A stretch of DNA of 64,000 nucleotides, from positions 32,001-96,000 of IMG/VR virus record IMGVR_UViG_3300001472_000003; one strand, 5' to 3'. Made by a program: the position numbers and the translations under genes. This document shows, piece by piece, positions 1 through 64,000 of this stretch. The notes beneath the pieces are model-generated. The model was not told the DNA's origin. It was given only the letters and a program-made list of their open reading frames with translations, and did not search any database. Source of the DNA: a virus. Numbering within the stretch: the stretch's first letter is position 1; each line of letters opens with the position of its first letter.

Positions 1-460
1 TTGTATAATTTACATCTATAGTTCCACTTGGACTAAGATTAATACTTGAAACACCTAATGAAAATGAAGGAGATAAGTTGACTGTAGCTACTTTAAACCA
101 TCCACTGCCATCTGTTATAAACAATGAATCAGTATCAGTTACATATACTTGTGTGCCGGATACTAAATTAGTTATAGGCAATTGTGAAGCACTTGCATAA
201 TTTGTTAATATATTGCCAGCAAAAGAAGCTAGACTAACATTAGCATGTGTACTATCATCTTTTTGTATTACTAATGTATTACCGGAGATAGACATTGAAG
301 ATACACCAATAGATTTATTTTCTATTTCAGTTACTTGTGCCGCTGTCAATGTTCCAACCTGTTTCCACTTATTTTTAGCGGCATTGTATCTCATTGATTT
401 ACCTTGAGCAATAAATAACTCGTTGTTACTTGGATTGCTTGGGAAGTTAATTACTGGCAT
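1..460 (-). CDS. Virion/tail protein, N-terminal part (runs off window); third paralog of the 478 and 2578 genes
   Basis: Manual translation from ATG at 460 (MPVINFPSNPSNNELFIAQGKSMRYNAAKNKW...NVSLASFAG...VTDTDSLFITDGSGWFKVATVNLSP) matches the N-terminal module of the two upstream genes; AAGGA SD. Confidence 0.75.
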   Translation of the reverse strand, partial: MPVINFPSNPSNNELFIAQGKSMRYNAAKNKWKQVGTLTAAQVTEIENKSIGVSSMSISGNTLVIQKDDSTHANVSLASFAGNILTNYASASQLPITNLVSGTQVYVTDTDSLFITDGSGWFKVATVNLSPSFSLGVSSINLSPSGTIDVNYT

Positions 461-477
461 TTTATTATCCTTTTTTA

Positions 478-2559
478 TTATGCTTTAAATACTTGAACCT
501 GACCATGGCCTGCACTAATCTTATTTGAAGCTGGAGCACCGTAAGCTAAAAATCCATTATTAGATATTGTTATTCTTCTGGCATCTGAACTATTAGCTCC
601 ACCACCATGAGCAGTGTTACCTGTATCTGCTTGAAGTTGATCAAACAAGCTATATGTATTGGAGCCATTTTTTTTGTATACATGTACAACACTTTCAATA
701 GAATTGTCAAATGTAGTATCCATTACTGCAATGTAGCTAGCATCTCCACTTATAGCAATTGCTGCACCAAATCGTCTATATTTGCTAAGACTGTCTGTAC
801 CAATATTTGAACCCAACCCAGTTGTTGGAGCTTCTAATATTTGAATTTGACCCCAATTATTTCCACTTAACTTATATACATATACTTGACCTACACCAGG
901 TACTCCACTACTATGATCACCCCTAATTTGAGTAATAACACATGTATCTGTATCACTCATGCGTACAGCATCTCCAAATCTACCTTCACCATTCGTAGTA
1001 AGTGAACCTATGATGTATTGTTGTTGAGTAAAATCTTTTCTATTTATATTTGAAGATTTATAAAAATACACAGCACCTCGATGAATTTGATCAGATCCAT
1101 ATTGAACACCATTATACGTAGTTGTTGTAAAAGATGTAGCCATTCCTATAGCTAACCATTCTGAATTAGCAGTCATTGCGCATCTTGCAATATTTGACCT
1201 TGTTGATTTAAGAAGCCAACCATTATTTGGTTCAGTTGCAAAATCGATAACCTGAAAATTAGATGCTCTATTTTCAATTCTGCCTTGAGAATCATCTATC
1301 TTCATAATTTGAAATACCGGACCTCTTAGCGATGTTCCTTTATCATAACCAAATACAACACACTGGCCATTATTTGTTCCAGTACCAAGACCCATACATA
1401 CTGATTCTCCAGCATACATATATGCTCGAGGATTTAGATTTGGCTCAATGAAATTATTTGTATTCTGTATTCCTTTACAAAATGTCCATGTACTACCTGA
1501 TCTCTGTAGTATTGTCATTGTTCCTCTGCTTGCTTGGCCTCCAATATCGGCATATGGATCTGATATTAGCAATCTTGTACCATCAGCATTCATTTGCATT
1601 CCAAATCTACCAAATGTGTTGTTAGGACGAGCACTTGTTTGGCTAGGATGTGCATTGTCAAAGTCTATATGATCAACTGTTGTTTGATGTGTCCATGAAT
1701 TTGTTGTACCATCACTAGTCCATATATCAATATGTCCACCACTACTGTTAGGAGTATTATAATACTCCTGAGATGAAATTGCTAAATATTTTCCATCCAT
1801 AGAAAGGACAGCATTCATACCATATCTAGCTTTATCCCCAGCTGCAGTACTGGTCCACTGATTTTGAAGAAATACACCATTATCAAAACCTACATTAACA
1901 TCTAAAGTTATCGCGGCTGTTCCTATATTAGTTCCATCAGTTACAGATATTGATAAAATACCACCTGACAATCCACTTTGACCAGCTGTTACTGTGACTG
2001 TATTATTACCAGTATGATGAGATATTGAAACTTGATCAGTATTAGATATACCTGAGTTTGATGTTGTAACAGTTACTGGTGTGCCTTCTGGCTCACTTGT
2101 TGTATATGTTATATCTATTGTTTCAGCTGGTGTAAACGATTTTGAACTTATACTTGCTGTTATTGTAGGACTGAGATTGATGCTGTCAATAACTCTCCAA
2201 GCACCAGATGATCTTATATATAAATTATCTGTCCCTGTAACAAATCCATGATCTCCATCTTGAATACCAGATGAAGGTAAATCTGATTCATTAGCATATA
2301 CTGTAACAGCTCCTCCCGCTATTGCATTGAGACTAACATTTGATGTAGAACCATCGGCTGATGTAAATACAAGATTACTTCCGGATATTGTTGTAGATGT
2401 TAGAGATGTATCAGTGGTTGGTATTAAATCATCTTCTACTTTAGATTGGAGTATTTCTCTTGTCCAAACATCTTTTAAAGACACATAAGTAAATGTAGTA
2501 CCTTCATGTGTTACTTGATCTCCATTATTAGGATTTGCTGGTAATGCTAAATTTGCCAT
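478..2559 (-). CDS. Tail/receptor-binding structural protein: shared N-terminal module plus FG-GAP-like beta-propeller C-terminus
   Basis: Repeated blades (RYGMNAVLSMDG, RFGDAVRMS, RFGAAIAISGDA, GAVYFY, GQVYVY); S/T/G/N-rich. Confidence 0.65.
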   Translation of the reverse strand: MANLALPANPNNGDQVTHEGTTFTYVSLKDVWTREILQSKVEDDLIPTTDTSLTSTTISGSNLVFTSADGSTSNVSLNAIAGGAVTVYANESDLPSSGIQDGDHGFVTGTDNLYIRSSGAWRVIDSINLSPTITASISSKSFTPAETIDITYTTSEPEGTPVTVTTSNSGISNTDQVSISHHTGNNTVTVTAGQSGLSGGILSISVTDGTNIGTAAITLDVNVGFDNGVFLQNQWTSTAAGDKARYGMNAVLSMDGKYLAISSQEYYNTPNSSGGHIDIWTSDGTTNSWTHQTTVDHIDFDNAHPSQTSARPNNTFGRFGMQMNADGTRLLISDPYADIGGQASRGTMTILQRSGSTWTFCKGIQNTNNFIEPNLNPRAYMYAGESVCMGLGTGTNNGQCVVFGYDKGTSLRGPVFQIMKIDDSQGRIENRASNFQVIDFATEPNNGWLLKSTRSNIARCAMTANSEWLAIGMATSFTTTTYNGVQYGSDQIHRGAVYFYKSSNINRKDFTQQQYIIGSLTTNGEGRFGDAVRMSDTDTCVITQIRGDHSSGVPGVGQVYVYKLSGNNWGQIQILEAPTTGLGSNIGTDSLSKYRRFGAAIAISGDASYIAVMDTTFDNSIESVVHVYKKNGSNTYSLFDQLQADTGNTAHGGGANSSDARRITISNNGFLAYGAPASNKISAGHGQVQVFKA
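2186..2346. repeat. Near-identical DNA block, copy 1 (copy 2 at 5534-5691)
   Basis: 59-bp exact match 2186-2244 = 5534-5592, plus a 34-bp exact match starting at 2284. Confidence 0.9.
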
Positions 2560-2577
2560 CTTAATTATATTCCTTTA

Positions 2578-5500
2578 TTATTTTGTTGTAAAGTCGATTG
2601 GTGTAAAATTATTATCCCAATATTTATTTCCATGTTCAACTCTAAGATTTCTCATAATACCATGAAAATTATGACGTGTTGCACCATTATTAGTAGGACT
2701 GTCCCAAGGAGCAGAACCACTTCTAGTCCAAGGACCTCCTAAAACAAAATTACCACTAGATCTTAATACTACATATTCATTATCAGGAATATATATAGAC
2801 CTTGTTAAATCTCTTTGGCCATTAATGAATAATCTATATTCACCTGCTCTACCATTACTGGTATTGAGTCCAGGTGCTAAAAAGACCAATGCATAATGAT
2901 ACCATTGATTGAATTGATTGCCAGTTGCCATAGTTTTAGATTGTTGACTTTTTCTATCAACAATCCATTGAAATCTATCTCCATTAGAGTCTGCTGTTCC
3001 GGGAGCAGAAGAATGTTGTTGCTCTAGCTTGAGACTTATAGCACCATTATTCTCATTTACTAATCCATATGACCACACATATGAATTTGTGTGTCCATTT
3101 GTTAATTGCATAGGATAAATCCATCCCTCTACACAGAAACCATAACCATCATTTCTGCTGGCGCTTGCACCATTGCCAAATGCATCTAAAACAGCGGATT
3201 CTTTAGGGTTTTCTCCATAAGTATCAAAACTATAAGGATATATTAATTTTGATCCAAAATTTGCATTACTGGAACCAGGATTAAAATATAGATAACTCTT
3301 ACCTGTAGTAGAACCCCCACCCAATTCTGATGGTTCATTGCTCGGCCAGTTAGCTATATTATCAGAATCTGATTTAATTATATCTACAGGACCAAACGAT
3401 GTATCTTTTGCATAATCAGGACTATAAGGTGTTTCAACTCCTGCTGTATCCATTAAAACATGATTCTTAAAATTTAATAATTGTTTAACATGTCCGGATG
3501 GTATTGCAGTATTTATATTAGTTGCAACTGGATATTCGCCACCTGTCAATGTTAGTGGGCCTGTTGGTGGTGTAAAATCTCCGGTATACACACATGTGCC
3601 TACTACAATTCTCATATCTGTCATATGCCCATTAAATGTTTCTCGTGTACCACTACCACCTTGAAAGTCTTTAGCAAAGGTACCCCAAAATGGTCTTCCA
3701 TTTGATGCATTATAATTACGTGTCGCACTGCCCATATAAGTTGTACCTGAGGCACGACGACCATTTAAATAGACTTGGGAATTATCACCATCTCTTGTTA
3801 TAGCCATATGATACCACACTCCTGCGGCGATCTTATGATTATAAGTAGAAAAATTGGGGTTGTCTCCTTTTAATTGATTTCCATCTAATGGTTTATCAAT
3901 ATAAAAATATGGTCCTGCATAATTGCCATTATTTGATCCGTTATTTCTAAAATCAACTAATGTCATTCTGGCTTGATTTGAGGTTCCTCCAGTATGATGC
4001 CTTGCCTTGAACCAAAATTCTATTGTCCATGGGCCTGTACCAAGTGCTATTCCAGATTCACTTCCATTGTTATTTGTGTCGACAGGTCCTGTAGTTATAC
4101 CACCTCTTCCTGCTGTTACAAAGGGATGCATTGATACTGAACCTAAATTCTTGACTGCTTCTACGTTATAGTCATATGGGCTCCTTCTAACTATTTCAAA
4201 TTTTGAAGCACCTGCCATATTATTTTGAATATTACCATTATACTCTACTTTAGTAGAGTTTGAAAAGTCGCCAGTTCCTATATACGAAGTTGGTTGTCCT
4301 GTTGATATAATATTCATAGGTCCTGATGGCCATTGTGATTGAATATCACTATCCATAGTAGAAGTAGGATTTGATGTCCCTATAGAAAAATCATAGAAAA
4401 ATGGTGCTTGTGGTGGAGTAAAATTATTACTAGTGTATACTGCTCTATGTGTTAATCTATAATCATTTATCATCCCTTTAAAAGGAGCACCGTAGGATTT
4501 TAATCCATTCTCGCCCTGATATCCACCGAACCAAGCATATTTAGCACCTGAACCAGTATAATTCATATCATCAGGAAATATGTCGTGGTCATTTTGATCT
4601 AATTCAACACCATTTAGATAGCATTTATAATTGCCAACACTATCAGTTGATGATGCTCTTACTATAGCTAGATGATGCCATTGTCCTCTTGGTATTGGAG
4701 TAGTACTATCTTCACCCACTTGATGCCATATTTTTTTATATCTTTGGTTGTTTTGGCGATAAAATAGATATACACCAGTTGCTGTTACTGATGTTCCTCC
4801 ATGGAGACCCATAGCCCATGAGCCATTTTGTTCAGCGCCTGCACTTTGATTGGTATCTCTGCCTGTTAGAGCAACAGATCTTCTAGAACCATTGTTTTGA
4901 TTCCTTGGAGCTTCTTTAGAAGTGACAAATATATTCATTTCCCAAGTACATGCTCCAGTTCCTGGCATGTTAGCATATCCATCATTGTTTATAACACTAT
5001 AAGAGCCATTAAATTGAGCAGAATATCCAGCAGGATGATACGGTGAGACATTTGAATGAAATACATTTCTTTCAGTTGCGTCTGCATTGTGTTTAGGTTG
5101 TGGATTTGTTAATCCGGTCTCATCTTTAAAAGTTGCAAATCTATTATTATTTACGAATTCACTATTATTATGAGTATTATCATAATTTGGATTAACTGAA
5201 AGATTTAATACAGCTGCTTTAGAGTTAGCAACCTGAAGACTAAAATCTAATGTAACACTATCAGACTGTATATTTGTTCCATCAGTGGCTCTAATAAGTA
5301 ATGTTCCTCCAAATAATTCACTTGTTCCAGAGACAACAGTAATAGTATTATTTCCTGAATGATGTGTAATATTTACTTGTGATGTGTTAGCAATACCTGT
5401 GTTAGAAGTTGTAACTGTTACTGGTGTTCCTTCAGGTTCTGTAACTGTGTATGTTATATCTATTGATTCTGCTGAATCTGCAAATGTATGAGATGATATA

Positions 5501-5901
5501 CTTGCTGTTACTGTGGGTGCGAGATTGACAGCATCAATAACTCTCCAAGCACCAGATGATCTTATATATAAATTATCTGTCCCTGTAACAAACCCATGAG
5601 ATCCATCTTGTGCACTGGCCGGTAAATTTGATTCATTAGCATATACTGTAACAGCTCCTCCCTCTATTGCATTGAGACTAACATTTGATGTTGTTCCGTC
5701 TGCTGCTGTAAATACTAGATTGCTACCAGTAATGGATGTTGATGATATAGATGTATCAGTGGCTGGTATTACATTTTCAAATCGGCCTACTAGTGATTCC
5801 CTATACCAAACATTTTTTGCTTGATTGTATATAAATTTAGTATTCTCATGAGTAACTACCTGTCCATCAGATGGACTAGTTGGAAGATTTAGATTCGCCA
5901 T
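2578..5901 (-). CDS. Tail/receptor-binding structural protein with three LamG/ConA-like domains
   Basis: Three WT(I/W/V)E...W(H/Y)H(L/M/Y)A...YLNG/FING...F.G.(I/M).D.R units; N-terminus shared with neighbours. Confidence 0.75.
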   Translation of the reverse strand: MANLNLPTSPSDGQVVTHENTKFIYNQAKNVWYRESLVGRFENVIPATDTSISSTSITGSNLVFTAADGTTSNVSLNAIEGGAVTVYANESNLPASAQDGSHGFVTGTDNLYIRSSGAWRVIDAVNLAPTVTASISSHTFADSAESIDITYTVTEPEGTPVTVTTSNTGIANTSQVNITHHSGNNTITVVSGTSELFGGTLLIRATDGTNIQSDSVTLDFSLQVANSKAAVLNLSVNPNYDNTHNNSEFVNNNRFATFKDETGLTNPQPKHNADATERNVFHSNVSPYHPAGYSAQFNGSYSVINNDGYANMPGTGACTWEMNIFVTSKEAPRNQNNGSRRSVALTGRDTNQSAGAEQNGSWAMGLHGGTSVTATGVYLFYRQNNQRYKKIWHQVGEDSTTPIPRGQWHHLAIVRASSTDSVGNYKCYLNGVELDQNDHDIFPDDMNYTGSGAKYAWFGGYQGENGLKSYGAPFKGMINDYRLTHRAVYTSNNFTPPQAPFFYDFSIGTSNPTSTMDSDIQSQWPSGPMNIISTGQPTSYIGTGDFSNSTKVEYNGNIQNNMAGASKFEIVRRSPYDYNVEAVKNLGSVSMHPFVTAGRGGITTGPVDTNNNGSESGIALGTGPWTIEFWFKARHHTGGTSNQARMTLVDFRNNGSNNGNYAGPYFYIDKPLDGNQLKGDNPNFSTYNHKIAAGVWYHMAITRDGDNSQVYLNGRRASGTTYMGSATRNYNASNGRPFWGTFAKDFQGGSGTRETFNGHMTDMRIVVGTCVYTGDFTPPTGPLTLTGGEYPVATNINTAIPSGHVKQLLNFKNHVLMDTAGVETPYSPDYAKDTSFGPVDIIKSDSDNIANWPSNEPSELGGGSTTGKSYLYFNPGSSNANFGSKLIYPYSFDTYGENPKESAVLDAFGNGASASRNDGYGFCVEGWIYPMQLTNGHTNSYVWSYGLVNENNGAISLKLEQQHSSAPGTADSNGDRFQWIVDRKSQQSKTMATGNQFNQWYHYALVFLAPGLNTSNGRAGEYRLFINGQRDLTRSIYIPDNEYVVLRSSGNFVLGGPWTRSGSAPWDSPTNNGATRHNFHGIMRNLRVEHGNKYWDNNFTPIDFTTK
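5534..5691. repeat. Near-identical DNA block, copy 2
   Basis: See 2186-2346. Confidence 0.9.
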
Positions 5902-5915
5902 TTTTGAATTCCTTA

Positions 5916-6047
5916 TTATTTTGTGGTTATATTTTTAATTTTGGATATGACCCAATTTTGTATTGATTTAGCATACCATGGTTGTGGCATATTCCATCCT
6001 ATAAAAGCACCAATTATTAACCAAAAGACGATATCCGTCATAAGCAT
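5916..6047 (-). CDS. Small membrane protein, 43 aa (not in ORF track)
   Basis: MLMTDIVFWLIIGAFIGWNMPQPWYAKSIQNWVISKIKNITTK; AAGGGAG SD; late promoter upstream. Confidence 0.75.
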   Translation of the reverse strand: MLMTDIVFWLIIGAFIGWNMPQPWYAKSIQNWVISKIKNITTK

Positions 6048-6086
6048 GATCTCCCTTTTAAAATTTGCATAGATAAATTATACGAG

Positions 6087-6094
6087 TATTTATA
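6087..6094 (-). promoter_or_regulatory. T4-type late promoter TATAAATA
   Basis: Exact gp55 consensus, intergenic, upstream of the tail genes. Confidence 0.8.
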
Positions 6095-6105
6095 ATAATT
6101 AAAGA

Positions 6106-6729
6106 CTATATCTGACCAATAATTGTAAATCTTTTATCTGTTTCTATATTATTATTTTTATGATTAATATCATTTACTGAAGCGCTAATTATTTCTAAAT
6201 TAGAAGGCATTTGATCTCTAAATTCTGTTAGGGATTTAACACAATTTACATGATCACTTACCCCAATCATATCATTTGATTGAAATGCTATAAATGTTCC
6301 TGGCATAATTTGGTTCCATTTATTCCAATATTTCATTGGTGGCATATGTTCACACGACGTATTTATTATAAGATCTGCGTCCTTTAATTTAGGTAGATTA
6401 TCAATCCATATATTTGCTGTTTTTATAATAGCATTACTAATTGGTCTAGCCCTACTAACACTAGCACAATTATTATCCATATCATAGCCTGTTATTGAAT
6501 TACAATGCTTAGACAATAATGGAAATAAAACCGTACCATACCAGCAGGCAAGTACTGTAATATTATCTATCTCGTCAAATATACCCAAAGATTCAATAGT
6601 AGACACTAGATGCATCTTAGAATTATATTGGTTTCTTCTATAACTATTCATTAGATTATTAATTATATGAGGTTTATTATTTACAACAAACGTTATTCTA
6701 TCTAATATATCATGTATTTCTTCAGTCAT
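6106..6729 (-). CDS. Class I SAM-dependent methyltransferase-like protein
   Basis: VLACWYG, ITGYDMD, DLIINTSCEHM, FQSND motifs; start moved to MTEEIH (6729). Confidence 0.6.
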   Translation of the reverse strand: MTEEIHDILDRITFVVNNKPHIINNLMNSYRRNQYNSKMHLVSTIESLGIFDEIDNITVLACWYGTVLFPLLSKHCNSITGYDMDNNCASVSRARPISNAIIKTANIWIDNLPKLKDADLIINTSCEHMPPMKYWNKWNQIMPGTFIAFQSNDMIGVSDHVNCVKSLTEFRDQMPSNLEIISASVNDINHKNNNIETDKRFTIIGQI

Positions 6730-7450
6730 ATGATTGCCAATATTCCTTAGCCCATCCTGATGCGTCATGAAGTTCAGTTCCATTATATTCATTATTATTA
6801 AACAAACAAACATTATATTCAGGCAAATATAATTGAGTTTTTTCTCTTTTTATGTCATGGCCTTTGTTATAACTATATACTGTTTTATGGGGCAAATAAT
6901 CAATTACTTTATTGCACACATTATATAATGTTTTATCTAATCCTTTATAACAATATGAATAATAGTTATAATTATATTTATTATCAAATATTATATTATG
7001 GACATCTCTATATGATGAATATGTAAATATTATAGAGGAATTAACACCAGTATTAAAAGAGCCATAATTTGCATGTAAATAATCTCTATTAACCCAAGGT
7101 GATTTTATTACAGTCAATTTAGAAGGAATTGTATTACTTAAGTATTCTGTCCAATCCTTAAGAATTAACATGTCTATATCCAACAATAATATTTTATCTT
7201 TAAATATGGGATCAGTTACAGCTTTTATTTTTTGGCTCGTCCAAACCTCACCTCCCCATAATCCTTTAGGTATACCATACTTAATTATATCATGTATAAT
7301 AATATTATCTTTAATTCCTTCTTTGTCATCAGTGATACAATGAAATTTAAAAGGTATCTTTATATAATCAATACATTGATTGTATAACCTATTTACATAT
7401 TTGGCACTATATTTTGTGCCCCATTTCATACATAATATATTAATATTCAT
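6722..7450 (-). CDS. GT-A fold glycosyltransferase-like protein
   Basis: ILCMKWGTKYSAKYVNRL, FHCITDD, DxD in LLDIDM, VNSSII. Confidence 0.7.
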   Translation of the reverse strand: MNINILCMKWGTKYSAKYVNRLYNQCIDYIKIPFKFHCITDDKEGIKDNIIIHDIIKYGIPKGLWGGEVWTSQKIKAVTDPIFKDKILLLDIDMLILKDWTEYLSNTIPSKLTVIKSPWVNRDYLHANYGSFNTGVNSSIIFTYSSYRDVHNIIFDNKYNYNYYSYCYKGLDKTLYNVCNKVIDYLPHKTVYSYNKGHDIKREKTQLYLPEYNVCLFNNNEYNGTELHDASGWAKEYWQSYD

Positions 7451-7800
7451 TATTTCATAAAATTTTTATCAATATCATCGGATATTTTTTTAGATTTAAA
7501 TGATACTTCACCACCTGATGCAATTAAGCATGCTACATTAGAACTATGTAGTTCAATTATCTGAAATTCATTAGATTCTGGATGATAATATACTATTAAT
7601 GGTATTTCTGCATAATTAATGGCGTCTTGTGTTACTATTGTAATACCACCAAGTAGTGGTTTGCTGCCAACATTATCCAATATTTGAATTAGCTCTTGTG
7701 GTGTTGAACATTGCACTGGTTTTTGTACCCAACGTGGTTCTGCTATAGCTATACTGCTAATAGCAATTAATATTAAAAACGAATATATTAATTTAAACAT
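7450..7800 (-). CDS. Hypothetical exported protein
   Basis: Signal peptide ending AIA; two Cys. Confidence 0.55.
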   Translation of the reverse strand: MFKLIYSFLILIAISSIAIAEPRWVQKPVQCSTPQELIQILDNVGSKPLLGGITIVTQDAINYAEIPLIVYYHPESNEFQIIELHSSNVACLIASGGEVSFKSKKISDDIDKNFMK

Positions 7801-8461
7801 TTCTTTCCTCGTAGTTTGTACGAACCTCTATAAATTTATATATCCATTTATCTCTATGTTGTATAAATATTTGTGGTTCATTAGAATCATTAGCGATTAA
7901 TGTCACTAATTGTGTTATTGGCTCCCTTACTCTTTCCTCCCACATCACTGCATATGCAGCTTCTTGCATAAAATAGTTTGTAACCCATTCTTCTTTTTTT
8001 ACCTTTAATGATGTTTTAAAGTCAATAATAGATAATTTATTATCATACTCCGCAACACAATCAACCGTACCCGCACTTTTTAGATAATGCGAATATAAAG
8101 GTGCTTCAAGGGCTCTGATATTATTTATTTTATTTTTAATTATATCTTTGAGTTGTATAAAAAGAAAATTGTCAGAAGGCATTATTTTTTCCTCTGACAA
8201 TTTATTTTCTAAATAATCTTCACACATTTTATGTACTGATGTGCCTCTACGTGAAGCTTTGGTTGATATTTTTTGAGCTTCTTTGCTGCCAACTCTTCTA
8301 CGCCATTCAACAATTGCCTTTTTATTTAACTGAGATAGTACCGTTGTCACTGACGGATATGCTTGTCCAGTCGGAGTCTGATAAACTCTGCCTTGATCCG
8401 TTGTAATGCGCTTTAGCTTCTCTAATTCCACTGTCAGCGGAATGTGGGTAAATTGTTTCAT
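7793..8461 (-). CDS. PD-(D/E)XK exonuclease (marine T4-like type)
   Basis: YPSVTTVL, RGTSVH, AGTVDC, IIDFKTS, YFMQEAAY. Confidence 0.85.
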   Translation of the reverse strand: MKQFTHIPLTVELEKLKRITTDQGRVYQTPTGQAYPSVTTVLSQLNKKAIVEWRRRVGSKEAQKISTKASRRGTSVHKMCEDYLENKLSEEKIMPSDNFLFIQLKDIIKNKINNIRALEAPLYSHYLKSAGTVDCVAEYDNKLSIIDFKTSLKVKKEEWVTNYFMQEAAYAVMWEERVREPITQLVTLIANDSNEPQIFIQHRDKWIYKFIEVRTNYEERNV

Positions 8462-9173
8462 ATTTTACATACTCTCTTGCTATAATATAATCGCGTACAA
8501 ACCCAGATCTTACAATATCATCAATACCAAATTCTATCATAGCTACTGTTGACATATTTTTTAATATTTTTATTGTTTGTTTAAATCCTGTTTGCTCATT
8601 ATTTAAATCTGATTGTCTAATATCACCACATAATATTAATTTAGAATTATTGCCTATTCTTGTTATTAATGAATTAAGTTCATGGTCTGTCATATTTTGG
8701 AATTCATCAATTAATATTATTGAATTATCTAATGTTATACCACGAACAAATGATGTAGACATAAATTCTACTATATCTTTTTGTTTTAATATTTCATATG
8801 CATCACCTCTATTAAACATTTGATTAGTTATTTGTTTATAAGGTTCTTCATACACTTTCATCTTATCTTTTTGACTTCCTGGAAGAAATCCCATATCTCT
8901 GGTGGGCACAACACTTCTAAATATATACATTTTGTTGTAACCCCCGCTTAATACATCGTTTAACGCATTGTATATTGATATATAAGACTTACCCGTACCT
9001 GCATATCCATATAAGACTAGATGTTTATCTTGGTTATATTTGTTAAATGCTATTTCTTGATTGATTGTTTTTGGTTTTATTCTTCCTAATTTTAAATTGT
9101 TTTTAAGATTATTTTCACTTGATCCATTATGCTTATTCATTTGTCTTCGTTGTCTTTTAGATAATTTTGACAT
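8322..9173 (-). CDS. phoH: PhoH-like ATPase
   Basis: GYAGTGKS, MGFLPG, RGITLD, IDEFQN, TRIG, GDIRQSD, DIVRSG. Confidence 0.93.
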   Translation of the reverse strand: MSKLSKRQRRQMNKHNGSSENNLKNNLKLGRIKPKTINQEIAFNKYNQDKHLVLYGYAGTGKSYISIYNALNDVLSGGYNKMYIFRSVVPTRDMGFLPGSQKDKMKVYEEPYKQITNQMFNRGDAYEILKQKDIVEFMSTSFVRGITLDNSIILIDEFQNMTDHELNSLITRIGNNSKLILCGDIRQSDLNNEQTGFKQTIKILKNMSTVAMIEFGIDDIVRSGFVRDYIIAREYVKYETIYPHSADSGIREAKAHYNGSRQSLSDSDWTSISVSDNGTISVK

Positions 9174-9199
9174 TAAGCAATCCTTGGTTAGAGTTAAAA

Positions 9200-9463
9200 T
9201 TAATCACCTACATTAACATTACCACTTCCAGTTGCTGTATGACCACATAATGTATTACCATCACCAGCATTGCATACTGCAATGCCTCCTATAAATACTT
9301 TATTGGAGCCTGCAACAATATTTTGAGGAATATGAGGTAATGGCCCATGACCAGCTACCCCATCCATATGAACAATAACTTTGTTACTATTAGCAAAGAC
9401 ACTAGATTGAGAAGGTATTAAATCTCCTCCAGATGTATCATTATCTCTTGATATACCAGGCAT
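9200..9463 (-). CDS. PAAR-repeat spike tip protein (gp5.4-like)
   Basis: GSNKVFIGG, CGHTATGSGNVNVG, His/Cys metal ligands. Confidence 0.85.
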   Translation of the reverse strand: MPGISRDNDTSGGDLIPSQSSVFANSNKVIVHMDGVAGHGPLPHIPQNIVAGSNKVFIGGIAVCNAGDGNTLCGHTATGSGNVNVGD

Positions 9464-9771
9464 TATTGCAATCCTCCTCTATCTTTCCATTTTTTTGCAA
9501 AATTATTTAATTTAACCTCTTTAGTTGATCTGCCACCAACCCTATCCGCTAAAGCAGAAGTAGGATTTGCTTTAGCTATTCTTGATTGAAGTTCATTCCA
9601 TCCACCATCTTTATTATTCATAGCACTTTTTTGTGACGATATAAAATTTGGTACAGATAAAACTTTTTTAATATTGGGATTTAAATTGAGATACGATTCC
9701 ATTTCGCCTATAGTCATAAATGTCTCTTCGTATTCATCAGTATCTATATTATGGAATTGATATGTTGGCAT
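9463..9771 (-). CDS. Conserved hypothetical phage protein (MPTY-start, FmdB-like)
   Basis: MPTYQF...E..MTIGEME.YL..NP; typical neighbour of phoH. Confidence 0.55.
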   Translation of the reverse strand: MPTYQFHNIDTDEYEETFMTIGEMESYLNLNPNIKKVLSVPNFISSQKSAMNNKDGGWNELQSRIAKANPTSALADRVGGRSTKEVKLNNFAKKWKDRGGLQ

Positions 9772-9775
9772 GTTA

Positions 9776-10222
9776 TTATTTAGCTTTTTCTAGAGCTGGT
9801 AACATTCCAGGGAATGCTTCACTTACTAATTTATATGTAATATTTTTTATAGGACATTTTTTTTCTTTCATTCCTATTAATAATTTAGCATCATCTGGAT
9901 GTACAAATTCAATCATCTGTAAAAACATTGTCTCTTTCTTAATGCGATGTAAATTAGGACTGCCACCAGATTCAGTTGTTAATAAGTGATTGGCTTTTCT
10001 AATTTCTTTATATATAAAAGTCTCAGCATTTATTGGTTCACCTGGTTTGTATGGTGGTTCTCCTTCTGGCAAATCAAATACTGCTTTAGGATGAAATGTA
10101 AAATGTAAATAAGCTTGTAGATTAGGCACATGTTTTACATAATACTTTAATGCATCTGCTCTTTGTGTTTGGGGTTTTTTAGAGATGTCTTTTAACATCT
10201 GTGTAAATGTTGGTTTTGCCAT
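9776..10222 (-). CDS. Conserved hypothetical T4-like protein
   Basis: FDLPEGEPPY, KKETMFLQMIE.VHPDDAKLL. Confidence 0.6.
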   Translation of the reverse strand: MAKPTFTQMLKDISKKPQTQRADALKYYVKHVPNLQAYLHFTFHPKAVFDLPEGEPPYKPGEPINAETFIYKEIRKANHLLTTESGGSPNLHRIKKETMFLQMIEFVHPDDAKLLIGMKEKKCPIKNITYKLVSEAFPGMLPALEKAK

Positions 10223-11085
10223 TAGAATTCACCTATATTTTCCATTAAATTTTTTAGCTTATACTCAACAAAATAATTAAATAATTTATCTCTTTTATTG
10301 ATACTACTATTTATATAGGTATCAATGACCGATTTTTTAATATTTTGTGGTACATAATTTAAATCAATTAAGGTTTTATTTCTTACCCAATTGCGTGTAA
10401 TCTCTTCATTAATTTTAATATCATCAACACAATTTAATATCTCCTCAAGCATCTTTTTTCTAAGAGGTCTTTGTCTGCTATTAATAAAGCAATCATCTTT
10501 AGATAATACATTCGGAATACCATCGCCACGATCACCTCTAGCTATATGTTCTAACAAGTAACCTTGAGGAGAATCAGATTTAATCCATCTATTTCTTATA
10601 GGATCATATTGTTCAACGTTGGCATTTACTTGTAATTGTATAAAGTCTTTATCTGCAGATAATATAAGGATATATTCTGTTGTACTATTCATAAGCTCAA
10701 CACCATATTCCTGGCATAATGTGCCTATTATATCATCGGCTTCTGCACCAGCTATTTGCATAATCTTATATGGAAAATTATCAATAAGTTCTTGTTTTAT
10801 TTTATCCATCTTTGCAAATAAAGCTGTCCAGTCTAATTCAGATTTCTGTCTAGCTACTTTTCTATGTGCTTTATAATAAGGATAAAATTCTTTTCTCCAA
10901 TATTTTTTATCATCACAGGCAAATACTAAATCACCATACTTACTGCCAAATTTATTTTTAAATCCACGTATTGTATTAAGAACCATATGGCGCAACAGGT
11001 TCTCGGATATTTCTATATTAGTATGATTACCTATTTGCGCCATTAGATTCGCAATCATTACTTGATTCATATCTACTATTATCAT
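10222..11085 (-). CDS. rnh: T4-type RNase H / 5'-3' exonuclease
   Basis: IVDMNQ, WRKEFYPYYKAHR, EADDIIG, SADKDFIQL, GDRGDGIPN. Confidence 0.93.
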   Translation of the reverse strand: MIIVDMNQVMIANLMAQIGNHTNIEISENLLRHMVLNTIRGFKNKFGSKYGDLVFACDDKKYWRKEFYPYYKAHRKVARQKSELDWTALFAKMDKIKQELIDNFPYKIMQIAGAEADDIIGTLCQEYGVELMNSTTEYILILSADKDFIQLQVNANVEQYDPIRNRWIKSDSPQGYLLEHIARGDRGDGIPNVLSKDDCFINSRQRPLRKKMLEEILNCVDDIKINEEITRNWVRNKTLIDLNYVPQNIKKSVIDTYINSSINKRDKLFNYFVEYKLKNLMENIGEF

Positions 11086-11110
11086 TTATCTCTCCGTTAT
11101 AATATATTTT

Positions 11111-11139
11111 ATTATAACATATTAATGATAATAAATCAA
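11111..11139 (-). promoter_or_regulatory. Sigma70-type early promoter
   Basis: TTGATT-N17-TATAAT upstream of rnh. Confidence 0.7.
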
Positions 11140-11144
11140 GTTAT

Positions 11145-11249
11145 TTAATTGGTTATTTTATGAATGCGATAATTTAGAACTTTATTTAATATCTCACGTT
11201 GATGATTACTAATCATTTTTTTAAATTGATATAGTGTGAAATAGTTCAT
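11145..11249 (-). CDS. Riboswitch-associated small basic peptide, 34 aa (not in ORF track)
   Basis: MNYFTLYQFKKMISNHQREILNKVLNYRIHKITN; strong SD AAGGGAGG upstream of ATG. Confidence 0.7.
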   Translation of the reverse strand: MNYFTLYQFKKMISNHQREILNKVLNYRIHKITN

Positions 11250-11277
11250 AGCCACCCTCCCTTGTTAAAGTTTGAGT

Positions 11278-11322
11278 GCGTTCCTTCAGCGAATGCCTAC
11301 TTCCGCCCTTTCGGGTGAACGT
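11278..11322 (-). ncRNA. Glutamine riboswitch aptamer (glnA motif / glutamine-I class)
   Basis: CGUUC-A-CCC(GAAA)GGG-CGGAAGUA-GGC(AUUC)GCU-GAAG-GAACG: P1 CGUUC/GAACG, P2, P3 and E-loop AGUA/GAA; GC-rich island in AT-rich DNA. Confidence 0.82.
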
Positions 11323-11327
11323 ATACT

Positions 11328-11335
11328 TATTTATG
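11328..11335 (-). promoter_or_regulatory. Late promoter variant CATAAATA
   Basis: NATAAATA core ending 5-6 nt upstream of the aptamer. Confidence 0.5.
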
Positions 11336-11561
11336 TATCATTGTTATTAGATATTTGTTTTATGGTGGTAAGACTTTTTTTCACATCAACAATATTTTCA
11401 TTCCCTATAAGATCAATTATTAATGATGTTACTCCAATATCATGATCTAATATTGCCATTTGCTCATTAAGTTTTATTAATTGTTTTTTGTAATAAGCCA
11501 ATTCTTGTTGTTTTCTTAGTCTTGATTCAATTAAATCTGCTAATGATATTATTTTACTCAT
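11331..11561 (-). CDS. Hypothetical coiled-coil protein
   Basis: 76-aa ORF with ATGA coupling to iscA. Confidence 0.6.
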   Translation of the reverse strand: MSKIISLADLIESRLRKQQELAYYKKQLIKLNEQMAILDHDIGVTSLIIDLIGNENIVDVKKSLTTIKQISNNNDT

Positions 11562-11866
11562 ACCGCGAAGCTTTCACCACATCCACATGATGCAACAGAA
11601 TTTGGATTTATTACTTTTAGATAGGATCCCCCCAATTCATTAACATAATCAATAGTACAACCTATAACAAACATTTCACAAACGGGATCTAAAACAAGTA
11701 TATCATCTATAGGATCACTCCATTTAACATCCGGCCATTTGGATTTAAAATCCCAAACATATGTCCATCCGCTACATCCACCACCTTTAACTCCTAATGT
11801 AACATAGTCTCCAGGTGTTGCAACTTCTTTTAAATATTTTTTTGCGTTTTCAGTTAACTTAATCAT
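11558..11866 (-). CDS. iscA: Fe-S cluster assembly A-type carrier (HesB/IscA/SufA)
   Basis: GVKGGGCSG and NPN...SCGCGESF. Confidence 0.9.
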   Translation of the reverse strand: MIKLTENAKKYLKEVATPGDYVTLGVKGGGCSGWTYVWDFKSKWPDVKWSDPIDDILVLDPVCEMFVIGCTIDYVNELGGSYLKVINPNSVASCGCGESFAV

Positions 11867-12483
11867 CTTACTTTAGCTACAGATCCGTCTTTTTTAGCAT
11901 GAAATGCTTCAAAATCAACATTAGGATATTCTTTCTTTAAGGATAATAATGCATTTAAATTACCTTTATCATCATCAAATAATCTTACTCTTTTATATAT
12001 CTTTTGGTTAAGGTATTTTTTAAATACTACTACTTTATTATCTTTTGCTGGTCCTGGACCTAAATTGCCTGATCTTTCAACATATATCTTATCAATATCT
12101 ATACCTTGTTTTCGAAATGTATCTAAAAATAAATCTCTGTCATCAAAATCGGCTCGTGCGGTAACTATAATAACTTTTGAACCAGAACGGGTAGCATGGT
12201 TTAATATAACTTTAACCTTATTAATCATTTTAGCTATTGGTGTAGATGTTTTATTAAAAATCTCTGCATTTTTAAATTCACCAAAGTCAAATTTTTCACC
12301 TGATTTTATTTTATAATTATTAAATTGTTTATTTGATAATTTTTTAATTGTTTTGCCATCTTTAACAACACCAACTTTTGCTTTAGTAATAAACATTGTC
12401 TCATCAACGTCAAATATGGTTAATCCTTTTCCGGCAGCTTCTTCTAAAAATGATTTATAACGAAGCATCATAATATTCGCCAT
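11863..12483 (-). CDS. HAD-superfamily phosphatase-like protein with capsid-targeting-like N-terminus
   Basis: FDVDET, VTAR, K, LFDDD motifs; likely start MLRYKSFLEE (about 12468). Confidence 0.7.
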   Translation of the reverse strand: MANIMMLRYKSFLEEAAGKGLTIFDVDETMFITKAKVGVVKDGKTIKKLSNKQFNNYKIKSGEKFDFGEFKNAEIFNKTSTPIAKMINKVKVILNHATRSGSKVIIVTARADFDDRDLFLDTFRKQGIDIDKIYVERSGNLGPGPAKDNKVVVFKKYLNQKIYKRVRLFDDDKGNLNALLSLKKEYPNVDFEAFHAKKDGSVAKVR

Positions 12484-12486
12484 AAT

Positions 12487-12819
12487 TTATTCCTCTCCAA
12501 AATCAAATGCAAATGTAATATCAGAATTCTCTATTTTCATTTTAGATGCATATTCTTGTAGAGTGTGGGATAAACCAACTCTTCTAGCTAAGGTTGATTT
12601 AATTGCTTCATGAATTAAAAGCATATCTTGTTTATAAGCTTTATCTTCATCAATATTGACACCCATAACTTCTAATTCAGTAAATATCTTCATTGAGATA
12701 TCTATAGACATATTTCTTACAAATGATAATCTTGTTTTAGCTATAGATAATCTCATATCATCTATAGATTGAGGCGGTGATGATTTTTTATATATTGGAA
12801 ATTCTATTATATTAGACAT
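12487..12819 (-). CDS. Hypothetical protein
   Basis: ORF with AGGAG SD. Confidence 0.55.
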   Translation of the reverse strand: MSNIIEFPIYKKSSPPQSIDDMRLSIAKTRLSFVRNMSIDISMKIFTELEVMGVNIDEDKAYKQDMLLIHEAIKSTLARRVGLSHTLQEYASKMKIENSDITFAFDFGEE

Positions 12820-12840
12820 TAATATCTCCTAACATATTAT

Positions 12841-13371
12841 TTATCTCATCTTGCTTTTTGTTTTCTTTTGTTTAGTTTTTGTATAAAGTGCACTAAGTGG
12901 AGATCTATCTTCCTCAGCCATTTCTTTTGTGTATAATCCAATATCATCATATACCGTATTTATTGATCTTTTTACTGTACCATCGGGATTGTATGCTTTT
13001 GCTACACATATATACTTCATTTTATTTTGTTGGTCAACACCATACATAGGATCTATCCAATCTCCTCTTTTGAGATAAGCCTCCATATGTCGGATATAAC
13101 CATCTACATCAGCTAATTTGGATATAGATCCTTTTATATTTCTTCTTATTGCTGATCTTAATTCTGCACGCATATCTTTGTTAATTTTAATCCAACTTCT
13201 AACATTCTTTAAAGATAATGGATTGTCTTCTGGAATTGCAACAACATTAGGATGTATACCATAATAGCCACTATTAGGATTTTTATTTTTCTTGGCTTCT
13301 CTTGCCTTTTCTAATCTAGCTATTAATATATCTTTTTGTTCTTGCGTCATTGACTGTTTCTTTTTATACAT
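12841..13371 (-). CDS. Conserved hypothetical basic protein
   Basis: ERLEKARE-like start; YL..GDWIDP.YG; AYNPDGTVKR. Confidence 0.6.
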   Translation of the reverse strand: MYKKKQSMTQEQKDILIARLEKAREAKKNKNPNSGYYGIHPNVVAIPEDNPLSLKNVRSWIKINKDMRAELRSAIRRNIKGSISKLADVDGYIRHMEAYLKRGDWIDPMYGVDQQNKMKYICVAKAYNPDGTVKRSINTVYDDIGLYTKEMAEEDRSPLSALYTKTKQKKTKSKMR

Positions 13372-13592
13372 TAATCTCCTCCTTCAAATTCAGGATATGG
13401 CATTGGTTTTTCTAAACCAAATTCATCATCCATATAAGCCATAACAATTTCTAGTTCAAATTCTATATTGTCACTTAAATAAATAATGAAAGCATTTAGA
13501 CCTTCTTCACCATCATATATAAGATATTGTTTATCGAGAGTCTTCCAATATTTTCGTATAGCAGCTTTATATACTTCTTTTGTAAAATACAT
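13371..13592 (-). CDS. Hypothetical early protein
   Basis: AAGGA SD; follows sigma70 promoter. Confidence 0.55.
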   Translation of the reverse strand: MYFTKEVYKAAIRKYWKTLDKQYLIYDGEEGLNAFIIYLSDNIEFELEIVMAYMDDEFGLEKPMPYPEFEGGD

Positions 13593-13619
13593 ATCAATTC
13601 CTTTTTTATTTTATAATTT

Positions 13620-13648
13620 ATTATATCACAAAAATAATTAAAGGTCAA
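13620..13648 (-). promoter_or_regulatory. Sigma70-type early promoter
   Basis: TTGACC-N17-TATAAT. Confidence 0.8.
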
Positions 13649-13660
13649 CAAGTAATTTAC

Positions 13661-13783
13661 TTATTTTGCATATTTTTTAATAACATCATAATAATTTTTT
13701 GTAAGTTCAGCATGATCTAATTTTAAAAGTTCATTCTCTGCTTGTAATTTTTTTATTAATCTTAATGCTTCAATTAGGTTCAT
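13661..13783 (-). CDS. Small coiled-coil protein, 40 aa (not in track)
   Basis: MNLIEALRLIKKLQAENELLKLDHAELTKNYYDVIKKYAK; AAGGAG SD. Confidence 0.55.
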   Translation of the reverse strand: MNLIEALRLIKKLQAENELLKLDHAELTKNYYDVIKKYAK

Positions 13784-14750
13784 TTAATACTCCTTTTAAC
13801 ATTTGTTCCCATTGCATTTTTCTTACTTCCCATGTATAGAATGAGTCAGCATATGTTTTTGTCATTTGTACTCTGTGTTGAGCTTGTTCGGAATTTATAA
13901 TTTTTATAGCTTGTATTAAATTAGCCGCAAATTTATTAGCATGTCGTGGTGCATCCTCATCCCACTGATACATATGAGTCCAGTTAGCAGCAGTCTCGGG
14001 AAGAGCCGCTAAATTAGGATGAACACAATATAATCCTGCTGACATTGCTTCCATTAAACACATACACGATGTCTCATGCCAAATAGATGGATATGCCCAT
14101 ATATGATTTGTTTGTAATGCAGAGCGTATTTCTTCATTAGATACTGATCCATGATAATTAATTTTAGGATGGGATTTACATATATCAAATAATTTTTGAT
14201 AAGGTTTATCTCTTTCTTCCCAACCATATATAGCAAATGATGAGAATACATCCAATTCAATATTATCAAACATCTCACATAATTTCTGGAATACCGCCAC
14301 TAATAAATCCAAACCTCTATGAGGAGTAGAATGATACATAAGCTTTATTTTTGTTGAGAAATCTTTTGTGTGTGTTGGTATAGGATCTATAGCATTTTGT
14401 AATACTACACATTTTGAATAAGGTATATTATAATATTTTGCATATCCTTCTAGTTGCCAATTAGAGACAAATACTAATTTATCAAATTTCTTCCATCCTT
14501 CATTCTTTAAATGTTCCGACTCAGGATCTCCGGGTAAATCATGCAACCAATAGATAGTCTTTTTATTTGGGTCTATATTTCTTACCCTAGAACAAATTAT
14601 CTGAAAATTATTAAGTAATTCTTTATCTAATCTGTTGTGTAGCCCAAATTTCATTATTTCAGTGCCACCCATTGCATTTCTATCTGTCTCATTTGTCTCT
14701 GGAGTATTTTCTTTAATAGCACTATCATATATATTTAATGTAACCGCCAT
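13770..14750 (-). CDS. GT-B glycosyltransferase (GT4-like)
   Basis: GGTE, WLHD, FVSNWQ, STPHRGL, YPSIWHETSCMCLMEAMSAG, AALPET. Confidence 0.88.
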   Translation of the reverse strand: MAVTLNIYDSAIKENTPETNETDRNAMGGTEIMKFGLHNRLDKELLNNFQIICSRVRNIDPNKKTIYWLHDLPGDPESEHLKNEGWKKFDKLVFVSNWQLEGYAKYYNIPYSKCVVLQNAIDPIPTHTKDFSTKIKLMYHSTPHRGLDLLVAVFQKLCEMFDNIELDVFSSFAIYGWEERDKPYQKLFDICKSHPKINYHGSVSNEEIRSALQTNHIWAYPSIWHETSCMCLMEAMSAGLYCVHPNLAALPETAANWTHMYQWDEDAPRHANKFAANLIQAIKIINSEQAQHRVQMTKTYADSFYTWEVRKMQWEQMLKGVLNEPN

Positions 14751-14764
14751 AATAATCTCACCTT

Positions 14765-14995
14765 CTATTTAATATTATATCTTTCTTGTAATTCTTTATA
14801 TCCACCAATATGTTTATTATCAATAAAAATTTGTGGTAATGTTCTTACTGATGCGGCTCTTTCTAATAACTCAGCCTTATGATGAGGATGATATCCTATA
14901 TTATATTCAATATAAGTATGGTTATTACTTTCAATAAGATCTTTAGCCATATCACAAAATGAACAACCTTCACGTGTATATATCTCAATGTTCAT
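14765..14995 (-). CDS. nrdC: Glutaredoxin
   Basis: CSFC, TLPQIFID, IGGY. Confidence 0.92.
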   Translation of the reverse strand: MNIEIYTREGCSFCDMAKDLIESNNHTYIEYNIGYHPHHKAELLERAASVRTLPQIFIDNKHIGGYKELQERYNIK

Positions 14996-15267
14996 TAATT
15001 AGATGTCTTTCCAGTTGATACTGGTTTGTTTGGATTGCCCCATGATATATTTGATTTAATTTTAATATATCTTTTATTAGTTTCTTTTTTATTGGGATTA
15101 TTTATTGTAATCCATGGATTTAATCCTTTTCTCCATGCAGTTATAATATGATTCATTTTAATTGTTGGATCTAGATCTCTCTTAACTGCTTTTAAAGTAT
15201 TTTTAGATACATTGTTATGGAGACCTTTTGATGTATAGCCATCACTTTTACTTTTTCTACGCGGCAT
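14995..15267 (-). CDS. Hypothetical basic protein
   Basis: AW.KG.NPWITI.NPN..ETNKR. Confidence 0.55.
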   Translation of the reverse strand: MPRRKSKSDGYTSKGLHNNVSKNTLKAVKRDLDPTIKMNHIITAWRKGLNPWITINNPNKKETNKRYIKIKSNISWGNPNKPVSTGKTSN

Positions 15268-15280
15268 AATATAATTACTC

Positions 15281-15652
15281 CTAATTCACCTCTGTTATTG
15301 ATATAATTTTTGATATATATTTGTCTTCATTAAAACTCACTTCCGCCGACAACAAATCACTTTTAAATATTACATCATTAATATTTGCATCCAGTCCAAA
15401 ATATTGCCATTGTGTTCTAAAATAAGATAACATTTTTGTATTATCAGAAAATAAAAGAGTATATATTGCCTTATTATTAGCAGCATCCCATGTTCTATCT
15501 CTTCTAACAAGGGAATAACTATCTTTTGCAGATATAAGATGAGCATCTATAAATTGTTGAAAATCCGGATTATCACTATTATGGTCTGTATGAAAATCGT
15601 CAAATGTTGCATACACTGATGTGCAAGTAATTTCTATTATTATTTCATACAT
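15281..15652 (-). CDS. Hypothetical protein
   Basis: ORF with GAGG SD. Confidence 0.5.
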   Translation of the reverse strand: MYEIIIEITCTSVYATFDDFHTDHNSDNPDFQQFIDAHLISAKDSYSLVRRDRTWDAANNKAIYTLLFSDNTKMLSYFRTQWQYFGLDANINDVIFKSDLLSAEVSFNEDKYISKIISITEVN

Positions 15653-16219
15653 TTATTTATCCTCTGCTTTATATATGAGATCGGTATAATTATGGTAGCC
15701 ATATTTGCATATCCAATAACTATCTATAATATCACTTGTAGGTGTAATATTATTTTCTTTGAGTGATAATTCTTCTCTAATATTTATATTCTCAATTTCT
15801 GTAAATTTATCTATCATCATATATTTATTAGCATTACCTTTACCAGTAGCATACTTTTTAATAACTGTAGGCGGTATAGATTGATAATTTATTTTATTAT
15901 TAAATAATTTGTGTTTTAATAGTCCTACATTTTCACCTATATGAAAAACCATTCCTGTTGACCCAAATGAATAATTTTCTATAATAACTAAATCACTTTC
16001 TTTACATTTATCTATAGCCCAAGAAGATATATTATCAAATCTTTCTTCTTGTGTGTTATATACCGGATGAGGAAACCCTATAATATTATTATATTTGTTA
16101 TGCAATTTTTTACGGTCCGATAAAAAATAAAATTTACAGTCTTGATAATTAAAATTATCTCCTTCAAAAATGCATATACAAGGAGATGATATAGAATAAT
16201 CTATTCCTGTTATAATCAT
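15653..16219 (-). CDS. RuvC-like nuclease/resolvase
   Basis: GIDYSISSP, IIENYSF, E..GLLK, PPTVIKKYATGKGNANK, SDIIDSY. Confidence 0.8.
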   Translation of the reverse strand: MIITGIDYSISSPCICIFEGDNFNYQDCKFYFLSDRKKLHNKYNNIIGFPHPVYNTQEERFDNISSWAIDKCKESDLVIIENYSFGSTGMVFHIGENVGLLKHKLFNNKINYQSIPPTVIKKYATGKGNANKYMMIDKFTEIENINIREELSLKENNITPTSDIIDSYWICKYGYHNYTDLIYKAEDK

Positions 16220-16419
16220 ATTATTGATAAAGCAACATCACAAATATTAACTATACGTCTGATTGCAATTTCATCACCAGCTAATTCTTCAGCTGTTCTT
16301 ACTTCTTTTATTTCTTTTATTATATACTCAAATTCTTCTTTAGTCAACTCTTTTTTTTCAAAACCTTCTTTGGCTTCTTGAATTTCTTTTTCTAAAGTAT
16401 CCATTATCTTCCACTCCAT
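16216..16419 (-). CDS. Hypothetical acidic protein
   Basis: ORF coupled to the lipoprotein gene. Confidence 0.5.
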   Translation of the reverse strand: MEWKIMDTLEKEIQEAKEGFEKKELTKEEFEYIIKEIKEVRTAEELAGDEIAIRRIVNICDVALSII

Positions 16420-16784
16420 GCTTTCTTAGCCGCATTTAATCTACCATTTGCTGTTTTAACACCTAGCTCACAAAATTTCTGGCTTCCGCCTTTTAACATT
16501 TTATTAGCATGTTTATTTAGACCTTGCATATTTTTCGCTTGTGGGTCATCTCTAAATGAGGTATAGACAGCTAATGCTTCTGTTTGTTCTACCACATATA
16601 TCCATCCCCTGCTACCAACTTCATAACTACAATCAACCCTATCTAGTGATAACTTTGCATATGTCCAATGTCCTACCATATAGGAATCATGATCTCTTGG
16701 TAGTAGGTTTGTTATTGATGATAGACTACATGAGGATAACATTATTGCTAATATCATTATATATATTTTATTCATCGTATTCAT
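16404..16784 (-). CDS. Lipoprotein
   Basis: Signal peptide with lipobox LSSC. Confidence 0.7.
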   Translation of the reverse strand: MNTMNKIYIMILAIMLSSCSLSSITNLLPRDHDSYMVGHWTYAKLSLDRVDCSYEVGSRGWIYVVEQTEALAVYTSFRDDPQAKNMQGLNKHANKMLKGGSQKFCELGVKTANGRLNAAKKAWSGR

Positions 16785-16944
16785 TATATTCTCCCATATC
16801 TACTGGTTCTTCTTCATTCATGTTTTCACTACTTATATATCCCCCACAATAACAACAATATTCTATTGTTTCAGAGTTCTCTGATATAACTTTATATTCT
16901 TCTAAACAGTCACTGCACTTTACTTTTATAATTTTTTGGCTCAT
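16768..16944 (-). CDS. Small zinc-ribbon protein, 58 aa (not in track)
   Basis: MSQKIIKVKCSDC...YCCYCG...acidic tail. Confidence 0.7.
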   Translation of the reverse strand: MSQKIIKVKCSDCLEEYKVISENSETIEYCCYCGGYISSENMNEEEPVDMGEYNEYDE

Positions 16945-16948
16945 AATA

Positions 16949-18112
16949 TTACTTCTTTATAAATTGTTTAAAGTCAACAAATGTATTTGTTTTTCCTTGA
17001 GCATTTTTTCCACCAGTGTCAGTAAAGGTAATATTTCCTTTAATAAACACTTTACCATCAGGTCCTGTAAAATTAATAAATGCGTTATTTGTTGTTCCAT
17101 TTCTGGTTATAGATAAATCAAACCCTTTTTGGAATTGTGTTATCAGATTTTGTAATTCTTTACTCTCTCTTGATGATATAATCTTCATCTTATTAGAATC
17201 ACCTATAGCTGCATAAAAATCATCTTCACCATCGAAACCAAGCATTTTTAACATACGGCTATTAATTTGTTCTTTTTGAGATTTATAATTTTTTTTAAAT
17301 ATTAATGATAAAATTTCTATTACTTCACCATGAGATGCTTTAGCTGTTTTACGTGCTGTAGCTTTATCCGCACCTGACTTCATTTCTGAACCAATAATAT
17401 TCTGCAAATCTAGTAATCGATTTATTTCTTTAGATGAACCATAATCTTTAGTAAATTTAACCACAAATTCTGCAGAGGTTCTTGGTAATGATGACACGTC
17501 ATCGTAGAATATAGTTTTAATTAATGATATAAATGTTGAATTTGATAAATTAATTGATGATGATTTATATGCCTTTAATGATGCCATTATACTATCTATA
17601 ACTACTTTTTTAGAGTCTTTAGTTGTTGTAAGAATAATATCAGCCTTAGTATCTCCCTTGCCTGTATCTCCCGTCATTTCTATATCAAATGTTAAAAAAT
17701 TTAAATCTTCTCCATTAGTTTGGATATCTTTAAAAATTTGGTCACCCATTATTTTTCCAGCAGCTTCTTGTCTTTTAATTTCATTACTTGGTGCTTTAAG
17801 TTTTATTAATTCTTGTTTTTTTTGATTATATATCTTAGTGCATGTAGTGGGTGTTGATCTTGGAGTAACTCTTAACCCTGCTTTTTCTAAAGCTTGTGAT
17901 AAACTAACTGCTGTTGCAAATTCTGAAAGATATCCTAATCTTGATTTTAAATCAATTTGTTCATTTAATTTATAATCAGATATTTTAATAGATTGTTTGC
18001 GACCAAATTTAATTTTTTTAAACAAATCTTTTAATTTTATAGCAATAGAATTTAATATTGATTTAATATTAAATTTTTCTTCTAACTCAGTATATTGTAA
18101 AAATTGTAACAT
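16949..18112 (-). CDS. Putative PD-(D/E)XK restriction-endonuclease-like protein, late-expressed
   Basis: LGYLSE...GDTKADIIL...ASLKAY; own late promoter; N-terminus MLQFLQYTELEE. Confidence 0.5.
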   Translation of the reverse strand: MLQFLQYTELEEKFNIKSILNSIAIKLKDLFKKIKFGRKQSIKISDYKLNEQIDLKSRLGYLSEFATAVSLSQALEKAGLRVTPRSTPTTCTKIYNQKKQELIKLKAPSNEIKRQEAAGKIMGDQIFKDIQTNGEDLNFLTFDIEMTGDTGKGDTKADIILTTTKDSKKVVIDSIMASLKAYKSSSINLSNSTFISLIKTIFYDDVSSLPRTSAEFVVKFTKDYGSSKEINRLLDLQNIIGSEMKSGADKATARKTAKASHGEVIEILSLIFKKNYKSQKEQINSRMLKMLGFDGEDDFYAAIGDSNKMKIISSRESKELQNLITQFQKGFDLSITRNGTTNNAFINFTGPDGKVFIKGNITFTDTGGKNAQGKTNTFVDFKQFIKK

Positions 18113-18134
18113 TTATTTGGTTTCCTCTATTATC

Positions 18135-18142
18135 TATTTATA
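18135..18142 (-). promoter_or_regulatory. Late promoter TATAAATA
   Basis: Exact consensus, intergenic. Confidence 0.8.
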
Positions 18143-18146
18143 ATCC

Positions 18147-18335
18147 TCAATACATGACATGTTGTTGCCATATAAATTGACAATATAATATAATTCCGAG
18201 ATAAAACCAGCCTGCTTCTTTATATTTTGTACTTATCATAAGAGGTATTGATAAAAAAGATAGTATCATCGCATATAATACTATTGCGGGTATTACTATC
18301 AATCTCATAATATTGTTTATTATAATAGGTATCAT
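18147..18335 (-). CDS. Small membrane protein
   Basis: Two hydrophobic segments; ATGA-coupled to nrdB. Confidence 0.5.
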   Translation of the reverse strand: MIPIIINNIMRLIVIPAIVLYAMILSFLSIPLMISTKYKEAGWFYLGIILYCQFIWQQHVMY

Positions 18336-19378
18336 AATGATAACCCTGAAAATGTATTTTCTTCAATATCTTTTTTTACTCCCCCAATTACATAAGAGGT
18401 TATTTCAGTCTCTTGTGGTGCTACTTGCACCTCACCACCACTAATCCATTTTTGTGTCCAAGGAAGTGGATTGCTTCCGGTTTTATTTTGTATGGGCATG
18501 CCTATTGCAGTGCGTCTTTTATTTGCTATCCAATCAACATAGGTTTTTAATACATCTGCATTAAGTCCTATCATTGATCCATCTTTAAATAAATAATCTG
18601 CCCATTCTTTTTCTTGATTAACTACATCATTAAACATTTTTGTAACTTCATCTTCATATTCTTTTTTAATAGTAGCAAATTCTGGATCATCTTGTGGCAA
18701 TAATTTTAATAATTGTTGTGTAGATCCTAGATGTATATTTTCATCTCTACATATTAATTTAATTATTTTAGCATTGCCTTCCATTTTCTTTAATTCTGCA
18801 AATGCCCAACTACAAGCAAAAGACACATAAAATCTTATTCCTTCTAAAGCGTTAACCGAATTTAATGCTAACCATAAATTGGATTTAGTTGGAAATTCTA
18901 TTAATCTATCATAATATTTGCCTATATCTCTAGCGCAATCAACAATTGGTTTAATATTCATAATTGAATCAAAAACATCACCAGGATTAGAGTAAATATT
19001 TCTAATAATATGTGTATATGATCTTGAATGTATTGTTTCTGAAAAACTCCATGTCTCTATCCACGTCTCTAGTTCTGGCAAAGATACTATCGGCAAGAAT
19101 GCTAGGTTAGGTGCTCTTCCTTGCACACTATCTAATAATATTTGTCTTTTTAAATTTGATGTAAATATATGTGCTTCCTGATCAGTTAATGATCTAAAAT
19201 CTTTAGAATCCCTCACTATATCAACCTCTTCAGGCCTCCAAAAAAAACCTAATTGTTTGTTTGTTAGCTTTTCGAATTGTGGATACTTAACTTGATCATA
19301 TCTTGCTATTTCTACTTCACCATCAAAAAACATATTTCGTTCTAGATGAGACTTTGTTGCTTTACTTATAACACGCAT
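18332..19378 (-). CDS. nrdB: Ribonucleotide reductase class Ia beta subunit
   Basis: FFWRPEE, LDSVQ, SETIHSRSY, LEGIRFY, RDENIH, VAPQETE. Confidence 0.97.
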   Translation of the reverse strand: MRVISKATKSHLERNMFFDGEVEIARYDQVKYPQFEKLTNKQLGFFWRPEEVDIVRDSKDFRSLTDQEAHIFTSNLKRQILLDSVQGRAPNLAFLPIVSLPELETWIETWSFSETIHSRSYTHIIRNIYSNPGDVFDSIMNIKPIVDCARDIGKYYDRLIEFPTKSNLWLALNSVNALEGIRFYVSFACSWAFAELKKMEGNAKIIKLICRDENIHLGSTQQLLKLLPQDDPEFATIKKEYEDEVTKMFNDVVNQEKEWADYLFKDGSMIGLNADVLKTYVDWIANKRRTAIGMPIQNKTGSNPLPWTQKWISGGEVQVAPQETEITSYVIGGVKKDIEENTFSGLSL

Positions 19379-21666
19379 GATTCACATTCCTCTTGAGTTT
19401 GTTGTTGTTGTGGTAAGTTATAATCTTCCATAGAATGTTGTGGTTCTTCAATTTCATCTGTGGCGCCATCAAATGTATTAAAATAATATAATTGTTTACC
19501 ACCATACTTATAAAACATAATAATGTGTTTTAACATTATACTCATTGGTATTTTTTCATCATCAAAAAATTGTGGATTATATGATGTATTAACCGAAATA
19601 CCTTGATCTATCCATTTTTGCAATACAGATACTATTTTTAAATATCCTTCTGGTGATTTTTGATCCCATAATAATTCATATTTATTTTTTAACTTTCTAT
19701 ATTCTGGTACAACCTGCTTGAGTATTCCATCTTTTGATTGTTTTACTGATACAAATGCTCTAGGCGGTTCTATACCATTAGTTGCATTAGATATTTGAGA
19801 TGATGTCTCTGATGGCATTAATGCCATTAATGTTGAATTTCTAATACCATATATTTTAACATCCGTGCATAATTTAGTCCAATTAAGAGTTGGTTTTCTA
19901 TCAACTAACTCATCTACTTCTTTTTTATATGTATCGATAGGGAATATTCCTTGAGAATATTTAGTCTCGTCATTTAATAAACACGGTGCTTTTTCTCTCG
20001 CTAATTTAATAGATGCTTTAATTAAATAATATGACCAGGCTTCTGCATATTCATCTATTAAAGCAAGATTTGGATTACTGTACGTCATATTATTTTTAGC
20101 CATCCAATATGCAAAATTTATTATACCAATACCTAATGGTCTTCTATTCATGGTGCTGGTCTCTGCTGCTTGGACAGGATATTCCTGATATGTAAGAAGA
20201 GCATCTAATGCTCTTACAGCCATTTCACATGGTTTTTTAAAGTCCTCAGGAGATTTAATATTGCCCCAATTAATTGCAGCTAGTGTACAAAGGCTTATCT
20301 CTCCACTATTGTCATTAATATCTTTTAATGGTTTAGTGGGCAAATTAATTTCGCAACATAGATTAGATTGTTTAATTGGTGCTTTTGATGATATAAATGA
20401 TCCATGCTCATTTGCATGATCAACATTCATTAAATATATTCTACCGGTATCTTTTCTTTCTGTGACAAAAGAAGAAAATAGGTCTATAGCTTTTATTACT
20501 TTTTTCTTTATCTTATATGATCTCTCAGCTTTTTCATATAACTCTTGAAATTTATCTTGATCATTATAGAAAGCATCATAGAGGCCGGGCACATCCGATG
20601 GTGAAAATAAAGTAATATTGCCATTATTTAATAGCCTTTGATACATTAGTTTATTAAATTGAACTCCATAATCTAAATGCCTTATCCTATTATCTTCAGT
20701 TCCTTTATTATTTTTAAGAACTAATAAATCTTCAACCTCAAGATGCCAGCATGGATAATATAATGTCGCAGCACCACCTCTAACACCACCTTGAGAACAA
20801 GATTTAACTGCAGATTGAAATAGTTTATAAAATGGAATTACTCCAGTATGTGTGGCATATCCTCCATTAATAGGTGATCCTAATGATCTGATATTGCCTG
20901 CACCTATACCTATACCTGCCTTTTTAGATACGTATTTAACTATAGCACTCGATGTTGCATTAATAGAATCTAATGTATCGTCTGTCTCAATAAGAACACA
21001 TGAACTAAATTGTCTGACAGATGTTCGAACACCTGACATTATTGGTGTTGGTAATGATACATCAAAATTCGATATAGCATTATAAAAATCAACAATTTTT
21101 AACAATCTATCATGCTGTTCATCTTTAAATAAAGTCATGGCTATTAACATATAAGCAATTTGTGGAGTCTCATATATTTTATCCGAAGATCTATTTTTAA
21201 CTAGATATTTGCCTCTAAATTGTTCCATTGCAGCGTATGTAAGAATATCATCTCTATCATGATCTATACTCTTTTCAAGAATATCATACTCCTCTTGTGT
21301 GTACCACTCTAATAGCTGTGGTTCGTAAAACCCCTCGTCTATCACGCGTATAACGTGATTAAATAGTGTATTAGGAGCATATTTACCATATACTTCTTTA
21401 CGCAATTGATAATTTATTAGCCTGCCTGCTACATATTGATAGTTAGGTGTATCTTCACTAATTAGATCCGCAGCTGCTTTAATTAAGGTTTCTTGCACAT
21501 CAGTAGATCTCATTTTATTGAAAAATTGTATATGGGATTTTAACTCTACTTCAGAAGCGGATACTCCTGTAAGATTATCACAAGCCCATGAGACTACCTT
21601 GTGAAATTTGTTTAGATTGAGAGGTTCTATATTTCCATCTCTTTTGGTTATTAGTATTTGCGACAT
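19366..21666 (-). CDS. nrdA: Ribonucleotide reductase class Ia alpha subunit
   Basis: ATP cone, PTP, QFSSCVLI, SNLCCEI, LMPSETSSQ, C-terminal CESC. Confidence 0.97.
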   Translation of the reverse strand: MSQILITKRDGNIEPLNLNKFHKVVSWACDNLTGVSASEVELKSHIQFFNKMRSTDVQETLIKAAADLISEDTPNYQYVAGRLINYQLRKEVYGKYAPNTLFNHVIRVIDEGFYEPQLLEWYTQEEYDILEKSIDHDRDDILTYAAMEQFRGKYLVKNRSSDKIYETPQIAYMLIAMTLFKDEQHDRLLKIVDFYNAISNFDVSLPTPIMSGVRTSVRQFSSCVLIETDDTLDSINATSSAIVKYVSKKAGIGIGAGNIRSLGSPINGGYATHTGVIPFYKLFQSAVKSCSQGGVRGGAATLYYPCWHLEVEDLLVLKNNKGTEDNRIRHLDYGVQFNKLMYQRLLNNGNITLFSPSDVPGLYDAFYNDQDKFQELYEKAERSYKIKKKVIKAIDLFSSFVTERKDTGRIYLMNVDHANEHGSFISSKAPIKQSNLCCEINLPTKPLKDINDNSGEISLCTLAAINWGNIKSPEDFKKPCEMAVRALDALLTYQEYPVQAAETSTMNRRPLGIGIINFAYWMAKNNMTYSNPNLALIDEYAEAWSYYLIKASIKLAREKAPCLLNDETKYSQGIFPIDTYKKEVDELVDRKPTLNWTKLCTDVKIYGIRNSTLMALMPSETSSQISNATNGIEPPRAFVSVKQSKDGILKQVVPEYRKLKNKYELLWDQKSPEGYLKIVSVLQKWIDQGISVNTSYNPQFFDDEKIPMSIMLKHIIMFYKYGGKQLYYFNTFDGATDEIEEPQHSMEDYNLPQQQQTQEECESCVL

Positions 21667-21667
21667 C

Positions 21668-22372
21668 TTATTCCCCGTATTTACTTATTAATGGAAATAT
21701 ATTTGTTATAGCTGCAGCACATTCTTTGGCTATTAATATATGTTCTTTTTGTGTACCGTTATTCGATCTTAACTCAATATAATGTATCCATGACCTAATG
21801 GTGCCATTTACATACATTCTACTCATAATAAGACCTTCTGGCAACACAGCTCTTGCTTGTTCTTTTGCTATGCCTTTTTCTATAGCCCAATTATATGCTT
21901 TAGCTGCAGCTATAGTAACTTTATCTTGTTCTATAATCCAATCTTCTTGTAATTGTTTATCATACTCTAATGTGTAATCCAAATCAATTGAATTTTGTCT
22001 ATTATTTGGATCTTGTATTCTTGCTTCACGTCTAACCCATTTTAATGATTCAAGAGGGTTTGCATATCTTTGACTAAATTCTTGGAAGGAAAATGATCTA
22101 TGTCTTAAAATTTGTCTTGCAATATCTCTTGGTGCATTAATTTCTAAGCAAGCAGATACCATTTCAAACGGAGACCAGTGTTTGTGTGTTGCAAGATAGG
22201 ATAACAGCTTTTCTGATGTCTCCTTGTTAATTTGATTTGATGGATTGGATACACGGGCGCAATACGCAATAAGTTCCTGGATACTATCACTTTTTAATTC
22301 CTTCTCAAATTCTAAATATGGTTTAGAATAGCTTAATAATTTAACACTTATATTTTTTTCCATGATATACAT
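21668..22372 (-). CDS. thyX: Flavin-dependent thymidylate synthase
   Basis: HWSPFE, RQILRHRSFSFQEFSQRY, TQKEH. Confidence 0.96.
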   Translation of the reverse strand: MYIMEKNISVKLLSYSKPYLEFEKELKSDSIQELIAYCARVSNPSNQINKETSEKLLSYLATHKHWSPFEMVSACLEINAPRDIARQILRHRSFSFQEFSQRYANPLESLKWVRREARIQDPNNRQNSIDLDYTLEYDKQLQEDWIIEQDKVTIAAAKAYNWAIEKGIAKEQARAVLPEGLIMSRMYVNGTIRSWIHYIELRSNNGTQKEHILIAKECAAAITNIFPLISKYGE

Positions 22373-23361
22373 CGCACCTTTGCTTCTAAATCTTTATAAT
22401 TATTTTGATCTATTAATAATTTTATATCAGCAATTCTCTTACCCGACATCACCATATCATTAATATCTTTATGTTGAATACTTTCTGGCCATAGACAAAC
22501 ATTATATCCTTTATCTATAGTCTTTTGTACCTTCGATACAATTTCCTTACTTCTTGGTTCATTATCATAACATATTATTGCTTTATTTTTATCTATATTT
22601 AATTTTTCTAATACACTTATTATATCAGACCCGGCAACAGCAATTGAATTATCTATAAACATTGAATCAATCGGCCCTTCGAAAACATAAAACTTTTTAT
22701 TTAAATCCGCGTTATTTAATCCAAAGACTTTAGGTGCTGTTGTATCTAACATAATAGTAATATATCTCATACTATTATTATTACTTGTTGCTCTACCTTG
22801 AAATCCAAACATTACTCCGTGTTTATCTATAAATGGAATAATTATTCTTTTATCATTTTTAGGTAGATTATAAACCCCTGGCATAATAAAATCAACCCAA
22901 GCCGCAAAGTCAGGACAATAATATAATTGTGCATGATATGGATTTGGTATTTTCCTGTGTAATATATATGATTTTACAGAATGATCCCATTGCAGCTGTG
23001 AGATTTTTTTAAGTTTATTTAAAGGTTTTTTGCTACTATCAAATACAGGTTTAGTAAAGCATTCAATTGTCTTTGGTTTCTTATCTTTACTTTTATCATT
23101 TAAAGATTCTAGTGCATAATCTTTAAATAAAATTGGATTAATCTTTTGTATAAAATTACTAAAATTCGATCCATGATGGCAATTATGGCAATAGTATAAA
23201 AGATTATTGTCTTTATTTAAAAGATATCCTCTAGCTTTAAATTTATTTTTTTGAGAATCACCACATATAGGACAACGAAAATTATATCCATTGTTTACTC
23301 TTTTAAATCTCTCTAATTGTGATGATAATAATGTAGCGTATTTGTTTTCAATCCATGTCAT
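22348..23361 (-). CDS. 61: DNA primase (gp61)
   Basis: CPICGDS...YYCHNC, FQGR, EGPIDS, DNEPR, KDINDM. Confidence 0.95.
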   Translation of the reverse strand: MTWIENKYATLLSSQLERFKRVNNGYNFRCPICGDSQKNKFKARGYLLNKDNNLLYYCHNCHHGSNFSNFIQKINPILFKDYALESLNDKSKDKKPKTIECFTKPVFDSSKKPLNKLKKISQLQWDHSVKSYILHRKIPNPYHAQLYYCPDFAAWVDFIMPGVYNLPKNDKRIIIPFIDKHGVMFGFQGRATSNNNSMRYITIMLDTTAPKVFGLNNADLNKKFYVFEGPIDSMFIDNSIAVAGSDIISVLEKLNIDKNKAIICYDNEPRSKEIVSKVQKTIDKGYNVCLWPESIQHKDINDMVMSGKRIADIKLLIDQNNYKDLEAKVRCISWKKI

Positions 23362-23396
23362 TATTTAAATATATAGCAATTATCTATAAAAATCAA

Positions 23397-23792
23397 CTAG
23401 AAAATATTTTTATATGGGATAATCGAAATAACAAATCCTATTACTGCAGCGCCACCAATAACCATCCATCTCCACGTCTCAAGACGTTCTAATCTTTTGT
23501 CCATTGATTCTATTTTATTAATTACTCTACGTTCTGTTTCGGTTATACGCGCATGTAATTTTTCGTATTGCTCAATTCTATCTCGGTCTTTATTATGAGA
23601 ATCTTTATGCATATGTGCTATCTCCTCTAGCGCAGTTGCTAATCTTTCTTCCATAATATCTTGTCTTGATTTTAATTCATTGGTAACTTCTAAAAGTTGT
23701 TCTTGGTGTTGTTCTACACGCAATAGTAATGATTCAGTAAATGATACTTCTTTTTTCAATTCTGCAATTTGAACTTTTGTATCTACATCCAT
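23397..23792 (-). CDS. Coiled-coil protein with C-terminal TM (XhlA-like; possibly lysis-associated)
   Basis: RLERLETWRWMVIGGAAVIGF; adjacent to holin-like gene. Confidence 0.5.
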   Translation of the reverse strand: MDVDTKVQIAELKKEVSFTESLLLRVEQHQEQLLEVTNELKSRQDIMEERLATALEEIAHMHKDSHNKDRDRIEQYEKLHARITETERRVINKIESMDKRLERLETWRWMVIGGAAVIGFVISIIPYKNIF

Positions 23793-24247
23793 TATTTTCT
23801 AGCCTTTTCGATAGCTCGTGATCCAAACCAAAAAGAGATTACTGCTGCAAATATTGCTTTAGTATCTTCATCCCATAATAAATTTATTGCTTCAGTAAAG
23901 TTTGTACCAGTATTTATAGCTTCAACAAGTAAAGTTATCTCTATTGTGCAAAATAAAATAAAAAAAGCATATGTAATAACCGGTCTTACTGATCTTTGTA
24001 ATGCGGATATCCAGCCTGTATTATTAGCCATTGCTGTATCATGCGCTATAAGCCTAGCATGTTCTTCTGATGATGCTTTAATTTCAAATGATTTTAAATC
24101 AAATTTTTGATCTAATTTACTCATGTGAGCAACCATTTTCATTTTTTCTAATTCATGCCTTCTTTCATTTTTAGCAGCAAACATATCTGTTATCGCAGGC
24201 ACGGTCGAACTCGCAAAACCAATTAATGATCCTATAACTGTTAACAT
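23792..24247 (-). CDS. Holin-like protein (3TM type)
   Basis: SVRPVITY, FWFGSR C-terminal motif, TM segments. Confidence 0.65.
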   Translation of the reverse strand: MLTVIGSLIGFASSTVPAITDMFAAKNERRHELEKMKMVAHMSKLDQKFDLKSFEIKASSEEHARLIAHDTAMANNTGWISALQRSVRPVITYAFFILFCTIEITLLVEAINTGTNFTEAINLLWDEDTKAIFAAVISFWFGSRAIEKARK

Positions 24248-24960
24248 TAGTTAATTCCTAGTTTTTTAATTCTTCTTAGTAACCCAGAAGTCTCTTTTTT
24301 ATTTTTATCAGTATATTTTTTTTGTTTCTTTTTAGATACTCCAGGCTCTCCATCTGGACCTACACCTATACCCGCAATAGCACCATCACCTACTTGGTTT
24401 GCAATATCTTCATTAAAGTAATCTGTTTTGTTACTTTTACCTGTTTTTTTAATAATTGCTAGTTTTGCTGGAATATGTTTTTGAATACTATTCATGTGAT
24501 CTCTAGCATTTTTCTCACTACTGTGATAACTCATAATATAACGAGTTTTAGGTGCTTCTGTGTTAATTACTGCATGAGTGTATGACTTTACCTTATCTCC
24601 TTTGGCTCTACCACCTACTCGCATTTCATTAGCTACTGCACTTTCTACAAGAGATACTACTTGATCTTCATTCATATCTTCTTTATATTCTTTAATCAAA
24701 AATAAAGCAGCAGCATATGATGCTAATTTAGATTTGCCTCCAGGAACTTTTTCTAATAATCTTTTAAGACGTAACACCATTAGATCAAATATACGAAATG
24801 AATTGCGTTCTTCTATTGTTGATAATGTAGATCTTTTTTTAAGTATATTGCCTCTTTCATCAATTATACCCAACTCAAATGCTTTCCATTCTTTAAATGG
24901 TGTTGTGAGTCTTCGTATGAATTGATATACTAGAAATAAATCTACTGCTACTCCGGCCAT
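24247..24960 (-). CDS. Conserved T4-like virion-associated protein
   Basis: YQFIRRLTTPF..W.AFELGIIDERG; LASYAAALFLIKE; EDIANQVG...GEPGV. Confidence 0.6.
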   Translation of the reverse strand: MAGVAVDLFLVYQFIRRLTTPFKEWKAFELGIIDERGNILKKRSTLSTIEERNSFRIFDLMVLRLKRLLEKVPGGKSKLASYAAALFLIKEYKEDMNEDQVVSLVESAVANEMRVGGRAKGDKVKSYTHAVINTEAPKTRYIMSYHSSEKNARDHMNSIQKHIPAKLAIIKKTGKSNKTDYFNEDIANQVGDGAIAGIGVGPDGEPGVSKKKQKKYTDKNKKETSGLLRRIKKLGIN

Positions 24961-25349
24961 TTATACTTCCTTAAAACCTTTATTATTGCTTCATTTGGTT
25001 GTACATCACTGCAGATAATAGTTCTATTAGGTAAATTAATACTTTCTATTTTTTCTGGAAGTCTTTGCATGAATATTAAAAATGGTATCAAATATTCATG
25101 TAATCCATCCAATTTTAAAAATAACATTCTATTAGTAGGCACATGGCCAAATACATTATATAAAACTACTAAGTGATTAATAATTAATCTATCTTTTATT
25201 TCATTATTTAATTTTATTTTATTCAATAATCTTTTAATATATTTAAATCTTTTTATATCATCATAAAATTCAACTATATCATGGCACTGACTATTATCAT
25301 AATGTTTTGCTGCGTATAGCATAAAGTTCGCGTTATTTAAATTATCCAT
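24948..25349 (-). CDS. Conserved hypothetical T4-like protein
   Basis: YAAKHYDN..C....EF.DD.KRFKYIKRL; LIINHL..LYNVFG. Confidence 0.65.
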   Translation of the reverse strand: MDNLNNANFMLYAAKHYDNSQCHDIVEFYDDIKRFKYIKRLLNKIKLNNEIKDRLIINHLVVLYNVFGHVPTNRMLFLKLDGLHEYLIPFLIFMQRLPEKIESINLPNRTIICSDVQPNEAIIKVLRKYKWPE

Positions 25350-25367
25350 AATACCAATTTCAATTTA

Positions 25368-26087
25368 TTAATGTAGGTTAGCCCAAGTTCCATTACATCT
25401 TACTTGTGCTTTATAATCTTCTATATTATATATCATCATTCCATCAGCTGCAGATAAAGCATCTCTTACTGATGTATTTACATTAGGCAATATTGGAATA
25501 GAATTAAACGTAGTAATATTATCAGAATCCGTTCCTAATGTAGTATTGCCAGTTATTGATGGGTTCGAAACCAAGCCGACTATTTCATGAGAACCATTAC
25601 TTGACGCGTAAAGGTTATCACCATTTGCAACTTCTCTTGTTGCTAAGGTAATAGTATTATTAGCATCTATATCAAAACCAATATTTCTACCTGATTGTAA
25701 TAATATTGTATTATTGGAAATAACATTTTGTGTATGTGTGGCTGCACTTTCTGGATCAGTAATTGTAAATGATTCAAGAAACGGCATAGCGGTTGTATTA
25801 ATTGATAATGCTATATTATCAGTATTAGTAGTTGTATCAACTATGAGATCACTACTACCAGATACATTAATGGCCAATGCAATTATATTGGCATCTGCTG
25901 TTGTATCAACCGTAAGACCTCCACTACCAGCAATATTTAATATTCCAGGTAATGAATTTGCTAGACCTTGAAATGTTATCTTTTTTGATTCTATTAATGC
26001 TGCATTTGCTGCATCAGTAACAGTTATAAACAAATCATTTGCAACGGCGGTAACGGATGTGTTTAATTCACTTATTTTCGTTGCCAT
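25368..26087 (-). CDS. Fibre-like structural protein
   Basis: MATKISEL start, internal L.VDTT repeat, RDALSAADGMMIYN...GTW end. Confidence 0.55.
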   Translation of the reverse strand: MATKISELNTSVTAVANDLFITVTDAANAALIESKKITFQGLANSLPGILNIAGSGGLTVDTTADANIIALAINVSGSSDLIVDTTTNTDNIALSINTTAMPFLESFTITDPESAATHTQNVISNNTILLQSGRNIGFDIDANNTITLATREVANGDNLYASSNGSHEIVGLVSNPSITGNTTLGTDSDNITTFNSIPILPNVNTSVRDALSAADGMMIYNIEDYKAQVRCNGTWANLH

Positions 26088-26101
26088 TTATATATTCCCT
26101 A

Positions 26102-26419
26102 TTAGCTATCAGCTAAAATTGAATCATCAGCTGTACCAGTTGAATTAGCAGTAGCATCAGTATTAGCATAATCTGTTGCATCACCTTCAATATGTCCAGC
26201 TACAAGAACCTCAAAATGTTCTCTGCCAGATCTTTGTCCAGAACCAACAGTTCTTTTAACCCATCCAGTATGTGCAATTCCTCCATCAGCAGCTACTTCG
26301 TCAGCTGATGCTCCCATTACGGTATTGCCGAATTGTGCTTGGCCAGTCTCACCTGTATCAGTTCTAACAATAAACTTAGGTGCATCACTGTGCTGGTCAT
26401 TTTTACCATATAATGCCAT
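26102..26419 (-). CDS. Small virion structural protein
   Basis: Start MALYGKND after AAGGAG; HTGWV...R...EVLVA. Confidence 0.55.
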   Translation of the reverse strand: MALYGKNDQHSDAPKFIVRTDTGETGQAQFGNTVMGASADEVAADGGIAHTGWVKRTVGSGQRSGREHFEVLVAGHIEGDATDYANTDATANSTGTADDSILADS

Positions 26420-26429
26420 TCTTTTCTCC

Positions 26430-26843
26430 TTATTTAATAGCTTGTGAAAAAGAGTTATAACCTTTTTCATATTGTTTTTGTAATTTAATTTTATCTGCTG
26501 GACTAGATCTATTATACTTTGTTAAGGCTGCTTGTGCGTCCTTAAATGATACTTTTTTCTTTTTTCCATCACCAAATTGTATATCTTTTTGGCCTCTTAA
26601 AGAAACTGATTTGCGCAGTTGCATAACAATATGTTCTACACCATCATCTTCTTCTTGGGATTTTTTAGATTCGCCCATTTTAGTATTTGCCATAGTTTTT
26701 AACCTATCTTTTTCAGTCTCATCAATTTTGCGTAGATAATTTATTTTATTAAGCGCGCTCACCATCTGATCTTTAGTTGTAGCATTTCTTTTCAACTTAT
26801 CAGCTTCTTTCATTTTTCTTACTGTTTTTTGGTCACAAGCCAT
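26430..26843 (-). CDS. Hypothetical basic protein
   Basis: HIVMQLRKSVSLRG motif. Confidence 0.5.
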   Translation of the reverse strand: MACDQKTVRKMKEADKLKRNATTKDQMVSALNKINYLRKIDETEKDRLKTMANTKMGESKKSQEEDDGVEHIVMQLRKSVSLRGQKDIQFGDGKKKKVSFKDAQAALTKYNRSSPADKIKLQKQYEKGYNSFSQAIK

Positions 26844-26863
26844 TGTTTTATCTTTCTTACTTA

Positions 26864-27433
26864 TTATTTTGCATTTAAAGCTTTAGTCATTTGAGCAATA
26901 ACTCTTTTCATATCTTCTTTAGGTATTTGAATATATTTTCGCTTACCATAATTAATTTGAAACCCTATACCACTCTTCATTGCAAACCTATCAATTTGAA
27001 ATCCAACACGATCATCAGTAAACATATTAGTAGCTTCAGCAATACTTTCTTTTACACTATTACAATCACATGTCTTACATCCTGGTGGGCATGTACAATC
27101 ATCTGCTTTAACATCTGCACCGCAACAGTCATCTGAACAATATCCAGCTTTAGCCTCACCTACTGTTTTAGTTTTTTTTTTACTGTCTTTCATATTAGCA
27201 GCAATTGCATCTCTACGTTTTTGTAGATATTCATCTGATGAATCTTTATCACCATCATTATCTACATCACCATCTTTTTTACCAACAGGATCCATTTTTG
27301 GTTTGTCGCCGTTTTTACCAGCTTCTTTTTCTTTTTTCTTTTCTATAGCTTTTTTTAAAGCTGGTGGTAATTCACCCTCAAGTATAGCTCTAGCTGCAGC
27401 TAATAAATCTGGTGAAAGTCCGTGCTTGTTCAT
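26864..27433 (-). CDS. Mosaic late protein with DxDNDGD loop and Cys-rich segment
   Basis: DGDVDNDGDKDSSDEYL; CSDDCC...CTCPPGCKTCDC. Confidence 0.55.
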   Translation of the reverse strand: MNKHGLSPDLLAAARAILEGELPPALKKAIEKKKEKEAGKNGDKPKMDPVGKKDGDVDNDGDKDSSDEYLQKRRDAIAANMKDSKKKTKTVGEAKAGYCSDDCCGADVKADDCTCPPGCKTCDCNSVKESIAEATNMFTDDRVGFQIDRFAMKSGIGFQINYGKRKYIQIPKEDMKRVIAQMTKALNAK

Positions 27434-27466
27434 TATAGTCTCCTTAACATTTTATCTATATTCTAT

Positions 27467-27474
27467 TATTTATC
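27467..27474 (-). promoter_or_regulatory. Late promoter variant GATAAATA
   Basis: NATAAATA core, intergenic. Confidence 0.45.
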
Positions 27475-27491
27475 ATCATAAAGTATTGAAG

Positions 27492-27839
27492 TTAACTATC
27501 AACCTTAGATCCAGATCTCCACTGATAACAGCTCCAATATCTAGCACTTGTTTTAGGGCCCGGATTATCACACTTATGTCTTGCTCGAAATGATTTTCTT
27601 CTTTCAGGATCATCTCGCTTAATTTCCATATTAGGATCACCAAAATTAACCTTGACAACATTGCCTTTCTCGTTTTTTACATATACTGAGAATTTTTTAG
27701 GCCCACCTGATGTTCTAAATGGATCATTTAATTTAACTTTTTTTCCTTGGTATTCTGATTCTTCTATTACTAAATCATCATACAAGTCTGTGCCTTCACA
27801 CACTAAATCTATTTTTTCATATTGTTTAAATCTACGCAT
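27492..27839 (-). CDS. Conserved hypothetical phage protein
   Basis: VNFGDPNMEIKRDDPERRKSFRARHKC...ARYWSC..W. Confidence 0.65.
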   Translation of the reverse strand: MRRFKQYEKIDLVCEGTDLYDDLVIEESEYQGKKVKLNDPFRTSGGPKKFSVYVKNEKGNVVKVNFGDPNMEIKRDDPERRKSFRARHKCDNPGPKTSARYWSCYQWRSGSKVDS

Positions 27840-27845
27840 TTTTTT

Positions 27846-27968
27846 CTACCAAAATTTTAATTTTTTAATTTGTATTACAATCTTTTTAATTGCATCTCTG
27901 ATTATTGAAGTTATATTAATATATATCTGAATAATCATATCTTTAATTTGATTGATTAAATCTTTCAT
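27846..27968 (-). CDS. Small amphipathic peptide, 40 aa (not in track)
   Basis: MKDLINQIKDMIIQIYINITSIIRDAIKKIVIQIKKLKFW; AAGGA SD; fills the intergenic gap. Confidence 0.5.
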   Translation of the reverse strand: MKDLINQIKDMIIQIYINITSIIRDAIKKIVIQIKKLKFW

Positions 27969-27969
27969 T

Positions 27970-30222
27970 TTATTTTTTCCTTTTAATAAAATTGATGAAA
28001 TTTGAATTTATTTGTTCTTTAATAGTTTTATTATTAAATGCTAGAAAGGAATTGACATTAGCATAACCTGCTTGTTGCTCTGTCATATCCATTGTATTAT
28101 CCCATTTACTAACACCTTCATTATATAACGATATTATTTTATCAGAGTCAATATATGCCTTACATTTATCATTCAAATTATTTTTTGCTCTTTCATCCAA
28201 TTTATCATAATGTGAATTGGACACACTACCAATCATTCTATCAACTACCATCAATAACTGTTCATCTGTCATTTCTACAGTCGGTCTTTTAAATCCATGT
28301 TTAGCTAAAACATCTTTATGTTTATCATATGATGATTGTGCTTTTTTAATATGTTTTTTTTGTATTGCTCTTTTAGTAATTTTATTAAAACTAGGCTTAG
28401 AGGGTTTAATTGCATCTTCTTGTTTATTTTGTTTTTGAAGGTATGCAGCTATTGCCATATCTTTTTTCTTTTCATCAGATTTACCTTTAAATTGTGGCTT
28501 ATCAGATTTTTTAAAATCATCTATAAAATCCCCTGCTGTAGATTTTTTAGTTAACTTTTCTTTATGTGTTTGTGGCTTAGTTGGTTTAGTTGGTTTACTT
28601 GTACTTGATGCATAAGGACTTTTAGGTGGACCTACTTTCCATTTTTTTGGATTCTTTAATAGTTTTAAATATTTTCTAGAAACATAAATTTCCTTAAAAG
28701 CTTTATTTAATTCTTCTTTTGGTATACAATTAGGAACTGTTTTACCATTTTTCTTTTTTACACCTAATTGTCTATAATCTTTCCAACATGGATCTTTATC
28801 TTCTTTAAGACCCAACATTTTTCTAACTGCTGCATTAACTAAATCTTTAGCATCTGTTCTTGATAATTTCATTTTAGAAGCTATTTTTCTCTCTGCATCT
28901 GCTGGTGTTCTAGCCATTGCAGATATTGCATTTGCTTTTTTAATCTCATCATTAGTAAATTTTCTTTTAGCTTCATCCATATTTTCTGTATCTTCTTTAC
29001 CTTGCATTCTCAATTTAAATGCTTTTCTTAAATCCGATGGTAAAACTCTTTCTATATTCGTAATATTTTCTTCTGGTTTTTTAATTAATTTTCTTAATTC
29101 TGTTTTTACTTTACCAGCTGAATTACTTTGTACATAAATTGATGGTAGACCTTCTATATCTACTTTAAAGTTAGCTTCGTTTAAATAATTTGTAAAATAT
29201 TGATCAATAGATTCATTAGCTTTTCTACTTCTCATTCTAGATAATCTTTCCATTTCACCCTTCCTTACACGAGGCATTAACCTTTTAGATATTTTTTTAA
29301 TCATTGTTTTCTTTGTTGCTACACGCTTATCAATAGCTTGCTTTGCAGCTGGGGATAAATTTCTATAATTAACTCCTCTTTTACCTGCTAATTTTTTTCT
29401 CATAAAACCTATAGCTTTTCTTGCTGCTCTTTTCTTTAATTTAGCAGTACTTGCGGTTTTCTTTGATGCTATTTTACGCCCTCTTTGAAGTTTAGTTCTA
29501 TATCTTCTCATCATAATACCGCGAGCTCTTCTTTGTTGGGTATTTAATACTTCTGTGAGAAGTCCTTCTGATTCTAATTGTTCTGCTAATTCCATACCTG
29601 ATCTTACCATGTTGAATACTTTATCTGATATTGATGATAATTTAGAAGCGATACCTTTCTTAAAGGAAGCTTTATCATCGTCTTTTACTGCTGCTCTTAA
29701 TTTAGATGCGGACATTGATGCAGTTCCTTCTGCATCAGGATCTCGAGTACCAGCACTTACAACTTTATACGATTTAAATTTAAAATCTTTACCGTTATAC
29801 ATTGCTAATCTTTCATATTCTGATACTCGATCAGATCCAGCAACTATTACAACATTATCATATTGCCCTGTTAATTCTTTAAGCAAGCTTATAACGTTGT
29901 TAGCTTTTGATCGGCGCAACAAATCATTACCAAAAGCTTTTGCTGCTAATTTAAATTTATCAGCGTAAGGTAGTGGATTTTTTTGTGCGTCGAATGTTTG
30001 GGAGAGAAATAGAAGAGGTATGCCTTTTTCCTTGCGGGCTATATCGCGTAGTTTGCTAACTAAAACTTCGTGTCCTTTTGTAGGGGGATTATATCTACCA
30101 AAGCTGAATACAGCTGTTGTTTCTTTAGCTTCTTTAATAGCTGGTGATATAATAATTTTATCACTTTGTGATTTTGAATCAGATTTACTGTTCTTAATTT
30201 TTTTAGTTTTGCTTTTATCCAT
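27970..30222 (-). CDS. Cytidyltransferase-like (HIGH-family nucleotidyltransferase) with long basic C-terminal extension
   Basis: FSFGRYNPPTKGH, KNPL, VAGSDR, SAGTRDPD, MSASKLR. Confidence 0.85.
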   Translation of the reverse strand: MDKSKTKKIKNSKSDSKSQSDKIIISPAIKEAKETTAVFSFGRYNPPTKGHEVLVSKLRDIARKEKGIPLLFLSQTFDAQKNPLPYADKFKLAAKAFGNDLLRRSKANNVISLLKELTGQYDNVVIVAGSDRVSEYERLAMYNGKDFKFKSYKVVSAGTRDPDAEGTASMSASKLRAAVKDDDKASFKKGIASKLSSISDKVFNMVRSGMELAEQLESEGLLTEVLNTQQRRARGIMMRRYRTKLQRGRKIASKKTASTAKLKKRAARKAIGFMRKKLAGKRGVNYRNLSPAAKQAIDKRVATKKTMIKKISKRLMPRVRKGEMERLSRMRSRKANESIDQYFTNYLNEANFKVDIEGLPSIYVQSNSAGKVKTELRKLIKKPEENITNIERVLPSDLRKAFKLRMQGKEDTENMDEAKRKFTNDEIKKANAISAMARTPADAERKIASKMKLSRTDAKDLVNAAVRKMLGLKEDKDPCWKDYRQLGVKKKNGKTVPNCIPKEELNKAFKEIYVSRKYLKLLKNPKKWKVGPPKSPYASSTSKPTKPTKPQTHKEKLTKKSTAGDFIDDFKKSDKPQFKGKSDEKKKDMAIAAYLQKQNKQEDAIKPSKPSFNKITKRAIQKKHIKKAQSSYDKHKDVLAKHGFKRPTVEMTDEQLLMVVDRMIGSVSNSHYDKLDERAKNNLNDKCKAYIDSDKIISLYNEGVSKWDNTMDMTEQQAGYANVNSFLAFNNKTIKEQINSNFINFIKRKK

Positions 30223-30235
30223 TTTATTATCCTCG

Positions 30236-30295
30236 CCAGGTTTTCCTGAGACTTACTGGTTCTTCATGTGTAGGTTTTCCTAAGACTAACTACAC
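30236..30295 (-). promoter_or_regulatory. Tandem hairpin element in late 5' UTR (candidate cis-regulatory RNA)
   Basis: GUGUAG[UUAGUCUUAGGAAAAC]CUACAC and CCAG[UAAGUCUCAGGAAAAC]CUGG; loops 14/16 identical, stems differ; second hairpin abuts SD GAGG. Confidence 0.65.
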
Positions 30296-30298
30296 TCT

Positions 30299-30306
30299 TA
30301 TTTATA
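30299..30306 (-). promoter_or_regulatory. Late promoter TATAAATA
   Basis: Exact consensus overlapping the FkbM stop codon. Confidence 0.75.
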
Positions 30307-31036
30307 CATTATCGTTATGCAAGAATAAGTAATCAGCATTAGAACTTAATATAAATGAATATCCAAGATTTTTTAATAATTCATGACCTCTTCCGAGTTC
30401 TGTGATGATAGCTGGTTTTAATAATCTTATAGTTGCTTGGGCACCCATAATTACAGCTTCTTCATGTCCTTCGACATCAAGATGTATTAAATCTATATCT
30501 GGTAATTGTAATGAATCTATAGTTGTTTGCATAACCTCAATATCATGATTTAAATCAATATCTCTAGGATTAATAGAAAATGTGCCTCTATTGGCATAAT
30601 TTCTTCTTTTTAAATTTACTAATTTTTGAGTATCACCTAAAGCCATTTGTAGTTTGGTGCATCTATCACTTTGTGTGTTATTTACAAGATAATAAAAATT
30701 AACTGGATCTGGTTCTATTGATACTACCTTATCAAAATGATTCAAGTAAAATCTTGCATACATGCCAAGATTACCACCAGCTTGTAATACTTTATGGAAT
30801 CCCCAACCTCTTTTAATTAATTCATTTTTAAATTTAGGCCAGTTTACAATCCAATCTCTAAGTGGACCATCATCTAATGATCCAAATGATCCTGTATCAT
30901 CTTTATGCCAGAATAAACAAGCTGTTTGTTCTATATTGCCATTTGGTAGATCTTTTAAAATTAAATTTTTATAAAAATTAAATTCTTCATCTTTAATATA
31001 TTCTGGTCTCTTTATAGGGACCATTATCTTTGCCAT
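30302..31036 (-). CDS. FkbM-family methyltransferase
   Basis: VLQAGGNLG, SIEPDP.NF, MALGD, LIHLDVEGHE. Confidence 0.85.
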   Translation of the reverse strand: MAKIMVPIKRPEYIKDEEFNFYKNLILKDLPNGNIEQTACLFWHKDDTGSFGSLDDGPLRDWIVNWPKFKNELIKRGWGFHKVLQAGGNLGMYARFYLNHFDKVVSIEPDPVNFYYLVNNTQSDRCTKLQMALGDTQKLVNLKRRNYANRGTFSINPRDIDLNHDIEVMQTTIDSLQLPDIDLIHLDVEGHEEAVIMGAQATIRLLKPAIITELGRGHELLKNLGYSFILSSNADYLFLHNDNV

Positions 31037-32250
31037 CCTTTAAGTATATCAGGTGAAAAGTTTGCATAACTAAATTCAAGCCTATCTACTAACTTGACTG
31101 CATTATTTCCTATACGATCAATTGCAACAAATCCTTCTTGTCCTGTAACTTTATAACCATTTTTTGTTTTAAGAAATGTTCTTAAAGAACCTGCTTCATT
31201 CATTTTTCCAATAATATAATGTTTACAAACAACTATTTTTTGCATTAAATTAAATACATTAGCAAGAGAAATAGGATCAGCTAATACCTTCATAAATTCT
31301 TTCTTTTTTTCTTCGACACCTGCTTTGCCTTTAGGTGTTTTTCTTTTAGCAATTTCTTTATTATAATATTCAGTAATATAATTAAGAAATGCTTGCGATA
31401 GAGCCATTCCTGTTGGCCAGCTTTGGCCTTCACGTATATAAGAATTTAAAAAGGTTTTAATTTTTTTCTTTACTTCTTCACTATCTTTAATATTATTTAA
31501 ATATTTTGCTTTAATTTTTCTAAATATTTGCCCAGCTATTCTTAACTCAGCAGTTATTTGACTGGTCTCTTCAAATGTCATAGTAGCTCTACCAGACACA
31601 TCTTGATACACTGCATCTACAGACCAGACACTTGGTGATTTTTTTAATCTCGAGGCTATAGTTTTACCGAATGATGCCTTCATTGTTTGAAAAGAATCCC
31701 CAGTATATGTTGTATGCCATACAATACCTATTTCACTCTTTTTAATAGTTTTACCGAGAGGAGTATTTGCGGGTACTGCATATAAAATGGTATTAGGATG
31801 AAATGTAATAAATTTATTTTTTTCTATATCTTGATACTCGAGATCCGATTTATCATACAAAAAGTCACCTTGAACACATATATCTGTTATACCCAATTTA
31901 GGTAATTGTTGTAAAGCTTTAAGCATTTTTTTTTGTAAATCACCTGTTGTATCTTTTTTCACATCTTTAGGTGTTTTATATACTTTAGGAGTTGTGTTGA
32001 AAATAGATTTCTTTGCTACATAAAATTTACCATCTGATGGATCTACGCCCGCAAATACTGCAGGTGATCCATCCCATTTTACAGATACATTTACTCTATT
32101 ATCACTTTTGCCCGCCAGCATATCTCTTAATGATTGGATAAAATTAATCGCTTCTCTGGCGCCATCAACACCTCTATTTAGAACATTATCTTCCAAATGT
32201 TCCATATGAGAATTGTTTGACTCTATAATAAAATTATTAAATTTTTTCAT
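31024..32250 (-). CDS. Conserved T4-like late protein (DUF6267-like)
   Basis: HMEHLED, VKWDGSPA, QGDFLY, F.PNTI.YAV, EGFVA, KLVDRLEFS.ANF; N-terminus MKKFNNFIIE. Confidence 0.7.
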   Translation of the reverse strand: MKKFNNFIIESNNSHMEHLEDNVLNRGVDGAREAINFIQSLRDMLAGKSDNRVNVSVKWDGSPAVFAGVDPSDGKFYVAKKSIFNTTPKVYKTPKDVKKDTTGDLQKKMLKALQQLPKLGITDICVQGDFLYDKSDLEYQDIEKNKFITFHPNTILYAVPANTPLGKTIKKSEIGIVWHTTYTGDSFQTMKASFGKTIASRLKKSPSVWSVDAVYQDVSGRATMTFEETSQITAELRIAGQIFRKIKAKYLNNIKDSEEVKKKIKTFLNSYIREGQSWPTGMALSQAFLNYITEYYNKEIAKRKTPKGKAGVEEKKKEFMKVLADPISLANVFNLMQKIVVCKHYIIGKMNEAGSLRTFLKTKNGYKVTGQEGFVAIDRIGNNAVKLVDRLEFSYANFSPDILKGWQR

Positions 32251-32272
32251 TATGACCTCGTGTTTATAGATA

Positions 32273-32280
32273 TATTTATA
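32273..32280 (-). promoter_or_regulatory. Late promoter TATAAATA
   Basis: Exact consensus, intergenic. Confidence 0.8.
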
Positions 32281-32283
32281 ATA

Positions 32284-32502
32284 TTATAAACCAAGGACTT
32301 TCATAATAGATCTAGGCTCAGTAGGCAACCCTTTACCGTCTCTTAAATGGTCTTCTATCTGACCAAAATAAAAAGCCGCTTCAGCTTGTTCTGCTGATTC
32401 ACATTCTAATCTAGCATTTTTAAAAAATTGCAATAACTTCATTGATTGGCCGTTATCAAAACCACTAGCATTAAAAGTCTTAGCTTTTCTTTGATTACTC
32501 AT
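32284..32502 (-). CDS. Hypothetical protein
   Basis: AAGGGAG SD. Confidence 0.55.
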   Translation of the reverse strand: MSNQRKAKTFNASGFDNGQSMKLLQFFKNARLECESAEQAEAAFYFGQIEDHLRDGKGLPTEPRSIMKVLGL

Positions 32503-32656
32503 TTATAACTCCCTTATTATTTTTATATACTTCATCAACCCAAGATGTAGGCACATTAGCTAATCTTGACGCATTCTCTATAATATTATCTTTATTATCT
32601 GGACACATTAATGTAGCTTCTTTCAATGCGTAGACAATATCTTCTTTAATTGTCAA
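32495..32656 (-). CDS. Small hypothetical protein, TTG start (not in track)
   Basis: MTIKEDIVYALKEATLMCPD...; GAGGG SD; overlaps both neighbours. Confidence 0.45.
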   Translation of the reverse strand: MTIKEDIVYALKEATLMCPDNKDNIIENASRLANVPTSWVDEVYKNNKGVINE

Positions 32657-32801
32657 ATTTTGTCCCTCTTCTCAATTGTCTTATTAATACACCTAATACA
32701 TTAGACCAATATTGTATGCCCCATGCAGACTTATTATCTCTACAAAATTGTAAGGCGGTTAATGTATTATCTATTCTTTTTTCTAAATGTTTATTCACCA
32801 T
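32646..32801 (-). CDS. Small hypothetical protein, 51 aa (not in track)
   Basis: MVNKHLEKRIDNTLTALQFCRDNKSAWGIQYWSNVLGVLIRQL...; GAGG SD. Confidence 0.55.
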   Translation of the reverse strand: MVNKHLEKRIDNTLTALQFCRDNKSAWGIQYWSNVLGVLIRQLRRGTKFDN

Positions 32802-32976
32802 TATAGGTGGCCTCTACTGAATCAGTATAAAATTTATCCTGATGAGCAATATTAATTTTAGTAGCTATAGCTACTGCTAAACTAGCATTACTATCTATTA
32901 TACGAGCAGCAAATATATCCTGCTGTACAGCTGTCATCTTTTCTAAATCTGCTATTACCTTATTAATATTAAGCAT
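32791..32976 (-). CDS. Hypothetical early protein
   Basis: Start MLNINKVI after AAGGA SD and early promoter. Confidence 0.55.
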   Translation of the reverse strand: MLNINKVIADLEKMTAVQQDIFAARIIDSNASLAVAIATKINIAHQDKFYTDSVEATYNGE

Positions 32977-33006
32977 TTTATTTCCTTTTTTATTATTATA
33001 TAATTT

Positions 33007-33035
33007 ATTATACTGACAAAACAAATAAAAATCAA
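33007..33035 (-). promoter_or_regulatory. Sigma70-type early promoter
   Basis: TTGATT-N17-TATAAT. Confidence 0.75.
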
Positions 33036-33038
33036 CAC

Positions 33039-33344
33039 TTATTTTGGATAATTTACTAACTTATCAAAACCGAAAGATGCAACAATATATTTTTCTTTAT
33101 TTAATTCTAAAATATCACCAACAGATAGAGAATGAAATTTTAAACTAAATCTATCTATTTTACCTATAGGACCAATATTACCTATCTCAAAAGCTTCATC
33201 TAAATCATTAGTATCTATAGTAGCAGTATGCTCATAATTATCTATATGCTTATCAAGGTTAAATAACTTTTTATCATTCATACCATAGAAAGTAGGTGAC
33301 TCTGGCATAATTTTATAACTATCTAATTGAAATACTTTAATCAT
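33039..33344 (-). CDS. YodL-like hypothetical protein
   Basis: Start MIKVFQ; LDEAFEIGN...HSLSVGDIL...FGF. Confidence 0.55.
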   Translation of the reverse strand: MIKVFQLDSYKIMPESPTFYGMNDKKLFNLDKHIDNYEHTATIDTNDLDEAFEIGNIGPIGKIDRFSLKFHSLSVGDILELNKEKYIVASFGFDKLVNYPK

Positions 33345-33460
33345 TATATGGAACCTCCCATTCTTAACAACGCTACAGCAATACAAATGTATGCACAAAT
33401 ACAACAAATAATTTTAAATCTAAATTTCTCTGCTAAATGCTTTCTTTTATATTCTTCCAT
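33344..33460 (-). CDS. Small membrane peptide, 38 aa (not in track)
   Basis: MEEYKRKHLAEKFRFKIICCICAYICIAVALLRMGGSI; AAGGA SD. Confidence 0.5.
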   Translation of the reverse strand: MEEYKRKHLAEKFRFKIICCICAYICIAVALLRMGGSI

Positions 33461-33489
33461 TTTAATCCTTATTCTTTATTATATAATTT

Positions 33490-33518
33490 ATTATCACATC
33501 AAATAATATAAAAGTCAA
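33490..33518 (-). promoter_or_regulatory. Sigma70-type early promoter
   Basis: TTGACT-N17-GATAAT. Confidence 0.65.
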
Positions 33519-33943
33519 CAGTTTTTTTCATAAAAATAACTTTTTTTTGCCGATTGTATAAATTTTTTTTGTAGAGGTTCTTCTAGATTATATGCCTGTA
33601 TTTCCCATGGTCTATCTTTATATTCTGATTCAGTATAATCAATATTATACCAATGATCACAATATAATTTACCTGTAGCATGTTGCCACACATGAACCAT
33701 TTCATGGCATATAGTTTTAATTAAATTTTGAGGGGTTTGTTTAGAATGAATTTCGAGTTCAAATTCTCTAGATGTTATAGCCATACAATAACCAACGGCA
33801 CCATCTTTAGATATATCGTTTAAATTGACAGATATATCTAAGGTTTTAAATCGAGACATCAAATTAGATATACAAAAATTAACAACTGATTCAGCTAATT
33901 CTCTTTGTGATTTTAATCCACCTATACACTCTACATAATTCAT
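33515..33943 (-). CDS. Zincin metallopeptidase-like protein
   Basis: CHEMVHVWQ (HExxH) and PWEIQAY. Confidence 0.75.
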   Translation of the reverse strand: MNYVECIGGLKSQRELAESVVNFCISNLMSRFKTLDISVNLNDISKDGAVGYCMAITSREFELEIHSKQTPQNLIKTICHEMVHVWQHATGKLYCDHWYNIDYTESEYKDRPWEIQAYNLEEPLQKKFIQSAKKSYFYEKNC

Positions 33944-33975
33944 TATAATTAATTCCTTATTCTATATTATAATTA

Positions 33976-34004
33976 ATTATAGAACATAAATTAATAAATA
34001 TCAA
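33976..34004 (-). promoter_or_regulatory. Sigma70-type early promoter
   Basis: TTGATA-N17-TATAAT. Confidence 0.75.
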
Positions 34005-34024
34005 CAGTTTTTTTGATAAAAATA

Positions 34025-34255
34025 TTATTTAAATGTATCTGTAAAGGCTTCATTTATATTGATGGGGGATATTGATGAATTGTTAGATATAATAAAAAGT
34101 GGAGTATGGCCATCAAAACCTCCACCTGAATTTAAATGATAACAAGCTGTAGTAGCATTATTTCTTTTATTATGCCTACTAATTATAAAATTTGTATATA
34201 TTTCAAGTACGCAGTATTGTTTTTTTCTTCTTACTATTTTATAGTTTGTTGTCAT
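34025..34255 (-). CDS. Hypothetical protein downstream of helicase
   Basis: LNSGGGFDGHTP; ATGA-coupled. Confidence 0.55.
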   Translation of the reverse strand: MTTNYKIVRRKKQYCVLEIYTNFIISRHNKRNNATTACYHLNSGGGFDGHTPLFIISNNSSISPININEAFTDTFK

Positions 34256-35649
34256 GTAAAATCCTTAAATAGTTCTACTGGTTTATCCATAGCTTTGCCC
34301 ATTTGTGTATTATCAAAAACAGGGCCTTCTATAATATCATTTTGAGCGTCTTGTTCTACATCATATAATCTCATCTTAGATTTATCAATACCTATTACGA
34401 ATCTTTTATTTATGTTGGGATCAGCATATCTATTTTTTAATTGTTTACACATTATTTGATTTAGATCTTGTAGTTCTTCGGTGCTAATAAGCGCAAACAT
34501 AAAGTCAGCAGTGGCAGGAAGACCGAAGCTCTCCGAGGTGTCTTCAAGGCCCACGTCACTAGCGCCAAAACCCGATCTTGTTGTTTGTGTCGCAGAGAAG
34601 ATCGGCACGTTGAATTCCACCGCCAGACCTCTAAGCTCTTCTGCAATCGCTTTAATATAAGTATACGAATTGACATTTGCTCCTGCTCTTAACCTTGACG
34701 ACATACAAATATTAAGATAATCAATATATATCACATCAGGTATAAAGTTACGTTTTAATTTAAGTTCGTTTAATAAATGTCTAAAATGTCCGGCACCTGC
34801 AGAAGCAGTTGGATATTCTTTTATAACGAGCTTACCTTTAGTTTTACTAGCCACCCTATCAATCTTTTTATCAAAAGCATCCTTTGGTAACATGTAAAGT
34901 TCTTCCATTGTGACATTCAATAAATTAGCATCTATTCTCTCTGCTATTTTTTCTTCTGCCATTTCTAAAGTAATATACAATACATTCTTACTTCCTAGAA
35001 GATTAGCAGATGCGCAGTGACACATGAATAATGATTTTCCAACACCTGTACCTGCTAATGCAATATTTAATGTTTTATTTGGTATGCCACCTCTTGTTAT
35101 TTTATTAAGATATTCTATATCAAATGGCAGTCTCGATTCCTTTTTTTGATAAAAATCAAATCTCTCTGAAGCATCATCAATAAAATCGTGTCCTACATGA
35201 TTATCAAATGATACACCTAATGCATCACTTAGTAATTGTGGTATAGACCCTTTATCCTTACCATCATTTGCTTTACCGTCAATAATTTGAATAGAATCCA
35301 TGATAGCGTTATATATAGCTTTCTCCTGAACCCACTTTTCTGTATTATCAAGTAGCCATTCAAAATTTGTATTTTCGTCGACGTCGAGTTTATTGATGTA
35401 TTCAACAGCTTCTGAATGAAGCGTATCGTTAACATCTGTTCTATTACCCAAATCGATAACGAGAGCCTCATTAGACGGAAGTGCGTTGAAAGTCTTGATA
35501 TGATTGTCAATAATCTCATATACTAACCTTTCTGTATTATCACTAAATAAAGTCTTTTCAAGATAAGGAATAACCTTTCTTGAAAATTCCTCATTCTTCG
35601 TTAGATTCGATATTATCGTCTGTTCTATATTCATCTGTTTCAACACCAT
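34252..35649 (-). CDS. 41: Replicative DNA helicase (gp41)
   Basis: AGTGVGKS, ITLEMAEE, IDYLNIC, SESFGLPATAD, QLKNRY. Confidence 0.96.
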   Translation of the reverse strand: MVLKQMNIEQTIISNLTKNEEFSRKVIPYLEKTLFSDNTERLVYEIIDNHIKTFNALPSNEALVIDLGNRTDVNDTLHSEAVEYINKLDVDENTNFEWLLDNTEKWVQEKAIYNAIMDSIQIIDGKANDGKDKGSIPQLLSDALGVSFDNHVGHDFIDDASERFDFYQKKESRLPFDIEYLNKITRGGIPNKTLNIALAGTGVGKSLFMCHCASANLLGSKNVLYITLEMAEEKIAERIDANLLNVTMEELYMLPKDAFDKKIDRVASKTKGKLVIKEYPTASAGAGHFRHLLNELKLKRNFIPDVIYIDYLNICMSSRLRAGANVNSYTYIKAIAEELRGLAVEFNVPIFSATQTTRSGFGASDVGLEDTSESFGLPATADFMFALISTEELQDLNQIMCKQLKNRYADPNINKRFVIGIDKSKMRLYDVEQDAQNDIIEGPVFDNTQMGKAMDKPVELFKDFT

Positions 35650-36655
35650 ATAAAAATTCTTTTCTTGCTGCTTCTTCTAATTTAACCATTATATCTTCGG
35701 TAAAATACTTTTCAGGTTCTTTATTAATAGTTTTACCAAATACCTTAGTGCCATCTGGCATCTCAAATCGTGTTGATACTTTTTTAATAATATCATATTT
35801 TTCTGCTAATTGTAGAAGACCATAATATCTATCAAGCCCTCTCTCATAGTGTAATAGCACTTCAACACCTTTATTTTCTTTTGATATTCTTGATTTGTGC
35901 ATTTTACATTTTATTATATTACCAATAATGTCTGTACCATCACGTTCTTTCTTTTTTGAAAGATAGCATATTGAAGATGCCGCATATTTTAATCCAGAGC
36001 CACCACCCATTTCTTTTACTGGAATATAAGAACCTATTAATTCATATACATGATTTGTAACAATCATTGGTATTTTAACCTTAGCAAGCTTTAATGTTAA
36101 TACTCTAAATGTAGCTTTGATTATTTGTGATTTGGTCATATCTCGTGTTTCTTTACCATCATTAGTGTCTTCTAATTCTTTAGTAGTTGACATTAAACCT
36201 AATGAGTCTAAAACCATCATCATTGGTGGGCGATCTTTAATAGGAGCTTTATCATAAGATTCAATAACCTTTAGTGCATGGTGTCTAAATTTTTGTATTG
36301 TATCCGGTTCTGCAATAATAACTCTTTTAGTATCAATACCTCTTGATTCCATCATCTCTTTAGTAACAGCAGCCTCAGTATCATAATATACAATACCGCC
36401 TGTTGTATTATTTTCTAAAAAAGACTTAACACAGCTTAATACAAAAAATGTTTTTCCTGTAGCTGACTCACCAGCAAAGGCTGTTATTTTATTATTAGGA
36501 ATACCGCCGTAAAGACTACCACTTAAAGCAGCATTTAATATATAACTACCTGTGTCTACGGTTCCAGAAAACTCAGCGGATTGTGTACCATCCGCAGCTA
36601 TTGAAGTATCTTCATCCTTCATATCTGCTACTAAATCACGAAAAAAATCACTCAT
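35591..36655 (-). CDS. uvsX: RecA-like recombinase
   Basis: AGESATGKT, YDTE, LDSLG, MGGGSGLKY. Confidence 0.95.
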   Translation of the reverse strand: MSDFFRDLVADMKDEDTSIAADGTQSAEFSGTVDTGSYILNAALSGSLYGGIPNNKITAFAGESATGKTFFVLSCVKSFLENNTTGGIVYYDTEAAVTKEMMESRGIDTKRVIIAEPDTIQKFRHHALKVIESYDKAPIKDRPPMMMVLDSLGLMSTTKELEDTNDGKETRDMTKSQIIKATFRVLTLKLAKVKIPMIVTNHVYELIGSYIPVKEMGGGSGLKYAASSICYLSKKKERDGTDIIGNIIKCKMHKSRISKENKGVEVLLHYERGLDRYYGLLQLAEKYDIIKKVSTRFEMPDGTKVFGKTINKEPEKYFTEDIMVKLEEAARKEFLYGVETDEYRTDDNIESNEE

Positions 36656-36905
36656 CTATAGAACTCCTTAATTCTTGCACTCTTGCTTCGAGTACACTTA
36701 TTGTTGTATATAAATGCCCTGTATCTTCAGGCATAATTCTAGATTTTTGAATTGCTATCTCATCCATTAAAAAAATAATCCTATCAACTATCTTTCCGTG
36801 TTCTGAGTTCTTGTGCATTAATACTCCTTTATCAATATTAGCTTGTTGTTCCATATACTGTGCAGTATAATATTTTGACATATCTGTGTTATCTGTCATA
36901 CTCAT
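36648..36905 (-). CDS. Hypothetical protein
   Basis: DTGHLYTTISVLEARV. Confidence 0.55.
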   Translation of the reverse strand: MSMTDNTDMSKYYTAQYMEQQANIDKGVLMHKNSEHGKIVDRIIFLMDEIAIQKSRIMPEDTGHLYTTISVLEARVQELRSSIDE

Positions 36906-36912
36906 TATCCTT

Positions 36913-36941
36913 ATAATATATTAGTTTTGATTAAATGTCAA
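36913..36941 (-). promoter_or_regulatory. Sigma70-type promoter
   Basis: TTGACA-N17-TATTAT. Confidence 0.6.
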
Positions 36942-36947
36942 TAGTTA

Positions 36948-39470
36948 TTATATAAAAAAACTATCTAATGTCATTTGCTTTTCAACATTCCAACCAATAG
37001 CATTCATAATAGTTTTAATTGGTTCAAGAAAAGATTTTTCGAATTGTGTATTAAAATCAATATATTTGTGTATACCAAATTGATCTGGCAATACATTCGA
37101 TGCAGCTATAACATGCTCTAATGTTGGATTAGGAACCTTGAGATAACAAAATTTTACTTTATCACCATTATTAATAGATTCAAATTTATTACCTAATCCA
37201 TGTTCTATTAATAATTTATTATATACTAGAGCACCTCTTACATGAATTGGTACTCCTTTGCCGCCAAGGACATATTCGTGTTTTATTCTACCACCTTGAC
37301 CATTTGCTCTACTACCAATAAGCCTTACTGATCTAGGAAAGGCTATATCTTCAAATGGTAGTGTTTTAAATTCTTCTCTAAAGTTATCTATAAATTTTAT
37401 AACAGCTTCTTCATCTTCGTTCATTATAACTGTTATACAATCTTTAATTTTAGTTCTACAAGCTGAAGGAGTAGAGGAGCGGACAGCCTCAATGCCCATT
37501 ATCTTTAATTTGGGCGTAGTATATCTAACACCCTCACTATCAAATACATTCATAATATAACGCTTCTTGGCTGTCCAAATAGCTTTATTAGCTATATTCT
37601 CTCTCTTCATAACCATCTTTTGGTCATATGCATTAACATACTCTGCTAATTCTTTATAACATTTATCAATATAAGGTTCTAATTGTGTTGTGCAAACTTT
37701 GTCTAACCAATTGACAGTCTCTTCATTTGTGTGATCCGGATAAGCTAATTCAACAAGCTTATCTAATTTTAAATACATAGAATCGGTATCTACCGCAAGA
37801 ACATAATCTTTATCTTCTGTATTTAATAATTTATTTAAATATACATTTATTTTAGCTTCCATCCATTTAATAGAGAGCTGGCCCCCTTTAGTAATTGACT
37901 CAGCATATTTTGGATCAAACCATCTAAAATATTCATTACCTAAAGCACCATAAACACTATTTAATTGGATTTTCTTAGCCATCTGCATATTATTACATTG
38001 TGCTATTGTCTTTTCTAAATCATATGATGGACTCCTCTCATACTCTTGTTTAGCCTTAATCATTCTATCTTTCCAGACAGTACGATCATTATACATTTTA
38101 AACATTAAATTAGGTAAAAACCCAACTTGATCCTTCGTATAAACATCCCCGGTTGCAGCAATAGTAGCATTTATATCTTTAAGATGTTTATTGTGCTTCT
38201 TCCAACTTCCATCAATAATCTCATCAATAGAAGGTGTGAATCCTATATGTTTAATATGTGTTTCTGGAGAAATATTATATTGCATAATCAGGTGAGGATA
38301 CAAAGAATTTAAATCAAATGATACAACCCAGTTATGCATATCAACCTGGGGCTCTTTAACATATGCACCTTCAATTTTATTATTTTTATGGTTTCTATGA
38401 AATTGTGGTATTGCAATATTATTATCTAATAAATAATTATGTATTATCACATCCCATAATCTAACAGAACCAAATACATCCGCATAATTAACTTTGCCAT
38501 CATAAGCAATAGCATATGCTTGTTCGATTAATTTTAATTTATCTTCTAGTCTATCAACTAACTCCACATCTTTAATATTATAGTCTATAAACTTTGAATA
38601 ATCTTTTTTATATAATTCTAATAATGATGAAAATTCAGAATAATCTATTTTACGTTCGCCCAACTCAACAGTAGCTATATGATCTAATCTATAAGATTCT
38701 TGAACTACAAACATAAATTTTTTATATAATTGCATATAATCAAATACGGCTACACCAAGAGGAATATAAGTATTATTCTCTTTACCTTGTATTTGTATTG
38801 ATTTCTCTTTAAGAATGCCCCAAGGAGATAATTTATTAGCAAATTCTCTATCTATTATACGCGTCATTCTATTGATAAGATAAGGAACATCAAAAAATTC
38901 TACATTCCATCCTGTAATAACATCAGGATCAATTGCATTCCAAACATCCATAAATTTTATTAATAGGTGTTGTTCATTATCACATTTTATATATTCAACA
39001 TTATCATTCTTATTATCATACTCACCAACACCGAAGACATAAAATTTCTTCTTATACGACATTGTAATAGCTGTAACAGGTTTAGTCGCATCATCTATAG
39101 ATGGGAAACCTTCATCAGCTGCTACCTCTATATCAACATTAACGACACGTATTAACTCAACATCATATTTTATTTGGCCATCATATGTATCATTAATATA
39201 TGGATACTCATAATTAGTCGTGCCATAAAAAGATCTGTTACTTACATCTTTATTCTTAAAGACATATTCTTTAGCTTTGGAAACAGATTCAAATACTTTT
39301 TTATCAACTTTCTTACCAGCCAATGTTCTATACTTAGTATTACCGAATGTTGATGGAAGAAAAAGATAAGGCTTACAATGTTCTTTAAATTGTACTCTCT
39401 TACCGTTGTGATAGCCTCTTACTAAGACATCATTACGTTCAATATAAACACTTGTATAAAATTTCATCAT
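36948..39470 (-). CDS. 43: Family B DNA polymerase (gp43)
   Basis: DIEV exonuclease, SFDLNSLYP, KIQLNSVYG, VDTDS, KKRY. Confidence 0.97.
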   Translation of the reverse strand: MMKFYTSVYIERNDVLVRGYHNGKRVQFKEHCKPYLFLPSTFGNTKYRTLAGKKVDKKVFESVSKAKEYVFKNKDVSNRSFYGTTNYEYPYINDTYDGQIKYDVELIRVVNVDIEVAADEGFPSIDDATKPVTAITMSYKKKFYVFGVGEYDNKNDNVEYIKCDNEQHLLIKFMDVWNAIDPDVITGWNVEFFDVPYLINRMTRIIDREFANKLSPWGILKEKSIQIQGKENNTYIPLGVAVFDYMQLYKKFMFVVQESYRLDHIATVELGERKIDYSEFSSLLELYKKDYSKFIDYNIKDVELVDRLEDKLKLIEQAYAIAYDGKVNYADVFGSVRLWDVIIHNYLLDNNIAIPQFHRNHKNNKIEGAYVKEPQVDMHNWVVSFDLNSLYPHLIMQYNISPETHIKHIGFTPSIDEIIDGSWKKHNKHLKDINATIAATGDVYTKDQVGFLPNLMFKMYNDRTVWKDRMIKAKQEYERSPSYDLEKTIAQCNNMQMAKKIQLNSVYGALGNEYFRWFDPKYAESITKGGQLSIKWMEAKINVYLNKLLNTEDKDYVLAVDTDSMYLKLDKLVELAYPDHTNEETVNWLDKVCTTQLEPYIDKCYKELAEYVNAYDQKMVMKRENIANKAIWTAKKRYIMNVFDSEGVRYTTPKLKIMGIEAVRSSTPSACRTKIKDCITVIMNEDEEAVIKFIDNFREEFKTLPFEDIAFPRSVRLIGSRANGQGGRIKHEYVLGGKGVPIHVRGALVYNKLLIEHGLGNKFESINNGDKVKFCYLKVPNPTLEHVIAASNVLPDQFGIHKYIDFNTQFEKSFLEPIKTIMNAIGWNVEKQMTLDSFFI

Positions 39471-39508
39471 ATAATTATATTACTATATTATTACTGAAAA
39501 AGCAACAA

Positions 39509-39955
39509 CTAATTGCTTACTGCGCGCATTCTTTTTACAAGACGGCCAGCTCTATTGGGAACTTGTTTATACCATCGACTGTCAATCATTTCATTTGCTG
39601 CGGCATTCCAATCAGACGCCATTACACCAGCTTTCATGCCTTTAAATTTAGATAATCTAGGTCTTCCCATATTAAACATCATATTAGCAATAATTAATTG
39701 AACTTCATCTGGCAGTTCTTCAAAATTTTTATATAATTTATTGCAATCAGCTACAACTATCAATACATCATTATTGAAACACTCAACAATTCTCGCATCA
39801 GATACAGGTGTATCTACTGGCATTTTATATTCTGGATCTTTTTTTGTTATAAGGTGGCCTATACCAAAAGTAGGTAAACCAAGGTGGTCTAAGTATATTT
39901 GATCAACTCTACCCTCGTCAACTTCTAATTCTCTTCTCAATTGATTAATATTCAT
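39509..39955 (-). CDS. T4-type lysozyme (GH24 endolysin)
   Basis: DEG...YLDHLGLPTFGIGHL; NMMFNMG; DSRWYKQVPNRA. Confidence 0.9.
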   Translation of the reverse strand: MNINQLRRELEVDEGRVDQIYLDHLGLPTFGIGHLITKKDPEYKMPVDTPVSDARIVECFNNDVLIVVADCNKLYKNFEELPDEVQLIIANMMFNMGRPRLSKFKGMKAGVMASDWNAAANEMIDSRWYKQVPNRAGRLVKRMRAVSN

Positions 39956-39980
39956 TTAATAATCTCCATAATTAGTATTG

Positions 39981-40011
39981 AAAAAATAGAGAGCGATAAA
40001 CTCGCTCTCTA
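39981..40011 (-). terminator. Intrinsic terminator closing the hsp20 operon
   Basis: TAGAGAGCGA-5nt-TCGCTCTCTA followed by T6 on the minus strand. Confidence 0.85.
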
Positions 40012-40022
40012 TATATAGGTGT

Positions 40023-40160
40023 TTAATAACCTCTTTTTTTTAGGTTCTTTTCTCTACGAGCTAAATCAGCAAAGTCCACTGATCTTCCTAGATATCTTTC
40101 AATTTCATTTTGTTGATATCTACGTAGCATATTATTTAAGAATGATAATAAATTGCTCAT
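40023..40160 (-). CDS. DUF3563-like small protein, 45 aa (not in track)
   Basis: MSNLLSFLNNMLRRYQQNEIERYLGRSVDFADLARREKNLKKRGY; ATGA-coupled. Confidence 0.6.
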   Translation of the reverse strand: MSNLLSFLNNMLRRYQQNEIERYLGRSVDFADLARREKNLKKRGY

Positions 40161-40384
40161 TTAAAATTATTCTTTCTCATTTGCTCATTTAGTTTATGAG
40201 TTAAGCTTGTAACTGTGTGGTCTGGATAATCATGTATTAATAATTGTGCTACATGTCTATTAACAGACATTTGACGTCCAATTATAAATGCTACGATTAT
40301 ACTTTTTAATCCAGCTTTAAACCTATCAAAAAAAGTATTAAGAGTTTTCCCGCAATAATTCGCGGTTAGTGTTAGTGTTGTCAT
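40157..40384 (-). CDS. Small hypothetical protein in hsp20 operon
   Basis: GGGG SD; overlaps hsp20 3' end. Confidence 0.55.
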   Translation of the reverse strand: MTTLTLTANYCGKTLNTFFDRFKAGLKSIIVAFIIGRQMSVNRHVAQLLIHDYPDHTVTSLTHKLNEQMRKNNFK

Positions 40385-40814
40385 TATGACCCCCGAGTTG
40401 ATTAATTTTAATTTTACGGGGACGCATTTCTTCTGGTATACGACGCTCTAAATGAATTACGAGCATACCATCCTGAAGATCAGCTCCTTTGACTTCTACA
40501 AACTCTGACAGCCTAAAAGATCTCTCAAATTGTCTACCGGAGATTCCTTTATGAACATAAAGATCTTGGTCTCTCCTTTGGGATCTATTGCCTTTAACAG
40601 TCAATATACCATCATGAGTGGATATATCAATATCTTCTTCTTTAAAGCCGACTACAGCTAATTCGATAAGATATTCATCATCTGAATGTTTAATAATATT
40701 GTGAGGTGGATAATGGTCTTTCTGGTGATGTGCAGCTAATCGCTCAATGTCTCCAAAAATGTGATCAAATCCAACAAACGCGGAACGTGGAAATTTAAAA
40801 GTAGTGCCTGTCAT
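40338..40814 (-). CDS. hsp20: Small heat shock protein Hsp20/IbpA
   Basis: YPPHNI, IELAVVGF, HKGISGRQF.R.F.L, A.LQDGML, PEEMRPRKI; start at 40814 after AAGGAGG. Confidence 0.95.
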   Translation of the reverse strand: MTGTTFKFPRSAFVGFDHIFGDIERLAAHHQKDHYPPHNIIKHSDDEYLIELAVVGFKEEDIDISTHDGILTVKGNRSQRRDQDLYVHKGISGRQFERSFRLSEFVEVKGADLQDGMLVIHLERRIPEEMRPRKIKINQLGGHNDNTNTNRELLRENS

Positions 40815-40819
40815 ATGTA

Positions 40820-40870
40820 CCTCCTTATGCAAGCAAGGTTAAAATAAACGGCTCACCATGTGACACCGTT
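40820..40870 (-). promoter_or_regulatory. ROSE-like RNA thermometer
   Basis: 5' hairpin AACGG..UCAC/GUGA.CCGUU; 3' hairpin CCUUGCUU-GCAU-AAGGAGG with UUGCU opposite the SD. Confidence 0.65.
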
Positions 40871-40877
40871 ATTATAT

Positions 40878-40905
40878 ATATGGGTATTATATCTTATAAT
40901 ACAAG
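40878..40905 (-). promoter_or_regulatory. RpoH (sigma32)-like promoter
   Basis: CTTG-N17-CCCATAT. Confidence 0.6.
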
Positions 40906-40913
40906 GTATATAA

Positions 40914-41288
40914 TTATTTTTTTATTATTTCTTCTAGTCTAGGTTCAAAGAATTTAGGACCTTTTAAAACTTTACCATCTTCTCTATAAATTGGTTTACC
41001 ATCTTCACCTAGCTTAGACATATTCGATAAATGAACTTCTTTAAATGTTTTATCTAGATTTATTCCATATGTGTGCCCTGCACCATATATAACATATAAT
41101 AAATCTGTTAAAGCATCTGCAATTTCTATAGTATTTTTTGTATTTACTGCATCTTTTAATTCTTGTAATTCTTCCTCAATTAATTCTATTCTCAATCGTC
41201 TTGTTTTATGATCTGGCCAAAATAATTTTTTATTAGTTTGTTGACCAAATGATGTCATAAATTTACCTACATCACTAAAATTACTCAT
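40914..41288 (-). CDS. MazG-like NTP pyrophosphohydrolase
   Basis: LIEEELQEL, EIADALTDLLYV.YG, EVH.SNMSK, DGKVLKG. Confidence 0.88.
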   Translation of the reverse strand: MSNFSDVGKFMTSFGQQTNKKLFWPDHKTRRLRIELIEEELQELKDAVNTKNTIEIADALTDLLYVIYGAGHTYGINLDKTFKEVHLSNMSKLGEDGKPIYREDGKVLKGPKFFEPRLEEIIKK

Positions 41289-41290
41289 TA

Positions 41291-41692
41291 TTACACTTTC
41301 TTTTTTCCAATATTATATTTTGGAATTAGTTCCCATTGATCTTTAAATTTGTGAGGTATTATTTTTATTTTACTTATTGGCAATTTAATTGCAAAATTAT
41401 CACTATCTTTTTTTAATATTTTAACTAGGTCCCATTCTGCAAGTAATTGTATAATAGAATTTCTTCTGCCAATATCCTCATCAGTTATTGTAGATTCTTT
41501 TCCATCTAGTGCGAAGAGCTCCTTAAAGTGCACAATATAATATTTACCTTGTTTATGTAATATATGGCAACTTTGAAATAAAGTATTAGTTCGTCTGGAA
41601 GCAACGCCTATTCTTGTAAGAGTCTCTCTTACTTTTAGAAAATCATCTTGTTTTTCTAAAGATATTTCTATCATGTTTTCGATTAAATGCAT
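41291..41692 (-). CDS. regA: Translational repressor RegA
   Basis: DDFLKVRETLTRIG, QSCHILHKQG, YIVHFKELF. Confidence 0.96.
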   Translation of the reverse strand: MHLIENMIEISLEKQDDFLKVRETLTRIGVASRRTNTLFQSCHILHKQGKYYIVHFKELFALDGKESTITDEDIGRRNSIIQLLAEWDLVKILKKDSDNFAIKLPISKIKIIPHKFKDQWELIPKYNIGKKKV

Positions 41693-41694
41693 TT

Positions 41695-42078
41695 TTAGCC
41701 ACCTTTGTCTAATTTCTTTCTTATTTCTAAAATATCTTGTTTAGAAAGTGCAGACAAAGCCTGGTATGCCTTAGTATACGAATAATTATAATATTCGCAA
41801 ATAATATCAATGTCATCACTTTCATCTCTTTTGGCCCATTTTGTAAATCTTTTTTGGGCTCTGATACTATTTAGGAAATATTCGTATTGGAGTTTATTGT
41901 CTATTTCATGCCTGGCATTCATTTCATTTGCATATAATACTGTATCAACAAATTGAGATAATGCTCTATTTGTTATATATGGTTCATATAATTTTTCTGC
42001 TAAATCATCATTCTCAGTATCTCTCATCATGTTATTCTTTTTATGATGAATACTATTTACATAATCAAATACACCCAT
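41695..42078 (-). CDS. 62: Clamp loader small subunit (gp62)
   Basis: YITNRALS, ANEMN, KRFTKW; synteny. Confidence 0.9.
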   Translation of the reverse strand: MGVFDYVNSIHHKKNNMMRDTENDDLAEKLYEPYITNRALSQFVDTVLYANEMNARHEIDNKLQYEYFLNSIRAQKRFTKWAKRDESDDIDIICEYYNYSYTKAYQALSALSKQDILEIRKKLDKGG

Positions 42079-43025
42079 TATTCAAACTCACACTGTACCA
42101 TTATTTCAGTTAAGCAGGCAACAACATTAATTTCAGGATCAGCAACAAAGGCTGCTTTGTATTGATAGTCTGCAATAATTAAAACTAATTTAGGTATACT
42201 ACTTTGTTTAACATACTCACTAGATTTGTCATATAATTTGCGGAATAATGCTGTAGATTCTTGATCCATATTCTGGGCAACCCATTTTCTCATATCAGAA
42301 AATTTCTTATCTTTCATATGCTTGACCACATTATCAATAGATATTTCTTCAAGCTTACTTAATAATCCAGAGTCAATTTTACCAGTAGAACTATATCGTT
42401 GTAATTCATTTAATACTCTTCGCCAGTCTGGAAAATGTTTATTAATAAATTGAGCTACTACCTTTGTGTCGTGTTCTACATTTTCTTTGGTTAATATCTC
42501 ACAAGACCTTTCCCAGAAATTTTTAGCCATTAATGGTCTATCTGAACTAGGTATATTAAAATCAACTATACTGCATCTTGATTGTAGTGGGGCAATAATT
42601 CTATTTTTAAAATTACAAGTTAAAATAAAACCACAATTCTTAGAAAACTCTTCCATAAAATTTCTGAGAGCAGGTTGGGTAGAATTTGCATTTAAATAGT
42701 CTGCTTCATCTAATATTACATATTTGCGGCCACCAGTAAAAGATACAGCTGATGCAAAATTTCTAATCTCAAAACGCAATGTGTCTATGTTGCCGTTCAT
42801 ACTACCGTTAATTATAATATAATCACATTTTAATTCTTCAAGTATAGCTTTAGCAATTGTAGTTTTACCAACACCAGGACCTCCGGATAATAGTAAATTG
42901 GGTATATTGCCTTGTATAACAAATTGCTTGAATGTATTCTTAAGATCAGATGGTAATATACAGTCTTCTATATTTCTAGGTCTATATTTTTCAACCCAGA
43001 GAAAATCCTTTTCATTTGTCTGCAT
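42078..43025 (-). CDS. 44: Clamp loader AAA+ subunit (gp44)
   Basis: LWVEKYRP, GPGVGKT, DEAD, SRC. Confidence 0.96.
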   Translation of the reverse strand: MQTNEKDFLWVEKYRPRNIEDCILPSDLKNTFKQFVIQGNIPNLLLSGGPGVGKTTIAKAILEELKCDYIIINGSMNGNIDTLRFEIRNFASAVSFTGGRKYVILDEADYLNANSTQPALRNFMEEFSKNCGFILTCNFKNRIIAPLQSRCSIVDFNIPSSDRPLMAKNFWERSCEILTKENVEHDTKVVAQFINKHFPDWRRVLNELQRYSSTGKIDSGLLSKLEEISIDNVVKHMKDKKFSDMRKWVAQNMDQESTALFRKLYDKSSEYVKQSSIPKLVLIIADYQYKAAFVADPEINVVACLTEIMVQCEFE

Positions 43026-43026
43026 A

Positions 43027-43701
43027 TTAAACTCCAAATGAAGAATTGGCTTCAGTTGCAACCCAATATATCATCTTAGCACCTTCTGTGTTTAAGCTGC
43101 TAAATTTAGCTATTCCTCTTGTGGATATTTCTATTTTATAGTCTTTGTCTATTAATTTTAGATTTTCTACTTTAAATATAAATTTAAATGTGTTTGTAGT
43201 AGTTCCTACATTTTGATTATATATGTCAGCTGTAGGATTTTTAGAATCCATAGCACCTATCGCAATATTAGAGCCATCACCCATAATAACTATCTCAGGC
43301 AATTGCATAACACCAGATGCTCTCAATGCATTATTAATATCATTCCATTCAATATTAATTGATACCTCTGGATTAGGAAAACTTATTTCTTTTTCAGGTG
43401 GTGTAACAATCATAGACTGATCCGCAAATGTATAATTAACAGATCTCTTGGAATCTTTTATTTCCATATGAGTTGATTCAAAACTTATTACAGGTTCCTG
43501 AAATAAGGATAATACTCCTAGGAATCTTGATACTTCATATATCCCACCAATTGAATCAAAATGTTCATCAGTATTTGCTATCGCCATAATTGTCTTATTG
43601 GGTGACACAGTAGAAATGGCTTTACCTGGTTTAATTAGTAATGATGGATTAATAGTTGAAAAGTTCTTAAGAACATTTAATGTATCTTCACTTAATTTCA
43701 T
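43027..43701 (-). CDS. 45: Sliding clamp (gp45)
   Basis: MKLSEDTLNVLKNFSTIN, FKVENLK, YWVATE. Confidence 0.95.
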   Translation of the reverse strand: MKLSEDTLNVLKNFSTINPSLLIKPGKAISTVSPNKTIMAIANTDEHFDSIGGIYEVSRFLGVLSLFQEPVISFESTHMEIKDSKRSVNYTFADQSMIVTPPEKEISFPNPEVSINIEWNDINNALRASGVMQLPEIVIMGDGSNIAIGAMDSKNPTADIYNQNVGTTTNTFKFIFKVENLKLIDKDYKIEISTRGIAKFSSLNTEGAKMIYWVATEANSSFGV

Positions 43702-43728
43702 AATTTATATCTTTCATAATGTTATAAT

Positions 43729-44631
43729 TTACTTGTTTGCAATGTCTTTTTTCTTGCCTAACTTACTTTTATCTGCTGTAGCAGCGACATCTATTTGAGC
43801 TAGGTCTGCTAATGATCCTCCAAATATATAACTGCCTACGTGTTGGAGCTTCATCCACGGGCATAACCAAATCTTTAATTCAGCTTTTCTAGCCCATTGA
43901 CAAAACATATAATCTTCAGATAAATATCTTTTTGTATCCGGATCAATTAATGCTTGGAAATACATCATAATTTCTCTACTTCCATCAAAGTGTTCTGTCC
44001 TAACATGATCGGGCAAATACATTAATTCTGGATACTTCTTAGCAAATACATCAAATGTATTTCTTCTAATAAGCATAAAACCAGTTCCTCCCTCTAACAC
44101 TTCTGTTGGCGTATCAATTCTTATCCTTCCTCCACCACTGGCTGGATTGAACACATAATCACCTACAAACTTTTCTAGATCATTAGGATTTTCATCTGCT
44201 ATACCTTTATCAACTGCTGCTTTAACCTTTTCCCATGAAATACATTTTTTAGGATATGGTCCACACAATATATCTAATGGTTTACCGTCTTCTATTTCCG
44301 GATGGCCTTCAGATAAAGCTAATAATGTTATTACATCTTTTGCATCAAATCCAATATCAGAATCAATGAAAATCATATGAGAACAATCAGATCTTAAAAA
44401 TTCATCCACGCAATAATTTCTAGCTCTAGTAATAAGCGATTCATTAAATAAATAATAGAATCTAATCTCTATACCATGTTGTGCGCACATTGCAGATAAA
44501 TCATTTGTAGACTTACAAAACATACCTGCACATTGACCACCATACATTGGAGCCGCTATAAATAATTTTCTTTTTCTTAATTCATTAATGTCTATTTTAA
44601 TTTCCATTATTTCCATCCTGATATTGACCAT
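43729..44631 (-). CDS. GT-A fold glycosyltransferase-like conserved phage protein
   Basis: PMYGG, NESLITRARN, FIDSDI (DxD), GTGFMLI, LSEDY.FC. Confidence 0.7.
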   Translation of the reverse strand: MVNIRMEIMEIKIDINELRKRKLFIAAPMYGGQCAGMFCKSTNDLSAMCAQHGIEIRFYYLFNESLITRARNYCVDEFLRSDCSHMIFIDSDIGFDAKDVITLLALSEGHPEIEDGKPLDILCGPYPKKCISWEKVKAAVDKGIADENPNDLEKFVGDYVFNPASGGGRIRIDTPTEVLEGGTGFMLIRRNTFDVFAKKYPELMYLPDHVRTEHFDGSREIMMYFQALIDPDTKRYLSEDYMFCQWARKAELKIWLCPWMKLQHVGSYIFGGSLADLAQIDVAATADKSKLGKKKDIANK

Positions 44632-45082
44632 TATATTGATGATTAGTTTCTGCTTTTACAGTTATAAACTGTGCTATTCTAGTATTAGGGGATAAAAATA
44701 CCTCACCTGATGATATATGCATAGTGCCTCCTATAAAGTTCTTAAACCCACTATCATATAATCCACTTGTAATAAACACCCCATTTCTATTTAATGTAGA
44801 CCTTGGTATAATCCAACCAGCAATTCCTTCGGGTAATTCAACGTAGTGTTCTGTCTCAAATTCATATGATCCTGGATATAGATGCCATATAAGCTTATCT
44901 TTATCTTTAGGGTCTGGGAAGAGAGGGAGTTCAGATTTGTGTCTATCCTGTCGATGCATTTCGGTTAATACAAAAGGCTCATTTGTAATCATCTTTAGGT
45001 TTGATATTTTTAGATCTACTGCATTTGGTTGTATACAGTCATCTGCCACTTGCGTGACGAATTGTTGTGAGTGTATCATCAT
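44597..45082 (-). CDS. dCTP deaminase / trimeric dUTPase family
   Basis: QPNAVDL, PRSTLNRNG, YDSGF, RIAQ, YNGQY. Confidence 0.8.
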   Translation of the reverse strand: MMIHSQQFVTQVADDCIQPNAVDLKISNLKMITNEPFVLTEMHRQDRHKSELPLFPDPKDKDKLIWHLYPGSYEFETEHYVELPEGIAGWIIPRSTLNRNGVFITSGLYDSGFKNFIGGTMHISSGEVFLSPNTRIAQFITVKAETNHQYNGQYQDGNNGN

Positions 45083-45876
45083 ATATTAGCGCCTTCTTTC
45101 ATTATATAATATTCTTCAATTAAATTATCAATATACTCAATATTATCACTAGCTTGTGCTATGGATTCTGTATTTTCTGTTGAGATATTAATATCATATT
45201 TATCATTTATATATTCATTATTTATAGATTTATTTTCTATACCTAATTGGATAGCTATAGAAGAATCCCAACTATTTATATACTTTTTAAATTGCTTCAT
45301 GGATATTATTTCATTATATCCATAGTTAAGTCCATGCAAATGTATTTTTTTATCTCTATCAATTAACTTTCTGAGTATACCTTTAGATTCTAATTCATAC
45401 ATTAATTTGATTCTAGTATTGTGTTTTAATTTATCATTATCATTTATATTATAAGCCAATTCAGCAGTCTGTGCAGAAATCATAACATAGTCTATCCAAT
45501 CTGCACTTATGGCATGATGGAAGCCATAAATTAAATCATCAAGATCACCTACCATACATTGAGGTGCATACATAATTTTAAATCCCATTCCTTTAAAAAC
45601 CTTACCTAATTTCATAGATGCTTCTATTGTTTCCATTGTGTCATATGAAGGGTAGTTAGGCAATATTATACAATTGGCTTTTAATTTATTACATAACGTA
45701 ATTAAATTGCCAAAGTCATCTACACCTTCAGAATTTAAAATAATCTCATAATTATTTTTATCAATAAAATAATTTAAATATTTTTCATTTGATAAATGAT
45801 TGGCATACACCATTTGTATTTTATTTTCATCAATAATAGGTAAAAGGTGTAATGGGGCTGTATGTATGAATTTCAT
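45079..45876 (-). CDS. TGT/DpdA-like TIM-barrel protein, degenerate copy
   Basis: ILNSE, LPNYP, APQ, IHLHG, SWDSS align with motifs of 47484-48293; start MKFIHT. Confidence 0.55.
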   Translation of the reverse strand: MKFIHTAPLHLLPIIDENKIQMVYANHLSNEKYLNYFIDKNNYEIILNSEGVDDFGNLITLCNKLKANCIILPNYPSYDTMETIEASMKLGKVFKGMGFKIMYAPQCMVGDLDDLIYGFHHAISADWIDYVMISAQTAELAYNINDNDKLKHNTRIKLMYELESKGILRKLIDRDKKIHLHGLNYGYNEIISMKQFKKYINSWDSSIAIQLGIENKSINNEYINDKYDINISTENTESIAQASDNIEYIDNLIEEYYIMKEGANI

Positions 45877-45877
45877 T

Positions 45878-46504
45878 TTACTCACCAAAATAATATGGAT
45901 TCTCAACTGTATTAAAATCAGAATCTTCTTTGTTAATTACGTTTTTATTTTCTATATCTAATTTAAAAATACGATTAGCATCAATAGAATAACAATTTTT
46001 AAACATAGTAGAGGATATATTCATATCGCCATCAATAAATAATGGACTTATTTCATTTCTAAATATATTGATATTATGTTTATAATACCATACACAACTA
46101 AAAGATCCATCGATATTATTAGGTGTTTTTAATTCAATTAATTGCTTTAATAATAATTTAGTATCCCATGAATAATCAACATTATATAATGATTGTAATC
46201 TTTTAATTTCATATTCTTTTATTATACCATTATGCCATAACAATTGTCCTCCTATATCAGCAGGATGAATATTATCATTATAATTGTCAGCTGTAGGTGC
46301 TTGTTGATGTACAATACAATAATGATTATCTGGTATTGTTATGCAATCATAGGGTAATGGGCCTAATCCTGTCTTAACCTCTCTTAGTAATGATGATGTA
46401 TTATTAATATAAGTTATACTATGAGAGTAAGTACCTCTATATTCATTTAATTTAGCCAATTCAATTATTTTATCTGAGGAATATGATCCTACAATACTAC
46501 ACAT
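45878..46504 (-). CDS. Class II glutamine amidotransferase (stand-alone Gat next to queC)
   Basis: N-terminal Cys2 (MCSIVG), RG, HQQAPT, HP, WHNGII, DT, DGSF. Confidence 0.82.
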   Translation of the reverse strand: MCSIVGSYSSDKIIELAKLNEYRGTYSHSITYINNTSSLLREVKTGLGPLPYDCITIPDNHYCIVHQQAPTADNYNDNIHPADIGGQLLWHNGIIKEYEIKRLQSLYNVDYSWDTKLLLKQLIELKTPNNIDGSFSCVWYYKHNINIFRNEISPLFIDGDMNISSTMFKNCYSIDANRIFKLDIENKNVINKEDSDFNTVENPYYFGE

Positions 46505-47252
46505 TAATCATTTTCTCCCATGGTATATGTATTTGATATGGTATTGGGTCCTTCATACCTGCTTTTGCAAAACCAGCTATTCTTTCAGCACATGAAGGAC
46601 ATACACTACATGATGACCCGAATTCATTCGGATTATAACATGTAAGTGTAGATTCAAGTAAATATGTACTATTCATTTCTTTACATATTTCTATTTCTTG
46701 TGCTTTAGATAAAAGGCTAAACGGTGCCATTATTTCTACTTTATGTGTTCTATTTTGAATAGCTACAGCATTCAATGAGTCAACAAATTTTTGTGATGTA
46801 TCCCAATATCCATATTCATCATGTACTTGAAGGCCAGTAAAAAGGTATGAAGCATTAGAAGCTTCTGCTTGTGCCATAGTAAGACTTAGTAATATTAAAT
46901 TACGAAATGGCACATAAGTCTTTGGTTGTGGATCTCCTAACACATCTTTAATAGTCGGCATTGCTACATTGCTACCTGATATATTAGCTGATATAGGTTC
47001 AGCAATTTCTCCTAGTATACTGAGATCTAGAATCTTATGTCCTATGCCTAGTAACTCACAAAGTTTAGAAGCTTTAGTAAGTTCTATACTTTGTTTTTGT
47101 CCATAATTATATGATAATGCATATACATTTTCTTTACCATATCTTTCAACAAGCATCATAGTCATAATAGAAGAATCTAATCCGCCTGATAATACAGCCA
47201 ATACATTTTTATTTGTATCCGGCAACTTACTGAGTGCTTCTTTTAAATTCAT
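46497..47252 (-). CDS. queC: 7-cyano-7-deazaguanine synthase
   Basis: SGGLDS, YGQK, YVPFRN, TLTCY, CSVCPSC.ER. Confidence 0.95.
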   Translation of the reverse strand: MNLKEALSKLPDTNKNVLAVLSGGLDSSIMTMMLVERYGKENVYALSYNYGQKQSIELTKASKLCELLGIGHKILDLSILGEIAEPISANISGSNVAMPTIKDVLGDPQPKTYVPFRNLILLSLTMAQAEASNASYLFTGLQVHDEYGYWDTSQKFVDSLNAVAIQNRTHKVEIMAPFSLLSKAQEIEICKEMNSTYLLESTLTCYNPNEFGSSCSVCPSCAERIAGFAKAGMKDPIPYQIHIPWEKMINV

Positions 47253-47518
47253 TTTGATTCCTTAAGCTTAATTAATCTTTCTTTTTCTCTTTGACAATAC
47301 CATGCTGCTTTGTCTAGATCTTCTATTTCTTTATCAATTAAATCATATCCAATTTCTTCTTTACGTCCAGATCTTAACAAATACTTAATTGCATTACCTT
47401 TAGAAAAATTTAAATTAAAATACTCAATAATATCTATTACCTCATATCCAGCAATAGACTTATAATGATTAGGATTAATTTTGTTATCTACCATTTTTAA
47501 CAAGCTCCTTAAATACAT
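47249..47518 (-). CDS. DUF3310 family protein
   Basis: INPNHY, GNAIKYLLR.G.K, EDLDKAAWY. Confidence 0.85.
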   Translation of the reverse strand: MYLRSLLKMVDNKINPNHYKSIAGYEVIDIIEYFNLNFSKGNAIKYLLRSGRKEEIGYDLIDKEIEDLDKAAWYCQREKERLIKLKESK

Positions 47519-48293
47519 CTACATTATACATTATACTATCAATATTGATTTTAGTCAACGGCAAATCAGCAAAATTATCAAATTTAATTTTAGGTTTTTC
47601 AAATACTCCTGCTGATGTATATCTATTACCCTCAATGGCTGCAGCTATAGGATTAGATGTATCAACAGAATATATCCAATTGTACTTATGATAAAATTTA
47701 AATTCTAATGCAGCCCATGTTCCTAGAAGGTGATGTAATGTATCTTTATTAATATGTCTCTCTAATTTATCTATAAGTTTTACTCTTTCTAGTGCATGTT
47801 CTACAGGTGTTAAATTATTTTCAAATGCCCAATTAAAGCAAAATGGAATACCTATCATAGGCAAATGAGGAAATTCATTATCATATGCTTTATAACATTC
47901 TATAAATTCATCAGGCGTATTTCCTTGAATAACAGCCATAGCTTTTGATTCAAGATGCGGATACATCTCCAGAAATTCTCTTGTTCTTTTTAAAGTGGTT
48001 TGCATATCTCCAAGCACATCAGGCAATACAAATATCTGAGGATTAATTATATTTACATATTTTACAATAAGATCATTTGATAATGCTTTACCTAATTCAA
48101 AACAAGAGTTGTCTAATATTGTAAATTGTTTATTCAATACATATTGATCTACAATATCTCTATATCTTTCATCATTTATATAACGATGTAATAATATAAA
48201 GTTGTAATCATTTATTTTATAGTCACCTACTAACTCAGCTTCGGCTAGTGAGTGTGGTATCTCGTGGGATATTATTGGTGTATTCATAATCAC
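47484..48293 (-). CDS. TGT/DpdA-like guanine transglycosylase, intact motifs
   Basis: ILDNS.FE, LPDV, AVIQG, HLLG, SVDTS; lies within the que cluster. Confidence 0.65.
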   Translation of the reverse strand: MIMNTPIISHEIPHSLAEAELVGDYKINDYNFILLHRYINDERYRDIVDQYVLNKQFTILDNSCFELGKALSNDLIVKYVNIINPQIFVLPDVLGDMQTTLKRTREFLEMYPHLESKAMAVIQGNTPDEFIECYKAYDNEFPHLPMIGIPFCFNWAFENNLTPVEHALERVKLIDKLERHINKDTLHHLLGTWAALEFKFYHKYNWIYSVDTSNPIAAAIEGNRYTSAGVFEKPKIKFDNFADLPLTKINIDSIMYNVDVFKELVKNGR

Positions 48294-48735
48294 TTATTCC
48301 ATAATGTTTAATATTTTTAAAAAATACTTCTTTATCTTTATATAGCTGAGGTTTTTGAATTATACGCTCCGCTATTCTATCAATAGCTATTTTATAGTCT
48401 CTGGGTGTTGGTATATATTCACACCAAAGTTCCTTTGTATATGCGCAGTATATGCGGTTTAAATGATGTTTAAACCGCTCTACGTTAGTATTTATATCTC
48501 TTGAAATCATATTTTCATATAACAATTTATACCTATCATATACATATTTTCCTTTATTATAAAAGAATTTACAATGACCACCATTCAATGTATATCTATC
48601 AGGTATATCATCCATCGCCACATTATTATCAATTCTGCGTTGAATAAGATGTAAAAACTGTGTCAGCTCTTTATACTCCGCTACTAAATGTACTCTAGTT
48701 AGATGTCCAGGTTCTATTAAATTTAACCTAGTCAT
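48235..48735 (-). CDS. denV: Pyrimidine-dimer DNA glycosylase (endonuclease V)
   Basis: MTRLNL, HLVAEYKEL, YTLNGGH.KFFY.K. Confidence 0.9.
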   Translation of the reverse strand: MTRLNLIEPGHLTRVHLVAEYKELTQFLHLIQRRIDNNVAMDDIPDRYTLNGGHCKFFYNKGKYVYDRYKLLYENMISRDINTNVERFKHHLNRIYCAYTKELWCEYIPTPRDYKIAIDRIAERIIQKPQLYKDKEVFFKNIKHYGISDYEYTNNIPRDTTLTSRS

Positions 48736-49139
48736 TTTATTTTTAAAGCTTGTCTTAATTTATCCATAAAATCTATATGTGCTTTAGGTGTTGTCTTATA
48801 TTGAAATCCATATTTTCTTTTAGAAAGATCTTTATAAACCTTCATTAAATCGTCATGATTAACTTTTGTTAAATCATTATCAACATCTTGTGTTGCGCCA
48901 TATTTATTTTTATTCATTTCAATACCAGTTACTGCATCAACAAATTTTTGTCTTTTATCATCTTTATATGCAACTCCAGTCATTTTTAACCAATTATGTA
49001 CTCTACCATAATTATGAATATTTTTATTCTTATTTAAATAATTTATTACATATTTAATTTTAGCATCAATGTCCTTTATTGACCTTACATGTGTTCTTAC
49101 GATTTGCCATCTTATATTAAATTTATTTGCAGTAGCCAT
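48732..49139 (-). CDS. Hypothetical protein (WQIVR family, copy A)
   Basis: WQIVR...YLNK.K...RV.NWL. Confidence 0.55.
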   Translation of the reverse strand: MATANKFNIRWQIVRTHVRSIKDIDAKIKYVINYLNKNKNIHNYGRVHNWLKMTGVAYKDDKRQKFVDAVTGIEMNKNKYGATQDVDNDLTKVNHDDLMKVYKDLSKRKYGFQYKTTPKAHIDFMDKLRQALKIK

Positions 49140-49148
49140 TTAATTCTC

Positions 49149-49682
49149 CTACCATACACTTAAATTAGTTTTTGCAAATGATGGCAAATTATTAATTTTT
49201 AGTATATCACCATATGTATCAGAAATCAACATATTTTTATTTTCGGTTATCCAATTTTGCATCATTTTTTTATTATACATAACATACAAATCACCTTTAG
49301 GACCTACATGAAAAATGTGTGTGTTTATTTTTCTTAAATCCCAAAAATTATCTTTTATAGTAATGTACCAATACTTTTGATATTTATTATAATAAAGACC
49401 AGAACGGCCACCTTTTACATCGACAGTCCATGTGCGCTTACCCATTATAGTTAAATCAATACCAATTAATTGTTGTACAACATCTTCTGAGTGATCTATA
49501 ATTTTATTAACACCGTCAACATTTTTATATATTAATTTAATCGCAGCTTCTTCACCACGAGTACCCACAGAGCCATAAGTTCCATGCTTATCAGTAATAC
49601 TTTGTTTAAATGTTGGCCATAATTTTTTCACTAGTGTAGCATCATATGCTACTTTATATATACTTAAATCCATACTATTCAC
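49149..49682 (-). CDS. Putative PD-(D/E)XK nuclease
   Basis: G..GEEAA, GIDL, TVDVK. Confidence 0.55.
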   Translation of the reverse strand: MNSMDLSIYKVAYDATLVKKLWPTFKQSITDKHGTYGSVGTRGEEAAIKLIYKNVDGVNKIIDHSEDVVQQLIGIDLTIMGKRTWTVDVKGGRSGLYYNKYQKYWYITIKDNFWDLRKINTHIFHVGPKGDLYVMYNKKMMQNWITENKNMLISDTYGDILKINNLPSFAKTNLSVW

Positions 49683-50124
49683 TTATATTATTATCAATTA
49701 ACCACTTTACGTTTGAATCCCAATCGTCTTTAAACTTATTATATTTCTCTAGCTCTATAAGTCTTTTCTTTTGTCTATAATTGTGTGATCCTGGTTTGGA
49801 TTTCATACTCCAAAACGATTTACGATCTGGTCTTGGAAGATTAGCATCAGGATCTAACTTGCGTCCATATAATTTTGCTATAGTCTCCGGTGAGTGAAAT
49901 CTTCCTTCTATAGACCAAGGTTCATGTTTAGGATCTTTCTTTACTCTAATATCATGATTCATTACAAATTTTGTATCACCATTATCAGATTGCAATCCTA
50001 TACTATATCTATTAATTCCTTTTCTAGATGTTGTTGTCACTGTCCATAATTTGCCCGTAGGATCTTTTAATTTTATATCTTTTAAAACTTGTCCTGCATC
50101 ATTCTTCAAAGGAACATAAACCAT
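49675..50124 (-). CDS. Hypothetical protein
   Basis: Translationally coupled ORF. Confidence 0.5.
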   Translation of the reverse strand: MVYVPLKNDAGQVLKDIKLKDPTGKLWTVTTTSRKGINRYSIGLQSDNGDTKFVMNHDIRVKKDPKHEPWSIEGRFHSPETIAKLYGRKLDPDANLPRPDRKSFWSMKSKPGSHNYRQKKRLIELEKYNKFKDDWDSNVKWLIDNNISE

Positions 50125-50324
50125 TATTTACCTGCTTTTCTTCTTCCTGCTGCTGCTTTAGCATCAAATTTAGCTTTACCCATTCTCTTACGACCTGCTG
50201 CAGCTGCTATAGCGCCAGCATCCTTATAACTTACACCTGAGCTTTTAGCTATCTTTTTTACAAAGACAGATTTACCAGATGCATCCTTAGGACCTTCATC
50301 TATATACTCTTTATACGATTTCAT
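50124..50324 (-). CDS. Small basic protein, candidate internal head protein
   Basis: MKSYKEYIDE start; K/R/A-rich with repeated AAAGR. Confidence 0.55.
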   Translation of the reverse strand: MKSYKEYIDEGPKDASGKSVFVKKIAKSSGVSYKDAGAIAAAAGRKRMGKAKFDAKAAAGRRKAGK

Positions 50325-50662
50325 TAGATACTCCCTATTTTATATCTTGGATCATTGTAATCAATATCCTCATCTAACATTTTTCTCCAAACAATACGAA
50401 CATCCTTCCTTAAAGAATCCGTCTCTGCTTGACCTTTAGTATGACCAACTCTATGCACAGACCCAGTTAATACATTTACTAGTCTTCTAATAGCTATTGG
50501 ACTATCTTTATATTTATTAAAATATTTTCTTAATGTATTAACATTCTCTATATGGTTATTTTTCCAATTACCAATAAGCGATTTTCTGACTATCTGCCAT
50601 TCTGGATCATCGACAACTTTTTTAATATTCATAGCCTTAATAATTTTTGCATCTTCAATCAT
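50324..50662 (-). CDS. Hypothetical protein (WQIVR family, copy B)
   Basis: WQIVR...YFNK.K...RL.NVL. Confidence 0.55.
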   Translation of the reverse strand: MIEDAKIIKAMNIKKVVDDPEWQIVRKSLIGNWKNNHIENVNTLRKYFNKYKDSPIAIRRLVNVLTGSVHRVGHTKGQAETDSLRKDVRIVWRKMLDEDIDYNDPRYKIGSI

Positions 50663-50671
50663 AATAACCCC

Positions 50672-50914
50672 TTATATATATCTATCAGCTAGTTCCAACA
50701 TTTCTTCGTTTACTGCTTCATGCATAGCCATAGGATTATTATTCATTAATTCTGAGAGCTGATCATCATTTAAAGCTTTATTATTAAATTTAAAACGAGC
50801 CGCACTGATATAGGCATCACAAAAATCTGGATAATCTTTCATATCAATATTTTCTATTTCAACATTATCAACTTCTATTCCATTTAATTCAAATTTATAC
50901 ATCATATACCTCAT
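50672..50914 (-). CDS. Conserved small acidic phage protein
   Basis: DYPDFCDAYISAA. Confidence 0.6.
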   Translation of the reverse strand: MRYMMYKFELNGIEVDNVEIENIDMKDYPDFCDAYISAARFKFNNKALNDDQLSELMNNNPMAMHEAVNEEMLELADRYI

Positions 50915-50956
50915 TAATTAATTTATTATAATAATATTATATTACAGATTACTATA

Positions 50957-51475
50957 TTAAGCAACCTGTAATTGCATTACATTATCAAATTCTTTTATAT
51001 AAGAAGAAGGTAGATTAAAATGATATGTAGCGTAACTACCACCATATGGAAGATTGTGGTCATCAAATTCTTCGACCATCCATCTTAATGCTGTCTCTCG
51101 ATCGCCAGCACCTGCAGATATAATGTTTTGAACATTGCGCTCAAAGTCATCAACATTGCGTTGAGTCTGTTTAGTCTCTTCTTCGAATTGTTGTTGAGCT
51201 AGAGAACTAAACTCTTTTATTTCTTTAGCTATATCCGCAGCTGGCATATCCCAGATACCCATACCACGAGCAAAGCTTTTGCTGTATACATGAGCTACAG
51301 TCTCATACAACATATTTCTATCATCATCTAATTTAAGATCTTCAGCGGTGTATATACCTTTATCGGCCCAATAAGAAAGATCTTCTGAATACATTCCTGT
51401 CCAACGACTTGGACCCGCATTAACCCATTCTTGCTTTTTCTTATTTTCGCTTTTGATATAATCTAATAATGTCAT
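50957..51475 (-). CDS. Hypothetical early protein
   Basis: GAGDRETALRW; follows early promoter. Confidence 0.6.
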   Translation of the reverse strand: MTLLDYIKSENKKKQEWVNAGPSRWTGMYSEDLSYWADKGIYTAEDLKLDDDRNMLYETVAHVYSKSFARGMGIWDMPAADIAKEIKEFSSLAQQQFEEETKQTQRNVDDFERNVQNIISAGAGDRETALRWMVEEFDDHNLPYGGSYATYHFNLPSSYIKEFDNVMQLQVA

Positions 51476-51506
51476 AATGTATTTCCCTTTATCTTTATTA
51501 TAATTA

Positions 51507-51535
51507 ATAATACTATATTAAAAGATAAATGTCAA
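51507..51535 (-). promoter_or_regulatory. Sigma70-type early promoter
   Basis: TTGACA-N17-TATTAT with A-rich UP element. Confidence 0.75.
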
Positions 51536-51568
51536 CACTTTTTTTATGAAAAAAACACTTTTTTTTAT

Positions 51569-52234
51569 TTAATTGATAATATTTGTAACTTCTTTGCGAA
51601 GACCGCTACTAGGTTCACCAAATGCACCTAAACAACAAGCAGTTACTGTTGTGCTATTTGTATCTTTAATACCTCTTTGTGAAACACATGTATGTCCTGC
51701 ATCAACAACAACCATTACATCCTGTGACTCTGTAATAAAGGCTATAGCTTGTGCTATCTGTTGTGTCAATCTTTCTTGTACTTGTGGTCTTTGAGCAAAG
51801 TATTGTGTGATACGATTAAGTTTAGATAAACCTAATACTTTTTTCTTAGGAATATAAGCTATATGTGCTTTACCTATTATAGGTCTAAGATGATGCTCAC
51901 AATCAGAATAAAGAGTAATATTTTTTTCTAATACAAATTCTTCTCCAATAGAAAACTTATTTTCAACCGTAGTACATTTAGGAAATGTATCATTTCTTAA
52001 TCCACTGAAGATTTCGTCAACATACATTTTAGCTACTCTTAATGGTGTCTCTTCTAATGAATCATCAGAAAGATCAAGCCCAAGTACTTCTAACATTTCT
52101 TTTGTTAATTTTGTTATTTTGTTTATTTTTTCTTCTCTATTAGCTGCTACTTTAGATGTAACAGGAGTATTAATGCCCATTGAAGTTAAATGATCATTGA
52201 CAGCAATACCCAATTCTAAATTATTTTTTGACAT
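51569..52234 (-). CDS. folE: GTP cyclohydrolase I
   Basis: ETP.RVAKM, CEHH, GLSKL.R, RPQVQERLT, H.C...RG. Confidence 0.96.
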   Translation of the reverse strand: MSKNNLELGIAVNDHLTSMGINTPVTSKVAANREEKINKITKLTKEMLEVLGLDLSDDSLEETPLRVAKMYVDEIFSGLRNDTFPKCTTVENKFSIGEEFVLEKNITLYSDCEHHLRPIIGKAHIAYIPKKKVLGLSKLNRITQYFAQRPQVQERLTQQIAQAIAFITESQDVMVVVDAGHTCVSQRGIKDTNSTTVTACCLGAFGEPSSGLRKEVTNIIN

Positions 52235-52254
52235 ATATTAATTCCTCTTTTACA

Positions 52255-52707
52255 CTATTTATCTTTTTTAACTATAGCACTATTAGCCCCATGCTCGGCA
52301 CATTCAACACTTTCAACCCAACATCTTCCATCAGTTAAATCTCTAATTAAGTCATCAGCATAATTAAAAGCATGCTCTGCAAATTTTTCAACTCCAACTC
52401 CATCAAATATTACAATCTCGCACAATCCATTATTTTCTAATTCATAAAAATGTTTAATCTGTGGATCCTTTCTATCTAATACCATTTTATGATCAAAATT
52501 ATCTTGTAGCCATTCTTTTAAAGGTTTTAATCCTCCAAAGTCCGCTACCCAATTTTTATTATCTAGACTACTACATCCAAATGTAAATGTAAATGCCAAA
52601 GCATAACCATGTAGGAAAGAACAATGTGAGTGTGATGCATTAGGTTGTCTAAATACAACGCTCAAGCCAGTCTCATGACCATATTTTTTAGTTGATAAGT
52701 AAATCAA
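52255..52707 (-). CDS. queD: 6-carboxytetrahydropterin synthase
   Basis: HC..LHGY, DFGGLK, FDH, EHGANSA. Confidence 0.92.
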   Translation of the reverse strand: MIYLSTKKYGHETGLSVVFRQPNASHSHCSFLHGYALAFTFTFGCSSLDNKNWVADFGGLKPLKEWLQDNFDHKMVLDRKDPQIKHFYELENNGLCEIVIFDGVGVEKFAEHAFNYADDLIRDLTDGRCWVESVECAEHGANSAIVKKDK

Positions 52708-52708
52708 A

Positions 52709-53605
52709 TTAAACTCCTATTAAATTGCCAAATAGATATGTATGCACTCTTGCAGCAACATTATATCCTCTTTTAAATGCCTCGTGGGCTACGTCAGCAT
52801 CCAATATCTTTTGTCCTTCTACTGTAGCACCCACTGGCATAACCCAAACTGGATATAATACACCAAGTGCTCTGCAGTTATCTATAACATCTTCCATCTC
52901 TCGCCACGATTCTTTACTTCCATTAATAACAAATTTTATTTGTCCTTCATTAGACAATTTATAATATTGTGATATAATATCTGGTCTAATTGATTTCTCA
53001 GCTTTTTCACCGGATACAGAAAATAATTTAGGCGATATAGAAAAGAATACTTCATTAAGCCTATCTCTTTGCCATGTTTGGAAAAAATCCATAAAATCAT
53101 TACTTAATAATTGTGTGCCATTTGTCTCATATGTTACTGATAAAGGTTCATCTTTTTGTTCTATAAATTCTTGTAATAGTTCTACTGATGCTAATTGTGC
53201 ATGCTTCATAAGAGGTTCACCACCAGTAAAACACATATGTTGATTAGTATATCCAAAATTAAATAGTCCTTTAGGATTTTTATTACTAATCATACTTTCT
53301 CTTATTTTTGTAGCAATTTGTTCAATTGTTCCTTTACGCTGCAAATCCTTAAATTTTTTAGCCCAAGAATAAGATGAATCACACCCATATTCAAATACTG
53401 GCAAATCTTCCATATGATCATAATCTTCTACATTAATCTCTGTATATGGAAGTTTATATGATTTAGGATCTGTAGGGTCATCTTGCCCGAAACCATTACA
53501 TTGTAAATTGCATAAGAAGAATCTTAGCCACGATGTAGGAACTCCAGTATATTGTCCCTCTCCTTGAATAGAATGAAATATTTCTGAATACAAATATTCT
53601 TTCAT
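52709..53605 (-). CDS. queE: 7-carboxy-7-deazaguanine synthase (radical SAM)
   Basis: SEIFHSIQGEG, CNLQC...CDS, FTGGEP, ETNGT, SISPK. Confidence 0.93.
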   Translation of the reverse strand: MKEYLYSEIFHSIQGEGQYTGVPTSWLRFFLCNLQCNGFGQDDPTDPKSYKLPYTEINVEDYDHMEDLPVFEYGCDSSYSWAKKFKDLQRKGTIEQIATKIRESMISNKNPKGLFNFGYTNQHMCFTGGEPLMKHAQLASVELLQEFIEQKDEPLSVTYETNGTQLLSNDFMDFFQTWQRDRLNEVFFSISPKLFSVSGEKAEKSIRPDIISQYYKLSNEGQIKFVINGSKESWREMEDVIDNCRALGVLYPVWVMPVGATVEGQKILDADVAHEAFKRGYNVAARVHTYLFGNLIGV

Positions 53606-54144
53606 TATGTCATCTCCTTCATTGAATTTATTTGATTTTCCCTAATAATATCTATTATACTATAATTTTTATTTTTAGTCCACCTTTTTATTGCGGCTTC
53701 TTTATGGAATCTATTAGCTCTTTTAAAAAAAGTTATACCTTCAATAAGATCATGTTGTTGCTGAAATACTCTAGCACTCATACCTGTAAATTTTTCTACA
53801 TTAAAATTACCTGCAGGATCTTGAAATCTGACACGTATGTGTTTTGGTCTTTTAATTTTCATTATTATACCTGGATGGGATAAACATGTCTCATCCAACA
53901 CAATTAATTCATCTGATGATGATGTGATGATAGGATTAAAACATACAAATTTAGGATCTGTATTAAGAACAAATACTTTATATGGCAATCCTATTTGATT
54001 AGCAGATACACCATTACCTTCAAAATGTATAAGATTTTTAACTAACATATTGGCTAATTCTTTTGGATCTATTTGAGGCTCTTTAAAATTAAAAATATTA
54101 GTAGGATGACTTAGTAATTCATTATATTTAGCTAATTTTATCAT
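53605..54144 (-). CDS. def: Peptide deformylase homolog with degenerate metal-binding motif
   Basis: GNGVSANQIG, ETCLS, ARVFQQQHDLIEG in place of QHExDHLxG. Confidence 0.8.
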   Translation of the reverse strand: MIKLAKYNELLSHPTNIFNFKEPQIDPKELANMLVKNLIHFEGNGVSANQIGLPYKVFVLNTDPKFVCFNPIITSSSDELIVLDETCLSHPGIIMKIKRPKHIRVRFQDPAGNFNVEKFTGMSARVFQQQHDLIEGITFFKRANRFHKEAAIKRWTKNKNYSIIDIIRENQINSMKEMT

Positions 54145-55856
54145 GCCGCAATCCTCGAGAAATTTTTAATTTTTTCAAATTTAATAACATTATGAAATTT
54201 ATCAAATAATGCATCACCTTTATGGCTTATAATAAATAGGTTTGTATCAGCAGTTAAATCATTTATTATTTTAAGAAATTCTTCAGTGCCACTATTGTCT
54301 AAAGATGAATCGAACACTTCATCCATCAATAATAAATTGGTACTTATACTATTTTTTATCTTAGCAATAGCTCTCCATGTAAATAATAATGCTAGGTCTA
54401 TCCTCATCTTTTCACCTTCTGAAAACGAATCATAAGAAAAATCATCTCTATATCTAGATCGAATTTTTTCATTAAAATTTTCATCGAGCTCAAATTTAAC
54501 AAAGAAATCCATTGCTGCTAAATACTTGTTAACAAGTTTATTAATAATAGGAACATATTGTTTAATAATTCTAGACTTAATGCCAGAGTCTCTTAATATT
54601 TTAGATGCAGAATCAAGTAATATTTTTTTATCTATAAGATTATTTTTTTCTGTTCTTAAAAGTCCTAATTCTTTTTTTAATTCTTTAAGTGTTTTTTCCG
54701 CTGTATTATCTTCTTTAAGTTTACTTTTAATTGTATTATTGTCATTTTGAAATTCTTCGATTAGTCTATTACACGCATTTATAGTAGATTGTATATTACT
54801 ATACTCTCGTTGTTTATTATCTACTTGTTTAATAACATCTAACATTTCATTCATTGTTTTGTTAGTATTATTGGTTTCATCTTTTAATAGAGTTAAACCA
54901 TTCTTTGATTCATCTAATTTTTCTTGTTTAGATAATACATGAGAGCATTTAAATTCTTCATCTATATCTTGGTGACAAGTTGGACAATTTTCATGATTAT
55001 CAAAGAACGAAATTTCTTTTTCTAAATTGATAATATTTTGTTCTATTTTTGTTTCTATTTTTGTTAGTTGATTTATTTTTGCTTCAATTTTAGTTTTATC
55101 TTTTATTTGTTCTTGTAATATATCGATAGATTCCATAATATTTTTTTGTTCTATATTATATAAAGATATATTATTAGTATTCTCTTTAATCTTAATATTA
55201 TTAGATTCAAGACGTTCATTATTATTATCCGATAATGATTTGATATGATTCTCTTGCAATGCAATTTTATCTTCAGATGAATTTATTTTATAATCATTCT
55301 CTAATGTGTCATCACGATGTTGTTGGCTTTTTGATTTTAATAAAATATTCATAGTAGAAAATACTTGCAAGTCTAAAAGGTCTTCTATTACCTCTCTTCT
55401 ATTAGAAGATGATAGTTGCATAAATGGTGTAAATGATGCACTACCTAATACTACAATTTGTGAAAAAGATTTATGATTTAATTTTAATATTTGATTGGTT
55501 AATAAATCTTGATAGTCTCTAATAGCTGCATCTTGATTTATCATTTTACCATTTTGATATACTTCAAATATTGTAGGTTTAATTCCTCTTTTAATTATAT
55601 AATTATGTTTACCTACTGCAAATTCAACCACTACTAAAGCATCCCGCCCATTTATAGTATTAACTAATTGTGCTTTGGTTATTTTTCTAAAAGCTCTACC
55701 ATATAATGCTAAAGACAGAGCATCTAATAATGTAGACTTTCCTGCGCCATTCTCACCTACTATTAGTGTAGATTTAGATTTAATCAAATTAACTTCAGTC
55801 CACGTATCCCCAGTAGATAAGAAATTTTTCCATTTTATATATTTAAATTTTATCAT
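54141..55856 (-). CDS. 46: Recombination nuclease ATPase subunit (gp46, SbcC/Rad50-like)
   Basis: GENGAGKS, CPTC hook, FSEGEK, DEVFD, ISH. Confidence 0.96.
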   Translation of the reverse strand: MIKFKYIKWKNFLSTGDTWTEVNLIKSKSTLIVGENGAGKSTLLDALSLALYGRAFRKITKAQLVNTINGRDALVVVEFAVGKHNYIIKRGIKPTIFEVYQNGKMINQDAAIRDYQDLLTNQILKLNHKSFSQIVVLGSASFTPFMQLSSSNRREVIEDLLDLQVFSTMNILLKSKSQQHRDDTLENDYKINSSEDKIALQENHIKSLSDNNNERLESNNIKIKENTNNISLYNIEQKNIMESIDILQEQIKDKTKIEAKINQLTKIETKIEQNIINLEKEISFFDNHENCPTCHQDIDEEFKCSHVLSKQEKLDESKNGLTLLKDETNNTNKTMNEMLDVIKQVDNKQREYSNIQSTINACNRLIEEFQNDNNTIKSKLKEDNTAEKTLKELKKELGLLRTEKNNLIDKKILLDSASKILRDSGIKSRIIKQYVPIINKLVNKYLAAMDFFVKFELDENFNEKIRSRYRDDFSYDSFSEGEKMRIDLALLFTWRAIAKIKNSISTNLLLMDEVFDSSLDNSGTEEFLKIINDLTADTNLFIISHKGDALFDKFHNVIKFEKIKNFSRIAA

Positions 55857-56917
55857 ATTGTATTAAGTGCTTCCGTATATAATTCTCTCATTAATTTTGA
55901 TAATGCTATTTTATCTGTCTCATCATTAGTAATTGATTCGACATACTTGTCTAATATAGTTAATGTGTCTTCTGCTTCATCTATAAGACTATTATCATCT
56001 TCCATATCAAGATTTAAATGGTCTTCTACAACCTGTAGATGTGCTGGGTTTGACTTTTCTATTTGTTCTACATACATATCAAACCAATATGGATTTGATT
56101 TTTCTTTTACAATAAGCTTAATGAAACAATCATTTAAATGGCTGAAATCTTCAGTTACTGAAGAGGTTGGATCAATATCACTATCACTATACCATATTTT
56201 ATGATATATTCTATGTGTATTTTCAATAAATGTTAATTCACGTGTATCTGTATCAAATATATGAAATCCTCTTTTATCATTCCAATCAGACCACGTCATT
56301 TCATATGGTGCACCTAGATATGATATATTGCCTTTAGTCGATTTATGATGGTAATGTCCTGTATATACAATATCAAATTTTTTAAAAATATCTGCTTCAT
56401 ATCCATGATCACTAACTGATCCTTTAAACCATTCAAATCCAATAAGTTCTAAATGACCCATAAGTACTTGTGCTTTTGTATTGTTTATATGGTCAAAGCA
56501 TAATTGCTGATTGTCTGTTGCTATCCATGGCATTAAACAAATATCTAATCCATCAATATTAATATCAGTAGGATTTTTATATGATATAATATTTTTATAT
56601 CCAGACAATAATAAATCTACACTATTACAATCATTAGTATTTTTAAAATAATCATTGTGATTGCCAACTAATGAATGTAATGTAATATTATTATTTTCTA
56701 ACTTGTCGTAGAACATTTCTTTTGCAGACTGTAAAGAAAAATAATTAATATATTTTCTTCTATCAAATGAGTCGCCTAAGTCTATTACTGTATCTATATT
56801 ATATGATTTTATTGTAGGAAAAAATATATTGTCATAAAATTTTTTATAATAATTAATAAACTTTACATTATCATTTCTTACACCAAAATGTTGGTCAGTT
56901 ATTAGCGCTATCTTCAT
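55853..56917 (-). CDS. 47: Recombination nuclease subunit (gp47, SbcD/Mre11-like)
   Basis: TDQHFG, LGDSFD, GNH, GHLE, GHYH. Confidence 0.95.
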   Translation of the reverse strand: MKIALITDQHFGVRNDNVKFINYYKKFYDNIFFPTIKSYNIDTVIDLGDSFDRRKYINYFSLQSAKEMFYDKLENNNITLHSLVGNHNDYFKNTNDCNSVDLLLSGYKNIISYKNPTDINIDGLDICLMPWIATDNQQLCFDHINNTKAQVLMGHLELIGFEWFKGSVSDHGYEADIFKKFDIVYTGHYHHKSTKGNISYLGAPYEMTWSDWNDKRGFHIFDTDTRELTFIENTHRIYHKIWYSDSDIDPTSSVTEDFSHLNDCFIKLIVKEKSNPYWFDMYVEQIEKSNPAHLQVVEDHLNLDMEDDNSLIDEAEDTLTILDKYVESITNDETDKIALSKLMRELYTEALNTI

Positions 56918-57455
56918 TTACTAAAACTCCACTGTCTTTAATTAATCTAACTCGTCTTTGTTCTTTTTTTTCTGCTTCTTTATCTTCATAATTTTTAATA
57001 AAGTCTGTCATGTATTCATTTTTCAAATCAACATAAGCAGGTTTTACCGCTTCGTCCATATGTTCAGATTGTGAGACTATTGTATTAAGTATCATACTAT
57101 TTTCTACAAACTTATGTCTAACATACATTTGTTTCTTTTCTTTTTGTATTCGTCTAAGAAATGCAAAATATATTATTTGTGTAAAATATGCAAACGGGTT
57201 TGATGATTTATCTGGGTTAAAATTATTTAAATAATTAATACAATTTTCGAGACCATCTGAAATCATTTCTTCTCTAAAGGTATAATTAATAAAATTAGGC
57301 TTCCTAGATAATCTATTTGCTATTTGATGTAGACACACTCCGACATATTCGGGTACCCTAGGAGCAGGCTTCTCAGCTTTCTCCGCTTCTAATCTTTTAT
57401 TTCGATGTTCAACAAGAACAGCAAATAATTTTTTATTATCTACATAATGTGCCAT
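56895..57455 (-). CDS. 55: Late-transcription sigma factor (gp55)
   Basis: HYVDNK, PNFINYT, NPFAYFTQI..FAFLRRI.KEKKQ. Confidence 0.95.
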   Translation of the reverse strand: MAHYVDNKKLFAVLVEHRNKRLEAEKAEKPAPRVPEYVGVCLHQIANRLSRKPNFINYTFREEMISDGLENCINYLNNFNPDKSSNPFAYFTQIIYFAFLRRIQKEKKQMYVRHKFVENSMILNTIVSQSEHMDEAVKPAYVDLKNEYMTDFIKNYEDKEAEKKEQRRVRLIKDSGVLVNEDSANN

Positions 57456-57463
57456 TTTATTTC

Positions 57464-57892
57464 CTAATTTAATTTATTCTTATCTATTTTTAATAATTCA
57501 AAGAATGCTTCGAGATCATTTTTATCTGGAGATGCACTTTTTTGTTTATTATTATTATTATAACCTTTTTCTTGATTAGTGTCAACATAAATATCCGCAT
57601 CATCAAATTCTTTATTTACAACAGTGTTATATTGATCTATTATAGTATCATGTATGTTAGTATAACTATTGATAATAAATTTAGGATTTATAGTTACTGT
57701 ATCGCCTTTTTTTATTTTACCAAATGCTTGCCAAGGACCAACTAAAGCATAGACAATTCTTTGACCATTATTGTTCAGTATATATAACCACGGGTCTTCT
57801 ATGACAAGTAAATCGCCAGTATATGCTGGATTTTTAGCAATAATGTTCTCCCCATTGCTTAATTTTAAACAAATATATTTTTCATTTAACAT
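57464..57892 (-). CDS. Hypothetical protein (Sm-like N-terminus)
   Basis: LKLSNGENIIA; sits between uvsW and gp55. Confidence 0.55.
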   Translation of the reverse strand: MLNEKYICLKLSNGENIIAKNPAYTGDLLVIEDPWLYILNNNGQRIVYALVGPWQAFGKIKKGDTVTINPKFIINSYTNIHDTIIDQYNTVVNKEFDDADIYVDTNQEKGYNNNNKQKSASPDKNDLEAFFELLKIDKNKLN

Positions 57893-57894
57893 TG

Positions 57895-59361
57895 TTATAC
57901 CTTTATTTTTATTGTATAAATTTTATATTCAAACTTCTCTTCATTATAGGTTTTAATTCGTTCTGCGAAGTGTTGTATAGTATAATTGTGTTTACTCTTA
58001 TGTGTTAAATCATCTGCTATATCATAAAGGGTTGCAGATGATTTTGAATCGCTTTTACGTAAACCTCTACCGATTGATTGTAGATTTCGTATTCTTGATT
58101 TAGTTGGGCTAGCAAAAACAATATTATGAAGATTCTTAATATTTATACCTGTCGAAAAGGTGCCATATGATGCAACTATTATCGCATCAGATTCTTCCTC
58201 AACTAATGCCCTTATGTCTTCTCTAATATTGGCTTTTATATCACCAGAGACATAATGTAATTGTCTTTGAAATAATGCTTTATCTATTTCATCTTTAATA
58301 TCTTTAAAAAGTATTTTACCATGTTTATCTACAAATTGAAATAGTAAAAGTGTATTACCTTTTAATGACATCACAAGATTTTTAATAAATGTATTTCTTG
58401 CATTAAGCCTAACAATATAATCCATTTCTTCTGCATAAGTTGATTTGGATAATAACTTTCTTATCTCAGTAGGATATTGTAATACTAAAGCTTTAATTTT
58501 AAAGTCAGCTAAATGCCCTTGACCAATTAATTCAGATGATGTAGTAACTTTTTTTACTGCACCAAATAATCCTTCTAATACAAGTTTATGAGTTTGAGTG
58601 CCATCTAGTGTTCCCGTAAATCCAAATCTATATTTACAATTTTCTAACTTTGTCATTATAGCTGTTAATGATTTTGATTTGAATAAATGAGCTTCATCGC
58701 CAACAACTACATCGAAATCTCTAAACCATGCTTTAGGTTGTTTAAATATTGATTGCCATGTTGTTATAACAATAGGTGTATTAATACTTTCTTTCCATTC
58801 TTTAGATTCTGTTCCTGTAATTACTGTGCATTCACCTTCATAACCATATTCTTTAAAATCAGTTTTCATTTGATATACTAAGGATGTTGTGGGAACTATA
58901 ATTAGTTTAATACCATCATAATATTGTGTTAACAGATATATTATTAATGATTTACCGGATGCTGTGGGTGATAGTAATAATGATCTATTAAATCTAATAG
59001 CATGCATAAAAGCTTTTATTTGATAATCTCTTGGCATATATTTTAAATTTAATGATTGTATAAAGGTGCTAGCATCACTTTCTGAGAAGGTATTGCCACC
59101 CAACATATCATCAAGTTCTACCGCATAATCTCTTTCTTTAGCAAATGTATATATGTAATACTGTAGACCTGCGTATATTAATTGTGTGGCTGGGTTATAT
59201 AATCTTATTTTTCCATCCCACATTTTATTACGGACTGATGGTATAAATTGTGCACCGGGAATTGTAAATGTAAAATATTCACTTAATTCATATCCAAGAC
59301 TTGGTTCTACGTCTAACTTAATAAAAACTTCATTATAATAATTTATTTTAATATCTATCAT
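57895..59361 (-). CDS. uvsW: SF2 helicase UvsW
   Basis: WDGKIRL, SPTASGKS, DEAH, TGT, QSIGR.LR. Confidence 0.96.
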   Translation of the reverse strand: MIDIKINYYNEVFIKLDVEPSLGYELSEYFTFTIPGAQFIPSVRNKMWDGKIRLYNPATQLIYAGLQYYIYTFAKERDYAVELDDMLGGNTFSESDASTFIQSLNLKYMPRDYQIKAFMHAIRFNRSLLLSPTASGKSLIIYLLTQYYDGIKLIIVPTTSLVYQMKTDFKEYGYEGECTVITGTESKEWKESINTPIVITTWQSIFKQPKAWFRDFDVVVGDEAHLFKSKSLTAIMTKLENCKYRFGFTGTLDGTQTHKLVLEGLFGAVKKVTTSSELIGQGHLADFKIKALVLQYPTEIRKLLSKSTYAEEMDYIVRLNARNTFIKNLVMSLKGNTLLLFQFVDKHGKILFKDIKDEIDKALFQRQLHYVSGDIKANIREDIRALVEEESDAIIVASYGTFSTGINIKNLHNIVFASPTKSRIRNLQSIGRGLRKSDSKSSATLYDIADDLTHKSKHNYTIQHFAERIKTYNEEKFEYKIYTIKIKV

Positions 59362-59792
59362 ATACCTACTTTAAATTTTTCCCAATCAATTGCAGACTTA
59401 ATATTAAATCCTCTATTAACAAGAGACTTAATAACATTCTCTAAAAAATCTACTTTCTCTTTAGCTAAAGCAGTTTTCATATTGTGTTCTATTATTTGAT
59501 TGTCAGAATCAATATATAGTGAGAGATCTTGTTTTATTATTTTAAGTGGATTAGGTTCCCATCCAAGTTCATTCAATTCAGTATGATCCATATGGCCTTG
59601 AAAATAATCCCATTTTTGTTTATATAATCTTTTATAATCTATTTCTAATTTTCTTAATTTTAATCTTTCATAAGAAAACATTTTATAATATTTAGAATGT
59701 AGCTGTGGTATTTTTAATGATTCTTCACCTAACTCAGTTCTATCGATGTTAGAATCATTTGACCAAGCTTCCATTATCTCTTCCATTGTCAT
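59358..59792 (-). CDS. uvsY: Recombination mediator UvsY
   Basis: W..DS.ID, IPQLHSKY, RGFNIKSAIDW.KF. Confidence 0.92.
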   Translation of the reverse strand: MTMEEIMEAWSNDSNIDRTELGEESLKIPQLHSKYYKMFSYERLKLRKLEIDYKRLYKQKWDYFQGHMDHTELNELGWEPNPLKIIKQDLSLYIDSDNQIIEHNMKTALAKEKVDFLENVIKSLVNRGFNIKSAIDWEKFKVGI

Positions 59793-59851
59793 AGAGGCTC
59801 CATTACGAAATTATACTTTTTAATTTATAATAACATATTATGAGGTAAATG

Positions 59852-60379
59852 TCACGTTATTTTTTTGATTTCGAAAAGATTATATCTAAAAGATGCGGTT
59901 GCTTCAACATATGGAATATCTTGTGCTCTATTGTCAAATTGCAAGTCTCCTATACTGACTGGATATAATTGAGAGAATACAGCTGCTATATTTGAATTAT
60001 TATGGCTAGTCATAATTGTTAAAGTACCATCTGCATATATTCCTTCTCCGGTACCATCTGCAGATTTTTGAATAGCTTTATATTGATCAAAGTTTTCAGG
60101 ATATCCTACAGCAACTATCCAATTATATAACTCAAGATAATTTGTCATATCTTCGTCAACCATAAAGGTTATCATCAACTCTCCGAATGTTATATGGTCA
60201 CCTGGAATTGGTATTTTAAGAAATGGTGTATCTTGTCCTTGTGTTTCTCCTAATGACACACTAGGCAAATTAACAGATTGACACATAAATGAAGTATATG
60301 GCAATTTTTTAATATCCAATCTATATTTTAAACTGGAAAGAAAATTTTTATTTGGTGGTGAGGAGGTTAACACACTCAT
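59852..60379 (-). CDS. Tail completion/sheath stabiliser (gp3-like)
   Basis: NFLS, QSVNLP, PGD, F.VDEDM.NY.E...W, LYPVS; located after gp23. Confidence 0.8.
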   Translation of the reverse strand: MSVLTSSPPNKNFLSSLKYRLDIKKLPYTSFMCQSVNLPSVSLGETQGQDTPFLKIPIPGDHITFGELMITFMVDEDMTNYLELYNWIVAVGYPENFDQYKAIQKSADGTGEGIYADGTLTIMTSHNNSNIAAVFSQLYPVSIGDLQFDNRAQDIPYVEATASFRYNLFEIKKIT

Positions 60380-60624
60380 TATTGCAATTCCTTTATTTTA
60401 TTATACAATTTTAAAGCATTCTCTTCATTTATACACTTTATCGAAATACTTGAAATACTTTCATGTGAGAAATTCTTTACTAATTGTAATTCTAAATTAG
60501 ATTTATATTTTTCTAGATAATTATTACAATTCTCATTATTTGTGAATGTTAAACCCCCATGTATTTTTATATCGGGCGATGGTTTATTTGTATAAATTAC
60601 TAGTGCTAATAAAAACCATTTCAT
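60379..60624 (-). CDS. Hypothetical protein
   Basis: MKWFLLALV start; two Cys. Confidence 0.5.
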   Translation of the reverse strand: MKWFLLALVIYTNKPSPDIKIHGGLTFTNNENCNNYLEKYKSNLELQLVKNFSHESISSISIKCINEENALKLYNKIKELQ

Positions 60625-60664
60625 ATTATAATTTCCTTGTATTTTTATACATATATTTATGCAT

Positions 60665-60688
60665 AAAAAAAGGTGGCCAAAGCCACCC
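60665..60688 (-). terminator. Intrinsic terminator after the major capsid gene
   Basis: GGTGGC-TTTG-GCCACC followed by T7. Confidence 0.88.
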
Positions 60689-60710
60689 TTATTTATTCTG
60701 TAATCAGAAA

Positions 60711-62024
60711 TTACATGATATTTGATACCATAACTCTTCTGTAATATACGTTAGAGTCTTTAGTCAATGCACCATTACCGGCAGAGGCACCATCAGCAAA
60801 AGGATTAGCTACAACACCATAACGTGTTTTAAAGCCTATCTTAGGTTGAAATGTGTTCTCTCCAACTGCACGAACCATTTGCAATGGAACGTATGGGCAA
60901 TAGAATAAACCAGCATCAAATGCACTAGAACCTTTATATCCTAATGTATAATAGTTACCTGTTGTATACGGATCAATGTATACTCTATATCTACCATTAA
61001 GAACTCCAGCAAATGTATTTCCTGTGTCATCTATGTCTAAGTTGTTGCTATTTAAAGCAGGTGTGTAATCTAAAACACCAGCCATTTGTAATGCAGAAGC
61101 TACATCAGAAGAACAAATTAATACGTTTCCTTTGCCTCTTCTTGTATCTTTAGCAATCTGGTTAGCATCTCTTTCAATATTGAACATTAGTCCTTTGAAT
61201 TTTTCAACTGACCATCTACCATTTGAATCAGTATCAAGATCAAAAGTACCAGCAGTTGTTGTATCTGTCTGTGCACCCTGCTTAGCAGTAATGTTGATAG
61301 TTCTAATGATTTCTCTATTGATTTCAGCTAAGATTTCTGTAGAAAGAATATTTGATAATTCTGTCTCAGCATCTAAACCATGGATAGCTTTTAAGTCTTG
61401 AGCTAATTCCATTGTATACTCAGCTTTAAGAGCTCTTGAACCTGCTGTTACGGATACCTTCTCAATTGAAAAAGCCATTTCAGCAAATGCAGCGTTTCCA
61501 GATGAACCTAATGCTTCAGCTTGTGCTGTAGGCATTGCATCTGCGAAGTTGTATAAACCAGCTTCTGCGTTATTAGCAGTTGCAGGTGCACTTCCAACAT
61601 TTTTATCACCAAGTGTATTAGCACCTGCGGATACAGTTGAGAATGCTGAATCTGATTCATTATAGAAAACTTCATTACCTGACTGATTAGTTTGTCTTGA
61701 ACGCATTGCAAAGATTAATCCTGTTGGACCAGTCATTGGCTGTACGCCACATAAATCATATGCTACTAGGTTTGGCATAGCTCTTCTTACTAAGCTAATT
61801 AAAACTGGATCATATGTATCAATGCCAGAACCACCTACGCCAGCGTTGGCAGGTGTTTCATTTAAAAGTGATTGTGATGAAAAAGCAGACCCTTCCTTAA
61901 GAGCTACTTCAGTGTTCTCAAGTAGTTGAGCTGTAACAGACCTTTTATGGGCATCTTTGATCTCAGGTAGATCGGTATGCTCAATTATTGGCTGCCACTT
62001 TTTTGATAGTGTTTCTGTTAACAT
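60711..62024 (-). CDS. 23: Major capsid protein (gp23)
   Basis: DPVLISLVRR, GVQPMTGPTGLIFAMR, ELAQDLKAIHGLDAE, FQPKIGFKTRYG. Confidence 0.98.
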   Translation of the reverse strand: MLTETLSKKWQPIIEHTDLPEIKDAHKRSVTAQLLENTEVALKEGSAFSSQSLLNETPANAGVGGSGIDTYDPVLISLVRRAMPNLVAYDLCGVQPMTGPTGLIFAMRSRQTNQSGNEVFYNESDSAFSTVSAGANTLGDKNVGSAPATANNAEAGLYNFADAMPTAQAEALGSSGNAAFAEMAFSIEKVSVTAGSRALKAEYTMELAQDLKAIHGLDAETELSNILSTEILAEINREIIRTINITAKQGAQTDTTTAGTFDLDTDSNGRWSVEKFKGLMFNIERDANQIAKDTRRGKGNVLICSSDVASALQMAGVLDYTPALNSNNLDIDDTGNTFAGVLNGRYRVYIDPYTTGNYYTLGYKGSSAFDAGLFYCPYVPLQMVRAVGENTFQPKIGFKTRYGVVANPFADGASAGNGALTKDSNVYYRRVMVSNIM

Positions 62025-62066
62025 TTGTCTCTCCCTTAATTAACAGTTAAGTTTAACCGAAATTAT

Positions 62067-63098
62067 TTATCTTTTTACGGTTCTTGTAATGGCGGCGGCA
62101 TAATGTGACATTGTAGGATCACTAGATACCTTCACTGTCTCTTCTTCCAATTCGATAGGCTCTTCGTCTACTGACTCAGTGACCAATTGCTTTTCACCAA
62201 AATAATTTTCTTTAATAATAGATACTTTTTTAGAAAAAGTCTCAACATCATCAGCTTCAATTCCTTCGACTAATGATTGTAACTTTTCTTTTTGTGTATC
62301 AACTAAACCGTCTGCTGCTTCAATAACAATATCTTTTTTCTGATATGATTCAACAGTCTGTTGTAAAGAAATTTTATCTTCAATTTCTTTATTAAGTTTA
62401 GATTCTGTTTCTTCTAAAGTAGTAGCTAATTCTGCAGCTATATCTAACTTTTCATCAGAAACCTCAATATGGTTTTCAACGAAAAGTCTCTTTAAACCAG
62501 ACATTAGACTTTCAGCTATTTCTACTTTAAAATTAGATTCTATTGCTACTTCATTTTGATTGACCCATTCTTCAGTAACATAGTTGAGATAATGATCTAC
62601 TCTTGTAGCTGTATCTTCTTCTATTTCCTTTTTCATTTCATCAATCTTTGATTCGAATTCTTCTTCTACTCTAGCTGTTTCTGCAATTACTTTTGCATTA
62701 ACTGCTGCAGCGAAAATGGTTTCAGCTTTATCTCTAAAATCTTCAGATAACTCTGTACCAAAAATGTCATCAATATCTTCTTTGTATGATACTGATTTTG
62801 CATCTCCTTTAGTTTTAATAGAACCTGCATTTTTACCCATCATAGCATCATATGCAGTCTTAAGAACAGTTTTGTTCATTTTGTTTAGATGCGACATTGC
62901 TGATGCTAGCATTTGTGATTTTGTTTGTCCAGGTGTCTTATCATCGATTTTAGGCGTAGATTTATCACCAGCAGACTTATCAGCTTTTCTTGAATTGTTT
63001 TTTGTTGCAGTAGGCTCAGGCACTTCTGAAGGCTCACCAGTGGCCTTGAACTCGTCGAGCTGCTCGTCCTCTACAATTTGCTCTTTTTCCTCAGACAT
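62067..63098 (-). CDS. 22: Prohead core scaffold (gp22)
   Basis: LSEDF..KA.TIF.AAV, YL.YV.EEW...N..A, acidic coiled coil; synteny. Confidence 0.9.
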   Translation of the reverse strand: MSEEKEQIVEDEQLDEFKATGEPSEVPEPTATKNNSRKADKSAGDKSTPKIDDKTPGQTKSQMLASAMSHLNKMNKTVLKTAYDAMMGKNAGSIKTKGDAKSVSYKEDIDDIFGTELSEDFRDKAETIFAAAVNAKVIAETARVEEEFESKIDEMKKEIEEDTATRVDHYLNYVTEEWVNQNEVAIESNFKVEIAESLMSGLKRLFVENHIEVSDEKLDIAAELATTLEETESKLNKEIEDKISLQQTVESYQKKDIVIEAADGLVDTQKEKLQSLVEGIEADDVETFSKKVSIIKENYFGEKQLVTESVDEEPIELEEETVKVSSDPTMSHYAAAITRTVKR

Positions 63099-63132
63099 TT
63101 AAAGACTCCCTTTTAAAGTAAATATCTCATAG

Positions 63133-63140
63133 TATTTATA
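63133..63140 (-). promoter_or_regulatory. Late promoter TATAAATA
   Basis: Exact consensus upstream of gp22-gp23. Confidence 0.85.
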
Positions 63141-63143
63141 CAT

Positions 63144-63797
63144 TTATGAAATTAGCGATTTCAGAAACTTATCAAACAGTTTGAGCGATTGCTCGTTGAG
63201 CTCTTTTACAGAACGATTACCTGTCTCCAGAATTTCTTCAACTACTTGTTGTGCTTTCCAACTTCCATCTATATTGATCCATTCTACACCTTCCATAATG
63301 CCCTTTACAAAGGCATCTGGCGCTGAAGGATCAGCAACGATATCAGCTGCTGTGGCAAGATGAAAATCACCTTGTACTTGCATGGTTCCATTTTTTTCTT
63401 TTAATGAACCCATTCCTCTTGAAGAGACTGCTAATTCGCAATCTTCCTTCATTAAATTTTTAACGATTGTGCCGTATGGTGTTTCCATTATTTTAGCTTT
63501 TCCAATAATATTTGACCCATCAGGCTTTAGAGAGGTTATTTTATGTGAAACTCTTTCTAAGTTAATGGTCGGTCCACTAGGATGCCCTAGTTCACCAAAG
63601 GCTCTATTTTTTAATACCATTTCTTTATTGTATCTGGCTGTCTCGTTCACCAACACTTCTGCTGGATACATCCTGCCATTACGATTTTTAATATCGCCTT
63701 GCATAAAGATACCTTCGATAAAAAAGCTTTTTTCACCTTGATCATTTTCTTCTTGAAGAACTTTTACATCTTCAACACGCTCAGTAAAAAGTTTCAT
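63144..63797 (-). CDS. 21: Prohead protease (gp21)
   Basis: IEGIFMQ, NRNGR.Y, GELGHP, VSSRG.GS, DIVADPSAPDA. Confidence 0.96.
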   Translation of the reverse strand: MKLFTERVEDVKVLQEENDQGEKSFFIEGIFMQGDIKNRNGRMYPAEVLVNETARYNKEMVLKNRAFGELGHPSGPTINLERVSHKITSLKPDGSNIIGKAKIMETPYGTIVKNLMKEDCELAVSSRGMGSLKEKNGTMQVQGDFHLATAADIVADPSAPDAFVKGIMEGVEWINIDGSWKAQQVVEEILETGNRSVKELNEQSLKLFDKFLKSLIS

Positions 63798-63806
63798 TAT
63801 ACTCTC

Positions 63807-64000
63807 CTATTGTATAACACTAGCAACGAAATCTAACATTTTATCAAATGATTCTTCGCTTTCTTCTAAATGATTAATAAAAATTTCTTTATTATCATCA
63901 GTCAATTCTTCTGCTACTGCTATTAATTTAGCTGCTGTCTCAGAGTCTACTTCAATTGTCTCGCCATTTTTAAATGTTAATTCTAAAGCTGAGTCTGATT
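63807..64000 (-). CDS. C-terminal part of an acidic head-cluster protein (5' end outside window)
   Basis: Open frame ...LTFKNGETIEVDSETAAKL...FDKMLDFVASVIQ*. Confidence 0.55.
   Translation of the reverse strand, partial: SDSALELTFKNGETIEVDSETAAKLIAVAEELTDDNKEIFINHLEESEESFDKMLDFVASVIQ

Follow-up and report, generated by a model that had tools for sequence, protein, structure and literature searches.

A glutamine riboswitch, in phages behind a putative T4-type late promoter, precedes a family of small basic peptides in marine phages and bacteria

Introduction

We conclude that a T4-like phage with a probable marine heterotrophic host very likely carries a compact glutamine-gated module, made of a late promoter, a type 1 glutamine riboswitch and a short gene whose peptide product would act in trans. 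The module is probably mobile. T4-like phages of non-cyanobacterial hosts are already known to carry glutamine riboswitches. What appears undescribed is the family of peptides behind the switch and its link to the switch, the presence of a family member in the cultured OM43 phage Melnitz, and the copies on bacterial chromosomes; a description of the family or of its link to the switch was not found in the literature open to search.

Riboswitches have long been considered rare in phages, and a survey in 2017 listed two, both of them glutamine riboswitches of cyanophages (McCown et al. 2017, PMC5473149). The association of the aptamer with small proteins was described in cyanobacteria (Weinberg et al. 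2010, PMC2864571; Klahn et al. 2018, PMC6212724), where the gifB riboswitch has been demonstrated to be an ON switch (Klahn et al. 2018, PMC6212724). More recently, glutamine riboswitches were reported in OM43 phage Melnitz, in Pelagibacter phage Mosig and in ten pelagimyophage metagenome-assembled genomes (Buchholz et al. 2022, PMC9004378). The surprise that a first-pass annotation of the present DNA had implied, of a glutamine switch outside the cyanophages, was therefore preceded by that report, and the aptamer is also common in SAR11-like, SAR86 and SAR116 genomes.

Results

The phage and its probable host

The DNA comes from IMG/VR record IMGVR_UViG_3300001472_000003, and what we call the window is bases 32001-96000 of that record, 64 kb. 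The full record is 149.5 kb long, has direct terminal repeats and is rated complete. Its G+C content is about 30%, and all genes in the window lie on the minus strand. The gene set is that of a T4-like myovirus (gp23, gp43, gp46/47, UvsW, NrdA, RNase H and PhoH), and the phage encodes homologues of the gp55-type late sigma factor and of a gp33-like coactivator. There is one tRNA gene; csgG and tmRNA are absent from this phage.

The major capsid protein is closest to that of Stenotrophomonas phage DLP_6 (74% identity), with Melnitz at 70%; identity to the Pelagibacter phages Mosig and HTVC008M (65-66%) and to cyanophages lies at 64-66%. The DNA polymerase shares about 50% identity with those of cyanomyoviruses. 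The first-pass annotation had seen no cyanophage photosynthesis genes in the window, and this was borne out when the complete 149.5-kb genome was searched: psbA/psbD, hli and a gene for glutamine synthetase (GS) are all absent. A cyanophage origin is judged unlikely for a complete genome with terminal repeats that has no psbA/psbD or hli. The host is most likely a low-G+C marine heterotroph and is unlikely to be a cyanobacterium.

A type 1 glutamine aptamer conserved in many phages

The first-pass annotation had described a glnA-class glutamine aptamer with a three-stem junction and had proposed the Rfam glnA and Downstream-peptide models as a check. The glnA model, RF01739, gave a significant match of 49 nt (Table 1) that covers model positions 1-53 and scores 53.9 bits, where the gathering threshold is 35, with an E-value of 4.5e-9. 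The Downstream-peptide motif, RF01704, had no match in the window, nor did any other Rfam family in these 64 kb even at E<=1, and the aptamer is the sole Rfam match in the whole 149.5-kb genome. Its parts are P1 (CGUUC/GAACG), P1a (CCC-GAAA-GGG), P2 (GGC/GCU) and the conserved junction strands CGGAAGUA and GAAGGAACGC. These junction/E-loop strands and the C just 3' of P1 are all present, with posterior probability '*'.

Table 1. Positions of the features discussed (window coordinates except in the last row)
Feature	Position	Strand	Basis or source
RNase H gene (rnh)	10222..11085	-	Pfam 5_3_exonuc_N + RNaseH_C
Sigma-70-type promoter of rnh (TTGATT, 17 nt, TG-TATAAT)	11111..11139	-	scan, 10/12 matches
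34-codon ORF + stop, basic peptide	11145..11249	-	ATG start, ORF list
Putative expression platform, anti-SD helix	11253..11278	-	centroid fold + covariation
SD sequence AAGGGAGG	11263-11256	-	sequence
Type 1 glutamine riboswitch aptamer	11275..11323	-	RF01739 full-length match
T4-type late-promoter motif CATAAATA	11335-11328	-	sequence, motif scan
Burkholderiales cassettes	L330-L337, L344-L359		genomes G001, G002, G004-G009

With one strict aptamer pattern, more than 120 viral (IMG/VR) loci were found among the matches listed, and 67 distinct phage segments running from the aptamer to the ATG were aligned (alignment A3). In these 67 copies, 94.6% of the cells are paired, compared with 81.8% after shuffling and 33-53% when the partners are slid. 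Both-sided changes occur in all four pairs of P1a and all three pairs of P2, where 90-94% of the cells are paired. P1 and the junction strands do not vary in the alignment, partly because the retrieval pattern fixed them. A compensatory change is also found close to home: a C-G pair of P1a in the window is U-A in the relative L250. The E-value of the covariance model together with the compensatory changes in the closest relatives excludes a chance match, and the model match and the covariation in P1a and P2 confirm the phage element as a genuine glnA-type (type 1) glutamine aptamer. We infer that the window's copy binds glutamine.

A putative late promoter directly upstream of the aptamer

The motif CATAAATA, which the first-pass annotation had called late-promoter-like, agrees with the T4 late promoter TATAAATA at seven of eight positions. 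Its last A lies 6 nt before the first base of P1, and the motif overlaps the stop codon of an upstream 76-codon ORF. The arrangement recurs in phages: TAAATA ends no more than 12 nt from the aptamer at 59 of 99 distinct viral loci versus 8 of 90 cellular loci, and the viral spacing is mostly 5-9 nt with a mode of 6, the spacing found in the window. By eye, ATAAATA sites are also seen some 35-40 nt in front of late genes, gp23 among them. Because the phage has homologues of both gp55 and gp33, the best reading is that late transcription would start at about the first base of the aptamer; the motif is well placed, and its activity as a promoter is predicted. No terminator precedes it, so read-through from the upstream genes could also occur.

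Two further observations concern this region. ATAAATA occurs at 48 sites in the window against 86 expected, and 36 of the 48 are on the gene strand. Such scarcity and strand bias (three-quarters on the gene strand) are consistent with selection against spurious late promoters. The upstream 76-codon ORF (11331-11561, minus strand) has no Pfam match and a weak match (E 9e-4) to phrog_38282, a PHROG of unassigned function.

A predicted translational expression platform

The linker from the aptamer to the start codon is 29 nt long and contains AAGGGAGG, the strong Shine-Dalgarno (SD) sequence that had been noted in front of the ORF. GGGUG (11257-11253), at the 3' edge of the SD, is a possible pairing partner of a 5' arm, CACUC (11278-11274), and the helix between them is retained, together with P1a, in the ViennaRNA centroid. 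Among the 67 phage copies, 93.4% of the cells of the anti-SD helix are paired and two of its five pairs are changed on both sides; for example, one pair is C-G in 37 copies and U-A in 21. A separate scan recovered the anti-SD variants CACUU/GAGUG, CAUCUUU/GGAGAUG and CAAUCUUU/GGAGAUUG. The minimum free energy of the leader is no lower than that of shuffled sequences (z 0.19); minimum free energy models ignore the non-canonical tertiary contacts of the glutamine aptamer.

Transcription attenuation was rejected, as the 29-nt linker has no terminator, and control would therefore be translational. In the mechanism postulated for gifB, the ribosome-binding site is paired with the C after P1 and the bases next to it, and glutamine binding frees the site by capturing that C (PMC6212724). 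We equate the first C of the arm, just 3' of P1, with this 'linchpin' C, and the ON polarity that we assign to the phage switch is likewise inferred from the gifB model (PMC6212724).

The ORF belongs to a family found only behind glutamine riboswitches

The first-pass annotation had placed a 34-aa ORF behind the switch, and this ORF, like all the other elements that it listed, is present on the minus strand. An in-frame GTG at 11255 would yield 36 aa instead; we take the ATG as the start, since the GTG is part of the anti-SD helix and does not keep its frame in L252. By our own count, the peptide has a net charge of about +5, and, as read by eye, it is charged from end to end and has no hydrophobic span.

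A family profile built from nine seeds and grown to convergence retrieved 57 ORFs, all of which start 12-60 nt past an aptamer. Among 13,119 decoy small ORFs from the same loci there were four matches, each an upstream in-frame extension of a family ORF, and no independent ones. The window's peptide matches the profile at 8.5e-15 (54.1 bits, against the local database) and lies within the range used to define the family (about 30 aa, with a start 19-36 nt after the aptamer). The family is linked exclusively to the glutamine riboswitch.

Members are basic and 28-38 residues long. In alignment A1, positions 3, 6 and 8 are aromatic and position 7, a Gln in the window, is often Cys; a His or Tyr stands in the centre, and the C-terminal half is basic and rich in Leu and Ile. 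No residue is invariant. With this alignment, AF2 predicts a single helix over residues 3-33 (pLDDT 93.8). Pairwise dN/dS within subfamilies is 0.1-0.43. Between the window and L250, the ORF has a dS of 0.52 and a dN/dS of 0.26; rnh from the same pair has a dS of 0.62 and a dN/dS of 0.08, and the peptide is thus evolving faster than rnh. Conservation across the family and these substitution ratios mark the 34-codon ORF as a real gene under purifying selection.

A profile search of 1.84 billion representative proteins returned 27 clusters of 29-72 aa, with no fusions to larger domains. Pfam (E<=0.01), NCBIfam (E<=1) and PHROG gave no credible match to the peptide (best E about 0.2), and the ESM Atlas gave just nameless short clusters with scores of at most 0.79. 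A blastn search with the cassette against 50,697 phage records had no matches because the cassette is too short and too diverged for a DNA search. By eye, the peptide had been judged not to be a homologue of IF7, IF17 or DUF4278 proteins, and the searches agree: Pfam and NCBIfam were blank, and homology to IF7 was rejected at an hhalign probability of 0.2%.

The first-pass annotation had suggested a GS inhibitor or a lysis-timing effector. A membrane-spanning lysis protein of the holin type is unlikely: charges are spread over the entire peptide, it lacks a hydrophobic span, and AF2 predicts one continuous helix.

The family accounts for about one third of the sampled viral riboswitch loci and is the commonest among the matches listed. 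Other families behind phage switches include DUF4278/YRG proteins, a 64-aa family, the 50-aa family of Mosig, peptides ending in NPFYP, and others. Members of a 45-54-aa family ending in NPFYP or FFPYYL lie behind glutamine riboswitches both in SAR86 (L144, L150, L158, L221, L222 and L242) and in viral contigs (L017, L034, L053, L068, L091, L109, L111 and L115), and this peptide may be a marker of SAR86 phages.

A lineage-specific and probably mobile cassette

In the three closest relatives found through rnh (92%, 92% and 75% identical), the cassette is at the same site, with peptides of 34, 34 and 33 aa. A further 77 relatives were retrieved, with rnh at most 65% identical, and the flanks fetched for them have no aptamer core; the insertion is therefore lineage-specific. 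Directly past the peptide stop, a sigma-70-type promoter forms the 3' boundary of the cassette; a promoter-like -35/-10 pair, read by eye, also follows the peptide stop in L250, L251 and L252. The next gene, rnh, begins 59 nt past the peptide stop with this promoter and an SD of its own, and is not part of the switch.

Elsewhere, the peptide family lies beside unrelated genes, both in other phages and in bacteria. For example, a contig with genes of the 7-deazaguanine pathway carries a complete cassette (L340:5900-6160) that is antisense to every neighbour and consists of a late promoter, the aptamer, an anti-SD helix (CAUUC/GGAUG), a 36-aa peptide and a hairpin terminator. This cassette is apparently an autonomous, mobile unit.

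An unannotated family member in phage Melnitz

RF01739 matches Melnitz at 52.8 bits and Mosig at 50 bits. The Melnitz switch has been taken as a part of the tmRNA and as its controller, with a speculated control of lysis through a curli pore (PMC9004378). The aptamer lies at L128:2399-2447, and the tmRNA, according to Rfam, ends at 2346 or 2391 depending on the model, 8-53 nt earlier. Since the riboswitch is 3' of the tmRNA, control of the tmRNA is unlikely, and the published reading is probably wrong. Starting 22 nt past the aptamer is an unannotated 32-codon ORF of the family (L128:2470-2565, plus strand; MZ577097, about 46469-46564). For this region (MZ577097.1, about 46398-46564; L128:2399-2565), the published record has a 33-aa ORF on the other strand and a tmRNA that includes the aptamer. 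The Mosig switch lies in front of an annotated 51-aa gene, Mosig_00116. Pelagibacter phage HTVC008M has no riboswitch.

Cellular counterparts

Among cellular genomes, the aptamer consensus occurs often in SAR11-like single-cell genomes and in Pelagibacteraceae, SAR86, SAR116 and cyanobacteria. In SAR11-like genomes and Pelagibacteraceae it often occurs in tandem, in front of ORFs of 428 aa (amtB) and 476 aa (glnA), assigned by eye. SAR86 copies precede GS-like genes, porins and small peptides, and cyanobacterial copies precede DUF4278 and IF7A-like peptides.

Tandem switches before amtB/glnA-like ORFs were seen at L131, L141, L153, L162, L163 and many other SAR11-like and SAR116 loci; no published description of the SAR11 amtB/glnA tandem switches was found. 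Their linkers are long and conserved (for example, ...CCATAGCTAAGCATGA...), unlike the phage anti-SD platform, and this suggests a different expression platform, probably of the OFF type.

The peptide family itself gave chance-level matches only in 121 Pelagibacterales genomes, so that it lends no support to a pelagiphage origin, and it was absent from the sampled SAR86, SAR116 and MarineAlpha5 genomes. Two cellular contigs with the family led to a small clade of marine Burkholderiales with genomes of 1.2-2.1 Mb, and when 151 genomes were sampled evenly across that order, the family was found in this clade only. The clade includes 'Betaproteobacteria bacterium UBA3031', and a conserved divergent neighbour of the cassette, a PaaI thioesterase, has Burkholderiales and TARA relatives.

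Most of these genomes have the same layout, with a TTGACA-type sigma-70 promoter, a tandem pair of riboswitches, a linker near-identical to that of many phage copies, and a 35-aa family member. The tandem pair contains the sole glutamine riboswitches detected in each genome. In genome G006 (L332/L338, G006:C27:7700-7906, protein P0001), the ORF behind the tandem riboswitch encodes 72 aa and is an in-frame fusion of two peptide copies; the upstream element there, TGTATAAATA, resembles TATAAATA and could be read as an extended -10 or as a T4-type late promoter.

The peptide-bearing Burkholderiales genomes encode GS and PII. GlnE, the GS adenylyltransferase, was found in none of these nine genomes, compared with 29 of 32 relatives that lack the peptide; two close relatives have neither GlnE nor the peptide. 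The pattern is not independent evidence because it comes from essentially one clade and one event. GlnE was also not found in five other riboswitch-bearing marine genomes.

Discussion

We postulate that the cassette works as follows. A T4-type late promoter would start the mRNA at, or just before, the type 1 glutamine riboswitch. Without glutamine, initiation would be blocked by a helix between CACUC and GGGUG, which covers the 3' edge of the ribosome-binding site. With glutamine bound, the aptamer would capture the first C of the arm for a long-range G-C pair, the blocking helix would melt, and the 34-codon ORF would be translated. The product would be a basic, single-helix peptide acting in trans on a host or phage target. 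If the leader behaves as its sequence predicts, the peptide is most likely made solely when the infected cell is rich in glutamine.

Two accounts would deny the peptide a role of its own, and we consider both very improbable. The small ORF could be a mere leader or uORF, with the downstream RNase H gene as the regulated one. There is no terminator between the ORF and rnh, so late transcripts should indeed run into rnh. However, rnh has a strong sigma-70 promoter and an SD of its own, the family lies beside unrelated genes in other genomes, and the L340 cassette is antisense to its neighbours and ends in its own terminator. These features make a leader role and control of rnh unlikely; control of rnh by the switch was rejected on account of that promoter and SD, and purifying selection on the amino-acid sequence of the peptide also argues against a leader. 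Alternatively, the cassette could be without a role in the phage, either as a recently acquired neutral passenger or as a remnant in decay. Its site is lineage-specific, shared just with relatives whose rnh is at least 75% identical, as might be expected of a recent arrival. Yet the dS of the ORF (0.52) is near that of rnh (0.62), and over this divergence the pairing, the anti-SD helix, the length of the ORF and its frame have been kept, with a dN/dS of 0.26.

The case for a role of the peptide in nitrogen regulation is circumstantial. One idea is that it is a functional analogue, and not a homologue, of IF7 and IF17 that shuts off GS or another nitrogen-assimilation protein late in infection; we regard this as possible and, on balance, unlikely. 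The sensor and the ON logic are common to the module and gifB, and DUF4278/YRG peptides, with the domain found in IF17, lie in other phage cassettes that share its promoter and linker. In the Burkholderiales, the peptide is the sole target of the riboswitch in genomes that have GS and PII and in which GlnE was not found. IF7 is short and basic, and so is the peptide. However, alignment A1 compared by hhalign with alignment A2, of IF7-like peptides behind the same riboswitch, gave a probability of just 0.2%, and the peptide has no match to DUF4278 (Pfam, E<=0.01) or to GS_inact_IF7A (NCBIfam, E<=1), although a cyanobacterial control peptide matched IF7A at 1.4e-10. The GlnE pattern is phylogenetically confounded, given the two close relatives that have neither GlnE nor the peptide. 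In addition, Melnitz has a family member even though GS is stated to be encoded by neither OM43 nor Melnitz (PMC9004378). In its broader form, the idea is that the helix peptides are a third, non-homologous class of nitrogen-assimilation regulators gated by glutamine switches, counterparts of IF7 and IF17, which phages would deploy late against GS or another glutamine-linked enzyme; we offer this as a tentative proposal that is, in our estimate, more probably wrong than right. If it were true, the class would be common to streamlined marine Burkholderiales in which GlnE was not found and to many T4-like phages of marine bacteria, including Melnitz, the present phage and dozens of uncultured ones.

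The module has counterparts among known systems. With the gifB (IF17) leader of Synechocystis sp. PCC 6803, it shares the aptamer class, the postulated translational ON mechanism and a small protein as the target. The gifB promoter is a nitrogen-regulated host promoter. In contrast, the copy in the window is phage-borne, has a putative T4-type late promoter, encodes a product unrelated to IF17/DUF4278 or IF7, and belongs to a phage whose host is probably not a cyanobacterium. The switches of Melnitz, Mosig and the pelagimyophages are of the same riboswitch class and come from the same phage group, and the Melnitz peptide is of the same family; unlike Melnitz, the phage described here has neither a tmRNA nor csgG. 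The Downstream-peptide motif, or glutamine-II riboswitch, which precedes DUF4278 genes in marine picocyanobacteria, is likewise a glutamine sensor in front of a very short conserved ORF, but its aptamer architecture and its peptide family are different (PMC2864571; Klahn et al. 2018).

As a riboswitch, the element is ordinary. It is of interest because it offers a testable lead on a microprotein that is widespread in phages and bacteria, and because it corrects a published annotation. Our results add to the case that a self-contained module of a late promoter, a glutamine sensor and a microprotein is widespread in marine T4-like phages. The largest peptide family behind phage switches, among the matches listed, occurs without annotation in Melnitz, a cultured phage of OM43, and as the sole riboswitch target on the chromosomes of bacteria in which GlnE was not found. 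Taken together, these points open a way to study by experiment how phages that infect abundant heterotrophs of the ocean may read and exploit the nitrogen status of their hosts.

Follow-up and report, generated by a model that had tools for sequence, protein, structure and literature searches.

In the RNA phages MS2, Qbeta and PP7, the replicase operator is a small weak hairpin that includes the ribosome-binding site or the start codon. It carries a few fixed unpaired nucleotides, a bulged A and a 4-nt loop, in covarying stems. The hairpin is bound by coat-protein dimers, and in this way a late structural protein shuts off one gene. In T4, gene 43 (a hairpin with the Shine-Dalgarno sequence, SD) and the gene 32 leader have gene-specific operators at the SD, one per genome, and both are early or middle replication genes. 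Two similar RNA sites adjoining the SD and belonging to a single protein family are found in two bacterial autoregulatory leaders, the E. coli thrS operator and the two-site L20 operator, and these sites mimic tRNA or rRNA. The guanidine-II (mini-ykkC) riboswitch is composed of two small tandem hairpins with near-identical conserved nucleotides just upstream of the SD, and its conserved ACGR tetraloop kisses that of its twin. Finally, the split or structured ribosome-binding sites of T4 genes 25 and 38 and the ompA-type 5' hairpins are leader hairpins that shape initiation or protect the 5' end.

In this study, a virus DNA of 64,000 nucleotides (positions 32,001 to 96,000 of IMG/VR record IMGVR_UViG_3300001472_000003), called the window below, was analysed together with related phage loci. 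Two tandem hairpins lie there in the leader of a 'cytidyltransferase'/DUF5824 family gene. The hairpin is like the MS2, Qbeta and PP7 operators in its small size and weakness, its place at the ribosome-binding site or start codon, its few fixed unpaired nucleotides in covarying stems and the logic proposed for it. However, there is no sequence or architectural homology, the unit here being a 4x4 internal loop with a 2-bp helix capped by a YNMG tetraloop. Moreover, the phage here is a DNA phage, the binder is putative and the copies may be tandem. The T4 gene 43 and gene 32 operators share the T4-like context, the gene specificity, the position at the SD and the occurrence once per genome, but they have other structures, and the gene here is a late, virion-associated one whose autogenous binding is putative. 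The tandem copies of the window resemble the two-site logic of thrS and L20, although no mimicry of tRNA or rRNA was found. Unlike in guanidine-II, the internal loop is conserved here while the YNMG tetraloops vary, one hairpin is present in 82 of 114 leaders, and there is no Rfam match. No guanidine export or degradation genes were found downstream of the motif matches. The T4 gene 25 and 38 sites and the ompA-type hairpins lack a conserved loop signature common to distant phages.

Results

The features of the leader are collected in Table 1. Re-reading of the sequence confirmed the layout given in the preliminary description, namely a late-promoter box, two hairpins, an SD and the ATG. It also confirmed that the two 16-nt cores are identical at 14 of 16 positions with different outer stems. 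About 27 occurrences of the box TATAAATA would be expected in the window; 17 were counted, 14 of them on the minus strand. Its function as a T4-type late promoter with +1 about 6 nt downstream is predicted from knowledge of T4. An NTAAATA box is present at most 130 nt upstream in 91 of the 114 motif-bearing leaders. In a transcript from the predicted +1, GUAG/CUAC alone would be left of the outer stem of hairpin 1 (30293-30290 with 30273-30270). Exactly these inner 4 bp are retained in hairpin 1 of two relatives (L002 and L128), and in a third (L125) the outer AC is swapped for GU wobbles. The sequence of hairpin 2 is identical across L001, L002, L125 and L128.

Table 1. Features of the leader and related genes in the window (positions are those of the window)
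Feature	Position	Strand	Details
Late-promoter-like box, T4-type, TATAAATA	30299-30306	-	Overlaps the TAA stop of the upstream gene
Upstream gene, FkbM-type methyltransferase	TAA stop 30304-30302	-	
Predicted transcript start	~G30293	-	Inferred from knowledge of T4
Hairpin 1	30268-30295	-	GUGUAG - UUAG - UC - UUAG - GA - AAAC - CUACAC; core 30289-30274
Five-codon mini-ORF	30253-30267	-	AUG AAG AAC CAG UAA; read from the sequence
Hairpin 2	30236-30259	-	CCAG - UAAG - UC - UCAG - GA - AAAC - CUGG; core 30255-30240
Shine-Dalgarno sequence GAGG	30231-30234	-	1 nt (C) past hairpin 2, 8 nt before AUG
Gene of the 750-aa protein, 'cytidyltransferase'/DUF5824 family	27970-30222	-	ATG 30222-30220
regA	41306-41674	-	G000:73306-73674; PF01818, 151.7 bits

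The window alone gave a weak signal. The MFE z-score was -0.96, which is uninformative for a single sequence, and two matches to a 14-mer with two mismatches were also seen in 17% of shuffles. Comparison with relatives was decisive. The comparison covered 61 distinct units and 114 distinct leaders with one or two copies. All six core pairs vary on both sides among the 61 units. The paired cells amounted to 83% against 51% in shuffles, and the covariation score was 0.84 against 0.22, a value of 0.84 being reached in none of 500 shuffles. The same two helices were independently given by RNAalifold. With a sequence-only pattern, all six pairs were present in 49 sense-strand matches and in none of the 363 antisense matches. 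A covariance model built from the relatives (R1) scored hairpin 2 at 33.2 bits (E ~5e-8) and hairpin 1 at 31.4 bits (E ~2e-7), whereas the next-best match in the 64-kb window reached 12 bits. The leader is also better preserved than the flanking coding DNA (91% vs 78-80% identity in L002 and 96% vs 90% in L125). The covariation and the R1 scores thus bear out the earlier proposal of a selected RNA structure as opposed to a chance repeat, and the check proposed with it, on orthologous leaders, found the motif there with covarying paired positions. The count of G-U versus A-C on unforced outer pairs gave no decision on the strand. The strand was assigned from the position of the motif and its asymmetric conserved sequence.

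The unit consists of a covarying outer stem of 3-7 bp, a 4x4 internal loop, a covarying 2-bp helix and a YNMG tetraloop. The 16-nt loops described earlier are thus real as cores but are not open, since each holds the internal loop, the short helix and the tetraloop. The internal loop reads U-N-A-G on its 5' side and A-N-N-C on its 3' side. These five unpaired positions are constant across deep clades while the stems and the tip vary, and UNAG/ANNC is the sole recurring loop type among structure-only matches. The tetraloops include UAAG, CAAG, UACG, UUAG, CACG and similar sequences. GA forms the inner 3' strand in 29 of the 61 units; GC, GG, GU or CA is found in the rest. The unit is very small, with about 10 unpaired nucleotides. 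The hairpins are weak (mean -4.8 kcal/mol); for 51 of the 61 units, the MFE structure is the motif fold.

The position of the hairpin is closely related to the start of translation. C16 of the core is 2-8 nt away from the start codon in 75 of the 114 leaders and 11-19 nt away in 28. In the compact form, seen in about two-thirds of the relatives, the hairpin lies directly against the AUG, and UAAGGA at its tip serves as SD. The tip carries AAGG in 24 of 33 compact units, and another downstream SD was found in 1 of the 33. In the extended form, to which the window belongs, a separate downstream SD is present (15 of 15 distinct units), and an SD-like tip is mostly absent from extended-class and distal copies. 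The SD is thus inside or directly after the hairpin, in agreement with the earlier placement of the element at the translation-initiation region. At the other end, the first stem starts 1-17 nt past the NTAAATA box in most leaders, near the predicted 5' end.

The motif is specific to one gene. In the whole 149.5-kb phage genome, R1 detected the two window copies only (E <= 10). Among 170 orthologous loci retrieved by protein (about 600 kb), all 107 R1 matches fell immediately upstream of the gene, in the sense orientation, and in a further 738 kb the matches were confined to such sites. The downstream gene belongs to the DUF5824/cytidyltransferase-like family in nearly all matches, a few ORFs (e.g. 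L315 and L348) being without assignment. The pairing persists despite different upstream neighbours, such as an FkbM methyltransferase, DUF6267 and others. The specificity for this leader suggested in the preliminary description therefore holds, with only two copies in the phage genome and the same gene in the relatives. Two sites are not the rule, as 82 of the 114 leaders have one copy and the remaining 32 a tandem pair; the two-site translational control element proposed there is still the best reading. The carriers include abundant T4-like phages of aquatic habitats; among cultured phages, at least Stenotrophomonas phage DLP6 has the motif, in a variant form (L312:1310-1336). The motif is missing from the short leaders of L142 and of more distant orthologues (L003-L013, at about 33% identity), and no R1 match was obtained in the whole records of Syn9, Melnitz, S-PM2 and P-HM1. 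In cultured cyanophages and the OM43 phage Melnitz, the gene lacks the motif and is translationally coupled to its upstream gene. An IMG/VR scan with the window's own 15-mer gave mostly single chance matches, with the tandem in two contigs only, both close relatives. A nucleotide search of cultured phages gave one weak coding match only, and a scan of species genomes gave only six contigs, binned into unrelated MAGs.

No named family of Rfam 15 matches the hairpins, in line with the preliminary description. The scan of window positions 29900-30700 with Rfam 15 (4227 models, E <= 10) gave two chance-level matches only, both on the opposite strand (rli45, E 0.49; ceN106, E 0.66). At E <= 1, no match was obtained in 17 diverse loci with the motif. 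No description of the motif was found in the literature searched by gene name, topic and motif sequence.

Three parts can be distinguished in the 750-aa product: residues ~35-215 form a HIGH-type nucleotidyltransferase-like domain, residues ~215-335 a conserved helical domain rich in Arg and Lys (basic-domain alignment A6), and the variable tail has a DUF5824-like module at its end. It matches PHROG phrog_3041 'cytidyltransferase' (E 1.4e-54). Its predicted structure has a pLDDT of 83.6 and gave no PDB match, and neither PDB nor NCBIfam gave a match to its N-terminal 331 residues. A homologue was among the proteins detected in a cyanophage virion proteome (PMC9146016). For the basic domain, the profile search against PDB sequences found nothing relevant at E <= 10, Pfam gave no match, Foldseek gave nothing at E <= 0.001, and the best VIA-align hits (Z 6.0) were generic helical proteins. 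A suspected resemblance of this domain to ribosomal protein L20 received no support from the profile, Pfam or structure searches. Two variants of the gene are informative. In L346, with its split gene, the motif lies ahead of the DUF5824/basic part and not of the nucleotidyltransferase domain. In L316 and four near-copies, the motif stands before a 206-aa DUF5824-only protein without the enzyme or basic domain; the basic domain was not found in two contigs of this group (62-64 kb, only 34-38% complete). In the neighbourhood of the gene, DUF6267 is recurrent, and L346 has a polynucleotide-kinase-like gene.

Discussion

By sequence comparison, the hairpins form a widespread uncatalogued RNA family in T4-like phages. 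The family most likely controls the translation of its gene, because the hairpin is on or beside that gene's ribosome-binding site in many of these phages. It has what is expected of an operator: a location at or beside the SD and AUG, and fixed unpaired nucleotides inside covarying helices. We tentatively prefer to explain the element as a protein-bound translational operator specific to this gene, with the gene's own product as a possible binder. The internal loop would be recognised by this protein, whose existence, identity and direction of effect we infer. The most economical binder would be the product itself, by means of its Arg/Lys-rich domain, or else a partner produced together with it. 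Since the hairpin is weak, the ribosome can open it unless something holds it shut. Binding would stabilise the hairpin (about -5 kcal/mol on its own) and keep the 30S subunit off the SD and AUG, and the synthesis of the gene's protein would be capped late in infection. In the phage of the window, the module is duplicated and shifted upstream, and a protein bound to hairpin 2 would be 1 nt away from GAGG. The presence of one or two copies per leader fits a monomeric or dimeric binder. The product is a plausible candidate, as it has a conserved Arg/Lys-rich helical domain and the motif of L346 precedes the part carrying it.

Some observations argue against a protein-bound operator. In the sequence and structure-model searches, the basic domain resembled no known RNA-binding fold. 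The L316 group lacks this domain, and therefore any binding protein need not act through it. Cultured cyanophages and Melnitz express the gene without the motif, so the control is dispensable. In addition, a compact-class tip that doubles as SD would equally suit a purely structural ribosome-binding site.

The last point leads to the strongest alternative, a factor-independent leader module that combines a structured ribosome-binding site with a 5'-end cap. We regard it as possible but on the unlikely side. Such a module would show the SD in a stable tetraloop, set a fixed and modest initiation rate and protect the 5' end of the late mRNA. The compact-class tip as sole SD, the first stem near the predicted 5' end and the dispensability of the motif where translation of the gene is coupled to that of the gene upstream are all in its favour. 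In the window, hairpin 1 would load ribosomes on the mini-ORF, termination would open hairpin 2, and re-initiation would occur at the main AUG. The AUG of the mini-ORF is 6 nt past hairpin 1, which is the spacing of true start codons in compact-class relatives, and its stop is the UAA within the conserved UAAG of hairpin 2. Comparable mini-ORFs are present in L129, L131 and L135, and a start-stop AUGUAA in L222. However, most tandem leaders have no mini-ORF, and the distal and extended copies are mostly without an SD-like tip. Moreover, a module of this kind explains neither the five fixed unpaired loop positions amid varying stems and tip nor the presence on one late gene only.

A small riboswitch, single or tandem, in which the internal loop binds a metabolite and the access to the SD changes, is improbable. 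Covarying helices do flank a conserved internal loop, tandem copies occur, and the downstream protein usually has a nucleotidyltransferase-like domain. The window also offers a switching fold, in which UCUC of hairpin 2 pairs with GAGG and sequesters the SD at nearly equal energy (-10.5 vs -9.1 kcal/mol for the two-motif fold). However, close relatives carry the identical sequence here and this fold is not conserved in the family, where the SD is inside the hairpin in most members. The motif goes with one protein family rather than a pathway, that protein is virion-associated in a cyanophage (PMC9146016), the unpaired part of the unit is very small, and no Rfam riboswitch matched. The ligand related to the downstream enzyme, as proposed earlier, is weakened by the split gene, where the motif stays with the non-enzymatic part, and by the DUF5824-only proteins of the L316 group. 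We likewise give little weight to a bolder version, the smallest aptamer of a new riboswitch class, single or tandem, by which T4-like phages would gate a virion protein on a nucleotide-type metabolite. Alternatively, the hairpin could represent a new RNA-protein pair in which the UNAG/ANNC loop is read by the uncharacterised DUF5824 or basic domain.

It is equally doubtful that the hairpin serves another RNA-level process, as the site of a processing nuclease or of an RNA-modifying or repair enzyme encoded nearby. The conserved loop nucleotides, the recurrent DUF6267 and the polynucleotide kinase of some relatives would suit such a site, but nothing points to a position of cleavage or modification, the neighbours vary among the motif carriers, and the position follows the SD and AUG rather than an operon boundary. 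CsrA and RegA each act on many mRNAs, and RegA sites are unstructured AU-rich stretches on early genes. Both apical regions of the window copies contain AGGA, and the phage has regA. Even so, a site for either global regulator, as proposed earlier, is very improbable: the internal loop is what is conserved, whereas GGA is present in roughly one in two units and goes with the need for an SD; the complete phage genome has no csrA (no PF02599 match, while control genomes matched); and one structured site on one late gene is unlike the targets of RegA, a single target locus in the genome being unlike either regulator.

The hairpins described here are a well-supported uncatalogued RNA family: they covary strongly, number in the hundreds and are strictly linked to one gene. 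They tie an RNA to a widespread virion-associated protein family ('cytidyltransferase'/DUF5824) of unknown function, and thus give an experimental handle on both. The handle is a practical one: an RNA of only about 25 nt, with predicted critical nucleotides and with its candidate binders encoded by adjacent genes. To our knowledge, few cases of gene-specific post-transcriptional control of late genes are known outside T4 itself, and a protein-bound operator at this leader would add such a case in T4-like phages.

Results

The leader in front of the 'cytidyltransferase-like' gene is laid out in the table, and the window sequence agrees exactly with the preliminary description. The virus record is complete (149.5 kb, with terminal repeats). 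The gene matches PHROG phrog_3041 'cytidyltransferase', and its upstream neighbours encode a Methyltransf_21 protein and a DUF6267 protein.

Features of the leader, its gene and other sites in the window
Feature	Positions	Strand	Remarks
FkbM-type methyltransferase gene, upstream	30302-31036	minus	
Intergenic gap, 84 nt		minus	Between the FkbM-type methyltransferase and 'cytidyltransferase-like' genes; sequence read
TATAAATA box (AGA comes next)	30306-30299	minus	
Hairpin 1, GUGUAG-UUAGUCUUAGGAAAAC-CUACAC	30295-30268	minus	
Linker between hairpins 1 and 2, AUGAAGAA		minus	
Five-codon mini-ORF, AUG AAG AAC CAG UAA	30253-30267	minus	Begins 6 nt 3' of hairpin 1
Hairpin 2, CCAG-UAAGUCUCAGGAAAAC-CUGG	30259-30236	minus	
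Competing fold	30223-30259	minus	UCUC of hairpin 2 pairs with GAGG around a CAGG-AAAA-CCUG hairpin
GAGG (Shine-Dalgarno, SD), separated from hairpin 2 by a single C	30234-30231	minus	
AUG, after spacer AUAAUAAA from GAGG	30222	minus	
750-aa 'cytidyltransferase-like' gene, downstream	27970-30222	minus	
Arg/Lys-rich helical domain	29188-29580	minus	Residues about 215-345; basic-domain alignment A6
TATAAATA site just upstream of DUF6267 gene	32273-32280		
regA homologue	41306-41674	minus	PF01818, 151.7 bits; translational-repressor homologue

Single-sequence folding of the window leader gave an MFE z-score of -0.96, which is unimpressive when taken alone. That the element exceeds chance is decided by comparative evidence, not by the single sequence. 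Close relatives whose proteins are 98%, 89% and 70% identical have almost the same leader, differing only in the outer two pairs of hairpin 1. Leader conservation is 91% against 78-80% in flanking coding DNA in relative L002, and 96% against 90% in relative L125. Relatives at 51-56% identity carry a diverged tandem element with the architecture kept, even with another upstream gene (for example GUGAG-UAAG-GCU-AAU-GGC-AAAC-CUCAU, then CAGG-UAAG-GU-UUA-AC-AAAC-CCUG).

Orthologous loci were gathered from IMG/VR and metagenomes by protein similarity only, and in many lineages the unit preceded the gene. It consists of an outer stem of 3-7 bp, an internal loop, a 2-bp helix (UC/GA, GC/GC, CC/GG, AC/GU, UG/CA, CU/GG and others) and a YNMG-type tetraloop (UAAG, CAAG, UACG, UUAG, CACG and others). 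The 5' side of the internal loop is U-N-A-G, usually UAAG or UUAG, and the 3' side is A-N-N-C, mostly AAAC but also AAUC, AGAC and AACC. In 61 distinct units, both sides vary at each of the six core pairs, 83% of cells pair against 51% in shuffles, and the covariation score is 0.84 against 0.22, a value reached by none of 500 shuffles. The signal was lost when the partner column was slid. The proposal that covariation points to selected RNA structure was thus borne out, all six core pairs covarying. Because the initial collection had demanded pairing, two checks free of this bias were made. The sequence-only pattern T.AG N8 A..C gave 49 distinct sense-strand matches with all six pairs, and not one of its 363 antisense matches had them. 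In a structure-only scan of the leader zone, UNAG/ANNC was the sole recurring loop type (49 of 142 matches), the others being singletons. RNAalifold gives both helices of the unit, and the motif fold, although weak (mean -4.8 kcal/mol), is the MFE structure in 51 of the 61 units.

The covariance model of the unit, R1, detected two copies only in the whole 149.5-kb phage genome (33.2 and 31.4 bits); the next best match in the window scored 12 bits. Both strands of 170 orthologous loci, about 600 kb in total, gave 107 matches at E <= 0.1, all of them on the sense strand directly upstream of the gene. The commonest 16-nt core was found in 111 IMG/VR stretches. Among the matches listed, the outer stem has at least 3 bp in 75 of 80 loci, and by a pattern test 53 of the 80 then have the gene family downstream. 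Most of the others are gene-family variants (AWGRMNP or GGGFQPFHxGH), and the downstream ORFs of two loci, L315 and L348, have no family assignment. R1 gave no further matches elsewhere in the 738 kb of these loci. A tree of the enzyme domain places the motif in many deep clades, and well-supported branches force at least five gains or losses. The cultured cyanophages examined and the OM43 phage Melnitz lack it; their gene is either fused to the upstream gene or translationally coupled with it.

One copy occurs in 82 and two copies in 32 of 114 distinct motif-bearing leaders. The last loop nucleotide lies 2-8 nt from the start codon in 75 of the 114 and 11-19 nt in 28. In the compact class, where the hairpin abuts the AUG, its tip provides the SD: AAGG (as UAAGGA or CAAGGG) is found in 24 of 33 distinct units, and another SD downstream in only one. 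The window belongs to the extended class, in which the tip is SD-like in only 4 of 15; a separate SD lies 3' of the hairpin in all 15, and this SD often overlaps the stem's 3' strand. Among distal tandem copies, 2 of 10 have an SD-like tip. Judged by the sequences, the looped AGGA noticed in the preliminary description is a secondary adaptation, because SD-like tips vary with class; the unit is defined by its internal loop and shape.

The mini-ORF of the window has the same 6-nt spacing as real start codons in compact-class relatives, and its stop codon lies within the conserved UAAG of hairpin 2. Similar mini-ORFs (AUG ACA GGU AAG GUx UAA) are found in three loci (L129, L131 and L135), and a start-stop AUGUAA lies between the two hairpins of another (L222). 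The competing fold is slightly lower in energy than the two-motif fold (-10.5 vs -9.1 kcal/mol), and close relatives are identical in sequence there.

Of the 114 leaders, 91 have an NTAAATA box no more than 130 nt upstream, and this box usually precedes the first stem by 1-17 nt. In T4, transcription begins about 6 nt after the late-promoter box. By this rule the late mRNA of the window would start at G30293, the exact start of the 4-bp core GUAG/CUAC, the part kept in L002. In the whole window, TATAAATA occurs 17 times (14 on the minus strand) against about 27 expected from shuffles, a scarcity consistent with selective avoidance of a functional late-promoter word. In one clade (L157, L163, L165, L166, L256, L289 and L294), a second conserved leader element is located 3' of the TATAAATA box and 5' of the motif, some 30-70 nt before the hairpin. 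It comprises a short hairpin-like GAC(A/C)UCUCUAUUAUA..GUC stretch and, immediately before the motif hairpin, an (A/U)GUCAA box.

The product comprises a nucleotidyltransferase-like domain of the HIGH type, a helical domain that is conserved and rich in Arg/Lys, and a variable tail containing a DUF5824-like module. The Arg/Lys-rich domain was modelled confidently (pLDDT 83.6); no sequence or fold relative was detected in the PDB, and no Pfam match. A virion proteome (PMC9146016) includes a cyanophage homologue. Contig L346 (IMGVR_UViG_3300044627_002086, 1135-6386, minus strand) carries a split form of the family. The order there is DUF6267 (phrog_455), a 202-aa nucleotidyltransferase-only gene (phrog_3041), a polynucleotide-kinase-like gene (phrog_415), a virion structural protein (phrog_1645), two motif copies and a 383-aa protein composed of basic domain plus DUF5824 module. 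Kinase fusions also occur among the homologues, and together with this gene set they hint that the virion packages a set of functions for nucleic-acid end processing. A 206-aa DUF5824-only protein lies downstream of the motif in L316 and its near-copies.

Discussion

The weak hairpin, the fixed unpaired nucleotides, the placement at the SD and AUG and the strict fidelity to one protein family suggest, tentatively, a protein-bound translational operator, for which the gene's own product is the foremost candidate binder. Such a signature is known from the MS2 replicase operator, the T4 gene 43 operator and ribosomal-protein leaders. Since the motif of L316 stands before a DUF5824-only protein, recognition of the motif may not be a function of the basic domain. 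A factor-independent structured ribosome-binding site or 5' cap would suit the compact class and the mini-ORF of the window, but it leaves the fixed loop and the one-gene restriction unexplained and is rather unlikely. The motif precedes the basic/DUF5824 protein in L346 and the DUF5824-only protein in L316. Therefore, the RNA tracks the non-enzymatic part of the family, which counts against a riboswitch sensing a substrate or product of the enzyme, as had been proposed; a riboswitch is improbable, and some other RNA-processing role is given an equally small chance. Binding by CsrA or RegA, the former suggested by the looped AGGA, is very improbable, because GGA is not conserved, the genome holds a single target and the phage has no csrA, although it does have regA.

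No family of Rfam 15 matches the window or 17 diverse relatives, in line with the preliminary description, in which no named family was recognised. The motif is unmentioned in the surveys of marine and phage RNA motifs that were consulted, and no relevant paper contains its sequence. It is a new RNA family, familiar in type. A variant with the first U missing (UUCGAG-AAG-GC-UACG-GC-AAAC-CUCGAG, 22 bits) is found in Stenotrophomonas phage vB_SmaS-DLP_6 (KU682439.2; L312:1310-1336), 9 nt before the AUG region and just 5' of the SD of a 'cytitidyltransferase' gene. This cultured soil phage could be an experimental system for the motif.
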